From: a virus
Lineage: Duplodnaviria; Caudoviricetes
Virus record (IMG/VR): IMGVR_UViG_3300027711_000003
Coordinates: 1 to 47,275 of that record
DNA length: 47,275 nucleotides
Reading direction: 5' to 3' (one strand)
The translations under genes and the position numbers were made by a program. Shown one piece after another: positions 1 through 47,275 of the stretch; positions within the stretch are counted from its first letter, which is position 1; every line of letters starts with the position of its first letter. The notes beneath the pieces are model-generated. The model did not search any database. It was not told the origin of the DNA and worked only from the letters and a program-made list of their open reading frames with translations.

Positions 1-1687
1 TCTCCAGCTTGCTGCTGTAGTCGTAGTCGATCTCCATGACCAGCTTACGACAGGCGGAGGCAACCGCTTCTATACGGTCATCGTGCTTGAGAGAGTTCTT
101 GTCCCTGGTCAGGTTGCTCATCTGGTGAAAGAGCTGGTAAGTCTTCCTCTGCTCGGCAGGGTACTTACGTGTGCTTTCGATGTCCTTATCAATCAACTCC
201 CGGTTGACTACTAAGCGGTGCGAGTCCATCAGAGGTTCCAGGGTGTCAACGATCCTGACTTCCTTCTGTCCGGAGCTGTAGTCGTCCTCGATCACGCACG
301 GGTGCTCGACCTCGAACATAGGCTTCAGGATCGCCATGTGAGCCCCGTGGCCGAAGTTCTTCTCGACATAGACCTCGTGTACCCCTGCCCGCTTTGCGGC
401 CTGCACAAGCTCTCTCAGGGGCTCCTCGTCGTACCCACCGGGCACGCCACCGGCATCGTACAGGTACAGCAGGTTCCCCAACTGGAATACGATGGCGTAC
501 CCGGTCTCGTCGCCGTTCGCGCCACCACCAGCGGGGTCTATGTACATCACCTTTCGCTCAAATGGCAGCCACTCGTACGGCTTCGGGATCGGGCCGTAGA
601 ATCGGTCGGTCTCCCTGGAACCCGGCTTCAGAGTGGTCTGTACGCGGTTCTCCGGGGCGTTGTTCCACACCGGGAGGGATGGCCCATCCTTGTGCCCGAA
701 CGCCGTCACGATCAAATTAGACGGCTTCAGAGGGTATCGCTGTTGGTCGGACAGCCGGGTGTTCAGCATGAACTGCAACTGGAACTTGCTCTTGCCCTGA
801 CTGACCTCCTTCTCGATCAGCAGCTCGTCGTCGAACATCTCGGGGCAGGTGGGCGCACCGGACTGCCCAGACGGCCCGTAGCCGCTGCGTAAGCCCGGAT
901 CGGCCTGCATCTGTGCCTTGATACTGGGTGCCAGGAACTCCCCGTACACGTCCTCCTCGGCGGCTGTAGGGTAACGTCCCGGCCAGATGCGGATGTCGTA
1001 CCCGCGACCGGGCAGGTTGTTGTAGATCGAGTCCATGCTCTGCGGCGTCCCAAGGTACAGGATGTCGCCGTGCTGGTTAATAGACTCGAACTCCTTAGTC
1101 TGCTCTTCCAACCACTCACGGCCTGCAACAGACCGGCTGTTCTGAAGGCTCTCGATGTCGTCAGGGATCAACAGGTCTGCACGGGCACCCTGGGCACCTG
1201 AGGTGATGCTGTAACAAGATACAGACGGAGACTTGTCACCACCTTTGAACACATGATGGATGTCGAAAGCCTCTGTACTGTCCTTGTCACCTGCTGTCTT
1301 ATCAGGGAGCATGAAGTGCAGGAAGTCTAATCTCTTGAAGATTTTGACCACCCACCCTGAGATTTCCGTGGCACGCTTGCTCGTCTGTGAGAAGATGACG
1401 ATGCGATAGTGCGGCTGGTGTATCAGAGTGAACGCAGCAAAGATACCAGCAAGGGTCGTCTTAGCCTGGCCACGCTGGGCCTGGACCATGCGGTACTTCT
1501 TACCAGTTAGCATGTATTCAAGGATGTCGGCCTGTGCTGCATTAAGGTCAGGCCGACCTGGGATAAGTTCCTTGATACAAATCTGTGCAAAGTCCCAGAG
1601 ACCTTCGACGCTATACGGGAACGTCTGTTGAAGAACCTCTAGGTCATTCCACATCGCTAACTTGTCTTCAAGAGTTAGCTTACTCAA
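1..1687 (-). CDS. terL: Terminase large subunit, copy A (runs off window at position 1)
   Basis: Collinear with 44114-45800 at offset 44113. TTG start overlaps the TerS stop (TTGA). Same motifs as the complete copy. Confidence 0.93.
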   Translation of the reverse strand, partial: MSKLTLEDKLAMWNDLEVLQQTFPYSVEGLWDFAQICIKELIPGRPDLNAAQADILEYMLTGKKYRMVQAQRGQAKTTLAGIFAAFTLIHQPHYRIVIFSQTSKRATEISGWVVKIFKRLDFLHFMLPDKTAGDKDSTEAFDIHHVFKGGDKSPSVSCYSITSGAQGARADLLIPDDIESLQNSRSVAGREWLEEQTKEFESINQHGDILYLGTPQSMDSIYNNLPGRGYDIRIWPGRYPTAAEEDVYGEFLAPSIKAQMQADPGLRSGYGPSGQSGAPTCPEMFDDELLIEKEVSQGKSKFQLQFMLNTRLSDQQRYPLKPSNLIVTAFGHKDGPSLPVWNNAPENRVQTTLKPGSRETDRFYGPIPKPYEWLPFERKVMYIDPAGGGANGDETGYAIVFQLGNLLYLYDAGGVPGGYDEEPLRELVQAAKRAGVHEVYVEKNFGHGAHMAILKPMFEVEHPCVIEDDYSSGQKEVRIVDTLEPLMDSHRLVVNRELIDKDIESTRKYPAEQRKTYQLFHQMSNLTRDKNSLKHDDRIEAVASACRKLVMEIDYDYSSKLE

Positions 1688-1986
1688 CCCAGACCTCGCT
1701 CTCTAGCTTCCGCTTTGAAGTCCAGCACCCGCTTGCCGGACTTCTCCTGAATCTCCTTGAGCCTGGCTTGCAGAGGGCTTGTGCTGTCTTCGGAATCCGG
1801 TGCAGCGTAAACACCATTGTCCAGAACCCACTTGGCAATACTCTGAACTACACGATGGTCGATTGCCATATCGGCATCCATCCCTTCGTCAATGTTCCTA
1901 AGGATTGCCTCCGCCTTCCTTTGATAAAGCTCAGTTACTAGCTTACTTAGAAAACCAAGTTCTCCTTCAGTCGTCCTTTTGGTCAT
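1684..1986 (-). CDS. terS: Terminase small subunit, copy A
   Basis: ATG (MTKRTT...) after an AAGGAG RBS. 100 aa, lying between holin and TerL as T7 gp18 does. Confidence 0.8.
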   Translation of the reverse strand: MTKRTTEGELGFLSKLVTELYQRKAEAILRNIDEGMDADMAIDHRVVQSIAKWVLDNGVYAAPDSEDSTSPLQARLKEIQEKSGKRVLDFKAEARERGLG

Positions 1987-2185
1987 GACGTTTCTCCTTT
2001 CTATTTTTGTGACTAACCCTCCACCTGTAAGCAAGATAAGAACCTTGTAGGAGTGTGTATAGAATTGTGGCTATGTACATCCATTCTTCTAACCCAAGAC
2101 CAAGGACACTAGCAGCACTTACAGTGACAGGAGGGGCGACCCGTAGGCCGCCGTCTACTATCTGGTTAACGGTTTCAGAAGACAA
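1967..2185 (-). CDS. Holin (T7 gp17.5-like), copy A
   Basis: 72 aa with hydrophobic core LGLEEWMYIATILYTLLQ and a basic C-tail. TTG start with GGGAGG RBS. Canonical position before TerS. Confidence 0.8.
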   Translation of the reverse strand: MSSETVNQIVDGGLRVAPPVTVSAASVLGLGLEEWMYIATILYTLLQGSYLAYRWRVSHKNRKEKRHDQKDD

Positions 2186-2199
2186 TACACCTCCCTATT

Positions 2200-2397
2200 T
2201 CATAGTACACTTAAAACCGAGACGTCCTTGGCGAACACGACCTTTCCTTGCAGCTCGTCGGCTACGGCGTCACGGAAGGCGAGCACAATGTCTGCCTCAG
2301 TATGCCCATTCCCCACCGCGCCGGGGTCGGCATGCGAGTGCCCGGCGCTGATGAATAGCGACTTGGTTTGCTTGACTCTTTCGCTCATTCGTTCCAC
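2200..2397 (-). pseudogene. Truncated N-acetylmuramoyl-L-alanine amidase (N-terminal stub)
   Basis: KSLFISAGHSHADPGAVGNGHTEADIVL aligns with the N-terminus of the intact amidase at 41712-42260, but the ORF stops before the ELH and IVE catalytic motifs. Confidence 0.8.
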
Positions 2398-2503
2398 CTA
2401 TGCGCCCGCGTGGCGCTGCAATGCAGGGTGATGTGTCTAATGGGATATATACACCTGAGCTTGGGTTAGTGCGACTGTACCCCCCCGCTGATGAACAAGA
2501 GCA

Positions 2504-3895
2504 TCACTTCCAAAAGCCTTCAGCTTTTAGCAGAACAGGTCGACCCCCAGTCCGCTCCACGGGGCTAATTATCCCAGCTGTCGTGCTGTCCTTAGAAGAA
2601 GTCCTCACTATCGCCCAATAAGCAAGCGCTTCATCCCCCTCAGCCGCAACGACAAAAGGCGTACTGACAAAGCTCACGGGGTAAGTCCACCGCTTGGCGA
2701 TAGATTCACTGGTTTCGGTAGCATAAATAGCCCCGATGCTATTAGTAGCAGTAAGATTTATTACAGGGGAGTAGGCCACCGCTCTCCCGTCTGTATATTT
2801 CACCCAAGTCCCGTCCTGGTTTTCCCCAACTTCTTCAATAGAGTTAAAATAATCGGGCTTGTTGTTGTCTTGTATAACCCCATGTCTTGTGTGATTGTTG
2901 GGGGTAGGGCTTGACGTTCCATAATCACCGTTGCTTACTATTACATAAGCGCCGCCAAATTGACTAGCCCTTATATCCAGGATGCCACTGCCAGTTACAG
3001 AAGAGGTTGCGTAGTTAACAAAAGACCCATTTCTGGCATCAAGGCCGTAAGTCTGTGCGTTTTCTACGACAGATCCACTTATGTTCGCAAAAGACCGCCT
3101 TACTGTTATACCCCCAGAAAATGAGTTTTTTATTTCTAGTCCTGGCGAGTTTGCAATTGAGCCGCGACTCACATGGAAAGCCCAGGGAGACCCACCCCCA
3201 ACTTCGCCGCCCCGGCAAGAGTTTTCCAGTTTCATGCCGTTGGTAGATATACGAGACCCCGCCGTGCATCTAAAACCCCAATCGTAAGACCTCGAGCAAA
3301 TAAAATCTTCAGCGACAAACGCGCTCCTCCGTATCTCTACGTTTCGGCTAAAACCAGAAACCTCGCTGCCCGGCGTGCAGTACATGTCCGAACCATCGCC
3401 GACGACTAGCCCACAAAGAGCGGATGGCGTGTAACCCTCCACATCTCCGCCCTCTAGTTTTATATTAAAAATCGGCGCGTGGCATGTTTTAAAGACAAAA
3501 ACTACGTTCCGGTACTGCCCATTTATGTCAGTACCGGATACTGATGAAAAATCACCAGAGACTTCCACCCTTTCGTCTTGAGAGGAGATTCGAAAGTTTT
3601 TGTAGTAGCCGTTATCAAGCCTAACCCCGCTCGTCAGCGCATGCCCCGACTCAATAACCAAGTCGATAATCTCACCCTGCCCGACCTTGATGTTTGCCAG
3701 GTTATCAAACGCCTCTTGCAGCGTCGGGTAATCGCTGGGAATCAAGACGGTAAGCCCCGCCCCCTCATAAACAACCCGCTGATCCAACGCCCCCGCCACC
3801 GTCTGCGTGCCTGTTAATGTGGTAACATTACTAGGGCTCAGGTCAAATGGGTTGCCCTGGGTATCTTCAATCTCATCTACTCTAAGTTTGCTCAT
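2504..3895 (-). CDS. Tailspike / receptor-binding protein (probable beta-helix)
   Basis: 463 aa directly after the tail adapter. IPSDYPTLQEAFD is typical of a beta-helix cap, the central part is G/S/N-rich and repetitive, and NQDGTWVKYTDG is a fibre C-terminal motif. Confidence 0.75.
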   Translation of the reverse strand: MSKLRVDEIEDTQGNPFDLSPSNVTTLTGTQTVAGALDQRVVYEGAGLTVLIPSDYPTLQEAFDNLANIKVGQGEIIDLVIESGHALTSGVRLDNGYYKNFRISSQDERVEVSGDFSSVSGTDINGQYRNVVFVFKTCHAPIFNIKLEGGDVEGYTPSALCGLVVGDGSDMYCTPGSEVSGFSRNVEIRRSAFVAEDFICSRSYDWGFRCTAGSRISTNGMKLENSCRGGEVGGGSPWAFHVSRGSIANSPGLEIKNSFSGGITVRRSFANISGSVVENAQTYGLDARNGSFVNYATSSVTGSGILDIRASQFGGAYVIVSNGDYGTSSPTPNNHTRHGVIQDNNKPDYFNSIEEVGENQDGTWVKYTDGRAVAYSPVINLTATNSIGAIYATETSESIAKRWTYPVSFVSTPFVVAAEGDEALAYWAIVRTSSKDSTTAGIISPVERTGGRPVLLKAEGFWK

Positions 3896-4781
3896 TTACT
3901 CCTCCGTTTGCAATTGTCCAGAAAGACCCTTGACCTATAGTGACTGCTTGTCCATCTGCAATAGTTAAAACAGGCCCAAAGGACCAAGCATTCTTATTTT
4001 CTGGGATCATTACGCTGTTTTCTACTACTTGGTCATGCCAGCTAATAGGGCTAAATGCAGAGGCTTCAAGAGGAACATTCCCTGTTAGCTGGGATTGCAG
4101 GTTAGCGTCTGCTTCCTGAAACTCATTCCTAATCTGCTGTCCCTGATCAAGACGATTAGTCGTTTCTTGGTTTATTTTAGTGTTAAGATCAATCTCCCCT
4201 GCAATACGCTGAGACCGTTCTTGGTCTAGCTCCTCCTTCCTAGCGGGTTCATTGCCACTAACAGCGGTACGCACAAAGACAGGGTAGGAGTCCATATTAA
4301 GACTCCCCTGCATTGTGTCTCCCTGCACCTCCACGTACCTATCATCCCCAGCTTCAAAGTTAACAACAGACTTTGGATCATTAGGGTCAGGACTGAAAGC
4401 CCTAAGTCCTTCGAGATAGTCTACAGCCTCTCTTACTGTGAACCCTTCTGGGAACCACCCATCCAAAAGCTCATGAACAACATAAAGCAACTGCAAGAAG
4501 CTGTTGTTAAGGATGTCTTGTCCGAAGTTATTGCCTCTTGAAAAGTCAGCGAAAGGTAAATCCTTAGGCATAACTCTTCTGATAATAACCTCAGAACCCG
4601 ACGTAGGTGCTGATTCCAGTTCTATTGAGTTAGGCGAGATAAGGGTAAACGGGGATTGCTCCCCGTCTACGGTGACAAGAATGTCATCTTGTCTGATGTA
4701 GCCCTCGTCTTGCCCAACGAAGGAGAAGGTGAAGGATCGTTTAGTCCCGTCACCTGTCCTTGTTACGTATGTAAAACTCAT
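3882..4781 (-). CDS. Tail fibre adapter with T7 gp17-like N-terminal domain
   Basis: N-terminus MSFTYVTRTGDGTKRSFTFSF...IIRRVMP...FADFSRG is the gp17 tail-attachment domain. It is short (299 aa) and ends in a probable docking segment. Confidence 0.85.
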   Translation of the reverse strand: MSFTYVTRTGDGTKRSFTFSFVGQDEGYIRQDDILVTVDGEQSPFTLISPNSIELESAPTSGSEVIIRRVMPKDLPFADFSRGNNFGQDILNNSFLQLLYVVHELLDGWFPEGFTVREAVDYLEGLRAFSPDPNDPKSVVNFEAGDDRYVEVQGDTMQGSLNMDSYPVFVRTAVSGNEPARKEELDQERSQRIAGEIDLNTKINQETTNRLDQGQQIRNEFQEADANLQSQLTGNVPLEASAFSPISWHDQVVENSVMIPENKNAWSFGPVLTIADGQAVTIGQGSFWTIANGGVNEQT

Positions 4782-4796
4782 TGAGCCTCCTTAGTT

Positions 4797-4817
4797 TCTC
4801 TTATAGTGGCCACTAAT
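4797..4817 (-). promoter_or_regulatory. Phage RNAP promoter (tail fibre)
   Basis: ATTAGTGGCCACTATAAGAGA, with the T7/SP6-like CACTATA core. One of 10 copies. Confidence 0.85.
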
Positions 4818-7800
4818 CTCTTACCTGATTAGCCAGAGCCATGCCTGCACCTACCGCAGCGGTGTTAACAAGAGGTGTCACTCCGTACAGTTGCTTTAGA
4901 CCCTGAACAGCCTGTTCAGAATCTCCTGTTGCCATGCCTCCAACAGTACCCCGTACACCAGAAAGCATTTGTTCAAGAACACCAGCAGCAGGAAGGGCGC
5001 CTGGTCCTGTGATAGGACGAACGCCTTCTCTTGTGCCTGTGGCGCCATCTACAGGAAGGCCCACAGTGGCACCTAACTCCATACCGAAACCAAGGATGCC
5101 AAGGTGCGGTGTCATGTTAGCAATACCCATAGTTGCTGTTGCAGGATTGGTTGCTTTCTCCCACTCTGCCTCCGGGTCTCCTGAAGCCTCTGCTCTGACG
5201 TATGCACGGCTGTAGTAAGCAGCACCGCCGAGAAGAGAGCCGAACATTACCTTCAGGCCCATCCCGATCTTGTCACCTCGGAAGCCTGCGGCAACCTGCC
5301 TTTCTATAGCCACCAGGGAGAACCCACGGAACTGAGTGATTAGCTGACCCAGAGCTTTGTTCATCCAAACAGGAGTATCACCAACGAATGACTTCTGCAT
5401 CTGACGGGCCAGAAGAGAGTTCATTGCTGCACCCAGTTTGTCACGCAGAGCCGGGTCAAGATTGTCACCAGAGAATGTCTGAACTTGCTCTCCATCAACA
5501 TTCACGTACTCAGGATTCTCCCGCATGTCACGGAAGACAATCTCCATCTCCTCCCGAGACATACCTGCACGCTCAAGGTTATCCCAATCACGTTGGGTGG
5601 GTGTAATCTCTCTTCTAGCGATCTGAGTCATCCTATCTAGCATACTACGGAGTGCCAGGTCTTCTGAACCGTGCTGGATACTACGGAATGCAGACAGAAG
5701 CTGAGTCTTGTTGCTAACAAAGCCAGCGTAGTTGTTGAAGATTTGCTCCAGCTTGTTCTGGTCGAACTCATCCATAGTCTGCAACAGGTAGTTCCGGTTC
5801 TTATAGAACGCACCTTCCTGCCCATAAGCACCCAGTAGACGATAAGGAGCCTGAAGCTCCGGGCTCTTCCTCAGCTTACCGATCTGAGTAAAGTCTTTGA
5901 GACGAGTGTTCTTAGCAACAGTGCTGAACCCGAAGTTAACAAGGGCATTGGCATTCTCTGCAATAGATGCAGGACCGTTCCAAGTCAGGCGAACAATGTT
6001 TGTGTACTTACCAGACATCCTAGCTGCCCGAGTGATAGGACTAATAGACCCATCTGAACGGACATCCAAAGATTGTCCGTACATCATCTTGATGCTTTCC
6101 ATCATGATCTCGGCATCAGCACTGACCTCTGTGGACTGCTTCCTAAGGTCTTTGGCTAGACGAGTATTTCCTGCGTTCTCAGCCTCCCTGATCTGGTCAT
6201 CAAGGATGTTCTTGGATACCCTCTCTCCTTCTCGGATAGTCTCTTCCAGCTCGAACCTTGACTTGAAACCTTGGGTTGCAATAGCTGCATCGGCACTAGC
6301 TTCTCGGCTGTACCGGAGAGCTACGTTATGGCTGGTGTCGATAAGGTCAACCATGCGGAGTCCGTTATGACTATGGCTGATACTCGCACCCAGAGACAGC
6401 TTGGCACGATCAGAGATGTTCTGCTCGATGTCCGTTCTCTGAAAGGTTTCGATCATATCGTCGATACGTTGATCATCGAACCCTACACTCTTGAGGTCAT
6501 TCCTTAGGTTCTCAAGGTCTCTACCGCCAAGGATGCTATTGACCTCTGACCTTGCTTTAAGGCTTCTATTTATAGCCCTGGCGTACTGGGCATTTGCAAG
6601 AACTCTTGCAGTCCTCTCCGGGATACGATACCTCCCATTCATGTACGCACCCGTTAAGGTCTCAACAACCTGCTCTCTTCCGTACTTGCGAACAGCTTCG
6701 TGCATCTTGGAGCCATCAGGAAGGAATGACCAGTAAGCAGGGTGGTCCTCAACATTTTCGAACCCACGAACACCGTACTGCTTACGCATCTTCAGAGCTT
6801 CGCTGAACATACGCTGACGAGCTGCGGCTGCCTTCATGATATTAGGATCATCATGATCCCCGCTTCGGATAGCCAGGACGATCTGGTTATCGAACTCCAT
6901 CATGCGAGTATCGTTGTTCAGGACAGCAACATGCGGAATACCCTTGGACCTAGCCCAATCCATCCGGGCATCGTACTCTTCTCCCGCCGCTGCCTGGATG
7001 ATCCTGTTCATGAAGGTGTCTTGGTAAATGGAAGCCGGAACATGACCCCTACCAGCTCCCTGGGGGTCCGACAGGAGCATGTGCCCAAGACCCCGCATGA
7101 TGCTGCTGGGACTCTGTGCAAGCCTGCTGTACGTACTGGACAGCCCTTTCAGGCCGAGTCCTGCCAGTCTACGGAGTAGATCAGGCTCTGGCAGGGTGTT
7201 GCCATGCTGGGCGGAACGAGCAACATGGTCCTCGATCAGGCCCTCTTCTCGTACTGCGAAGGTATCCTCCGGGTTAGTAGCTCCCTCTGCCCTAGCTGCG
7301 CCCACTTGGCTGACAGGGGCGTCAGGGTCTGTGCTGACCTCCTCGGTCTGCGCCGCTCGTTCCTGACGAAGGCGAGTAGCCTCTGCTGCCAGCTCTCTTG
7401 CTCGGTCGAACTCTCTGTTACGCAGAGGGCTCATATCCTCACGCATACGCTGCTGCAAGCGTTCTGCCAGATGCTCAGGTACTTGTCCTTGTGCAAGGCG
7501 TGAGATGTCGGCCCATGCATCTCGGAGGGGTTGGTCCTCTTTCAGGCGAGCCTCGATCTCATCCATCCTACGCTGGACAGGAGCCATGCGCTCTTGAATC
7601 TCTTCAAGCCTGGCCCTGCGCTCCTCAGCCTTGCGTAGGCGTTGTCGATTAGTGCCTCCAGGGTCGAGAGCAGGTGTTCCGTCTTGCTCCTCTCTGAGCC
7701 TTCTGGCTTGCTCTGCCAAACGTCGATGCTCGACCTCCAGCTCTCTCCTTGCTCCTCTTGACATACGTTGTTCGGCCAGGGGCATGAGTTCATCCATGAG

Positions 7801-8649
7801 GGCTTGTCGGCCATCAATGCTTTGCAGGTTCTCGATACTAATAGCCTGCTCTATCTCATCAATAGCCTTGCCTGCTTGGATGTCCTGAGCCCTACGGAAG
7901 ACAGCTTGATCCAGCTCTTGAGCTAACTGAGCAGCCTCTGGGTCTCTTTGGTGTGCGTTGACATCAAGGTCAGGCTCTTTGCCATGCCTAAGTCTGCGGT
8001 ATCCACTGACACCAAGACTGACACTACCAGAGATAAGACCACCGCCAGCAGCGCCTAGAAGAACGTCCTGCCAATCTCTTTGTGTATCTGTCTGCATAAG
8101 GGCAGCTTCAATAGCTGCACCCTCTGCTGCACCGTAACTACCTGCACGCAATGCACGCATAGTAGCGGAGCCTCTTACACCCCCGCCCACTAAGCCGGTT
8201 GCTACATAAAGGGGCAGTAGGGCTTCATCTGTCATACCAGCCATGAACTGGTATCCCATCCCTCTTATCCCTTCTTCTGCTAACTTTCGATGCCTCTCCC
8301 TATCCTCGGCAATCTGTTCTACCCTGGCTTCCCAGTCTTGGAGAGAAACAGCTTGACCAAGAAAGTCAATCTCCCGATCATCATAGTCATCACTGACCTG
8401 ACGGATTCTATCTTCAATAGGGAAATCAGGATCGTACTCTTGAGTCTCAAGCTGCCGATCCGCAGCAGCTCTGAGTGTTACATTCTCCCTAGCCAGGCTC
8501 CAAAGATCACTACTGGACATCCTCTCACGATTATTCCATTCCTGCTCTTGCTGGAACTCTTCACGGAACCGTGAGTAGTCTACAGTTGTAGACGGCTGCC
8601 ATTGACGGTCGGGAGAGATCGGGTCTAGCCTTCTCTCTTGGTCTGCCAT
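4813..8649 (-). CDS. Internal virion (ejection) protein, gp16-like
   Basis: 1278 aa helical protein, last of three internal virion genes before the tail fibre. The C-terminal GQLITQFRGFS motif is typical of this class. Confidence 0.8.
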   Translation of the reverse strand: MADQERRLDPISPDRQWQPSTTVDYSRFREEFQQEQEWNNRERMSSSDLWSLARENVTLRAAADRQLETQEYDPDFPIEDRIRQVSDDYDDREIDFLGQAVSLQDWEARVEQIAEDRERHRKLAEEGIRGMGYQFMAGMTDEALLPLYVATGLVGGGVRGSATMRALRAGSYGAAEGAAIEAALMQTDTQRDWQDVLLGAAGGGLISGSVSLGVSGYRRLRHGKEPDLDVNAHQRDPEAAQLAQELDQAVFRRAQDIQAGKAIDEIEQAISIENLQSIDGRQALMDELMPLAEQRMSRGARRELEVEHRRLAEQARRLREEQDGTPALDPGGTNRQRLRKAEERRARLEEIQERMAPVQRRMDEIEARLKEDQPLRDAWADISRLAQGQVPEHLAERLQQRMREDMSPLRNREFDRARELAAEATRLRQERAAQTEEVSTDPDAPVSQVGAARAEGATNPEDTFAVREEGLIEDHVARSAQHGNTLPEPDLLRRLAGLGLKGLSSTYSRLAQSPSSIMRGLGHMLLSDPQGAGRGHVPASIYQDTFMNRIIQAAAGEEYDARMDWARSKGIPHVAVLNNDTRMMEFDNQIVLAIRSGDHDDPNIMKAAAARQRMFSEALKMRKQYGVRGFENVEDHPAYWSFLPDGSKMHEAVRKYGREQVVETLTGAYMNGRYRIPERTARVLANAQYARAINRSLKARSEVNSILGGRDLENLRNDLKSVGFDDQRIDDMIETFQRTDIEQNISDRAKLSLGASISHSHNGLRMVDLIDTSHNVALRYSREASADAAIATQGFKSRFELEETIREGERVSKNILDDQIREAENAGNTRLAKDLRKQSTEVSADAEIMMESIKMMYGQSLDVRSDGSISPITRAARMSGKYTNIVRLTWNGPASIAENANALVNFGFSTVAKNTRLKDFTQIGKLRKSPELQAPYRLLGAYGQEGAFYKNRNYLLQTMDEFDQNKLEQIFNNYAGFVSNKTQLLSAFRSIQHGSEDLALRSMLDRMTQIARREITPTQRDWDNLERAGMSREEMEIVFRDMRENPEYVNVDGEQVQTFSGDNLDPALRDKLGAAMNSLLARQMQKSFVGDTPVWMNKALGQLITQFRGFSLVAIERQVAAGFRGDKIGMGLKVMFGSLLGGAAYYSRAYVRAEASGDPEAEWEKATNPATATMGIANMTPHLGILGFGMELGATVGLPVDGATGTREGVRPITGPGALPAAGVLEQMLSGVRGTVGGMATGDSEQAVQGLKQLYGVTPLVNTAAVGAGMALANQVRD

Positions 8650-8660
8650 CTTTCCTCCTA

Positions 8661-10817
8661 TTAGTTAAACTCAGGCAGCAGCGGGTCTCCTCTCAGCGGA
8701 GTATCCTCAAGTCTTTCTGGTTGCTGCCTATCGACCGGCCTTCCTTCTTCGATGGCCCGGTCTCTCTGGATACGTCGCTGCCTACGAGCAAGTACTTCAC
8801 TCACCCTACGCTCTCTTACTGCATCTCTGAACTCTGAGCCTAGATCAGTTATCCTAATACCAGATGCAATAGGTCTGTTAGTCCCTGTATCACGGACGCT
8901 CAGATGTCCATTAGGTGAAACGTGGAAGTATACGTTATCCAGGTCAAGGTTATCATCAGCAGCCTCTGCCACTAGGTTGTCTCTGTTGTTCTCAAAGTAC
9001 CAAGCAAACATATCAGAGTGGTCGTTCGGCCTTACCTGAGTGTACTGAGTTAAGATCTCAGGACGGATAGTAGCAAAGGTATCAGAGCCTACAAGAGTGT
9101 ACCTGCTCTCAATTTCACTAGCAACTGCATCTACTGTCCTATCTGCATCAATAGCACCAGCACCCACATGAATCCTTGTCAGCCTTCTGGCCTCATCCCT
9201 CATGAAAGTCTTAGTAGCCTCAGGCATGTTAGACCACTGCCCTTTGAAGATACGACGACCGAACCTAGTGTCAACCTCTGACTCAATGCTTTCAATCAGC
9301 TCGGACTGCTCGGTGGGGCTTAGTCTGGAATCCCCTCTTGCATAAGAAAGTGCGGCGGCCCAAGCCTGACCATCGGGCTCTTCGCTGGCCCTGAGTGCTT
9401 GATAGTTACGGAATAGCTCTCTGGTCTCTGAGTTATCTCCGTATCTCTGGATGTCCTCGTCGTTCATCATACCAATAGTACGAAGAGAGGACTGCGTTCT
9501 TGCGTCTATCTGCTCCCCTGTGACATCTTCAGGAGTAATGTACCTAGTGTTGTTCACAACAGAACGAACACCCGGCATGTCTACGTTGAATCTCCTGCCG
9601 AACTCAAGCTGCCTCTGCATAATAACAGCAGGTGCTTGTTCTTCTGGAATCTCACCTGTAGCAACCTGTCTCTCAACTTGCTGTTGAATAAGCTCAGAGC
9701 CTTGAGATGCAATCTCTCCTCCGTACTCTGCGTACCGAGGGTCGAGGGTTGGCGGAACCCAGTCAGGGTTGTTCCAGTTATTCAGCCCATCTTGAATCAA
9801 TGAGGACACGGTGTTGTCCTCTTGCTGTGCAGCAAACCCTGCTTGTCGCAGACTCGCTACCATGCTCGGACTTGCGTTGAAACCAGGGTACTCTTGCTCA
9901 AGCTGGCGAAGAGCTGCCTCAGTCTGTTCCCACGAGGCAGAGCGAGTCTTCCATTGCATCTGAATCTCGCCAAGCCTGGCACCGATGGCTACGGAGTTCT
10001 CCTGGGCCTGTACTGTATCGTACACCTCTCGGGCTTTAGCCACACGAGGATCACGACCAGCCCACTCAGTCTGCTCCAGGGCCTGTAGAATACGACCGTC
10101 ACCTGTCTGGGCATCGAGCTGTGCCATCTGCAACAGCATGGTACGCTGCTGCTCATCGGTGATACCGATAGCCCTGCCCTCGGTGTACACACTGCCGCCA
10201 TCAATGGCAGCCAGGAGTTCTTCAGGTGTTTGCGAAGCCTCTCGGTAGTTCTCGATAACCTGGCCGAACTTCTCCTGAGCTACGTACTGACGATGCTCCC
10301 TTGCGGCTGCCTCTCGAATCTGGTGCGTTTGCACCTGGGCTTCTTGAATCCTGTTACTGGCAGCCTGAGACAACTCAGGGTCTGCCTCGTACTTGTTCAG
10401 GATGTCAGAGTAAATCTCACGAGAGGCGATCTCGTACTCTTCGTCATCGGCATCCGGGTTCTGGCGTACCCAATCGCCAAGCTCTGCATTAGCACGCAGG
10501 ACTTCATCCCGCATGTTGATAACCTGATACGCTCGGATACCTGCGTTGGTTGCGTCATCGGTAGGATCAAGCCCCTGCAAGGCCCGTTGCTGTTGGGTTA
10601 CTTTATCAAGCTCGATCTTCTTCTGCTGCTCTGTGACAGCAACATCCATTGCAGAGCCTGTGAAGTTATGCAAAGCCTTGACCAAACGGGAGGCCCTGGA
10701 TTCCTCAGGGCCTTCCTGCGGCGCTACGAATGTATCGGCTGCTTGCACCTGCCTGGTCTGCTGTTGCCTACGCGGCAAGCTCTCGATGGTCTGCCGTGTG
10801 ATACCTCCTTGCGGCAT
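8661..10817 (-). CDS. Internal virion protein, gp15-like
   Basis: 718 aa, syntenic between the gp14-like and gp16-like genes. Confidence 0.75.
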   Translation of the reverse strand: MPQGGITRQTIESLPRRQQQTRQVQAADTFVAPQEGPEESRASRLVKALHNFTGSAMDVAVTEQQKKIELDKVTQQQRALQGLDPTDDATNAGIRAYQVINMRDEVLRANAELGDWVRQNPDADDEEYEIASREIYSDILNKYEADPELSQAASNRIQEAQVQTHQIREAAAREHRQYVAQEKFGQVIENYREASQTPEELLAAIDGGSVYTEGRAIGITDEQQRTMLLQMAQLDAQTGDGRILQALEQTEWAGRDPRVAKAREVYDTVQAQENSVAIGARLGEIQMQWKTRSASWEQTEAALRQLEQEYPGFNASPSMVASLRQAGFAAQQEDNTVSSLIQDGLNNWNNPDWVPPTLDPRYAEYGGEIASQGSELIQQQVERQVATGEIPEEQAPAVIMQRQLEFGRRFNVDMPGVRSVVNNTRYITPEDVTGEQIDARTQSSLRTIGMMNDEDIQRYGDNSETRELFRNYQALRASEEPDGQAWAAALSYARGDSRLSPTEQSELIESIESEVDTRFGRRIFKGQWSNMPEATKTFMRDEARRLTRIHVGAGAIDADRTVDAVASEIESRYTLVGSDTFATIRPEILTQYTQVRPNDHSDMFAWYFENNRDNLVAEAADDNLDLDNVYFHVSPNGHLSVRDTGTNRPIASGIRITDLGSEFRDAVRERRVSEVLARRQRRIQRDRAIEEGRPVDRQQPERLEDTPLRGDPLLPEFN

Positions 10818-11455
10818 TACACACCTCCTCTGATGTTGTCATAGATGCCACCACTGGAACGACCGGAGCCTCCCAGTGTTGCATGAGGATCACCAGTCTG
10901 CCCAAGGTTGGCTTGAATACCTTGCCCTTGCATGTACGCTTGTCCCGCTTCTGCTGCGGTGTTGAGTCCGATCTCAAGCCAGCTAGGTCTCTGGATTTTA
11001 CGTGTATCCATCCTACCGGCTGTGCCTGTCCTGATCGACTCAGCCTGCTCTCGGAAGTTCCTAAGCTCGATGTCTTGGTTGCGGAGGACAGTCTGCATGT
11101 TCCGTCCTCTGTCTCTCTCAAGCCCTGTGATCAGGTTGTCTACACTCAGACCAGCAGTACCAGAAGCTGCGGACATCAGGTTCAACTGAGAACGTCTTTT
11201 GGCGAACTCACCCTGGATGTCCATAGACTCTTCAAGATGAGTCCTAAGGGATTCTCTTTCATTGTCATTGAGAACCCCGTACTGGTGCTGCATACTTTCG
11301 ATAGCAGATTCATTCTGCCTCTTCTGCTGCTCTCTGGCTGCCTTGGCTTGGTTCCTAGCTTCAATGCCTTGCATCAAAGAAGAGCCAACAGCCGTTGCAG
11401 TCATAATGGCAGTTGCATTACTGGCCATAAAGGCCCCTGCTGCTGCTACAGCCAT
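10817..11455 (-). CDS. Internal virion protein, gp14-like
   Basis: Ala-rich hydrophobic N-terminus, Q-rich helix and an AASGTAGLSVD motif. Follows tail tubular protein B. Confidence 0.8.
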   Translation of the reverse strand: MAVAAAGAFMASNATAIMTATAVGSSLMQGIEARNQAKAAREQQKRQNESAIESMQHQYGVLNDNERESLRTHLEESMDIQGEFAKRRSQLNLMSAASGTAGLSVDNLITGLERDRGRNMQTVLRNQDIELRNFREQAESIRTGTAGRMDTRKIQRPSWLEIGLNTAAEAGQAYMQGQGIQANLGQTGDPHATLGGSGRSSGGIYDNIRGGV

Positions 11456-13839
11456 TACACCCTCCTTCCGCGTTGTCTAAACCTTCCTCTCCATTCGAGG
11501 TCTCTTAGTTGGAAAGGCAGGTGGCTTGTTGTTTTGATCTGAAAGGTAGTCTTATCAGAGTCTTGTCGAACAGGGAAGCTGAACTGACCTGGCTCAAGAG
11601 GAGCAAACCCAACTATGTTAGAGATGTCACCAATCTTCCTTCCATTGAACTGGTACTCTCTTGAGACACCCCAGTCATTGTTTACAAGGACAGTAAAGAG
11701 ACCTGTTAGATCGTAGTTGACATTGACATCATTGATAATCAGCCTGTCTGTGTCTATAACCTTCCCACTCTGATCCTTAATGAAGGGCATGGTAGGTTCG
11801 TAAACCATCTCGTAGGGAATACCTCCGATCACTGAAACTGATGCATTGTCAGAAAGTTCCTCTGATGTACGATACAGTCCAGTGCCTACTTTCTCAGCAT
11901 CAATAGTAACACCTGCATCAAGTGTTCCTTCTCCCCTTACGAAGACAATTCTCTCATCTTCATACGGAGCTTCGAACTCCCAATAGCCATTGACAAGAGT
12001 AGCTTCTGAGACGAATCGGTTATCAAGTCGAACTGGGAAGGTCAGACCCGAATCATCGGGGTCTCCTGTTTCAAAGAACTCAAGATAAGTCTTACCATCC
12101 CTTTCAATGACGAAGTATATAGTCTCCTTATCGTAGGAGATGAAGCGGACTTTTGCATCAGGGAATCTCCAAAGAGACCAAGAAGATTGAACCCTCTCTT
12201 GTCCTTCCCAAATCCATGTGTATGTGTAAACTACTTCTGGGTCATCTGCCAGCACGAGTAGCTGGTTCCTGTTCGTGCTAGTTGCAAGTAACCTGGCTTG
12301 CCCAAGAATGTACTGATCCACATGGTCTGTAACAGGACGAGCCCTCTTGGTGTCCGTGAAGCTGTCTGTATAGAACTCACGAATACCAGTGAACTTTCCG
12401 TACTCAAAGGCAAAGAAGATAACATCCCCGGCTGCTACAGGAGGTGCCTGGACATTGTTCTCGAAGGAACTAGCAAACCTAAGTGTTGCATTATCCTGCG
12501 TCATGGGTTGCTCCCCGGATTGCAGGAACTGGCCGTTCTCACTAAAGAATACAACATCACCATCCAGAACAGCAGAGTTATACAGTACGTTTACTTGGTT
12601 AGTATCTGCGTACACATCAACAGGAGCATCATCAAGGTCTTCTCTCACAGTTCTCTTGAAGAAGTTGAAGAAGAAATTACTCTGACTGTAAATAACAGAC
12701 TCACCTGCTGTGAAGTACAGCCTATTCTGGAAAGTTCCAAGGCTCCTGATCGGCTCGCCGTCTTGGATGAAGGAGGGCATTGGGTTTGTGTTATCGTCAC
12801 CTACTTCTCTATCTGTCCAGTCAACCTCTTGGTAAACAAAGACAGCCTTACCACCTTCGAACCTGTCCCTTACCAAGGCATGAGGTAGCGTACTTGCATC
12901 CATCCCAACAGAGACACCAGGAGCAATAGTCTCAACCCATTTTGTGGAACCTCCCTCCGTGTTTTGGGCTTCAAGCCAGAAAGTATCCGAAGTACCTGAA
13001 CCTGCTACTTCGACCTTATACCCTTCGTTGGCAAAAGGAGGTAGGTTCTCTACACTAGACACCCTGTGCTTGACTGCAACGAAGTCTCTTCCATCTGCAC
13101 CGTCTGTTGTTGATATTCCTTCAAGGGAGCCGCCATCAGTTCTTCGGAGGATTACGACATTACCTTCCAGGGTTGCAGAGTATCCGCTGATATTATTAAG
13201 ACCTACTCCACTTGCGCTCCCTGCGCTAGGGTCTGCTGACTCCCCTTCCATGAGTATACCTAGAACCCTATTGGTATCTACGAACCGTATATGGTCTGAC
13301 TCGTCACCGTCAGGTGTTCTGTAAGAAGCAACAAGAGTGTCATTCAGATACACCCTATAAGCCCTGCCATAATCTGCGAACTGAAGGTACAAGATAATCT
13401 CAGGCTCTAGCTCTCCTGATAAAGAAGACGACTCCAAAGGAGTTACCTGAGAGTTCGCCATGAAGGTGAAGTCACTCAGGGTGGTCATTCTTATATGACG
13501 CTCAGGGTCGGGTGTGCTGAGATAAGACAGGCTTGCGCTGCTCTCCACTACCAGCTCATCTCCTTCCATGTCGAAGACACGAGGGAGTTCGTTAGGCTCA
13601 ATAGCGATGAGGTACTGCTCATCCTCTCCTCTGTTATAGTAATGGAGCTTAGTTCTTTCTGGGAATGTTCTTTCGCATAACCTTTTAATCAGACGAGTGC
13701 CAGGACGTTTGTACAGCCCGTTCACAGCAGAGCTGATAGCATTTTCTTGGACAGTACATTGTCCTTCCAGCCTAACCTTAGGGGGCTGTTGAGAGATACC
13801 TTGGATAGGTCTGCCCCAAGCTCCTGTGTGAAGAGCCAT
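11455..13839 (-). CDS. Tail tubular protein B (nozzle, gp12-like)
   Basis: 794 aa with GISQQP, GLYKRPG, FQNRLYF and QSSWSLW motifs. Confidence 0.92.
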   Translation of the reverse strand: MALHTGAWGRPIQGISQQPPKVRLEGQCTVQENAISSAVNGLYKRPGTRLIKRLCERTFPERTKLHYYNRGEDEQYLIAIEPNELPRVFDMEGDELVVESSASLSYLSTPDPERHIRMTTLSDFTFMANSQVTPLESSSLSGELEPEIILYLQFADYGRAYRVYLNDTLVASYRTPDGDESDHIRFVDTNRVLGILMEGESADPSAGSASGVGLNNISGYSATLEGNVVILRRTDGGSLEGISTTDGADGRDFVAVKHRVSSVENLPPFANEGYKVEVAGSGTSDTFWLEAQNTEGGSTKWVETIAPGVSVGMDASTLPHALVRDRFEGGKAVFVYQEVDWTDREVGDDNTNPMPSFIQDGEPIRSLGTFQNRLYFTAGESVIYSQSNFFFNFFKRTVREDLDDAPVDVYADTNQVNVLYNSAVLDGDVVFFSENGQFLQSGEQPMTQDNATLRFASSFENNVQAPPVAAGDVIFFAFEYGKFTGIREFYTDSFTDTKRARPVTDHVDQYILGQARLLATSTNRNQLLVLADDPEVVYTYTWIWEGQERVQSSWSLWRFPDAKVRFISYDKETIYFVIERDGKTYLEFFETGDPDDSGLTFPVRLDNRFVSEATLVNGYWEFEAPYEDERIVFVRGEGTLDAGVTIDAEKVGTGLYRTSEELSDNASVSVIGGIPYEMVYEPTMPFIKDQSGKVIDTDRLIINDVNVNYDLTGLFTVLVNNDWGVSREYQFNGRKIGDISNIVGFAPLEPGQFSFPVRQDSDKTTFQIKTTSHLPFQLRDLEWRGRFRQRGRRV

Positions 13840-13848
13840 ATAACCTCC

Positions 13849-14487
13849 TTAACGATACATATTATTAACACCACCGATGAGACCTAGACGACTCCTGACT
13901 TGAGAGTTATCTCTAAGATAGTTCATCCTAGTGACCCTCTGGTTCTCTGCCTCCAGGGAACGATAAGCACGCATCTCGTTCTGCTGGTCTCTCTGGCTCT
14001 GGCTAGCATCCCCCACAGTATCATCACCGAACAAACGACGAGACCTCCAAGCAATAGCAGACCGGGCAGTAGCGGGAAGGTCTTCATAAGAGAGCAAAAG
14101 AATGAGTCTGAACTCGATCTTACCATCCCGATCAACAATACCACTCAAGTCATAAGTGTGGTTATCTGTGTCATAGACCCTACGACCCCTGACAGTGAGC
14201 CTGTTTCCTACGTCATGGAAGCTACCTCTAGCCTCTAGGATACTGAGGGTGTTATTTGGGAGAGTGATCCGACCTTGTTCATCAGGTTCAAGTCTCCACC
14301 TATCTTCCTTATTGAACCACCAACCTTTGCCATCGTTCATCTGGATGTCCAGCATAGTCTGGTCGATAATAGCCAGCGCCATAGCTGCATCCAAGTCTGC
14401 GGTCTCGATAGTGGCAACAGGTTCTCGTCCGATACCAGACAGACACAGGTTAACTGCATCCAGTTTGGTATTCAAGAGTTCAATCAT
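13849..14487 (-). CDS. Tail tubular protein A (gatekeeper, gp11-like)
   Basis: TKLDAVNLCLSGIGREPV and GWWFNKE motifs. Follows the capsid gene. Confidence 0.92.
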   Translation of the reverse strand: MIELLNTKLDAVNLCLSGIGREPVATIETADLDAAMALAIIDQTMLDIQMNDGKGWWFNKEDRWRLEPDEQGRITLPNNTLSILEARGSFHDVGNRLTVRGRRVYDTDNHTYDLSGIVDRDGKIEFRLILLLSYEDLPATARSAIAWRSRRLFGDDTVGDASQSQRDQQNEMRAYRSLEAENQRVTRMNYLRDNSQVRSRLGLIGGVNNMYR

Positions 14488-14501
14488 TATACCTCCTAAC
14501 G

Positions 14502-14532
14502 AAAAAAGCCCTGCCCCAGGACGGGACAGGGC
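14502..14532 (-). terminator. Rho-independent terminator after capsid gene (T-phi-like)
   Basis: Minus strand reads GCCCTGTCCC-GTCCT-GGGGCAGGGC-TTTTTT. Confidence 0.88.
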
Positions 14533-14545
14533 GATTGACTACCTG

Positions 14546-15628
14546 TTACTCGACAGAGCGAGTCTTGACAACCTTGCGGTTGGCGCGTGCGGTTACTTCG
14601 GTGTTCTCGGTGTCACCTTCAGTATCCACAACAGACACAGCTTCCCAAGCGGACGGGATTGCGCCCTCTGCCTGGTAGGTGTCAACGAACCAAGACTTGG
14701 AACGACGATCCCAGAAGATGTCGCCGGTCATGTCGATGGTCTTGCCGGCCAGCAGTGCATCAGGCTTGAAGACCAGCGCCTTGGCCTTAGCCTGCTCTTC
14801 GCTTGCGGTGTAACGGTTGCCGTTAGTGGCGTTACTCAGCTTGCTGGTACGAGAGATCACGTTGCCGTTAACCAGCTTCGGGAAGCGGTTGGACGGAATG
14901 ATCGGTACGTTGAAGCTGCGAAGAACGAAGCCAGAGACGGTGTCACCTGCGAAGGTCTGGTAATCCTGGTTGATGATGCGCTCTGCATCACGCAGGATGT
15001 TGAACTCAGGCCACGGCAGCATGATGTACATATCATCAGGGTCAACACCGTCACCGCCATCCTTACCAGTCATCATGTTCTCGATGGCCAGCTCAATAGC
15101 AGCCTGGATGTTCTCCGGGTCTTTTGCTTGGTCCTCGGAAATCTGAATCCGATAAGAGAAACCATGACCCTCAACACGAGGAGTGTTACGAACAGCAGCA
15201 GTGTTGGACTGAGCGCCGTAGATGAGCTGCTGGACAACCATCTCGTCCTCAAGACGAGCGAGCTGCTTGGACTGGTTGTTACTCAGTTTGGAGTTGTAAC
15301 CCTCGATGTCGTTCTGAATATCATGGAACATGGCCACTGCGTTACGAGCAATGACGGTGGTGTCCACGACCAGGGCGTTCTTGTCCACCTCGTTACCAGT
15401 CGCCTCGGGGTCTTGGCCCGGAGACAGAATCTGGAGTTCAGTGTCACCCATGAACTTCTCGGAAACCATATTGGTCCCGACAACCTGTTGAACATCGAAG
15501 AACCGCAGGAGGTTTTCCTGGCGGATATAGGACTCACGGACTCGGCCAGTGAACTTCTCAATGAGAAGCGTATCTACCTCACCGGATGCGGATACCGCCG
15601 GATTGGTAACGACATTAGTAGAAGACAA
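14546..15628 (-). CDS. Major capsid protein
   Basis: 360 aa with LLIEKFTGRV...F and PIIPSNRFP motifs. Has its own promoter and terminator. TTG start with GGAGG RBS. Confidence 0.93.
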   Translation of the reverse strand: MSSTNVVTNPAVSASGEVDTLLIEKFTGRVRESYIRQENLLRFFDVQQVVGTNMVSEKFMGDTELQILSPGQDPEATGNEVDKNALVVDTTVIARNAVAMFHDIQNDIEGYNSKLSNNQSKQLARLEDEMVVQQLIYGAQSNTAAVRNTPRVEGHGFSYRIQISEDQAKDPENIQAAIELAIENMMTGKDGGDGVDPDDMYIMLPWPEFNILRDAERIINQDYQTFAGDTVSGFVLRSFNVPIIPSNRFPKLVNGNVISRTSKLSNATNGNRYTASEEQAKAKALVFKPDALLAGKTIDMTGDIFWDRRSKSWFVDTYQAEGAIPSAWEAVSVVDTEGDTENTEVTARANRKVVKTRSVE

Positions 15629-15664
15629 TTTCTACCTCCTTATTCTGTAATTGAAAGACGCCTT

Positions 15665-15685
15665 TCTCTTATAGTGGCGTTTAAA
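15665..15685 (-). promoter_or_regulatory. Phage RNAP promoter (capsid)
   Basis: TTTAAACGCCACTATAAGAGA. Confidence 0.88.
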
Positions 15686-16577
15686 TGCCTCGCTTCAGAC
15701 CCAAACGACGACGTGCATCGAGAGCCTGTTGCGCCTTAATCCTGTCATGACCTTTCAGCTTGGTGAACTCAGGGCTGGTCATCTCTGCCAGGTACTCATT
15801 GGCAGACAAAGCACCACCACCTGTTTCAGTAGCAGCCTCACCGCTTACGAGGGAATAATCAGAATCGCCTTCTTGACCCTGCATTTTGGATTGAAGGTCT
15901 TTGATAGCAAGCTCTTGGATGTACTTATCACCCGACTCCATAGCCTTATTGAAGCCATCAATCTGAGAATCTTCAAGGTTCTTCTCAGCCCAGGACGACA
16001 TAGCATCCCAGTTCTCTTCACCACCCACAAGCTCGTTGCTCCACTCCACAGCTTGTTGCTGTACCTTCTCAGCCTCAGCTTTCTGAGACTCCGTGAGATG
16101 CAGAGCGTGTTCGTTCTGTGCCTTTAGGGCCTGGAGGAATGTGTCAACCAGAGGCTTTCCGAACTTCTCATCAAGAGGGGCACGGGTCTCGTCGGAAAGG
16201 GTGAAGTCGCTGTCTTTACCGTACAGCTCAGAGATCACCTTGTTTGCATCTACACCCGCTTCACTGAGCTGCCCTGCAAGCTCCTCAGGAACCTCAACCT
16301 GAACGGGATGTCCGTTAAAGAACAGCTCCTCAGGAAGATCAGAGGGCTCAGGTGCTGGTGCCGGGTCAGAGGTAGCTCCGCCCTGACCCCCATCCGGGGT
16401 TGTCTGGCTTCCAGCACCTTCGGTAGGGTTTCCGTTGTCTACAGGTGTAGACCCCTCGTTCACAGGTGCAGGGCTGGGTGCCGGATCGGTAGTCGGGTCT
16501 TGACCAGGGGTTGCAGAAGGTGTAGCAGCACCTTCAGGTGCAGCCCCAGTAGGGTTGTCTCCTTCAGTTTGCATCAT
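15681..16577 (-). CDS. Capsid scaffolding protein
   Basis: Acidic, with a P/T/G-rich N-terminus and a VGGEENWDAMSSWA motif. Lies between portal and capsid. Confidence 0.88.
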   Translation of the reverse strand: MMQTEGDNPTGAAPEGAATPSATPGQDPTTDPAPSPAPVNEGSTPVDNGNPTEGAGSQTTPDGGQGGATSDPAPAPEPSDLPEELFFNGHPVQVEVPEELAGQLSEAGVDANKVISELYGKDSDFTLSDETRAPLDEKFGKPLVDTFLQALKAQNEHALHLTESQKAEAEKVQQQAVEWSNELVGGEENWDAMSSWAEKNLEDSQIDGFNKAMESGDKYIQELAIKDLQSKMQGQEGDSDYSLVSGEAATETGGGALSANEYLAEMTSPEFTKLKGHDRIKAQQALDARRRLGLKRGI

Positions 16578-18139
16578 TGCGCTCCTTGTTTAATCATATC
16601 AGGTGCAGCTTTACTAGCCTCGGCTGCCAGTTGCTGTTCCATCTGTGCTTCTTGCTGGGCCTGCATCATCTGCTGGTATTCTTGATCTGACATAAGCCAG
16701 TCAATCTCCAGACCAATCTCAGCAGCCACCTTGCCACTGAACCTATCCCACTGCACACGTTGTTGCATGGTCTCAGGCCATGTGTTGGTCATCTGTAGCA
16801 TCTCGGTGAACTGCATGATCTTGTCAAGCTCGTTCATTCTTCCAAGAGCTTCAGTACCCGTGATAATCTCAGGGTCGAAGTCTTCTAGGTTAATCTCTGC
16901 ATCTGAATTATCCAGAGACATCCTGAGAAGCCGGTAAGCCCTTGGCCTCTGCCAATGCACAGCAAGGTGGCTATAGATACCACCAAGAGAAGTCTCAAGG
17001 TCTGCTGCATCCTGGCGAATCTCGTAAGCCGTGACACGCTCGGCATCACGACGCGCAGCCCGAGAGATCATGAAGGCTTCACCAACACGTCTCTCGTACT
17101 CGCGCAGAACTTCAGAGATAGGTGTGAAGTCTGCGTACCGCTCTAGTTGCAGAACCCCGATGTCGTCTATGTTGCCATGAATGAACTCACCCGTTGGGCT
17201 TTGGACAAGATGCTCAATATCCGTGTAGCTCCCTGGCTTTACGATGTACTTGACATCTGCCATGAGTACCATGCCCTTGGCGATAGCTTCGGACAAGAGC
17301 TGGATAACAAAGAAGTCACCAGCGTGGTCCTCGACAATACCTCTCCCGTAATCCTCTCCATGAACGTGCGTCCACATCAGGATGGTGAAGGGTAGTTTAT
17401 CCTCCTTTAGGGTGTACATGGTCCCGATACGAGTATCAAGACACTCCTGCCACACTTTGAACTTTCCATCAGACTGTCGCAGTGCCCCTGTGTACAGCTC
17501 AACCTCAGTGTCTTCTGAGAGATGTCTGTTCCGAGGCATCGCACGGATGGCTTGTTGGACATCCTGTGGCATTGCACCGAATGCTTTCTTCTGCTGTATG
17601 ATAACTTCAAGCAGATTACCAGAGGTATCCCTCTTCACTACGTACTGATCCAGACGGATGCCGATTGCAGGCCCGTCCTTCTCAGGGAAGTAGTGCATAT
17701 AGTTCCCGGTGATAATCAGACTCTTGGCAGTCATGATGTCAAGATCACGAGGTGTGGTCTTGTCCATGAACTGCATAGCATCGTTCTCGATGGCAGTAAG
17801 CTGCTGGGCAAGCTGGGTGCTATCCCAACCCTCATCCCGGAGTTCCTTGCGAACTTCGGAGTGGAAGTCCAGCTTGAAGAACGTGCGAGAGGGAGGGAAC
17901 AAGGTCATGATGATCTTGTTACTCAGGTGATTGACCACTCTTGCACCGAAGCCTTGCCACCCTTGCTGAATTGTCTCACCCTCTGCATAGGCAGGCTCAG
18001 GTAAGATATAGGGAAGGGTAGACTTGGCGTATTCATAAGCACGGTGAAGGTAGGTCTCACGCTTCCTTCTGTATTGCTCGTAACGCGCCTTCAGGGTGGA
18101 CTTATCCGACCCTTGAGCGTTCAAGGGATTCGTTCGCAT
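16574..18139 (-). CDS. Portal (head-tail connector) protein
   Basis: 521 aa with GARVVNHLSNK..MTLFPP, GEDYGRG and RDAERVTAYEI motifs. Confidence 0.95.
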   Translation of the reverse strand: MRTNPLNAQGSDKSTLKARYEQYRRKRETYLHRAYEYAKSTLPYILPEPAYAEGETIQQGWQGFGARVVNHLSNKIIMTLFPPSRTFFKLDFHSEVRKELRDEGWDSTQLAQQLTAIENDAMQFMDKTTPRDLDIMTAKSLIITGNYMHYFPEKDGPAIGIRLDQYVVKRDTSGNLLEVIIQQKKAFGAMPQDVQQAIRAMPRNRHLSEDTEVELYTGALRQSDGKFKVWQECLDTRIGTMYTLKEDKLPFTILMWTHVHGEDYGRGIVEDHAGDFFVIQLLSEAIAKGMVLMADVKYIVKPGSYTDIEHLVQSPTGEFIHGNIDDIGVLQLERYADFTPISEVLREYERRVGEAFMISRAARRDAERVTAYEIRQDAADLETSLGGIYSHLAVHWQRPRAYRLLRMSLDNSDAEINLEDFDPEIITGTEALGRMNELDKIMQFTEMLQMTNTWPETMQQRVQWDRFSGKVAAEIGLEIDWLMSDQEYQQMMQAQQEAQMEQQLAAEASKAAPDMIKQGAQ

Positions 18140-18148
18140 TCGACCTCC

Positions 18149-18355
18149 TTATACTGAGAGGCCAGTCCCGATACCACTACCCTCTCCTGCCGGACGACGC
18201 AGAGCCCTACGACCCCGACGTCTGGTATCTTCTTGGCCCTCCTGACCACCCACTACGATGTCGTCAGGGTCAACACCCTCACGACGCTCAGGGCGACGGG
18301 CGGGATCGGGAGGATCGGGGATACTAGGGGTTTTAGGGCTGAACACGCTGCTCAT
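18149..18355 (-). CDS. Small virion assembly protein (gp7.3-like position)
   Basis: FSPKTP...RRRGRRAL...GTGLSV, immediately before the portal. Confidence 0.6.
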   Translation of the reverse strand: MSSVFSPKTPSIPDPPDPARRPERREGVDPDDIVVGGQEGQEDTRRRGRRALRRPAGEGSGIGTGLSV

Positions 18356-18804
18356 AATGCCTCCTTATTAAATTGTTTTCCAGTAGAAGAGAACCCCATA
18401 CTCTCGTAGAATGCAGAAGTTCTGTCCTCATTGATACCAGAAGCCACAGAGATACGTACCTCTTTAGCTCCTTTACTAAACGCCCACTTCTCGTATTCAG
18501 AGACAAGGCGATACCCTATCATTGACCCCCTATCCTCTGGCTTTACATATAAGATGAAGTCCATGGCAACAAGATCAGGACTCCATGGAAGCATAGGGCC
18601 AATCATAGCCCAAATGAAACCACGTATCCCTCCTCTGTCGTAAACAAGGAGTAATTGATTAGGGTCAGAGGTGGCATGAAGGGATCGGAGTAATGCTGTA
18701 GATTCGCAATAAGGGACCGAGGTGTGTTCCCCCACTTCTGCATGATACTCCCATCCCATCTTAGCAAGGACTAAGCAATCGAAGTGATTAGCTTCCCTCA
18801 ACAT
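18352..18804 (-). CDS. GNAT-family acetyltransferase-like protein
   Basis: LYVKPEDRGSMIG and FYESMGF GNAT motifs. Confidence 0.8.
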   Translation of the reverse strand: MLREANHFDCLVLAKMGWEYHAEVGEHTSVPYCESTALLRSLHATSDPNQLLLVYDRGGIRGFIWAMIGPMLPWSPDLVAMDFILYVKPEDRGSMIGYRLVSEYEKWAFSKGAKEVRISVASGINEDRTSAFYESMGFSSTGKQFNKEAL

Positions 18805-18997
18805 ACTGTTGCCTCACACCAATAACAGTAAGACGATGATCAAGGACAGCCAATAGTCGTTCTCTTTCCTGCTCCGCAATCAGCTTCCAATGCGGTTTAT
18901 CAGGAGAGGGAGATTCTACCCTAAGGACTTCCTCGATAAGCTCCCAAGCATCAATTGTGATCGAGGGTTTCTTCGAGTTCTTCAGCGGCGATGTCAT
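18788..18997 (-). CDS. Hypothetical protein
   Basis: ATG (MTSPLK) after a GAGGG RBS. Overlaps its neighbours in the operon. Confidence 0.6.
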   Translation of the reverse strand: MTSPLKNSKKPSITIDAWELIEEVLRVESPSPDKPHWKLIAEQERERLLAVLDHRLTVIGVRQQYVEGS

Positions 18998-19139
18998 ACA
19001 ATCCCTCTGCATTTTCAATGATTACATCAACATTGAGGCCACTGTTAGTACCTTCCATGTACAGGTCGGTAGAAACAACGCCTTGGTTGACCTTCTCTTC
19101 GATAATATCTGCTGCAATCTCTACTAGAGTACGGGGCAT
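18951..19139 (-). CDS. Hypothetical protein (acidic)
   Basis: GAGGAGG RBS directly after the promoter at 19148. Confidence 0.7.
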   Translation of the reverse strand: MPRTLVEIAADIIEEKVNQGVVSTDLYMEGTNSGLNVDVIIENAEGLYDIAAEELEETLDHN

Positions 19140-19147
19140 TACTGCCT

Positions 19148-19168
19148 CCTCTTATAGTGGTCAGTTAA
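19148..19168 (-). promoter_or_regulatory. Phage RNAP promoter (start of late region)
   Basis: TTAACTGACCACTATAAGAGG. Confidence 0.82.
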
Positions 19169-21029
19169 TTTCGCAACCGCCTGCTCCGCAAGCAACTTCA
19201 CCTGCAAGATCAGTGTTATCTGTCTCTTCATGGACCTGGGTAAGGTCTACGCTATGAAGATGCTTAGACATTTCAAAGAACTTATCTTCGGTAATGTCCT
19301 CGAAGGGAGCCTGGGCGTAGGTGCCTCCATTGTATGGGAGAACTGAGATGCCGTTGTATTCATCCCGGTGATCCCACATCCACTGGGACAGGTCATGCCA
19401 CTCATCGTCTTTGACTGAAATAGTGCAGGAGACGTTGTGCGAGTTCTTACCCTTACGGTGCCCAGTGCGAACCCACTCGTTATTGAAACGAGAGACACGA
19501 TCAAGAAGGTCTTGCATGGTCTCTGTCCTGACGATACTGAACTCAGGGGCACGTTGCGGCACGCTGATAACAGCCATGCTGTCCGGGCGAAACGCTTCGT
19601 CCTCTACCAGCTCAGGGTGGTTCTCAGCCAGGTACTCGTAGATGGCCTCGTTCTTTCCGACACGCATACGGCGGATGTAGTATTCGTTGTGCCATGCGTG
19701 AATCCCGCTTGAGCTGCCTGCAACCAGAGAACTGGTGCCACTGGGCTTGACGGTAGTGGTACGAGCAGCAGGATTGATCCCGAGCTTCTTGGCAATCTTG
19801 GCGTTCTCTTCCTTCACGATCTGAGCTGCACGCTCAAGGTCAAGGCCAAGGACTGCACCGCTGGCGATACCAGTCATGCCTACACCGATGAGGGCATCCT
19901 CTTCGGTAGTCCGCTTCCACTCCGGATTCAGGTAATGGAAGTCGGTGTAGCCTGCCTGGAGGGTGCCGATGAAGGCAGCAGCCCTGGCACGAGCTTCAAG
20001 GTCTTCTTGGTCCTTGATGTCACTGGCGTTGATCTCGGTGAGATTACAGAACTGGTACGGTTGCAGGGCAATCTCGCAACAGGGGTTGGTGCCCCAGTCA
20101 AGGTCGCTGGTCCAGTACACACCAGGCTCACCTGCACCGCTGGCCTCTACAGCCTGCATGAGTTCAAAGAACTCTTCCCGAGAAACCTCACCACGAGGGA
20201 GAACAGAGGAGTTGTTGGCACGACCGCGCTGAGGGTTATCTTCCCACCAGGCACCTGCCTTGGCGTTCAGCATCTCCTCATCATCCCGGTCGAACAGGCA
20301 GATAAGAGCAGCTCGACGAATACCACCAGCAAGCACGGCGTCAGCGATGAAGCACTGCATGTCATGCACTTCGATAGGAGTCAGCTTAGTGCCTCGGCCT
20401 CTTGCCTTCAATGCCTCTTCCAGAAGACGCTCCAGATTGAACAGGCACTCACGGAGAGGATCAGGACCAGGAGCTTTGCCACCGGAAGTAATCAGCTCTG
20501 CACCCTTAGGGCGGATGTCGCTGAAGTCAAAGACAGGCTTGATCTTGCCGTAGAAGTACGCCTCGACCAGAACCTTCACCGCATCAGACCAGCCCTCAAT
20601 ACTATCACCGACAAGGAACCTTCGCTCCCGGTAGTCAGGGCCAAGCAGGGGAGGCAGCTTATCTACATGACGCCTCTGTACACTGTACCCTGCACCTGAG
20701 CCACCAAGCAGGAGGAACATGGTCTCTTGGAAAGCACTGGTCTTCTCAACAGGAAGATAAGCACAGTTAAAGATACGGTTGGGAGCCTTCTTAATAGGAC
20801 TGCCGCCGAACTGAAGAGAGCGCATGGAAGGCAGAACCTTCTTGGGAATCACGTAGTCCATGTACGCATTGAAAATCTCCAGAGAAAGCTCCGGATATTT
20901 CTCTACGTGCATGTTAATGTTACGCCATACAATCTCCTCCCATGTTTCACGGCGGCCCTTCTCAGGTACGAACTTAGCGTACTTGGTGAACACCGTGATG
21001 TCGCTAAGAATCTCTGTTGCCTTGTCCAA
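19161..21029 (-). CDS. nrdJ: Class II (adenosylcobalamin-dependent) ribonucleotide reductase
   Basis: FNCAY, GGIRRAALI, TNPCCEI, FCNLTE and TTVKPSGT motifs, with C-terminal CGAGGC. No beta subunit gene. Probable TTG start at 21029 after AGGAG. Confidence 0.9.
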   Translation of the reverse strand: MDKATEILSDITVFTKYAKFVPEKGRRETWEEIVWRNINMHVEKYPELSLEIFNAYMDYVIPKKVLPSMRSLQFGGSPIKKAPNRIFNCAYLPVEKTSAFQETMFLLLGGSGAGYSVQRRHVDKLPPLLGPDYRERRFLVGDSIEGWSDAVKVLVEAYFYGKIKPVFDFSDIRPKGAELITSGGKAPGPDPLRECLFNLERLLEEALKARGRGTKLTPIEVHDMQCFIADAVLAGGIRRAALICLFDRDDEEMLNAKAGAWWEDNPQRGRANNSSVLPRGEVSREEFFELMQAVEASGAGEPGVYWTSDLDWGTNPCCEIALQPYQFCNLTEINASDIKDQEDLEARARAAAFIGTLQAGYTDFHYLNPEWKRTTEEDALIGVGMTGIASGAVLGLDLERAAQIVKEENAKIAKKLGINPAARTTTVKPSGTSSLVAGSSSGIHAWHNEYYIRRMRVGKNEAIYEYLAENHPELVEDEAFRPDSMAVISVPQRAPEFSIVRTETMQDLLDRVSRFNNEWVRTGHRKGKNSHNVSCTISVKDDEWHDLSQWMWDHRDEYNGISVLPYNGGTYAQAPFEDITEDKFFEMSKHLHSVDLTQVHEETDNTDLAGEVACGAGGCEIN

Positions 21030-21030
21030 T

Positions 21031-21342
21031 TCAGTCTCCTTCTTTAACGAAGACTCCGTTCTGCATGGAGCCTTTTCTTTTGGTAATCTTATTAAGGGCA
21101 AGCTCCAGGCACTCGGCAAGAGTAGTACCCTGCATCTTTGCTTGAATGCTGAGAGTGACTAGGACATCCCCTAGTTCCATCTTGATGGCTTCTTTGTCAT
21201 TCACCCAGATGATCTCTTCAACCAGCTCATCCAGTTCTTCCTGTGTCTTACCGATCTGGTCTACAGGTGTAGACTTCTCGAAGATGCCTTTCTGCTCCGC
21301 CCAGTCAATCACGCCCTGTTCTAGTTGATCTACGGTGGCCAT
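21031..21342 (-). CDS. MazG-like nucleotide pyrophosphohydrolase
   Basis: KTQEELDEL...ELGDVLVTL...KITKRKG.M.NGVFVKE pattern. Confidence 0.82.
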   Translation of the reverse strand: MATVDQLEQGVIDWAEQKGIFEKSTPVDQIGKTQEELDELVEEIIWVNDKEAIKMELGDVLVTLSIQAKMQGTTLAECLELALNKITKRKGSMQNGVFVKEGD

Positions 21343-21446
21343 TACAATCCTCCTACTAATCCGATTAAAGCAAAACTAGCCACCACAAAAGTGATGGCTA
21401 TAACATTGAGAACGAAGTCCTTAAAAGTCAGGGGTGTCTTTGTCAT
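21342..21446 (-). CDS. Small membrane protein (34 aa)
   Basis: MTKTPLTFKDFVLNVIAITFVVASFALIGLVGGL, with GGAG RBS. Stop overlaps the MazG start. Confidence 0.6.
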   Translation of the reverse strand: MTKTPLTFKDFVLNVIAITFVVASFALIGLVGGL

Positions 21447-22353
21447 GACGGATTTCTCCGACTTTGGGAAGCCTGACCTTCCCTTTGCTGGAGTCTTGCA
21501 GACCGTACACGGTGAAGATTTTGCCGAGAGGGTTTCCAGGAGCTGCACCGGCATCCCCATGGATTGCTTTAAACATACCCTCTGCATCCTCATGAGTGTA
21601 GCTCTTTCCCAGCATGGCCTTGATAGTCTGGCCGTCTTTCCACTGGAAGACTAAGTTAGCAACCTTGCCGGCGTACTTACCTTTGCCTTCCTCATAGTCA
21701 ACACAAAGCAGGTCGTACTCTACCCTGCGTACACGCTTCATTGCGTGCCACCCTTTATGCCCTGCTACCCACCCTGCTTCTTGTTTGAAGACAGCACCCT
21801 CTTCACCACTCTCGATGCATAGTTGTGCAAAAGACTCAGCAGAAGCATGGGAGTCAACAGTACAAGTGCGGACAACAGGAAGGCCGCTAAGGATAGTATC
21901 ACGCAGACGATCAGCATAAGGACGACTGCTCTTTCCAGCAACGAACTCCGGGGTTGATAAGTAGTCATGGAACCAGAACTCTCTTTGGGCGAACCAATAC
22001 TCAGACAACTCAGGGTCGAGAGTCTTGGTACGGTTGGGGTTGACGATACCGCTCAGGGCTTCAAGGGACTTGCCAGGAAGGCAGACCTCACCAATGTACA
22101 CCCCGTCCTTCAGGGTGCAAGGGTCAATGAACCCATCGCAATTGGACAAAGCCTTACCAGTCCTTCCGAATACCTTGGCCTGATTCTGGGTTACTACGAG
22201 GAGGCCATAAACACCATCCTTCTTAACCTGAGCAGTCAGAGGGTACTTGATCTTCTTATCAGGAACCTCTTCAAAGTTCTTTACGAGCTGGACAACTTTG
22301 CCACTAGGGCGGTGCGAGGCCGGGAGGCCAAGGTACTCGAACACGTTCATCAT
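21421..22353 (-). CDS. ATP-dependent DNA ligase
   Basis: Motif I QVKKDG, plus YIGEV, EEGAVFK and MKRV, and C-terminal RLPK...RHDK. Confidence 0.92.
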   Translation of the reverse strand: MMNVFEYLGLPASHRPSGKVVQLVKNFEEVPDKKIKYPLTAQVKKDGVYGLLVVTQNQAKVFGRTGKALSNCDGFIDPCTLKDGVYIGEVCLPGKSLEALSGIVNPNRTKTLDPELSEYWFAQREFWFHDYLSTPEFVAGKSSRPYADRLRDTILSGLPVVRTCTVDSHASAESFAQLCIESGEEGAVFKQEAGWVAGHKGWHAMKRVRRVEYDLLCVDYEEGKGKYAGKVANLVFQWKDGQTIKAMLGKSYTHEDAEGMFKAIHGDAGAAPGNPLGKIFTVYGLQDSSKGKVRLPKVGEIRHDKDTPDF

Positions 22354-22586
22354 TGACTCCACTTGGTCAGCCTTTCGATCTCTGCCTCAGCATAGAACTT
22401 AATCTTCTTTGCATCCCGAAGCATCTCGGAATGCTCTACCTCACCATAACGATAGCAGGCACGGAAAATCTCTGCGATCTGTCCGTTCATGTTCTTGTGA
22501 GAGATAAGGTGCTGAAGCTCCTTTGCATTGCGAGGTAGCTTGTAGTAATCCGCAGAGCTGCCATCGCTCTTGATCTTCTGAGTCAC
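22350..22586 (-). CDS. Conserved phage protein (DUF3310-like, possible nucleotide kinase)
   Basis: IFRACYRYG...RDAKKIKFY resembles the DUF3310 pattern. GTG start with GGAGGAG RBS. Confidence 0.5.
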   Translation of the reverse strand: MTQKIKSDGSSADYYKLPRNAKELQHLISHKNMNGQIAEIFRACYRYGEVEHSEMLRDAKKIKFYAEAEIERLTKWSQ

Positions 22587-22957
22587 TTACTCCTCCTGGC
22601 TCTGGCCTTCTTGTTCCTAAGCTCTCTCTTCTGAGCCTCGGTCTTGAAAGTGTTGTGCAGGTAGTCTGTCTGAGGGATTTTGTGTAGGTGCAGGTAGGCA
22701 ACCAAGTTGTCCAGCCACTGAAGGACAGTCAAATCCTTCTTGAACCGGGTAGCTAGGTTGATGATCTTTCCTTCTGACCCATTACAGCCACGGCACAGAA
22801 CTCCTCGAATAATACCAGTCTTATGATCATGATCTAGGCATACGTTACGAGAGTCGATGCGTCTTAGGTCTACCTTACAGACAGCGCATCTGTACTCCTG
22901 TTCCTTTACAAGCTCTGCCTTGACTTCCTTAATCCGCTTGGGTGTTAGCTTCTCCAT
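22583..22957 (-). CDS. Recombination endonuclease VII
   Basis: CAVC...LDHDHKTGIIRGVLCRGCN..EG motif. Confidence 0.92.
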   Translation of the reverse strand: MEKLTPKRIKEVKAELVKEQEYRCAVCKVDLRRIDSRNVCLDHDHKTGIIRGVLCRGCNGSEGKIINLATRFKKDLTVLQWLDNLVAYLHLHKIPQTDYLHNTFKTEAQKRELRNKKARARRSK

Positions 22958-24126
22958 AGTTCCACCTCATCTCCTCTTGGACAGTAGATGTCCTCTCTCC
23001 ACAACTCTCCTGGGTACTGTTGCATCCAGGCGAGCCTACCTTGCTCGACGAGCATTTGTTCAGGAGTGAGAGAACAGCTACCACCGCGATGATTAGGAGC
23101 CATGTAGCTTGTGCCGTATACTTTAGCATACTCTTGCAATACTGCATCGTATAGTTCTTCCTCGGTTTCGCATTCATTTAGAACGTCGAAAGCCCGAGTC
23201 ATGCCTACCCGAGGACAACCAGGGTAGTTATCTGCATCATCCCCCGTCAATAACTGGGCATAGAAGAACTTCAATCCAGCGCCTCTCAGCTTATAAACGA
23301 ACTGAGACTCCCGCTTACCTACCTTAACCCTCTTCTTCTTGGCTGTTCCTTTCTTGGCTCCACGTTTGAACAACTCAGGGTCACAAGGAGCCTGGCCACT
23401 GTAAGTAATGCAGTCTTCATGACGCTCATCGTGGTACTTACAGAGGACACGGTACTCGTAGTCGTTAACCTCCCGAGTTTTGTAGACAGGATCGAGCCAT
23501 CCTAGTACGTTCACCCACACCCTCTCTTTCTTCTGAGGGTCGTAATGCCATCCTGGGCTGATACGCAAGTCCTTGTCAGTAGACACAGCGATGCAGTCAC
23601 TGAACTTCTTATGCGTATCTGAACCGATCTCAGCTCCTTGGTCCTCTAGTTCTTTATTCCTTCGTGTCATCTCGATGATAATAAGATCATCAGCCTCGCA
23701 GTCAGTGGCGACTACCGCATGATGCTTTTGGACGAGATGCTTACGTAAGGCATAGAAGAACGGAGGTTTCTCAGGTGGCCTGGTCCCTTTGTAAACCCTG
23801 GTGAATGCAACACCGAGCCGGAAGTTGCCAGGGGAATCTGTGATGTACAGTCTCGCAGAGTCTGCACCTGCACCTTCCACCCAACTGTTGACCAGCCAAT
23901 CAAGATGGTCAGCAGCATCTTCGAACTCAGGTGTCTCCTCTAGGGAACTACACTCGTGCGTTTCCACACGTAGAAGAGCCTTTGCGTAACTAGCTTCTTC
24001 CGTGGTGAAACCCACGACATAAGGGAATAGATCAGCATCCACCAGTGCAGTGAAACTGCCATCCTTAGGCCATAGCTTGTAGGACTTCGGTTTCTCATAC
24101 AGGGTTTCTCCCATGTCAAATGCCAT
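22945..24126 (-). CDS. 5'-3' exonuclease (gp6-like)
   Basis: LVDAD, YKGTR, EADD, DKDL and QLLTGD.ADNYPG motifs. Confidence 0.9.
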   Translation of the reverse strand: MAFDMGETLYEKPKSYKLWPKDGSFTALVDADLFPYVVGFTTEEASYAKALLRVETHECSSLEETPEFEDAADHLDWLVNSWVEGAGADSARLYITDSPGNFRLGVAFTRVYKGTRPPEKPPFFYALRKHLVQKHHAVVATDCEADDLIIIEMTRRNKELEDQGAEIGSDTHKKFSDCIAVSTDKDLRISPGWHYDPQKKERVWVNVLGWLDPVYKTREVNDYEYRVLCKYHDERHEDCITYSGQAPCDPELFKRGAKKGTAKKKRVKVGKRESQFVYKLRGAGLKFFYAQLLTGDDADNYPGCPRVGMTRAFDVLNECETEEELYDAVLQEYAKVYGTSYMAPNHRGGSCSLTPEQMLVEQGRLAWMQQYPGELWREDIYCPRGDEVELWRS

Positions 24127-24141
24127 AGAACCTCCCTAAGC

Positions 24142-24170
24142 AAAATAAGCCCCGCCGTAATGGCAGGGCT
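24142..24170 (-). terminator. Rho-independent terminator
   Basis: Minus strand reads AGCCCTGCC-ATTAC-GGCGGGGCT-TATTTT. Confidence 0.75.
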
Positions 24171-24187
24171 ACAGAATCCAGGGAGGC

Positions 24188-24493
24188 TTACTCGCCCTTG
24201 GCTTCCTTCAGCTTGGCATCAGCCTTAGCTTTGGCCTCGACGCGAGCGGCACGCTCTTCCTCGGTCAGCTCGGGCTTACCGGCGTCGATCCAATCCAGGT
24301 ACTCACCGATCAGGTTAGCCTTGGTGCGGGCACCGCGCTCGGAGAGTTCCGGGTACTGTGCGGCCACGAAAGCGAGACCAGTCTGGACGTTCTCCAGGGC
24401 AGCGATGGCAGCTTCAGCAGCTTCCAGGCTCTTGTAGGTCTTGCCGTCAACGACGTAGGATTCGTGGGTCACAGTTTCGATTGCAATAGACAT
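24188..24493 (-). CDS. Hypothetical protein (own promoter and terminator)
   Basis: 101 aa, Ala/Glu/Lys-rich, with AAGGAG RBS. Confidence 0.8.
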   Translation of the reverse strand: MSIAIETVTHESYVVDGKTYKSLEAAEAAIAALENVQTGLAFVAAQYPELSERGARTKANLIGEYLDWIDAGKPELTEEERAARVEAKAKADAKLKEAKGE

Positions 24494-24533
24494 TAGTGTC
24501 TCCTTCTTTTGGTTTAATAAACAGGTCGGTGTT

Positions 24534-24554
24534 TCTCTTATAGTGGGTACAAAT
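24534..24554 (-). promoter_or_regulatory. Phage RNAP promoter
   Basis: ATTTGTACCCACTATAAGAGA. Confidence 0.85.
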
Positions 24555-24576
24555 TACCCTGTGAATACCCTTAGAT

Positions 24577-24652
24577 TGGCCTCCCCGGTAGGACTCGAAC
24601 CTACAACCTACAGCTTAGAAGGCTGTTGCTCTATCCATTGAGCTACGAGGAG
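24577..24652 (-). tRNA. tRNA-Arg(UCU)
   Basis: Cloverleaf with acceptor CTCCTCG/CGGGGAG, anticodon arm ACAGC-CTTCTAA-GCTGT, T arm GTAGG-TTCGAGT-CCTAC and encoded CCA. Confidence 0.93.
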
Positions 24653-24653
24653 G

Positions 24654-24729
<76 letters not shown>

Positions 24730-24912
24730 TCTAAAGGCACTCACAGGGTATCCCTCCGAAGAGGGAGCCCTGGCCCCGTGAGCCGATTTGCGCTTCACTG
24801 CCTACATTGGCGGCAGGATAGGCTGTGCTTCTCCGAGGTCTTGAGGGTGGCCAGCCCATTTCATTAAGGCGCAGTGCGTAACGAGAGCCACCTCGCAAGT
24901 GGCACTGCTTTG

Positions 24913-25662
24913 TTAGCTGAAGTCCTCACTCTCATCGAGGTCTTCACGTTGTTGCTCAGGCGGTGCCTGGGCGTCCCCTTCTTCCTTGCTGTCGTCCTTC
25001 TGCTTGCGAGTACCGAACTCAGGCTCCTTCTCTCGGATGCCTTCAAGTACCTCCTCAACACGAGAGCCAGGGAAGTTCACAGACTTCTCAACCTTGGTGT
25101 AAATCTCGAACGGAGGGATAGCACGAAGAGCCTCTTCAGTCATGGCAGCATGAGTCACATGCCCAATCGGCTCACCTTCAAGTTCCTCTGTCAGCTTGGC
25201 CAGCTTGGTAGGCATCTTACTGACCTCGGTTGCATTGGTGTACTTAGGATCACCGTTGTCATCCTTCTCCTTGCTGCCCTTCATGTCGATAAGAACAGGA
25301 CGACCAATCAGGTCATCGAACCCTCCTTCAAGAACACCCGCTTCGTACTGACGGTACTCCTCAGTAGTGAGCAGAGCCTTCATGAACTTGGTAAGGAAAG
25401 CACGGTCGCCTTTCTTGAGCGGGAAACTCTTGTGAACAACGATAGGAGTACCATCGTCATTGACACCACCACCCTCTTCACCTGACTTCAGCTCGAACAG
25501 GGCACACACAAAAGGTGCTGCCGGTTTCTTCTTACCACCAAAGGTGTCCTCGTACATACCGAGATGAACGATACCGAGGAGGCGTGCCTCATGCTGGCCA
25601 ACCTGGGCCTGCTTAATTGAGGAACCACCACCTACCGGGCTTTCACCAAAATCAAAACTCAT
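24913..25662 (-). CDS. Putative ssDNA-binding/replication accessory protein
   Basis: 249 aa with a strongly acidic C-tail ending in an aromatic residue (DLDESEDFS). Has its own promoter in the replication module. Confidence 0.5.
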   Translation of the reverse strand: MSFDFGESPVGGGSSIKQAQVGQHEARLLGIVHLGMYEDTFGGKKKPAAPFVCALFELKSGEEGGGVNDDGTPIVVHKSFPLKKGDRAFLTKFMKALLTTEEYRQYEAGVLEGGFDDLIGRPVLIDMKGSKEKDDNGDPKYTNATEVSKMPTKLAKLTEELEGEPIGHVTHAAMTEEALRAIPPFEIYTKVEKSVNFPGSRVEEVLEGIREKEPEFGTRKQKDDSKEEGDAQAPPEQQREDLDESEDFS

Positions 25663-25679
25663 TGCTGTCTCCTTTGTCT

Positions 25680-25700
25680 TCTCTTATAGTGGCTGATATT
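25680..25700 (-). promoter_or_regulatory. Phage RNAP promoter with adjacent palindrome (25704-25719)
   Basis: AATATCAGCCACTATAAGAGA. Confidence 0.85.
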
Positions 25701-25719
25701 AAGGTCTACAACTGTAGAC

Positions 25720-26004
25720 TCAAATCAGCTCGATCTCTTTAAGTTTGCGGTCATCTTCTTGCATCTTCAGAGAGCAATCGTTCTCCGCCTCTGAGCACGA
25801 CTGCTGTATTCTACGAAGCGACTCATGGTGACGGGCCACCTCGCGATCCCAAGCCTCCTGGCGGGCCTGTAGGGCCTTGTCGCGGGCCTCCGACAGCTTG
25901 TCCTTGTGACGCTCCAGCCGCTCGATGGCCACAGCCTTGAGCCGGAAGGCGACACCCTCGATGAAGGCGGCGAAGGCGATGAGCGCCTTGATGAGTACCT
26001 GCAT
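25720..26004 (-). CDS. Hypothetical protein (hydrophobic N-terminus plus coiled coil)
   Basis: 94 aa, TAATG overlap with the thyX stop. Confidence 0.7.
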   Translation of the reverse strand: MQVLIKALIAFAAFIEGVAFRLKAVAIERLERHKDKLSEARDKALQARQEAWDREVARHHESLRRIQQSCSEAENDCSLKMQEDDRKLKEIELI

Positions 26005-26756
26005 TACTTAACTCCTTTGGTGAGTGCAGCCCAACTGATAGGATACAGGGGCTGGATAATACGACCGACCTCGAAGGCCAGCTCTCGAATCTCTTGCTGT
26101 GCATGAGGGTCCATGCGCTGTGAATAGAACCGGGAGAACGCAGCCAGGCTGCCAGTCCAGTACCACTCAACCTCTACCCCTTGGGGCAGGATGAATCGTG
26201 CCTGCTCAGGTGCTACACCGTCTTGGATCATCCCCTCATAAATACTGATAGCCTCATTGCAAAGATTACGGTACATCACCTTCCAATAGTCAGAGTGGGT
26301 ATGCTTCCCTCCGCTACCCTGTTTGGCATTCTCAGGTGCAGACCGGAACTCATCAGGTATGAACAACTTAGGTGTACTCTTGATATACCGTCGGCTCTCC
26401 TCGTTCTCAACGAAACCTGACTTGTGCTTAAAGCACTGAGTCCGGATGGGGACAGGAGCCTGCATCACCACGGTAATCTGAGGGTGTGCAAAAGGAGTCC
26501 AGTGACCATGCTCTGCAAGGAACTGGATCAGGCCGAAGTCCTCGACACTGAGGATTCTATGCCCGATCTTGTCATCCCATGTCGCCTGTGTCTTTAGTGC
26601 CCAGTCACGGTACAGATCCCATGCCTGGTAGTGCCGGCTGTTGTAGTTCGGCACGTATTCTCCGTCAACGTACCAGCTCTCCTTAGCAAAGGAAACTCGG
26701 GCTGCATCTACGACCAGTAGGTCATCGCCCATGTGCGTCTTGTAACGCGCTTTCAT
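26004..26756 (-). CDS. thyX: Flavin-dependent thymidylate synthase
   Basis: VDAARVSF, HWTPFAH, KHKSGFVENEESRRY, EQARFILP and HAQQEIR motifs. Confidence 0.92.
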   Translation of the reverse strand: MKARYKTHMGDDLLVVDAARVSFAKESWYVDGEYVPNYNSRHYQAWDLYRDWALKTQATWDDKIGHRILSVEDFGLIQFLAEHGHWTPFAHPQITVVMQAPVPIRTQCFKHKSGFVENEESRRYIKSTPKLFIPDEFRSAPENAKQGSGGKHTHSDYWKVMYRNLCNEAISIYEGMIQDGVAPEQARFILPQGVEVEWYWTGSLAAFSRFYSQRMDPHAQQEIRELAFEVGRIIQPLYPISWAALTKGVK

Positions 26757-26890
26757 AGAAGTCTCTCCATAATCTCTTCACGTTCATCGTCGGTCATGTA
26801 AGCCCAGTTCTGAATCTCTTCGAGTGTTCGATCACAACCTTGGCACACTCCGTCTTCCACCTGGCATAACCCTACGCAAGGACTTGTCAT
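26753..26890 (-). CDS. DUF1289-like small Cys protein
   Basis: SPCVGLC...CQGCDRTLEEI..W..M...ER..I. AGGAG RBS. An upstream in-frame TTG start is also possible. Confidence 0.75.
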   Translation of the reverse strand: MTSPCVGLCQVEDGVCQGCDRTLEEIQNWAYMTDDEREEIMERLL

Positions 26891-26902
26891 CTGCATCTCC
26901 TG

Positions 26903-26931
26903 AAAAGAGAGGGCGTCAGGTAACACCCTCT
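26903..26931 (-). terminator. Terminator-like hairpin after DNA polymerase
   Basis: Minus strand reads AGAGGGTGTT-ACCT-GACGCCCTCT-CTTTT. Confidence 0.5.
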
Positions 26932-26982
26932 GATTGATAGGTGGCAGGTTCAAGTCCGTCCACTTAATACGCAAGGCACCTC

Positions 26983-29496
26983 CTAGTGGGTCTCCGCCCA
27001 ACTCTGGCCAATCATGTACTCACCAGCGAGAGGGATACGAATGCCCAGGTACTCACCAGCACGGGTCATCTGCTCCGCAAGGATATGACCAGCACGATGA
27101 TACCTGCGCTCCACTAGGATCGTACCCGAATATCCGGCATCGTCATCCAGAACTCTCGGCGCTGACCAAACACGCCCTTGGTCGTCCTTGTGTTCTCGCT
27201 TCTCCTCTGCTTTCCAGTCCTCTTTAGGAATCTCGTAAGCATGGTACTCAACTTCATCGGAAGGAACCTCCATCTGTATCTCATCATGTACGTTAGCTAC
27301 AAAGAGAGGCCAGCCGTTGTCATCAAGTGCCACACCCTCATTGATAAGCTCATCCTCAGCGAAGACAAGACCCCACTTCATGCAAAGAGAGCCAGTCATC
27401 TGGAGCAAGACGTTCAGGATGGTATGCACCAGAAGATCACCGGACTTGGCACGGATGCGGCCCCATCGTCCATCGACTGCCAGGACATGCCCGAAGTTCT
27501 TGCCTACCTTCTCAAGTGCAGCGATTAGCTTCGCAAGTGCAGGGAGTCTCTTCTTGAACTCATCGACCCTGCGCTCCATCTCTTTAACAGAGAGCCCAGT
27601 CACAGCAGCAAGGTTCGGAAGACCTGAGCCATACAGGAATGCGTAGATGAAAGTCTTCGCCATGTCCCTGGTAGGCAGGCCAGCCAACTCTTGGTTATAA
27701 GTGTGGATGTCCCCGTTAAGTACAACGTCGATGTAGTCAGGGTCGTTCATGAAGTGCGCGAGCATACGAAGTTCAAGGCCAGAGCCGTCACAACCAAGTA
27801 CCATGTACCCATCGGCTGCGATGAACAGGTCACGAAGAGGAGACAGACCACGGCTCGGAATGTTCACCACGTTCTTGTGACGCATCCTGAAGGTGTTGGT
27901 CCCAATAGGTATAGCAACAGCCGGGACTCTCCACTCATCCTCTTCAGGCCAGGTTCCCATACGGGAATAGAAGTCCTGCGCCTCCATGCGGTACTCATGC
28001 GACCATGCACGAGGGATCAGACCCCGGCACTGGCGACGACCACCTGGCTGCTTTGGCCACTCACCATGCTCCTCGAAGTAAGCAACGTCCTTAGCATTCA
28101 GGATTTGGTTGGCACGGCTGGACAGGATGTACCACCTGGCGATACCTTCCGCCCATTCCGGTACATGACCAGACTCTTTCCACTTTTGGATGCTGGCCTC
28201 GTTGATCTTTCCAGACCAAGGGTACGGGAGTTCGCCGTACTCATCGAGGTGTTCTTGCTCTGTGTCATTGTACTCGACCCCTCTCCATCCTTGTGCGTAA
28301 AGGACTTGCTTGACAGCATCGCGGTTCCCGAGGGGTATCTCTTCGTACACAATAGGAGTGAACGGACCAGCGATTGGTCGTTGATGCGTAGGATAGTCAT
28401 TGATATTACCTCTCGCTTCCTTGATATACTTCTGTGCTGTCTTGCTGTAGTTCCCTCCCTTATTAGTGGGGTTCCACTGCGTAGCTGCGTAGCTGATGTG
28501 CGTGATGTCATCGAAGTCTACAGCTTGTAGACGATCCTGCATCTCGGCTGCATCCTCTTCTGGCAGCCAGGCGTACATCTTCTCGGAGTCCTTCAGCCAC
28601 TTAGCGAAGTCAGCAGGCTTGGCTGCTTTCATCTTCAGACGAGGAGGCATGTGCGGACGGAACGCTTCCTCGGTCGCCTTGATCTCTTCGTGCAGCTCAT
28701 GCCAACGATTGATAGCCTTGGACATATCAAGACGGAAGCCACGGTACTGCTGCCTAGCCATAGCCAGGGCGCACTGAAGTTCCATGCCGTAAGCGGTGGT
28801 GATAGTGTACCCAGTCACCCGGTTCGGACCACGATGCTGGTGGTCTGTCCACTCCTCTCGGATCAGATACCAGAAGAGGTCAGAACCTATCGCAACGTCC
28901 TCGGACACACGGGTAAGCATGTGATCCGTCAGCTTGGACCAATCCTCATTGTCCGGCTTCCATCTGCTGATTCGGATACCATGCGCCTCGATGCTGTGCG
29001 GACCTACGTTACCCTTGCCCAAGGCATACGCCTGTTGCGGCAGCTTACGGTCAGGGTTCAGCAGGGTACTCAGGACATAGGTATCCATCGCCCAGTACGG
29101 GAAGAATGCAGACCACTTGGCATCCTTGCCACGCTTGCGGAGGTTGTTAGGACGCCAGGCATCCGGGAACACAATCTCCAAGGCAAGGGCATCGTACCCT
29201 GTGTAGTTATGGAACACGATAGCTTCCGCTTCCAGCAGGAACTCTACACCGTCGATGAGATACCCGTCTTGTTGTCCCTCTGCCTCAAGCACCTCCCTGT
29301 TCTCAGGGTCACGGTTCTCATAAGGATCAAAGAACAGCCAGGACTCTCCGGTCTTCAGGTCTTGCACGCCGATAACGTGCATACTGGTCGGATCATCCCG
29401 GCGCAGTTGATGAAGCAGACCCACTGCTTCAAGGTCTGCACAAAGGAATCGACCAGTCCCATCAGGACGGCCAGGTTTACGTGGATGGAAAGCCAT
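26983..29496 (-). CDS. DNA polymerase family A with 3'-5' exonuclease
   Basis: ExoI ADLEA, FHNYTGYD, motif A DGSGLELR, motif B RDMAKTFIYAFLYG and motif C NVHDE. Confidence 0.96.
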   Translation of the reverse strand: MAFHPRKPGRPDGTGRFLCADLEAVGLLHQLRRDDPTSMHVIGVQDLKTGESWLFFDPYENRDPENREVLEAEGQQDGYLIDGVEFLLEAEAIVFHNYTGYDALALEIVFPDAWRPNNLRKRGKDAKWSAFFPYWAMDTYVLSTLLNPDRKLPQQAYALGKGNVGPHSIEAHGIRISRWKPDNEDWSKLTDHMLTRVSEDVAIGSDLFWYLIREEWTDHQHRGPNRVTGYTITTAYGMELQCALAMARQQYRGFRLDMSKAINRWHELHEEIKATEEAFRPHMPPRLKMKAAKPADFAKWLKDSEKMYAWLPEEDAAEMQDRLQAVDFDDITHISYAATQWNPTNKGGNYSKTAQKYIKEARGNINDYPTHQRPIAGPFTPIVYEEIPLGNRDAVKQVLYAQGWRGVEYNDTEQEHLDEYGELPYPWSGKINEASIQKWKESGHVPEWAEGIARWYILSSRANQILNAKDVAYFEEHGEWPKQPGGRRQCRGLIPRAWSHEYRMEAQDFYSRMGTWPEEDEWRVPAVAIPIGTNTFRMRHKNVVNIPSRGLSPLRDLFIAADGYMVLGCDGSGLELRMLAHFMNDPDYIDVVLNGDIHTYNQELAGLPTRDMAKTFIYAFLYGSGLPNLAAVTGLSVKEMERRVDEFKKRLPALAKLIAALEKVGKNFGHVLAVDGRWGRIRAKSGDLLVHTILNVLLQMTGSLCMKWGLVFAEDELINEGVALDDNGWPLFVANVHDEIQMEVPSDEVEYHAYEIPKEDWKAEEKREHKDDQGRVWSAPRVLDDDAGYSGTILVERRYHRAGHILAEQMTRAGEYLGIRIPLAGEYMIGQSWAETH

Positions 29497-29514
29497 CTTT
29501 AGCTCCTATTGGTT

Positions 29515-29535
29515 TCTCTTATACTGGCTATAAAT
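29515..29535 (-). promoter_or_regulatory. Phage RNAP promoter variant (DNA polymerase)
   Basis: ATTTATAGCCAGTATAAGAGA, with one core mismatch. Confidence 0.7.
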
Positions 29536-29839
29536 AAGGGGCATTATCCAAGGAGTTCACAACAAACCCTCGGCTGTCATTACCAGTCACTTGGCACTCG
29601 ATCTTACCTACATCAGTAATCAGGCTTTCTTTAAGAAGAGCAGAGATTACCTTAGGTATCACGTTGATGCTCACTCCTGTCTCTTCGCTGATCTGCTTCA
29701 TTGTGACAGGGTACTTCTGATTCAGCAGATACAACAGGAACAAATGCCGGTACTGGTACGGAGCATCACGCTCGATAGCCTGTGTCATCTGTGCTTGATT
29801 GCGGAAGCGGATGCGCCTCCTTCCTGAAGTGAGGGGCAT
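29528..29839 (-). CDS. Winged helix-turn-helix DNA-binding protein
   Basis: LLYLLNQKYPVTMKQISEETGVSINVIPKVISALLKESLI is an HTH pattern, followed by a beta wing. Confidence 0.75.
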   Translation of the reverse strand: MPLTSGRRRIRFRNQAQMTQAIERDAPYQYRHLFLLYLLNQKYPVTMKQISEETGVSINVIPKVISALLKESLITDVGKIECQVTGNDSRGFVVNSLDNAPYL

Positions 29840-29865
29840 TGCACTCTCCTGATATTCCAGTTAGC

Positions 29866-29890
29866 AAAGAAAGCGGAGCCTTAGCTCCGC
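29866..29890 (-). terminator. Terminator-like hairpin upstream of the wHTH gene
   Basis: Minus strand reads GCGGAGC-TAAG-GCTCCGC-TTTCTTT. Confidence 0.6.
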
Positions 29891-30072
29891 CTAATCTCAC
29901 GCTGCGCTTCCACTCGTGACAAGCCATGCTCTCGCTGTAGCTTCTTGGTCATGTTGGCAGCATGATACGCCTGTCGTTCCAGCTCCTCTTGAGCCCACGG
30001 GTCTCCTCGCCTGGCCCGGAGTTCAAGGTCAGACATGGTGACACCAACTCTCGGGTTAGTCAGGATAGTCAT
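29881..30072 (-). CDS. Hypothetical protein
   Basis: 63 aa with GGAG RBS and an ATGA overlap with the upstream ORF. Confidence 0.65.
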   Translation of the reverse strand: MTILTNPRVGVTMSDLELRARRGDPWAQEELERQAYHAANMTKKLQREHGLSRVEAQREIRRS

Positions 30073-30161
30073 AGGCTCTCCATGTACCGTTCAACAAACA
30101 GGCGAGACAACCATTGACGGTTAGCCTGAGCCCAAAGATCAACTGTATCTTCAACGTCCAT
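30069..30161 (-). CDS. Small hypothetical protein (30 aa, not in ORF track)
   Basis: MDVEDTVDLWAQANRQWLSRLFVERYMESL, with GGAGG RBS and stop/start overlaps on both sides. Confidence 0.55.
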   Translation of the reverse strand: MDVEDTVDLWAQANRQWLSRLFVERYMESL

Positions 30162-30235
30162 CACTTACCTCCGAAAAGTTTAGCAACACTGAACGCAATA
30201 AGCCCTGCAACCAGGGCTCCAATAGCAATAGGCAT
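30161..30235 (-). CDS. Small membrane peptide (24 aa, not in ORF track)
   Basis: MPIAIGALVAGLIAFSVAKLFGGK, with AGGAG RBS. Confidence 0.55.
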   Translation of the reverse strand: MPIAIGALVAGLIAFSVAKLFGGK

Positions 30236-30243
30236 ACTATCTC

Positions 30244-32199
30244 CTATCCAAAGTCTTCTGTCCCCTCTTCTCTAAGAGGGGTTGGTTTATCAGGTGTGTC
30301 TACAGGTGTAGACTTCCTACGCTGGCTTGGCTCCATGAGATTACCTGTATCAGAGTCACCAACCAGTACAACCTTGTGACCAGTGTAGATACCTTGGTCT
30401 CGGTCCTTGACTATCTTCAGGTAAGTGGTTGTCTTCTCCTCAAGGGTCTCAGCCTGGGTGTTACGCTGAACTGCAATGGCATAGCTTGCCCAGAACCCGA
30501 TGCTCCTTGAGCCACGGAAGTCAGACAGCAGAACCTCGCCACCCTCCTCATGCGGGACACGACCGATGCCCACGGTCTTCAGGTGCGAGACCAGATGGAT
30601 GGTGATCTCCTTTCCATCCTTGTACAGTCCGAAGGTCTTCAGTGCCTCGTCAATACCCTCGCGCTCGTTACCCTTACCGTCCTTGACCTCGATGCCAGTC
30701 AAGTTATCAATGACTACATGCCGGACACCCATGGTGTACAGCTCTTCAACCTGCTCCATGACTGCCTCGATGCTACGGCTCTCGGTCATGTCTGCAAAGT
30801 ACAGGCGGTTAAGGCCAGCCACGTAATCAATGACATCATCAACGTCATCTTCGGTGTAGTCGAAAGCCTTACGATACCCTGGACTATACTTGTCGTTGTT
30901 AGGTGGCAGCTCGATACGCTTGTCGATCCACTTACCAATGAACGACCGGGCTACCTTGACGTAAGGGTCTTCTGTACTCAGGACGCCCACGCTCTCGCCG
31001 TGCTCCTCGACCAAGTGCTTGACGATGTGCCGGAGTACCTCGGTCTTACCTACACCTGAGCCAGCACCGTACAGGATAAGCTGGTGCGGCCTGATACCCA
31101 GAGTCAAAGGGTCCATACTAGGCCAGGGCCAGCCGAGGCCAGGCTTAGGTGTACCAGCCTTGAGTTCACCTTTCATACTGGCGACACTCTTGACGGTGAT
31201 ACCCTCGAATACCTCCTTGGGATTCCAGACAGCATCAACGAACGCCGAGGCAAGGCCACGCTTCAGTGCATCGTTCGGGTCTTTGGCACCCGTTGGCATC
31301 TGAACCTTCTTCACCTTGTTCGGGAAGATGCGAGCCACCTCGCGGGTCAGCTTACGTCCAGTGTCATCGTCATCGAAGGCAAGCAGGATGTTCTTGAAGG
31401 CACCGACGCTCTTCTTGCGACGACGAATCTGCTCGATGCTGGACTCACCATCAGTTGGGGACCATACATGCCAGTACCTGCCCTCGTACTGCGTACCCTT
31501 CTGGCTCTCGGTCAGCATCTCTTGTGCTGCTACTGCGTCGCACTCACCACCGACGAGGATCAGGGTGTCCATGCGACCACGGCCTGACTCGATGACATAC
31601 GGTAAGGTATGCTCACCGAACAGCTCAGTATCTCCCCACATCCTACCAAGATGCCCGAAGCGGAAGTCCTTCGGGAGGTTGCGGCACTTGGCACCGACCC
31701 ATTCACCGTCCTCGAAGCGAGGGTAGTAGTGCCTGGCTACCTTGCCCTGGTCATCGTGACCAACACGGACATCGTACAACTTGGCGTACTTGCCATGTAT
31801 CTGTCGGTCAATAAGGTGCTTGATCTTCAGGGAGTAGAAGTGCTTACGGTCTAGTTCCCACTCCTCCTCTAGGTCAGCTCGCTCCTCCTCGTTCATCACC
31901 TGATAGCGGTCACGCTCACGCATACCAGACATAGCAAGATGCCTGGTGAACTCATCCTTGATCTTACCATCCAGCTCCAGCTCCCGGAACTGCTCGGGAC
32001 TGTACTTGATCTTGCCGTTGATCTCTGCATCGAAGACAGGATCAGTACCATCAGGTGCTAGGTACAGACGTTCTCCTGACGTATGAAAATGACTGCGATT
32101 GCACAGCTTGCCACCATCCTCGAACACCATGAGGTGGTTCCCGGTCTTGTCATGACCATTCTCTTGGCAAGCAGGGCAAGGCTCGTTGCGTATAATCAA
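30244..32199 (-). CDS. DNA primase-helicase
   Basis: N-terminal CPAC zinc ribbon, TOPRIM (GGECDA, FDDD, KDPND), Walker A GSGVGKT, IDNL, VSHL and FRGSRSI. TTG start. Confidence 0.95.
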   Translation of the reverse strand: MIIRNEPCPACQENGHDKTGNHLMVFEDGGKLCNRSHFHTSGERLYLAPDGTDPVFDAEINGKIKYSPEQFRELELDGKIKDEFTRHLAMSGMRERDRYQVMNEEERADLEEEWELDRKHFYSLKIKHLIDRQIHGKYAKLYDVRVGHDDQGKVARHYYPRFEDGEWVGAKCRNLPKDFRFGHLGRMWGDTELFGEHTLPYVIESGRGRMDTLILVGGECDAVAAQEMLTESQKGTQYEGRYWHVWSPTDGESSIEQIRRRKKSVGAFKNILLAFDDDDTGRKLTREVARIFPNKVKKVQMPTGAKDPNDALKRGLASAFVDAVWNPKEVFEGITVKSVASMKGELKAGTPKPGLGWPWPSMDPLTLGIRPHQLILYGAGSGVGKTEVLRHIVKHLVEEHGESVGVLSTEDPYVKVARSFIGKWIDKRIELPPNNDKYSPGYRKAFDYTEDDVDDVIDYVAGLNRLYFADMTESRSIEAVMEQVEELYTMGVRHVVIDNLTGIEVKDGKGNEREGIDEALKTFGLYKDGKEITIHLVSHLKTVGIGRVPHEEGGEVLLSDFRGSRSIGFWASYAIAVQRNTQAETLEEKTTTYLKIVKDRDQGIYTGHKVVLVGDSDTGNLMEPSQRRKSTPVDTPDKPTPLREEGTEDFG

Positions 32200-32330
32200 A
32201 GCTCACCTCCGTAACGCTTGACTTCTCGCCTTTGCTTGCGGAGTTTCTTTGCCTGCTTATCAGCCTTGCCAGTACCAAGGTCGGAACGCTTAGGCTTAGT
32301 GCGTACAATCTTCTCGAATGAAGCGTGCAT
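32196..32330 (-). CDS. Small basic protein (T7 gp1.1-like position; not in ORF track)
   Basis: MHASFEKIVRTKPKRSDLGTGKADKQAKKLRKQRREVKRYGGEL, with AAGGAG RBS and a TTGA overlap with the primase start. Confidence 0.7.
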   Translation of the reverse strand: MHASFEKIVRTKPKRSDLGTGKADKQAKKLRKQRREVKRYGGEL

Positions 32331-32361
32331 CAAACTCTCCTTACGATGCGTTGGTTTGTCT

Positions 32362-32382
32362 TCTCTTATAGTGACCTGGAAT
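32362..32382 (-). promoter_or_regulatory. Phage RNAP promoter
   Basis: ATTCCAGGTCACTATAAGAGA. Confidence 0.8.
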
Positions 32383-32544
32383 ACCAGAGACTGTCTTGTC
32401 TACAGTTGTAGACTGGCTATCTGGAATATGTAGTCCAAGCCCTGGGTGTCCTAGTAGTCCTAGTATTCCTAGTATACCTAGCTTCCTTTACTTTCTTTAT
32501 CTACTTTACATTGCAGCGTCATGGTTGTCCTGGGACGTTACGTG

Positions 32545-32565
32545 TCTCTTATAGTGGAGACTAAT
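32545..32565 (-). promoter_or_regulatory. Phage RNAP promoter
   Basis: ATTAGTCTCCACTATAAGAGA. Confidence 0.85.
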
Positions 32566-32725
32566 ACCAGATGCAGGATGTCTACAGTTGTAGACTGGTC
32601 AGATTTTAATCAATTGGTTAAGAAATAACCAGTCTAGGTGGGAGTCTACAGTTGTAGACCTGGGACTGGCTGCTCGGCAGAGCCGAGAGGGAGGGAGTAT
32701 AGAAGAAAATAGTATAAGCCAGACG

Positions 32726-32760
32726 CAGAAAGGCCCCGCCCGGAATAACCGGACAGGGCT
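32726..32760 (-). terminator. Early terminator after RNAP
   Basis: Minus strand reads AGCCCTGTCCGG-TTATT-CCGGGCGGGGCC-TTTCT. Confidence 0.75.
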
Positions 32761-32783
32761 TGACTACTGCATCGAGATGTGTA

Positions 32784-35405
32784 TTAGGCGAAAGCGTACT
32801 CAGCTTCGAGGATTTCCAGCAAGTCAAGAGTACCAATGAACGGTACTTCTGCCTCGACCTCCTCTTTCATCAGCTCTTCTGCATCTTCCTTAAAGAAGGA
32901 GAGCCAATCATGCATGTAAAGCTCGACCATCTGACTACGCAGAACGTCCCGAAGAGCCTCGGTCTTACCTGCATGAGTCCCGAACGAGTCATGAATCACT
33001 GCAATGCTATCTAATCCTGCATCTTTGAAGCCCATCACCGAGAGAATCAGGTGACTTGCATCCATACTGTGCACATAATTAGGTGCAGCAGATAGCTTCA
33101 TCTTGTTAACGTCGATGTCATCAGTCTCAGACAGCACGTTGAACCTGGCTGAACCAAGCAAGTGCGTGTTGACTCGCTTCGCCTCGGTCTTGTAGATAGC
33201 CTGCTCGACTATGAATCCAGTCGGAGTCTGCCATACCAGGGGCTGGTTGGTCTTGGCTACCTGGCTGGCCACCTGCTGGATGAAGGTCATAGCCTCACGA
33301 GCAGCCACTACCACCTCACCAATGGAGTCCCAGATCAGCTTGGTTGCCACTGCGATAGCCTCCTGCATCGGAAGCGCCTCGGTCCCGAAGGGATGCACCC
33401 TGTTCTCAGCACGGCCAGCAGCCCTGGCACGAGCAGCCTCGTCAGCTTCCAGCCCTGCCAGGTGATCCTGAACCGAGTCACGGCAGGTCAGCATGGTACT
33501 ACCGTACGGCAGGGTCATCACCGGCTTCTTGCACAGGCTCCTGTCTACACCTGTAGACTTCCAGCCCTCGCACAGCCTGCGGACCTGGGCATCGGGAATC
33601 TCTTCGCCCTTGCTGCGGACCTCGATCTTGGCACGGCCAGCCAGGATGTCTTGCATCTTCTGGTTCACCACCTCAGCCACCTTGCCGTAGATGTCCTGGG
33701 GCTCGTCCAGCTTGGTCAGGTTCACCGCCTCACCACCACGACGGTCGCGCAGCATGGCGGAGTAGTGCTGGATGCCTGAGCAAGAGCCATCCTGGGCCAC
33801 CGGAATCTGGCTCGGGAACTCAGCCGGGTCACGGCCCTCGTCCTCCCACTCCAGAAGGCGGTTCCACTCCATCGCCCATGCCAGGAACTGCCACGGCTCG
33901 TCAGCGTTCGCCCACTCACGGAAGGTCAGCGGGTCGGTTGCGATGTCACGGATGCATTCTTCCATGCCTTCGATGAACTTAACCCGGTCATCCAGGCGGG
34001 CCTTGTCCTCGCCCCACGTGTTGGCACCTTGGACAGCCAGCCAGTACCGGCCACGCTCGCCCAGCTTCTCGGCTTTATGGAAGCGAACGAGTGCCTTCTG
34101 TAGGTCGCCAGACTGCGGTCCGAACTGCGATGCCCGGCAGTACACACGGCTGCGGGAGTCCAGGGTGTACACGAAGTAGATGGCAGGGTAGCGGCTGAAC
34201 TTCTTGGCAGACTGGATGGCACGAGCGGCAGCCATGAACTTAGAAGCCCTGGTGTTCTCGCGCTCGTACACTACCTTGGCCTCGTGCTTCCACTGCATGA
34301 ACTCCTGCCACTCGTCCTCAGTCATGGCAGCCTTCAGCTCAGGGCCGCGCAGGTCGCGCAGCTCTTCACGGACCGGAGACTCCTCGGGACGCAGCGGCTC
34401 GGCTTGCGGGATACCGATGGCCAGGTCACGACGCATGACTTCCTCGGCAGTGTCAAGGATGTCGGTGTTAATCTCCCATGCCACCTCTTGCAGGGTGTTG
34501 ACCGCCTCGTAAACAACAGGCATCTGCTCGTAGGTCAGGGCGTCGAGGTGCTTGCGGCGGTTGACCTTGACCAGCGGAAGGGTCCGTGCCACCTCGGGCA
34601 TGTAATACCCGCCATCCTTCGGGCCTGTCCAGGGACGGGGCGGAACCACACAAGGGGTGTAGTCCGGGCTCATCATGCTCAGGAACTCATCGAACTCGGT
34701 GATCCAGGCGGATACCTTACCGCTAATCTCCAGTCGATACATCTCCCGCTGACTCGGACGACCGACACGGAAGACAGGCTCACCACGGAAGACAACAGCC
34801 TTGGTCAGAATCTCGATGAGAGACAGGCCGATGTGCAGGTGGTCATCCTTTGCCCAGTTTGCCCAGCGGTCGATGTCCACTGCATACGGTCCGGTCTTGT
34901 CCTCGACCAGCTTGCGCTCGGCAGCAGCCATGACCTCACGCTGGTGACGGTACGACTTAGAGCGAACTCGCTTCAGGGTTTCTTTTACCTTGGCGATGTA
35001 GCCTGGTGCTACCTCCTCCACCTTGGTGAATCGTGCCTGGTCCTCCACCCGTTGACCGAGCTGGATGGCCAGCATTTGCAGGCTCGGCTTGGTACTCAGG
35101 TGGTTCAGTGCAGTCTTCAGGGTCAGGAATGCCAGGGTCTCGGTCGGCACGCACTCCAGGAAAGGCACAGCCTTCGCCGGACGACCGCGACCACGGCTAC
35201 GAGTGTGGTCGATGTAAGCCTGGATGCCCTCGGACAAGGGCTGCACGAACTCCTTTGTCAACTTCAGCGCAGGCGCAGTAGTGGCCTCGTCGCCTGACTC
35301 GATGGCCCGCTGCTTGGCCTTCTCGTACCGGCTAACACCACCATCGAACATGGCTTGCTCAAGGCGTTGCTGCTCAGCTTGAAGTAGTTCATTGGTCCAG
35401 CGCAT
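32784..35405 (-). CDS. Single-subunit DNA-directed RNA polymerase
   Basis: DSRSRVY, QDGSCSGIQH, KKPVMTLPYG, PNYVHSMDASHL and IHDSFGTH motifs. ATG (MRWTNE) after GGAG. Confidence 0.97.
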   Translation of the reverse strand: MRWTNELLQAEQQRLEQAMFDGGVSRYEKAKQRAIESGDEATTAPALKLTKEFVQPLSEGIQAYIDHTRSRGRGRPAKAVPFLECVPTETLAFLTLKTALNHLSTKPSLQMLAIQLGQRVEDQARFTKVEEVAPGYIAKVKETLKRVRSKSYRHQREVMAAAERKLVEDKTGPYAVDIDRWANWAKDDHLHIGLSLIEILTKAVVFRGEPVFRVGRPSQREMYRLEISGKVSAWITEFDEFLSMMSPDYTPCVVPPRPWTGPKDGGYYMPEVARTLPLVKVNRRKHLDALTYEQMPVVYEAVNTLQEVAWEINTDILDTAEEVMRRDLAIGIPQAEPLRPEESPVREELRDLRGPELKAAMTEDEWQEFMQWKHEAKVVYERENTRASKFMAAARAIQSAKKFSRYPAIYFVYTLDSRSRVYCRASQFGPQSGDLQKALVRFHKAEKLGERGRYWLAVQGANTWGEDKARLDDRVKFIEGMEECIRDIATDPLTFREWANADEPWQFLAWAMEWNRLLEWEDEGRDPAEFPSQIPVAQDGSCSGIQHYSAMLRDRRGGEAVNLTKLDEPQDIYGKVAEVVNQKMQDILAGRAKIEVRSKGEEIPDAQVRRLCEGWKSTGVDRSLCKKPVMTLPYGSTMLTCRDSVQDHLAGLEADEAARARAAGRAENRVHPFGTEALPMQEAIAVATKLIWDSIGEVVVAAREAMTFIQQVASQVAKTNQPLVWQTPTGFIVEQAIYKTEAKRVNTHLLGSARFNVLSETDDIDVNKMKLSAAPNYVHSMDASHLILSVMGFKDAGLDSIAVIHDSFGTHAGKTEALRDVLRSQMVELYMHDWLSFFKEDAEELMKEEVEAEVPFIGTLDLLEILEAEYAFA

Positions 35406-35506
35406 TATTGATCTCCATTCTCGTCGATTTCTTTGCATCCTGCGAGGAGTGCAGATACCACTAAAGAACCCAGTACCGTGATTCCAACAGCTATTAAGAT
35501 AATCAT
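35405..35506 (-). CDS. Small membrane peptide with lipobox-like LAGC (33 aa; not in ORF track)
   Basis: MIILIAVGITVLGSLVVSALLAGCKEIDENGDQ, with GAGGAG RBS and a TAATG overlap with the RNAP start. Confidence 0.6.
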   Translation of the reverse strand: MIILIAVGITVLGSLVVSALLAGCKEIDENGDQ

Positions 35507-35529
35507 GCTTGTCTCCTCATCATGCCAGC

Positions 35530-35700
35530 TCATGCTCCAATCTTGGCTTGGGAAATACGGCTGCATATCAGCAGCTCGTCCTTGTCTTGCGGAGTTAGAC
35601 TACCACCGTATCCATGTCGAAGCAAGAGCCGAGTCGCCTCGGCCTTGCCATTCCTCTTGTTCAGTGCCTTCAGGAAATGGTCTACCTTATCAGTCCTCAT
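35530..35700 (-). CDS. Hypothetical early protein
   Basis: MRTDKVDH..., with GGGAG RBS. Confidence 0.6.
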   Translation of the reverse strand: MRTDKVDHFLKALNKRNGKAEATRLLLRHGYGGSLTPQDKDELLICSRISQAKIGA

Positions 35701-35701
35701 G

Positions 35702-35866
35702 TTAACAACTCCCATCGCATGGTGCCCAACCGCATTCCTTACACTCTACAGGAGAGTAAGCACAAACTTCTAATGAATCTCCATCTCTATCAACAGGCTC
35801 ACCGCACTCATTACAAAGACTAACTTCATCTAGTGGGCTGCCAATAGGGTCACAGCAACTCATCAT
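35702..35866 (-). CDS. Cys-rich small protein (54 aa, 9 Cys; not in ORF track)
   Basis: MMSCCDPIGSPLDEVSLCNECGEPVDRDGDSLEVCAYSPVECKECGWAPCDGSC, with GAGGTG RBS. Confidence 0.7.
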   Translation of the reverse strand: MMSCCDPIGSPLDEVSLCNECGEPVDRDGDSLEVCAYSPVECKECGWAPCDGSC

Positions 35867-36024
35867 GCACCTCTCATCATTGCCAGTTGTTTGCGCTGTT
35901 CTTTGTAAGCAGCGATTGAAAGATTAATCAGTTCGTTGGCTTCATCCATGTCTACACCTGTAGACTCCCACTTCTTGATCAGCTCCACTAGTCTTGCTTC
36001 TTGGCTGCTGCTAATACTAATCAT
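35863..36024 (-). CDS. Hypothetical early protein (53 aa; not in ORF track)
   Basis: MISISSSQEARLVELIKKWESTGVDMDEANEL..., with ATGA overlaps at both ends. Confidence 0.6.
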   Translation of the reverse strand: MISISSSQEARLVELIKKWESTGVDMDEANELINLSIAAYKEQRKQLAMMRGA

Positions 36025-36284
36025 GGCTCGTACCTCATGCTGTCTTTGTACTCTTCCAGTATCCTGACCTCATCATCCTCGGTCAGCTTGCGTTCCAGCC
36101 ACCTGGCTGGGTAGCCCTTACGGTCAAGCAGGTTGAACTCGAACTCCTCAGGCTCAGGCGGATCAGCGTCACCGAATCCAGTGCCAGTGATACGCATCGG
36201 CAGGGGCTCAGAGTAGAAAGTCACATCCACCTGGCAGGGAATGCCTGCCACTCTGGTATCAAAATCACCAATGTACCTAGCCAT
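36021..36284 (-). CDS. Hypothetical early protein
   Basis: 87 aa with GAGGTG RBS. Confidence 0.75.
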   Translation of the reverse strand: MARYIGDFDTRVAGIPCQVDVTFYSEPLPMRITGTGFGDADPPEPEEFEFNLLDRKGYPARWLERKLTEDDEVRILEEYKDSMRYEP

Positions 36285-36292
36285 TCTTCACC

Positions 36293-36397
36293 TCAGTTGT
36301 CAGGTTGGCTTGCCCATATCAGTAAAGATACAATCCCAATACCCACCACGGTTGCTGCTAAGATGCCGACAATATCGGCTGCCTCAGGGCTTAACAT
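36293..36397 (-). CDS. Small single-pass membrane protein (34 aa; not in ORF track)
   Basis: MLSPEAADIVGILAATVVGIGIVSLLIWASQPDN, with GAGGGGG RBS. Confidence 0.55.
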   Translation of the reverse strand: MLSPEAADIVGILAATVVGIGIVSLLIWASQPDN

Positions 36398-36448
36398 ACT
36401 ACGCACCCCCTCAAGAGTCAAGGAGGGCCGGAGCCCTCCTCCCTATAG

Positions 36449-37621
36449 TTATGCGGCATCAGCCACTTGCATCAGGTTATCTTTAGCCTCAACCAAGGAC
36501 GGATAGGCGGCATGGTCAGAGGAATACCCAGCCTTGACCAGGGCGCGGAAAGCCTTTCGGACCTGGGCAGGGTCGCCGCCCTGCTCTGCGCTCAGGCCGA
36601 GCCGTGCGTACAGGCAGTCGCTGCTGAACTGCGGCAGCATGGGTGCCTGTGCCTTGCCCTTCGCCTTGCTCTCGCGCTCCTGGCGAGCGGCAGCCAGCTC
36701 GGCTTGCAGCTCAGAGACCAGCTCACGGAGCCGCTGCACCTCGGGGTCGGCCTCAGCCTGGGTCAGCTTGGGCGGGTCGGTCGGTGCATCGCCGGAGCCA
36801 GTCGCGGGATTCCAGGGAGCGCCCTCGTCGTCGCCCAGCGGTGCGGTGTGACGGACGTTCTCGTTGGCACCTGTAGACTGGGCAGCCTCCTGCTGGTCGT
36901 CCTCCTCGGGCTCCTCCTCGGCGCCCCTGGCCATGCTCTGCACAGCCTTGCCGGTAAGTGCCTCGCCATTTTCAACAGTCTCGCGGGCCTTTTGCTTGAC
37001 CTCCTCAGGCATACCAGCCAGCTTGCTCAGCACGTTGATGCTTTGGCCAGCCAGGATGTCGTCGTGCTGGAACTCATCGGCCACTTTCATCAGCCGATAG
37101 ACATAAGCCTTCTTGAATCCGAACTTTTCATCCGCCCATGCCAGGAACTCCTTAGCATTATCGAACTCATCCCGTGCTTCATTCAGCAACTGGCCGACAC
37201 TCAGGAGGGAGGTTGCAGCGGTGGTCATCAGCTCCTTGATGGTGCTTTCAATCTCAGGGAGTCGTGCAATAGCCTGCTCAGAATTACCTTCAGTCACAAT
37301 TTTCTCCTCATCAGCGATGTCTTCAGCTTCAGCCAGGTCGGTCAGAAGTTGTTCAAGAATAGCGGCTGCCTTTTTCTTGGCATTCCAGGGAGCAGATTGC
37401 ATCAGCTCCTCAGCCACTTCGAATGCAGTCTCAGCCTTCACCAGGGCAGAGCCCTTGTCTTTCAGATGCTGCTGGAGGTTTCGGAGACGAGTCCGGTGCT
37501 TGTCCAGTACACCAGGCTTTGATCCAGCCGAGCGTACGTCACGAGGGATAGCACCCTCAGTGAGTTGCACAGAGATGTCTTCACGAACGTCAGCGATGGT
37601 GTCAAGGATTACATTTGCCAT
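36449..37621 (-). CDS. DUF3102-like protein with C-terminal J-like domain
   Basis: VGQLLNEAR...EFLAWADEKFGFKKAYVYRLMKVA follows the DUF3102 pattern. The C-terminal LYARLGL...QVRKAFRALVK resembles J-domain helices but has no HPD. Confidence 0.65.
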   Translation of the reverse strand: MANVILDTIADVREDISVQLTEGAIPRDVRSAGSKPGVLDKHRTRLRNLQQHLKDKGSALVKAETAFEVAEELMQSAPWNAKKKAAAILEQLLTDLAEAEDIADEEKIVTEGNSEQAIARLPEIESTIKELMTTAATSLLSVGQLLNEARDEFDNAKEFLAWADEKFGFKKAYVYRLMKVADEFQHDDILAGQSINVLSKLAGMPEEVKQKARETVENGEALTGKAVQSMARGAEEEPEEDDQQEAAQSTGANENVRHTAPLGDDEGAPWNPATGSGDAPTDPPKLTQAEADPEVQRLRELVSELQAELAAARQERESKAKGKAQAPMLPQFSSDCLYARLGLSAEQGGDPAQVRKAFRALVKAGYSSDHAAYPSLVEAKDNLMQVADAA

Positions 37622-37706
37622 TGTCTTCGCCTATCAGGTCGGTTGGTTGTCGGAGCTTGGCGCTCCCTCTACTGCCCTCGTATCATAGCAAGGGCAGCAG
37701 GGAACG

Positions 37707-38015
37707 TCAACCAGCGATGGTCTCTGGTTTGTATTCGTTTGCGGCAGCCATCATCCAAAGGGACTTCAGGTACACGATAGCGGCATTCAGCCTGGTGTCA
37801 GACTTTGGGTCAATGGTATCCAGGTCGCGGCGCACGCCTTCATAGTACGCGATGGCATCGGCCAAGGCAGCCTTCCAGCCCTCTTCCCTGACGATATGCG
37901 GCAGCAGTGACACAGTGTAAGGGGTCTCGCCAATGAATTGTCCAGGCACAGCTATCTCGGTCAGCGAGAGGCGGCTGCTAACAGTCACTCGGGTCTTAGC
38001 ATCTTGATTTTTCAT
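37707..38015 (-). CDS. Hypothetical early protein
   Basis: 102 aa with GAGGTG RBS. Confidence 0.75.
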   Translation of the reverse strand: MKNQDAKTRVTVSSRLSLTEIAVPGQFIGETPYTVSLLPHIVREEGWKAALADAIAYYEGVRRDLDTIDPKSDTRLNAAIVYLKSLWMMAAANEYKPETIAG

Positions 38016-38105
38016 AAGGCACCTCAGATAGGGTAGGTTTCAAGGTGGCCCACAACCCCCAGGGCCACGATCAGACTAGCAAAGATCAGCCAACCTTTCA
38101 AGCGA

Positions 38106-38309
38106 TCAGACATAATAAATATATCCTTTCTTCCATTTCTTCCAGCCAAGGTGGGCGCATTCTGGTACATGTACGATCCTGCGCTCCCCCTTGTCAGAGG
38201 TCACGGAGAAGAGGTTGTCATCAAAATCCTCCTCCAGCACGTAACGCTTGCCAGTGGTCAGCCATTCCGGCGTTTCTTCATAGGTCACAATGTAATCAGG
38301 AGTTCTCAT
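38106..38309 (-). CDS. Hypothetical early protein
   Basis: 67 aa with GAGGTG RBS and an ATGA overlap. Confidence 0.7.
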   Translation of the reverse strand: MRTPDYIVTYEETPEWLTTGKRYVLEEDFDDNLFSVTSDKGERRIVHVPECAHLGWKKWKKGYIYYV

Positions 38310-38632
38310 GATTGCACCTCAGGTGTCACGTTAATGGTATCGCCAGTGTCGTCGCATTGCATCGGCGCTTCTGTATTCTTACAGAATGCAACCGGAGTCC
38401 ATTGCAGGTCAGACGGATCAGGATCAGCGTAGTCTATAAGTGTAGACAAGATCAGTTGCCGGTTGGCACGTGCAGCCTTCAAGCCTATGACACCACCATC
38501 AGCCATCTGAAAGTAAAGGCACCCTTCTTTGGCATGGTAGTCTTCAATCTCAGATTCGTAAGACTTCATAGAATCCGTGATGTCCATCCAGTGTTCAAAG
38601 TCGCTAGGGCATTCGATCAGTTCAATGTCCAT
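38306..38632 (-). CDS. Hypothetical early protein (acidic)
   Basis: Probable start MDIELIE after AGGTG. Confidence 0.65.
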   Translation of the reverse strand: MDIELIECPSDFEHWMDITDSMKSYESEIEDYHAKEGCLYFQMADGGVIGLKAARANRQLILSTLIDYADPDPSDLQWTPVAFCKNTEAPMQCDDTGDTINVTPEVQS

Positions 38633-38730
38633 TCTGTCACCTATCGGGTCGGTTGTCTTTGGCGCTTGGATTGACTTAGCACCCGTAGCAGGCCCCGGAA
38701 TCCAGGGCCTACCGGCTGTTAAGTACAGGC

Positions 38731-39117
38731 TTACCAACGGTCGATCAGCGTACCGGCTTGGAAGGTCGCTGCGCCTGTCCAGGGAATCAGGGTCTCAGTG
38801 TCCTGACTCAGGTCATCGAAGAACCATTCCCAGTCACGCTGTACAATGCGCCAGGCTGGAGCGAACTCGGAGAGCAAGGCATTCAGCCTGGATTTTGTAG
38901 TAACGGTGCTGTAACCGCAATCCATGATGTCGAGCTGGTTCAGTGAGCGATTGTAGGTCGCAATATGGTTACCGTGCAGGTATACCCTAGCTACCAAGTC
39001 GCATTCCATAATGCTAACTTTACCAGCCATCGGCAGCAGTTCGACGCAAGTATTACCTTTATTGAACTCAGTTTGAGTCTGGATAGCGTTTAGCATTTGA
39101 GATTCAATCTTACGCAT
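38731..39117 (-). CDS. Conserved phage hypothetical protein
   Basis: MRKIE...YLHGNHIA...GYSTVTTKSRLNAL, with GAGGTG RBS. Confidence 0.75.
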   Translation of the reverse strand: MRKIESQMLNAIQTQTEFNKGNTCVELLPMAGKVSIMECDLVARVYLHGNHIATYNRSLNQLDIMDCGYSTVTTKSRLNALLSEFAPAWRIVQRDWEWFFDDLSQDTETLIPWTGAATFQAGTLIDRW

Positions 39118-39208
39118 TGTAATCACCTCAGGTTGTTCAGTCGATAGGCGTATCCTACCCTCTACTGGCCCCTGAGTCAAGGGCCAGCAGGCTAGGTTAT
39201 GCCATAGG

Positions 39209-39601
39209 TCATGCCAGTTTCATGTAAACTACGTCAGGTCCGCCCGGAGTCCAATTCGGCTCCCGCTTGACCTCCACGAATCCATTCTTTGCATAGAACT
39301 CGGTCAAGAATCCATCGAAACAGTCAAGGTATTCAGCGCCGCACTGCTTAGCTATCTGGATCAGCTCGCGGCCCTGTCCTTTGACGGTGCTAAAAACTGC
39401 TATCAGCTCGCCACCATTCTTGACAATAAAGCCCGCTGTCCCATCGTCAGCCAGCATAAAGCGGTCGTGTTGGTTGGTAGCCTGGTTAATTTCAGCGACC
39501 GAGCTAGTCGCCTCCCGGACCTTTGCAGACTCTTCACGAGCAGTTGCGAAGTTCACGATAAAAGCGAGTTTATCCACAGCTTGCATTTTCATGCTTGTCA
39601 C
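39209..39601 (-). CDS. First early gene; GNAT-like acetyltransferase fold
   Basis: VFSTVKGQGRELI...LDCFDGFLTEFYAKNGF resembles GNAT motifs A/B. Confidence 0.6.
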   Translation of the reverse strand: MTSMKMQAVDKLAFIVNFATAREESAKVREATSSVAEINQATNQHDRFMLADDGTAGFIVKNGGELIAVFSTVKGQGRELIQIAKQCGAEYLDCFDGFLTEFYAKNGFVEVKREPNWTPGGPDVVYMKLA

Positions 39602-39803
39602 CTTCTGGTCAGTGCAAAATACCCGAGCCTATCTCAGATACTTTGGCCTGACCAGGGCCGCCGGTTTCCCCATGCACTACCTGGGACGAGTCGTGACTAC
39701 GAGTCACTTTCCGGTATCGCTCGGTCCGATTCTATCGGCAGCGGACCTCAGCCTGCCTGACACTGAATTACTACCGCTGGTGCAGTGCCTCACCTTGGTC
39801 ACC

Positions 39804-40445
39804 ATGTTACAGGCTGGCTTGGTGCCTGTCAAGTCTTGTCTTGCTGGGCGACTTGATGCCCTTCGAATGAGTAGCCTAGCCTTGCTAGGTCGTGTCGCTT
39901 CTCAGCGAGTTGGTTACATCTTAGCAGCCTTGATTCTGCCTGTCAAGTCTTTTGTTTATCCTGCCCGCTTGCTTTGGCAGCTTGTCTACAATTGTAGACT
40001 TTCCTACTTCAGCTTGTCAAGCTCGGTCATCCTGACCCGATTAGAACTGTTCCTGTCCGCCTGACTTGCCTTTCATGCTAGACGTTCTGTTGCCGGGTGT
40101 CAAGCCCCGCTACTCCCTTTGTTTAGGTCCGTCGAGTAGCTACCGTGGACCCGGATCGAGTGCCTTGTGGCAACAGCTCCGATTGCTTGGCTTTCATCTT
40201 AGCTCAGTGAATCCAGCCTGTCAAGCCTTCCGAGCTTCTGGTCAACCTTGGCGCATTGCCCAGTATGGGATGCCTTGCCTTGGTTTCCAATGGCGAGCCC
40301 GTCGCTTCACAAGGCTGCCCGGATTGCTTGGCTTTCATCATAGTTCTTCGATTCCAGCCTGTCAAGCCTTGGCGTGCAATTCGTTCGAATCTTGTTTGCC
40401 TTGGCTTGTGTGGTGAACCTTAGCGAACCTTTGCGAACCTGTCAA
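39804..40445 (-). promoter_or_regulatory. Array of seven host sigma70 early promoters
   Basis: TTGACA -35 boxes (plus-strand TGTCAA) at 39827, 39941, 40015, 40098, 40219, 40360 and 40440. Their -10 boxes are TAACAT, TAAGAT, TACAAT, TAGCAT, TAAGAT, TATGAT and TAAGGT, at 17 bp spacing (one at 18). Confidence 0.9.
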
Positions 40446-40480
40446 GCCTTGCCTTTGCTTGGATGTCTACAGGTGTAGAC

Positions 40481-40782
40481 AAGGACAGACCAGGACAACC
40501 AGGACAACCAGGACAGACCAGGACAGACCAGGACAGACCAGGACAGACCAGGACAACCAGGACAGACCAGGACAACCAGGACAACCAGGACAACCAGGAC
40601 AACCAGGACAACCAGGACAACCAGGACAACCAGGACAACCAGGACAACCAGGACAGACCAGGACAACCAGGACAACCAGGACAACCAGGACAACCAGGAC
40701 AACACAAGGACAGCACAAGGGAAGAATAGGACAGCACAAGGAAGGAAAGGACAGGATAACAAGGACAGGATAACAAGGACAG
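40481..40782. repeat. Tandem 9/10-bp repeat CCAGGACAA / CCAGGACAGA
   Basis: About 24 contiguous units to ~40702, then 5 degenerate AGGACA units. Confidence 0.95.
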
Positions 40783-40820
40783 ATGCACCCAGGCACTTAT
40801 CCACAGGCTTATCCACAAGC

Positions 40821-40940
40821 TAAGTCCTTGATTTCACAAGGGAATCCCGACTTATCCACAGGATATGCACAGGCTCCTGGCCCTCGCGGACATCCCAGGA
40901 CACGTGATGTTATAACATAACAAAACGCAAGTGCCTGATT
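40821..40940 (-). promoter_or_regulatory. Two IHF consensus sites
   Basis: AATCAAGGACTTA (40821-40833) and AATCAGGCACTTG (40928-40940) match WATCARNNNNTTR. Confidence 0.55.
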
Positions 40941-41280
40941 CACAAGGGATTCCGGTATCCCGATGAAATGTTATAACATAACAAAAGAGGGCAGGCGAGT
41001 CGCCCGACGCCCCGGTTCTCCACAGGATACGCACAGGTTATCCACAGAACGGTCCACAGGCCGCCCAGGAGGCCCCAGGAGCCACGATCTGTCCACAGGA
41101 TACCCACAGGGCGGCCCAGGCCGAGAGGCCCGCACAGCGCGGCACAGGGCGATCTGTCCACAGGCCGTCCCGGTTGTCCACAGGTTCAAGCCCTTGTATG
41201 CACAGAATGCAATGTTATACTATAACAATACCCTGCCCGTGTCGCCCGCTACGCCCTGTGATGTTATAACATAACGGAAG
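40904..41280. promoter_or_regulatory. Four Zur-box-like 23-bp sites
   Basis: Sites at 40904-40926, 40965-40987, 41209-41231 and 41258-41280 resemble the gammaproteobacterial Zur consensus GAAATGTTATA-N-TATAACATTTC. Confidence 0.7.
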
Positions 41281-41523
41281 GAGTCCACAGGCTGTCCACA
41301 GGGCGTCCACAGCTTTCCCACAGGATACCCACAGGATGTCCACAGGCCAAGGACGGCACGGGGGACGCGGGACTTCGCCTGCGGCGAGAACTGCCCGCAC
41401 AATTCCGTACCAAGTTTTGCATCTGGAATAATCCCTTGTAACCTCCTGAGATGATACATCTAACCTGAGGACTCCCAGTAGTCCTATAACAACTAGAACT
41501 TCCACAGAGAGTCCACAGGATTA

Positions 41524-41715
41524 CTACAACTTCTTAGTCATTACCTTCTGGGCTACATTACTAAAGAAGTATCCCCCTAACAAAAGATAGGTTAGAGTCT
41601 CGAAGGACGACGCAGGTAACTTATCTACGATGAGGAGTACAGTAAGCACTGCTTGCCAGAACATAGCCGACCAGAACTTACGGGAACTCCATCTACCCTT
41701 AGTCTCTTCCTTCAT
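41524..41715 (-). CDS. Small two-TM holin-like protein
   Basis: SRKFW followed by two hydrophobic helices and a basic tail. Lies directly after the endolysin. Confidence 0.6.
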   Translation of the reverse strand: MKEETKGRWSSRKFWSAMFWQAVLTVLLIVDKLPASSFETLTYLLLGGYFFSNVAQKVMTKKL

Positions 41716-42260
41716 AGAACTTGGTCTGCTAGTGTATCTGCTAGAGCAGCTACCAGCTCATCCTTGTACTTAAAGTATCTGTCCAAGTCATCCTTGTTGG
41801 TGATGAAGAAGAGTTCAACAATCAAGCCATCTGCCTGTCCTACAAAGGCTAGTCTACTGTGCTGACCTGATCCTTCACCCTTCGTGCCTCTGTTGGCAAT
41901 GCCGAGGGTAGAAGATACCGTGTCGCAAATAGCATAAGCCAAGGTTGAGGACTCACCAAGAGTCTCTACACCTGTTGCACCAGGGTCGGTAAAGGCATTG
42001 CAGTGCAGCTCGATAGCTTCATCATACTCCTTAGCCATCTCTACTGCCTGTCGAAGAGGTAGGTTCTCACCCTTCTCTCCGTCCATGCCAATTACTACAC
42101 CCCTAGCTCGAAGGGCTTTGCAGAGTCTGTCACGTAGATCAAGTACAATATCTGCTTCAGTATACCCATGCCCTGAGGCACCTGGGTCGCTGTAGCTATG
42201 CCCTGCTGCAATGAACAGGGACTTGCGTTGCTTGGCTGTCTCTCTCTTGAAGTCGGTCAT
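41712..42260 (-). CDS. Endolysin, N-acetylmuramoyl-L-alanine amidase (Amidase_3)
   Basis: AGH..SDPGA...TEA, IELHCNA...ATGVE and LIVELFFITN motifs. Confidence 0.92.
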   Translation of the reverse strand: MTDFKRETAKQRKSLFIAAGHSYSDPGASGHGYTEADIVLDLRDRLCKALRARGVVIGMDGEKGENLPLRQAVEMAKEYDEAIELHCNAFTDPGATGVETLGESSTLAYAICDTVSSTLGIANRGTKGEGSGQHSRLAFVGQADGLIVELFFITNKDDLDRYFKYKDELVAALADTLADQVL

Positions 42261-42263
42261 GTC

Positions 42264-42716
42264 TTAGTCCTTCCTTCGTCTTATCTTGTTAATGAACTTA
42301 GCAATCTCAGGAGCGCCAGGAGAGAGAAATAGAAGAAGAAGGAATAGCCAGTACATACCAGGCACTTTGTCTATTTGTAAGGACTCGGCAGAGAAGTCTG
42401 AGAGCGACACGCCAGCACCAGTACCCTTCTCGGTACTCGACACGCTAGAGTCGCTAGTTGACTGGACGTTCGACACGCCACTGACTTCACTTACTTCTAC
42501 TCCTGCATCTGTCTCTGTTCGTTGCTCACGCTCTTCGACACTCCGGTTGCTTACTACTGCGTCACCCTCTGCCACGTTCTCTGCACCAATCTGGGCTGTG
42601 GCGTCCACAGACGGCCCTGACGGCCCGAGAGCGGATAACCCTGCACCTATGCCCTGCATCGCGCTGCACGCGCTCAGAGAGGCGCACACGGCGATTACGG
42701 CTATGGCTCTAGTCAC
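42264..42716 (-). CDS. Unimolecular spanin (u-spanin)
   Basis: N-terminal lipobox LSAC, beta-rich middle region, C-terminal TM (YWLFLLLLFL) and basic tail. Adjacent to the endolysin. Confidence 0.78.
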   Translation of the reverse strand: MTRAIAVIAVCASLSACSAMQGIGAGLSALGPSGPSVDATAQIGAENVAEGDAVVSNRSVEEREQRTETDAGVEVSEVSGVSNVQSTSDSSVSSTEKGTGAGVSLSDFSAESLQIDKVPGMYWLFLLLLFLSPGAPEIAKFINKIRRRKD

Positions 42717-42775
42717 AGCGTACGCTCCTCCTGTTGATTGTTCTAGTAAACATTATTTAGGAACTTTATTCCAGT

Positions 42776-42811
42776 AAACAAAAATAGCCCCATCCGCGAG
42801 GGACAGGGCTA
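42776..42811 (-). terminator. Rho-independent terminator
   Basis: Minus strand reads TAGCCCTGTCC-CTCGC-GGATGGGGCTA-TTTTTGTTT. Confidence 0.85.
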
Positions 42812-42850
42812 AAGCAGGGCTCCTCACGGAGAGCCTGATGTTCTTTGTTA

Positions 42851-43282
42851 CTAGGCACCTTCTAGTGCTTCCACGCGAGCAACAAGGTCGTTCCACTGGG
42901 CCTCGGTGGGGAATCCGTCTGCACCGTCTGCACCATCGGCACCGTCTGCACCCGCTGGCCCTTGCGGGCCTTCATCACCCTGCGGGCCTTGTGGGCCTTG
43001 TGGGCCTTGTGGGCCTTCTGCTCCATCTGCGCCGTCAGCTCCGTCCGCTCCATCTGCACCCGCGCCGGAAACCCACTCATCATCTGGAGCAGAGCCAGTG
43101 GCGATGTAGAAGGTGTAGTCACTACCAAGAATGCCAGCGCCTTCCTTCTTACCAGACAGGTGAGCTTGGTTAATCATGGCGTCAGGGTTGGTGAGGTCTG
43201 CGACATCGACCATTGTGTAAGGGAACGCAGTCGCTTTAACGTCGTAAGACTGGTTGTTATTGATGTCCCCTAAGATAGGCAT
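42851..43282 (-). CDS. Collagen-repeat virion protein (paralogue of 43330-43584)
   Basis: Shared N-domain ([13 protein letters not shown]...LSGKK.GAG), about 16 Gly-X-Y triplets and a C-terminal coiled coil. Confidence 0.75.
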
Positions 43283-43294
43283 AGTAATGTCCTC

Positions 43295-43317
43295 ATAACA
43301 ACCCGCCTTTCGGCGGG
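43295..43317 (-). terminator. Weak terminator-like hairpin between the paralogues
   Basis: Minus strand reads CCCGCC-GAAA-GGCGGG-TTGTTAT. Confidence 0.55.
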
Positions 43318-43329
43318 ATGGGTTAATAG

Positions 43330-43584
43330 TTACGCAGGTGTGATGTCGTTAGTGCCGTCACCGCCTACAAGAACCCACGGGTCAGCCGGGGCGCTGCCGG
43401 TAGCTACGTACAAATTGTAGTCACTACCGATAATGCCTGCACCGTCTTTCTTGCCAGATAGATAAGTCTGGTTAATCATGGCATCTTGGTCGGATAGCTG
43501 GGCAAGCTCTACCTTAGTGTAAGGAAAGGCAGTGGCTTTGGTGTCGTAAGATTGATTCTGGGTAAGATCGCCTGTTACTGGCAT
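43330..43584 (-). CDS. Small putative capsid decoration/virion protein
   Basis: 84 aa with strong AAGGAG RBS, downstream of two phage promoters. Confidence 0.6.
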   Translation of the reverse strand: MPVTGDLTQNQSYDTKATAFPYTKVELAQLSDQDAMINQTYLSGKKDGAGIIGSDYNLYVATGSAPADPWVLVGGDGTNDITPA

Positions 43585-43718
43585 TGTGGTTTCTCCTTCT
43601 AAGAGTAAATTGAAGATGTCTTACATGCCTCCCCGGAGGGAGGACTTACTGCAACGACCTGACCAGAAGGAGACAGCCTACTGGACGTTAGGGATTACAG
43701 GAATATTTCTCTTCCTTC

Positions 43719-43739
43719 CCTCTTATAGTGGCGGCTATT
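43719..43739 (-). promoter_or_regulatory. Phage RNAP promoter
   Basis: AATAGCCGCCACTATAAGAGG. Confidence 0.8.
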
Positions 43740-43749
43740 GCAGAAAGTG

Positions 43750-43778
43750 TTGACACCTTGGGAAAGATATGTTATAAA
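43750..43778 (+). promoter_or_regulatory. Antisense host sigma70 promoter
   Basis: TTGACA-N17-TATAAA with an extended -10 TG. Confidence 0.6.
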
Positions 43779-43910
43779 CAGCCATCCCTACCGGGACATC
43801 CTGGGAATACTAGGACGTTCTGGGACGTTATATGAATCTGGTATATAGGGAATAGATCATATAATAGGGCTGGAGTGACTCTTCCTCTCTGACCAAGGCC
43901 GTCGAGTTCT

Positions 43911-43931
43911 CGTCTTATAGTGGCGGGTAAT
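43911..43931 (-). promoter_or_regulatory. Phage RNAP promoter with adjacent palindrome (43937-43952)
   Basis: ATTACCCGCCACTATAAGACG. Confidence 0.78.
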
Positions 43932-43964
43932 ACCGAGTCTACAGTTGTAGACCCGGAATCCCGG

Positions 43965-45800
43965 CTATCGCCAGCGACGCATGGGGCTCCGCTGCCCTCG
44001 TGCGAAGCGGTTCATCGGCTTCGGGCTGCCTCCCGAAACGCCCATGTGCTCCCTGCGCTTCTTGGGGTCACGCATGATCTCCTGCATTTCTAAAGCCTCT
44101 CTCTGTCTCTGCTTCTCCAGCTTGCTGCTGTAGTCGTAGTCGATCTCCATGACCAGCTTACGACAGGCGGAGGCAACCGCTTCTATACGGTCATCGTGCT
44201 TGAGAGAGTTCTTGTCCCTGGTCAGGTTGCTCATCTGGTGGAATAGCTGGTAAGTCTTCCTCTGCTCGGCAGGGTACTTACGTGTGCTTTCGATGTCCTT
44301 ATCAATCAGCTCCCGGTTGACTACTAAGCGGTGCGAGTCCATCAGAGGTTCCAGGGTGTCAACGATCCTGACTTCCTTCTGTCCGGAGCTGTAGTCGTCC
44401 TCGATCACGCACGGGTGCTCGACTTCGAACATAGGCTTCAGAATCGCCATGTGAGCCCCGTGGCCGAAGTTCTTCTCGACATAGACCTCGTGCACACCTG
44501 CCCGCTTTGCGGCCTGCACAAGCTCTCTCAGGGGCTTCTCGTCGTACCCACCGGGCACGCCTCCGGCATCGTACAGGTACAGCAGGTTCCCCAACTGGAA
44601 TACGATGGCGTACCCGGTCTCGTCTCCGTTCGCGCCACCGCCAGCGGGGTCGATGTACATCACCTTTCTCTCAAATGCAAGCCACTCGTACGGCTTCGGG
44701 ATCGGGCCATAGAATCGGTCGGTCTCCCTGGAACCCGGCTTCAGAGTGGTCTGTACGCGATTCTCCGGGGCGTTGTTCCACACCGGGAGGGATGGCCCAT
44801 CCTTGTGCCCGAACGCCGTCACGATCAAATTAGACGGCTTCAGGGGGTATCGCTGTTGGTCGGACAGCCGGGTGTTCAGCATGAACTGCAACTGGAACTT
44901 GCTCTTGCCCTGACTGACCTCCTTCTCGATCAGTAGCTCGTCATCGAACATCTCCGGGCAGGTGGGTGCGCCACTGGCCCCAGAAGGCCCGTAGCCGCTG
45001 CGTAAGCCCGGATCGGCCTGCATCTGTGCCTTGATACTGGGTGCCAGGAACTCCCCGTACACGTCCTCCTCGGCGGCTGTAGGGTAACGTCCCGGCCAGA
45101 TGCGTATGTCGTACCCCCGGCCTGGCAGGTTGTTGTAGATCGAGTCCATGCTCTGCGGCGTCCCAAGGTACAGGATGTCGCCGTGCTGGTTGATGGATTC
45201 GAACTCCTTGGTCTGCTCTTCCAGCCACTCACGTCCTGCAACAGACCTGCTGTTCTGAAGACTCTCGATGTCGTCAGGGATCAACAGGTCTGCACGGGCA
45301 CCCTGGGCACCTGAGGTGATGCTGTAACAAGAGATAGACGGAGACTTATCACCACCTTTGAAGACATGATGAATGTCGAAAGCCTCGGTACTATCCTTGT
45401 CACCTGCTGTCTTGTCAGGAAGCATGAAGTGCAGGAAGTCTAGTCTCTTGAAGATTTTGACCACCCAGCCTGAAATCTCCGTGGCACGCTTGCTAGTCTG
45501 GGAGAAGATTACGATGCGATAGTGCGGCTGGTGTATCAAGGTGAAAGCAGCAAAGATACCAGCAAGAGTGGTCTTAGCCTGGCCGCGCTGGGCCTGGACC
45601 ATGCGGTACTTCTTACCAGTTAGCATGTATTCAAGGATGTCGGCCTGTGTTGCATTAAGGTCAGGCCGACCTGGGATAAGCTCCTTGATACAAATCTGTG
45701 CAAAGTCCCAGAGACCTTCGACGCTATACGGGAACGTCTGTTGAAGAATCTCTAGGTCATTCCACATTGCTAACTTGTCTTCAAGAGTTAGCTTACTCAA
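43965..45800 (-). CDS. terL: Terminase large subunit, copy B (complete)
   Basis: AQRGQAKT, GARADLLIPDDIE, YLGTPQ, IDPAGGG..GDET, EKNFGHG and HDDRIEA motifs. Confidence 0.96.
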   Translation of the reverse strand: MSKLTLEDKLAMWNDLEILQQTFPYSVEGLWDFAQICIKELIPGRPDLNATQADILEYMLTGKKYRMVQAQRGQAKTTLAGIFAAFTLIHQPHYRIVIFSQTSKRATEISGWVVKIFKRLDFLHFMLPDKTAGDKDSTEAFDIHHVFKGGDKSPSISCYSITSGAQGARADLLIPDDIESLQNSRSVAGREWLEEQTKEFESINQHGDILYLGTPQSMDSIYNNLPGRGYDIRIWPGRYPTAAEEDVYGEFLAPSIKAQMQADPGLRSGYGPSGASGAPTCPEMFDDELLIEKEVSQGKSKFQLQFMLNTRLSDQQRYPLKPSNLIVTAFGHKDGPSLPVWNNAPENRVQTTLKPGSRETDRFYGPIPKPYEWLAFERKVMYIDPAGGGANGDETGYAIVFQLGNLLYLYDAGGVPGGYDEKPLRELVQAAKRAGVHEVYVEKNFGHGAHMAILKPMFEVEHPCVIEDDYSSGQKEVRIVDTLEPLMDSHRLVVNRELIDKDIESTRKYPAEQRKTYQLFHQMSNLTRDKNSLKHDDRIEAVASACRKLVMEIDYDYSSKLEKQRQREALEMQEIMRDPKKRREHMGVSGGSPKPMNRFARGQRSPMRRWR

Positions 45801-46099
45801 CCCAGACCTCGCTCTCTGGCTTCAGCTTTGAAGTCCAGCACCCGCTTACCGGACTTCTCCTGGATTTCTTTGAGCCTAGCAGCCAGGGGGCTGGTGCTGT
45901 CCTCAGAATCAGGTGCAGCATAGACACCATTGTCCAGAACCCACTTGGCGATACTTTGGACTACACGATGGTCAATAGCCATATCTGCATCCATGCCTCC
46001 GTCGATATTCCGGAGGATTGCCTCTGCTTTCCTCTGGTAAAGCTCGGTGACTAGCTTACTCAGGAATCCAAGTTCACCTTCAGTTGTCCTTTTGGTCAT
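45797..46099 (-). CDS. terS: Terminase small subunit, copy B
   Basis: Differs from copy A at two residues (DEGMD/DGGMD and PLQAR/PLAAR). Confidence 0.8.
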   Translation of the reverse strand: MTKRTTEGELGFLSKLVTELYQRKAEAILRNIDGGMDADMAIDHRVVQSIAKWVLDNGVYAAPDSEDSTSPLAARLKEIQEKSGKRVLDFKAEARERGLG

Positions 46100-46295
46100 G
46101 ACGTTTCTCCTTTCTATTTTTGTGACTAATCCTCCACCTGTAAGCAAGATAAGAACCTTGGAGTAGTGTGTATAGAATGGTTGCTATGTACATCCATTCT
46201 TCTAACCCAAGGCCAAGGACACTAGCAGCACTTACAGTGATAGGAGGGGCGACCCGAAGGCCGCCATCAACCACCTGTTGCGCTGTGTTAGACAT
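46080..46295 (-). CDS. Holin, copy B
   Basis: Near-identical to copy A except the first ~10 residues. ATG start. Confidence 0.8.
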   Translation of the reverse strand: MSNTAQQVVDGGLRVAPPITVSAASVLGLGLEEWMYIATILYTLLQGSYLAYRWRISHKNRKEKRHDQKDN

Positions 46296-46306
46296 CGTAA
46301 CCTCCC

Positions 46307-47275
46307 TTATCTCTTCTCCTTTCCTTGAAACAAGTAAGAGCTAACTGAAAACTTAGAATTGCCCCTAATGGCCAACAACCCTGGAATGTGCCTATCGAAC
46401 TGCATAGCTGGGGAAATGGTAGCACTGCCTTCCTGTACACCATCAATAAACACAGTCAAGGTGCTGCCTTCTTTATAAACAGCAAGCTCCCCTTCCCATA
46501 CCTCTGAAGGAAAGGCATCTACTACTTCAGTATTTGAAATAGTATTTGAAGATACAGTCAATTCCCTTATGATTAGGTCTCTTCCTTCCTTAAGAATAAT
46601 TAAGGAGTTGTCTGAGATTATCTCATTCCCTACTTCCATAGGGGTTTCCCAGAAACTAAGACCTTGACCTGTGCTTCCGTCAGAAGATATATGGGCAAAT
46701 GCTTTGAAGTCTTCTCCCAAAACGTTGTTGTAATCTACAACGGAGAACCACCCTTCAAACAAATCACCGTCCCTCGGTTTATGCACACCAGACAGGGCTT
46801 GAGACTTCTCAACAACACCAGAAGAAATCTGAGGAATACCAGTGCTTTCAAAACTAACACCCTCGATCCTTACGTTTCCAGGGTTATTGGAAGGGGCGCG
46901 GATCAGCAGGAACCAAGAACCCGTGCTAACAGGAGGGCCTGAGAAGGACAAGAAAGGAGAGCTGGATAAGCCATCCCTTGTCTGGAAGGTTGAAACAACA
47001 GACCCGGAATAGTAGAGCTGTAATTCATTCTCGGAAGAAGACGCCTTGCAATACACACGAGGGGATAGTGTCTCTTCTAACTTTACAGAGAGTGCTAGGA
47101 ACTGACCAGGAGCTAACTCATAAACACGACCAGAGTCTACATCACTATCGTAGACAAGGATTCCGTTGGTATTACCAATATTATGTGACGGAGTGTAGAA
47201 CCCTTCACTAACATTAGACACAGAGCCGTGATGTACAAAAAGACTAGCTAGATTGTGTCCGATTGCTAAGTTAGC
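46307..47275 (-). CDS. C-terminal part of an alternative receptor-binding/tail protein (5' end off window)
   Basis: The frame stays open to the window edge. Ser-rich beta protein with LamG/ConA-like TLTVFIDGVQEG, in the same position as 2504-3895 relative to the holin. Confidence 0.6.
   Translation of the reverse strand, partial: ANLAIGHNLASLFVHHGSVSNVSEGFYTPSHNIGNTNGILVYDSDVDSGRVYELAPGQFLALSVKLEETLSPRVYCKASSSENELQLYYSGSVVSTFQTRDGLSSSPFLSFSGPPVSTGSWFLLIRAPSNNPGNVRIEGVSFESTGIPQISSGVVEKSQALSGVHKPRDGDLFEGWFSVVDYNNVLGEDFKAFAHISSDGSTGQGLSFWETPMEVGNEIISDNSLIILKEGRDLIIRELTVSSNTISNTEVVDAFPSEVWEGELAVYKEGSTLTVFIDGVQEGSATISPAMQFDRHIPGLLAIRGNSKFSVSSYLFQGKEKR

Follow-up and report, generated by a model that had tools for sequence, protein, structure and literature searches.

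The window analysed here, a 47,275-nucleotide stretch of viral DNA (IMG/VR record IMGVR_UViG_3300027711_000003), derives from an uncultured T7-like, SP6-like podovirus and is written on the minus strand, with an SP6-like gene order. Its RNA polymerase (~46% identity) and large terminase (58–60%) are related to those of the Molineuxvirinae; searches returned no close cultured relative, and no cultured phage closely matching the region that carries the boxes described below. The amidase, 45–54% identical to those of phages of several gammaproteobacterial genera, and NrdJ, 66% identical to those of Oceanospirillum and Vibrio phages, point loosely to a host among the Gammaproteobacteria. Genes for a ribonucleotide reductase (19161–21119, nearest to class II enzymes), a thymidylate synthase (26004–26756) and a MazG-like protein (21031–21342) are without annotation in the SP6 or Kp7 records. 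Positions 1–2152 and 44114–46265, in the terminase–holin region, are near-duplicates (94.7% identity) followed by different genes, which suggests that two strains were joined in the assembly. A 16-bp palindrome (7-2-7) occurs in 13 copies genome-wide, within and between genes (starts at 8578, 16437, 21259, 25704, 30298, 32398, 32580, 32644, 33543, 35950, 39984, 40465 and 43937); it is also present near the repeat in L121/L137 and L143, and a related palindrome has 7–10 copies in SP6, Kp7 and BD1.

Organization of the genome end

The boxes lie between the last late genes, encoding an amidase endolysin and a 63-aa protein (41524..42260, minus strand; the last gene at 41524–41715), and six strong sigma-70 early promoters (39804..40365, minus strand; nine found against 2.5 expected). 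This is the position of the terminal repeat in SP6-like phages, and both of its boundary motifs are present. Records with doubled ends (SP6, 174 bp; Kp7, 238 bp; MGD2, 322 bp) have left-end and right-boundary motifs in common. A left-end motif similar to the initial 30 bp of these three repeats is found at 41360..41390 (minus strand), and the right-boundary motif of T7-like terminal repeats at 40778..40784 (minus strand). In SP6, Kp7, S2, Nifs112 and phD2B the latter is no more than 2 bp from the end of the repeat, as is a variant of it in MGD2 and R15Z; counted from the predicted left end of the window, it has a single copy in the first 800 bp, at offset 607. Since the motifs of doubled-end phages recur here, a direct terminal repeat of ~606 bp is predicted at 40784..41390 (minus strand), with boundaries inferred from the doubled ends and a survey of other phage ends. 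We take the right-boundary motif to be the concatemer-junction pause signal of the phage RNA polymerase; a literature search on that signal returned nothing relevant. The left-end motif also has an inner relic near 41125, which would allow an alternative repeat of ~340 bp with the third and fourth boxes just outside. Depth is flat at 84.5 over 40814–42806, as measured on assembled contigs and not virion reads. A long 9-bp tandem repeat occupies 40484–40700, just inside the left end, where L121 and L143 have other short repeats.

The sequence-only reading had described Zur boxes interleaved with DnaA boxes, and the region indeed contains four perfect DnaA boxes. Three of them (40797, 40809, 40852) and one degenerate copy lie at the right end of the repeat (40797..40871, plus strand) and are conserved in relatives. 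A middle cluster (41016..41204, plus strand) holds the fourth (41038), with the other members at 1–3 mismatches. Six degenerate DnaA-like nonamers in the same orientation, with an exact 11-bp period, follow at 41281..41344 (plus strand) and presumably resemble the low-affinity arrays of oriC. An IHF-like site between the first two Zur boxes, also claimed earlier, was found at 40928..40940 (minus strand) with one mismatch. A perfect IHF consensus is present at 40821..40833 (minus strand), in a number of IHF matches that 25/100 shuffles equalled and that is not significant genome-wide. The Zur-type boxes, the DnaA arrays and the IHF site thus fill the predicted ~606-bp repeat. Two small ORFs across it (40963–41274 and 41220–41459) were set aside as candidate genes, with frame-breaking gaps in the alignment with relatives.

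Zur-type boxes without a promoter

All four 23-mers reported in the sequence-only reading are present, at 40904, 40965, 41209 and 41258. They fit the 23-bp consensus named there loosely (6, 5, 3 and 8 mismatches) and match better a 20-bp dimer-of-dimers pattern taken from the E. coli Zur–DNA structure (PMC4219657, accessible text). By this pattern, none of them assigned to a strand, the boxes comprise operator 1 (40903..40922, one mismatch), operator 2 (40964..40983, no mismatch), operator 3 (41208..41227, two mismatches) and operator 4 (41257..41276, one mismatch), the last lying ~115 bp from the predicted left end. Spacing within the two pairs is 61 and 49 bp. Mismatches to the 19-bp Zur box number 4, 3, 1 and 5, respectively.

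With up to two mismatches allowed, the four boxes are the only matches to the 20-bp pattern in the window, and 60 simulated genomes gave a mean of 0.07 and a maximum of one. A 16-bp core pattern, also at up to two mismatches, gave 10 strand matches, all on the four boxes, against 0.05 expected, a count reached in 0/100 shuffles. Shuffles, simulated genomes and expected counts together rule out a chance origin. Fur was rejected as the ligand, the boxes differing from the 19-bp Fur box (PMC2706843, accessible text) at 7–10 of 19 positions and being distinct from it. Judged by sequence, the four sites are likely Zur-type operators of operator grade.

The bacterial context of operator 1 agrees with this assignment. 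Its exact 18-mer was searched in GTDB, and the nearest ORFs were scanned for the 80 loci with flanks among the matches listed (at least 120 of ~170 loci). A canonical zinc-starvation gene lies beside it in 30/80: ZnuA (10), CobW (9), ZinT (5), L31 (3), FolE2 (2) and ZrgA (1). Another 19/80 loci have a Fur-family regulator gene, mostly in Pelagibacterales and not independent of one another. DUF1007, ShyB-like, HisI, TonB receptor, ABC ATPase or OprB genes adjoin 17/80 and are plausible members, whose link to Zur we assume; the remaining 14/80 have other or no matches. As a sequence, then, the 18-mer of this one box is a proteobacterial Zur operator.

Three relatives (L121, L143 and L144; terminase 76–85% identical) cover the region, other terminase loci ending earlier or being distant. 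Operator 2 is among the longest invariant runs of the four-phage alignment and is a conserved, orthologous box. Operator 1 aligns with the second box of L143/L144 and is lost in L121; operators 3 and 4 belong to an expansion specific to the window. Sequence changes in two related contigs spare the boxes (0/19 changes, p = 0.03; 0 of 10 listed changes out of 11, p = 0.11), a weak signal because the changes are clustered.

The claim that the nearest early promoter is more than 450 bp away was borne out: among scored sigma-70 promoters, the closest to operator 1 starts at 40365, at a distance of 538 bp, with a weaker candidate at 458 bp, near 40445. At the boxes themselves, a promoter was rejected for want of a −35 element. 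Overlap with the −10 and −35 elements of a regulated promoter, expected of a bacterial Zur operator, is not seen in the window. The boxes could still act as Zur-repressed extended −10 promoters, or control a short RNA within the repeat: every box contains an extended −10-like element, all boxes in T7-like phages are oriented as in 22/30 bacterial promoters, and a terminator-like hairpin (40989..41006, minus strand) lies between the pairs, directly before operator 2. Against this, −35 matches are at background (1–4 of 6 on either strand when the window and seven other phages are taken together; 2–4 of 6 in the window), the hairpin is lost in L143/L144, and in a search for structured RNA no Rfam family matched the region at E ≤ 1. 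We consider such promoters or RNAs very unlikely.

Zur and Fur boxes at packaging genes and phage ends

In IMG/VR viral contigs, 80 loci carrying a Zur 15-mer were examined, scoring terminase genes within 1.5 kb. The abundance of a single 15-mer is in itself weak (~350 against 240 for a scramble), so that the context carries the signal. The 15-mer lies outside ORFs in 57/80 loci against 9/80 for the scramble, and a terminase gene is nearby in 23/80 Zur loci against 1/64 scrambled-motif controls (13/54 against 1/49 by cluster, p = 0.001; 150/182 control ORFs scanned). With terminators as a control for non-coding position (149/157 ORFs scanned, a weak fourth-ranked TerS match in L613 excluded), the proportions are 16/57 non-coding Zur loci and 4/66 terminators (p = 0.0012; p = 0.016 by cluster). 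Terminators lie mostly in short gaps, with 8/70 in gaps over 500 bp; this control is therefore imperfect, and part of the enrichment may reflect large non-coding space. Tandem boxes occur in 15 contigs, with TerL within 1.4 kb in 8/13 scanned, the other two mirroring L280 and CPP1m. As for zinc-related cargo, a single CobW was found among 124 ORFs beside the 80 viral loci. In L006, the box lies 38 bp before terS. In two further groups (L068, L071, L076, L080; and L013, L024, L053, L060, L078), it is found 20–40 bp before terS or at the terS stop codon, and zinc control of the packaging genes is possible in these two groups. Contig L272 (74.6 kb, viral) begins with six tandem Zur boxes of 19-bp period (13–127).

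Using the boxes as queries in similarity searches identified cultured phages that carry them. Two boxes lie inside both repeat copies of Vibrio phages MGD2 (322-bp repeat) and R15Z (321-bp repeat). At left ends with no perfect DnaA boxes, R24D has three Zur boxes, Marinomonas phage CB5A four and CPP1m three. Among the Studiervirinae, Providencia phage PSTRCR_120 and Cronobacter phage B1 have one each at the junction. In the Grimontviridae, the non-coding stretch before the terminase holds four boxes in Salmonella phage 7-11, three in SE131 and one each in Cronobacter phage A24 and ECO319P1. Phage phiEco32 has no Zur box in its first 2.5 kb. A match in Xanthomonas phage SU1 was dropped as unrelated. 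Two extra Zur-like boxes, a fifth in CB5A right after the RNA polymerase gene (L147:9850–9869) and one among the early genes of PSTRCR_120 (L290:1309–1328), are possibly true regulatory sites.

Across 16 T7-like ends, five have Zur boxes only, two DnaA boxes only, three both and six neither. This survey is non-random, with positives found by searching for them, and so shows interchange and dispensability rather than frequency; PM85, whose record does not start at the repeat, is omitted. SP6 and Kp7 are without a Zur box. In all eight Zur-positive ends, the first box lies ~115–160 bp from the left end.

A Fur 15-mer, meant as a control, gave a parallel result. It is non-coding in 32/80 loci, and the terminase scan, covering these 32 and leaving out the 48 coding loci, placed it within 1.5 kb of terminase genes in 14/32 (9/21 clusters). 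Several Fur boxes lie 5–10 bp before what we take to be a cosQ-like motif. In lambda (L669), the Fur box core (48453–48465) is 7 bp before this motif and ~40–50 bp from the right end. The arrangement of a Fur box directly before the cosQ-like motif is present in lambda (48447–48479) and the lambdoid contigs L450, L460, L475, L493, L504 and L431. At T7-like ends, no Fur-like box better than 5 mismatches was found in 15 regions. Related sites are known near nohA and nohB, which we take to be prophage small-terminase genes. The nohA site, 233 bp upstream of the gene, is shifted by E. coli Fur, and for nohB a Fur cluster of 25.3 bits is predicted; the accessible text of that study treats both as ordinary promoter sites (PMC2189734).

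Placement at packaging signals would also suit a phage protein, such as the small terminase, as the ligand, with the likeness to Zur incidental. The same motif is found, however, in phages with unrelated terminases, its variation follows the Zur pattern, and the exact 18-mer marks bacterial zinc genes. This makes a phage ligand extremely improbable. Zur boxes at phage ends are, at the level of sequence, a real, conserved and recurrent feature.

Possible roles at the chromosome end

The sequence-only reading had proposed that the boxes are a zinc-regulator decoy or, as a second idea, make genome entry or packaging responsive to zinc. Its description survives in part: Zur-type operators without a regulated gene do lie at the genome end beside DnaA and IHF sites, and the decoy for zinc import is the weak part. 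The second idea is closer to the evidence, the boxes sitting at terminal repeats and terminase genes.

In the decoy model, Zur would be titrated by the replicating phage genomes, so that zinc uptake and zinc-free ribosomal proteins are derepressed and phage enzymes receive zinc. The window offers strong, multiple, promoter-less sites, and tandem arrays of up to six boxes exist in L272. E. coli contains ~120 nM Zur (PMC7049717, accessible text), by estimate roughly 100 dimers, which some 10–15 copies of the repeat would absorb at eight dimers each. Titration is thus arithmetically possible and may occur, if only as a side effect. A decoy would work wherever it lies, yet in unrelated phages the Zur boxes keep to terminal repeats and terminase genes. 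It predicts neither single boxes, nor the replacement of Zur by DnaA boxes in other repeats, nor the same placement of Fur boxes; Fur is far too abundant to titrate. SP6 and Kp7 encode the same kinds of enzymes (primase/helicase, resolvase-type endonuclease and endolysin) yet have no Zur box, contrary to the proposal that Zur is titrated for the benefit of phage zinc proteins, and T7-like phages shut off host transcription early. We regard a decoy as improbable.

The explanation we favour, tentatively and at somewhat less than an even chance, is that the boxes are optional, interchangeable docking sites for host proteins at the last-packaged, first-entering end, acting in cis on the handling of that end. 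Docking rather than zinc bait is likely because Zur and Fur sites recur by packaging genes or at the ends of unrelated phages, lambda included. Its basis is the operator match, the bacterial gene context, conservation, the lack of a −35 element, placement, interchange with DnaA boxes and the Fur parallel; from these we infer Zur binding and its effect at phage ends. The end with the boxes is, in lambda as in T7-like phages, packaged last and ejected first. The T7-like repeat would stand at each end of the virion DNA and once at every concatemer junction, with the left copy packaged last and entering first. Host Zur, already in the cell, would clamp onto this end in dimer-of-dimers form and be one of several interchangeable proteins (Zur, Fur, DnaA). 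On entry, it may coat the tip before any phage gene is expressed, providing anchoring, capture or shielding. During packaging, Zur would sit 115–490 bp ahead of the terminal cut, as a brake or spacer for the terminase. Zinc sensing would be incidental and the module optional; with neither site at six of the 16 ends, it cannot be essential. Against a simple nuclease cap, lambda's right cos end is where RecBCD enters the DNA, and the enzyme displaces proteins bound to it.

Several observations fit docking poorly. The box of PSTRCR_120 seems to lie before the repeat, at the last-entering end only. L006 is a further exception in placement, as are L068/L071/L080, where the box ~20 bp before terS has a 4-of-6 −35 match and is promoter-like. 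The shared promoter-like orientation of the boxes in T7-like phages also counts against docking.

Occupancy by Zur, like that by Fur, DnaA, CtrA or Spo0A, might instead act as a gate, delaying or licensing entry, replication or packaging according to the state of the host, here its zinc status. In favour, all the proteins in question are physiological regulators, a possible terS promoter overlaps with some of the boxes in other phages, and the fifth box of CB5A follows the RNA polymerase gene. Binding of Zur is zinc-dependent (PMC4219657, accessible text), and the Spo0A boxes of phi29 (PMC2731898, accessible text) and the CtrA phages (PMC9437464, accessible text) provide precedents. There is, however, no promoter at the boxes of the window, relatives swap Zur for DnaA or lose both, and different cues at the same place are more easily explained by generic docking. 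A gate of this kind appears unlikely, less so than a decoy.

A broader proposal is that Fur-family repressors (Zur, Fur) are unrecognised, widely used cofactors, with operators placed independently at the ends of cos, headful and terminal-repeat phages, lambda included. The bound metalloregulator would steady entry or the terminal packaging cut and make both steps depend on host zinc or iron status. We consider this possible but doubtful.

The boxes can be compared with known systems. Proteobacterial Zur operators (E. coli znuABC, zinT, L31p and pliG, PMC4219657; Y. pestis, PMC2706843; accessible texts) share the dimer-of-dimers pattern, to which the boxes have 0–2 mismatches, and an identical 18-mer stands before zinc-starvation genes. 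The window differs in having four copies, no −35 element and no regulated gene, inside a predicted phage terminal repeat. The nohA/nohB sites (PMC2189734, accessible text) and the lambda right-end box are likewise Fur-family operators by a packaging site, with a gel shift for nohA; they belong to cos phages and an iron regulator, whereas the window combines a T7-like repeat with a zinc regulator. Sites for host regulators in phage terminal DNA are already known from CtrA phages, phi29 and T5. The CtrA sites of alphaproteobacterial phages are concentrated in terminal repeats and gap regions, have independent origins and turn over fast; there, EMSA and reporters show control of promoters (PMC9437464, accessible text), of which none is evident at the boxes here. 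Phi29 carries Spo0A boxes at the ends of a lytic phage genome, and they affect non-transcriptional steps; it differs in its protein-primed origins and a demonstrated sporulation switch (PMC2731898, accessible text). DnaA boxes in the T5 terminal repeat are also host-protein sites in a non-coding repeat, with a proposed role in DNA entry; that is an in silico proposal, for a 10-kb repeat and two-step injection (bioRxiv 10.1101/866236, accessible text). In a literature search covering few subscription journals and lacking older work on lambda packaging, Zur or Fur operators were nowhere described as characteristic of phage ends.

The placement of these boxes suggests that a metal-sensing repressor is used outside transcription, and offers a candidate function for the 'empty' DNA of phage terminal repeats. 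Cultured phages with boxes include Vibrio R15Z and MGD2 and Marinomonas CPP1m, and lambda has a Fur counterpart. If metal status does gate entry or packaging, starving cells of zinc or iron would alter phage yield, which would bear on marine phage ecology and on phage therapy under nutritional immunity.
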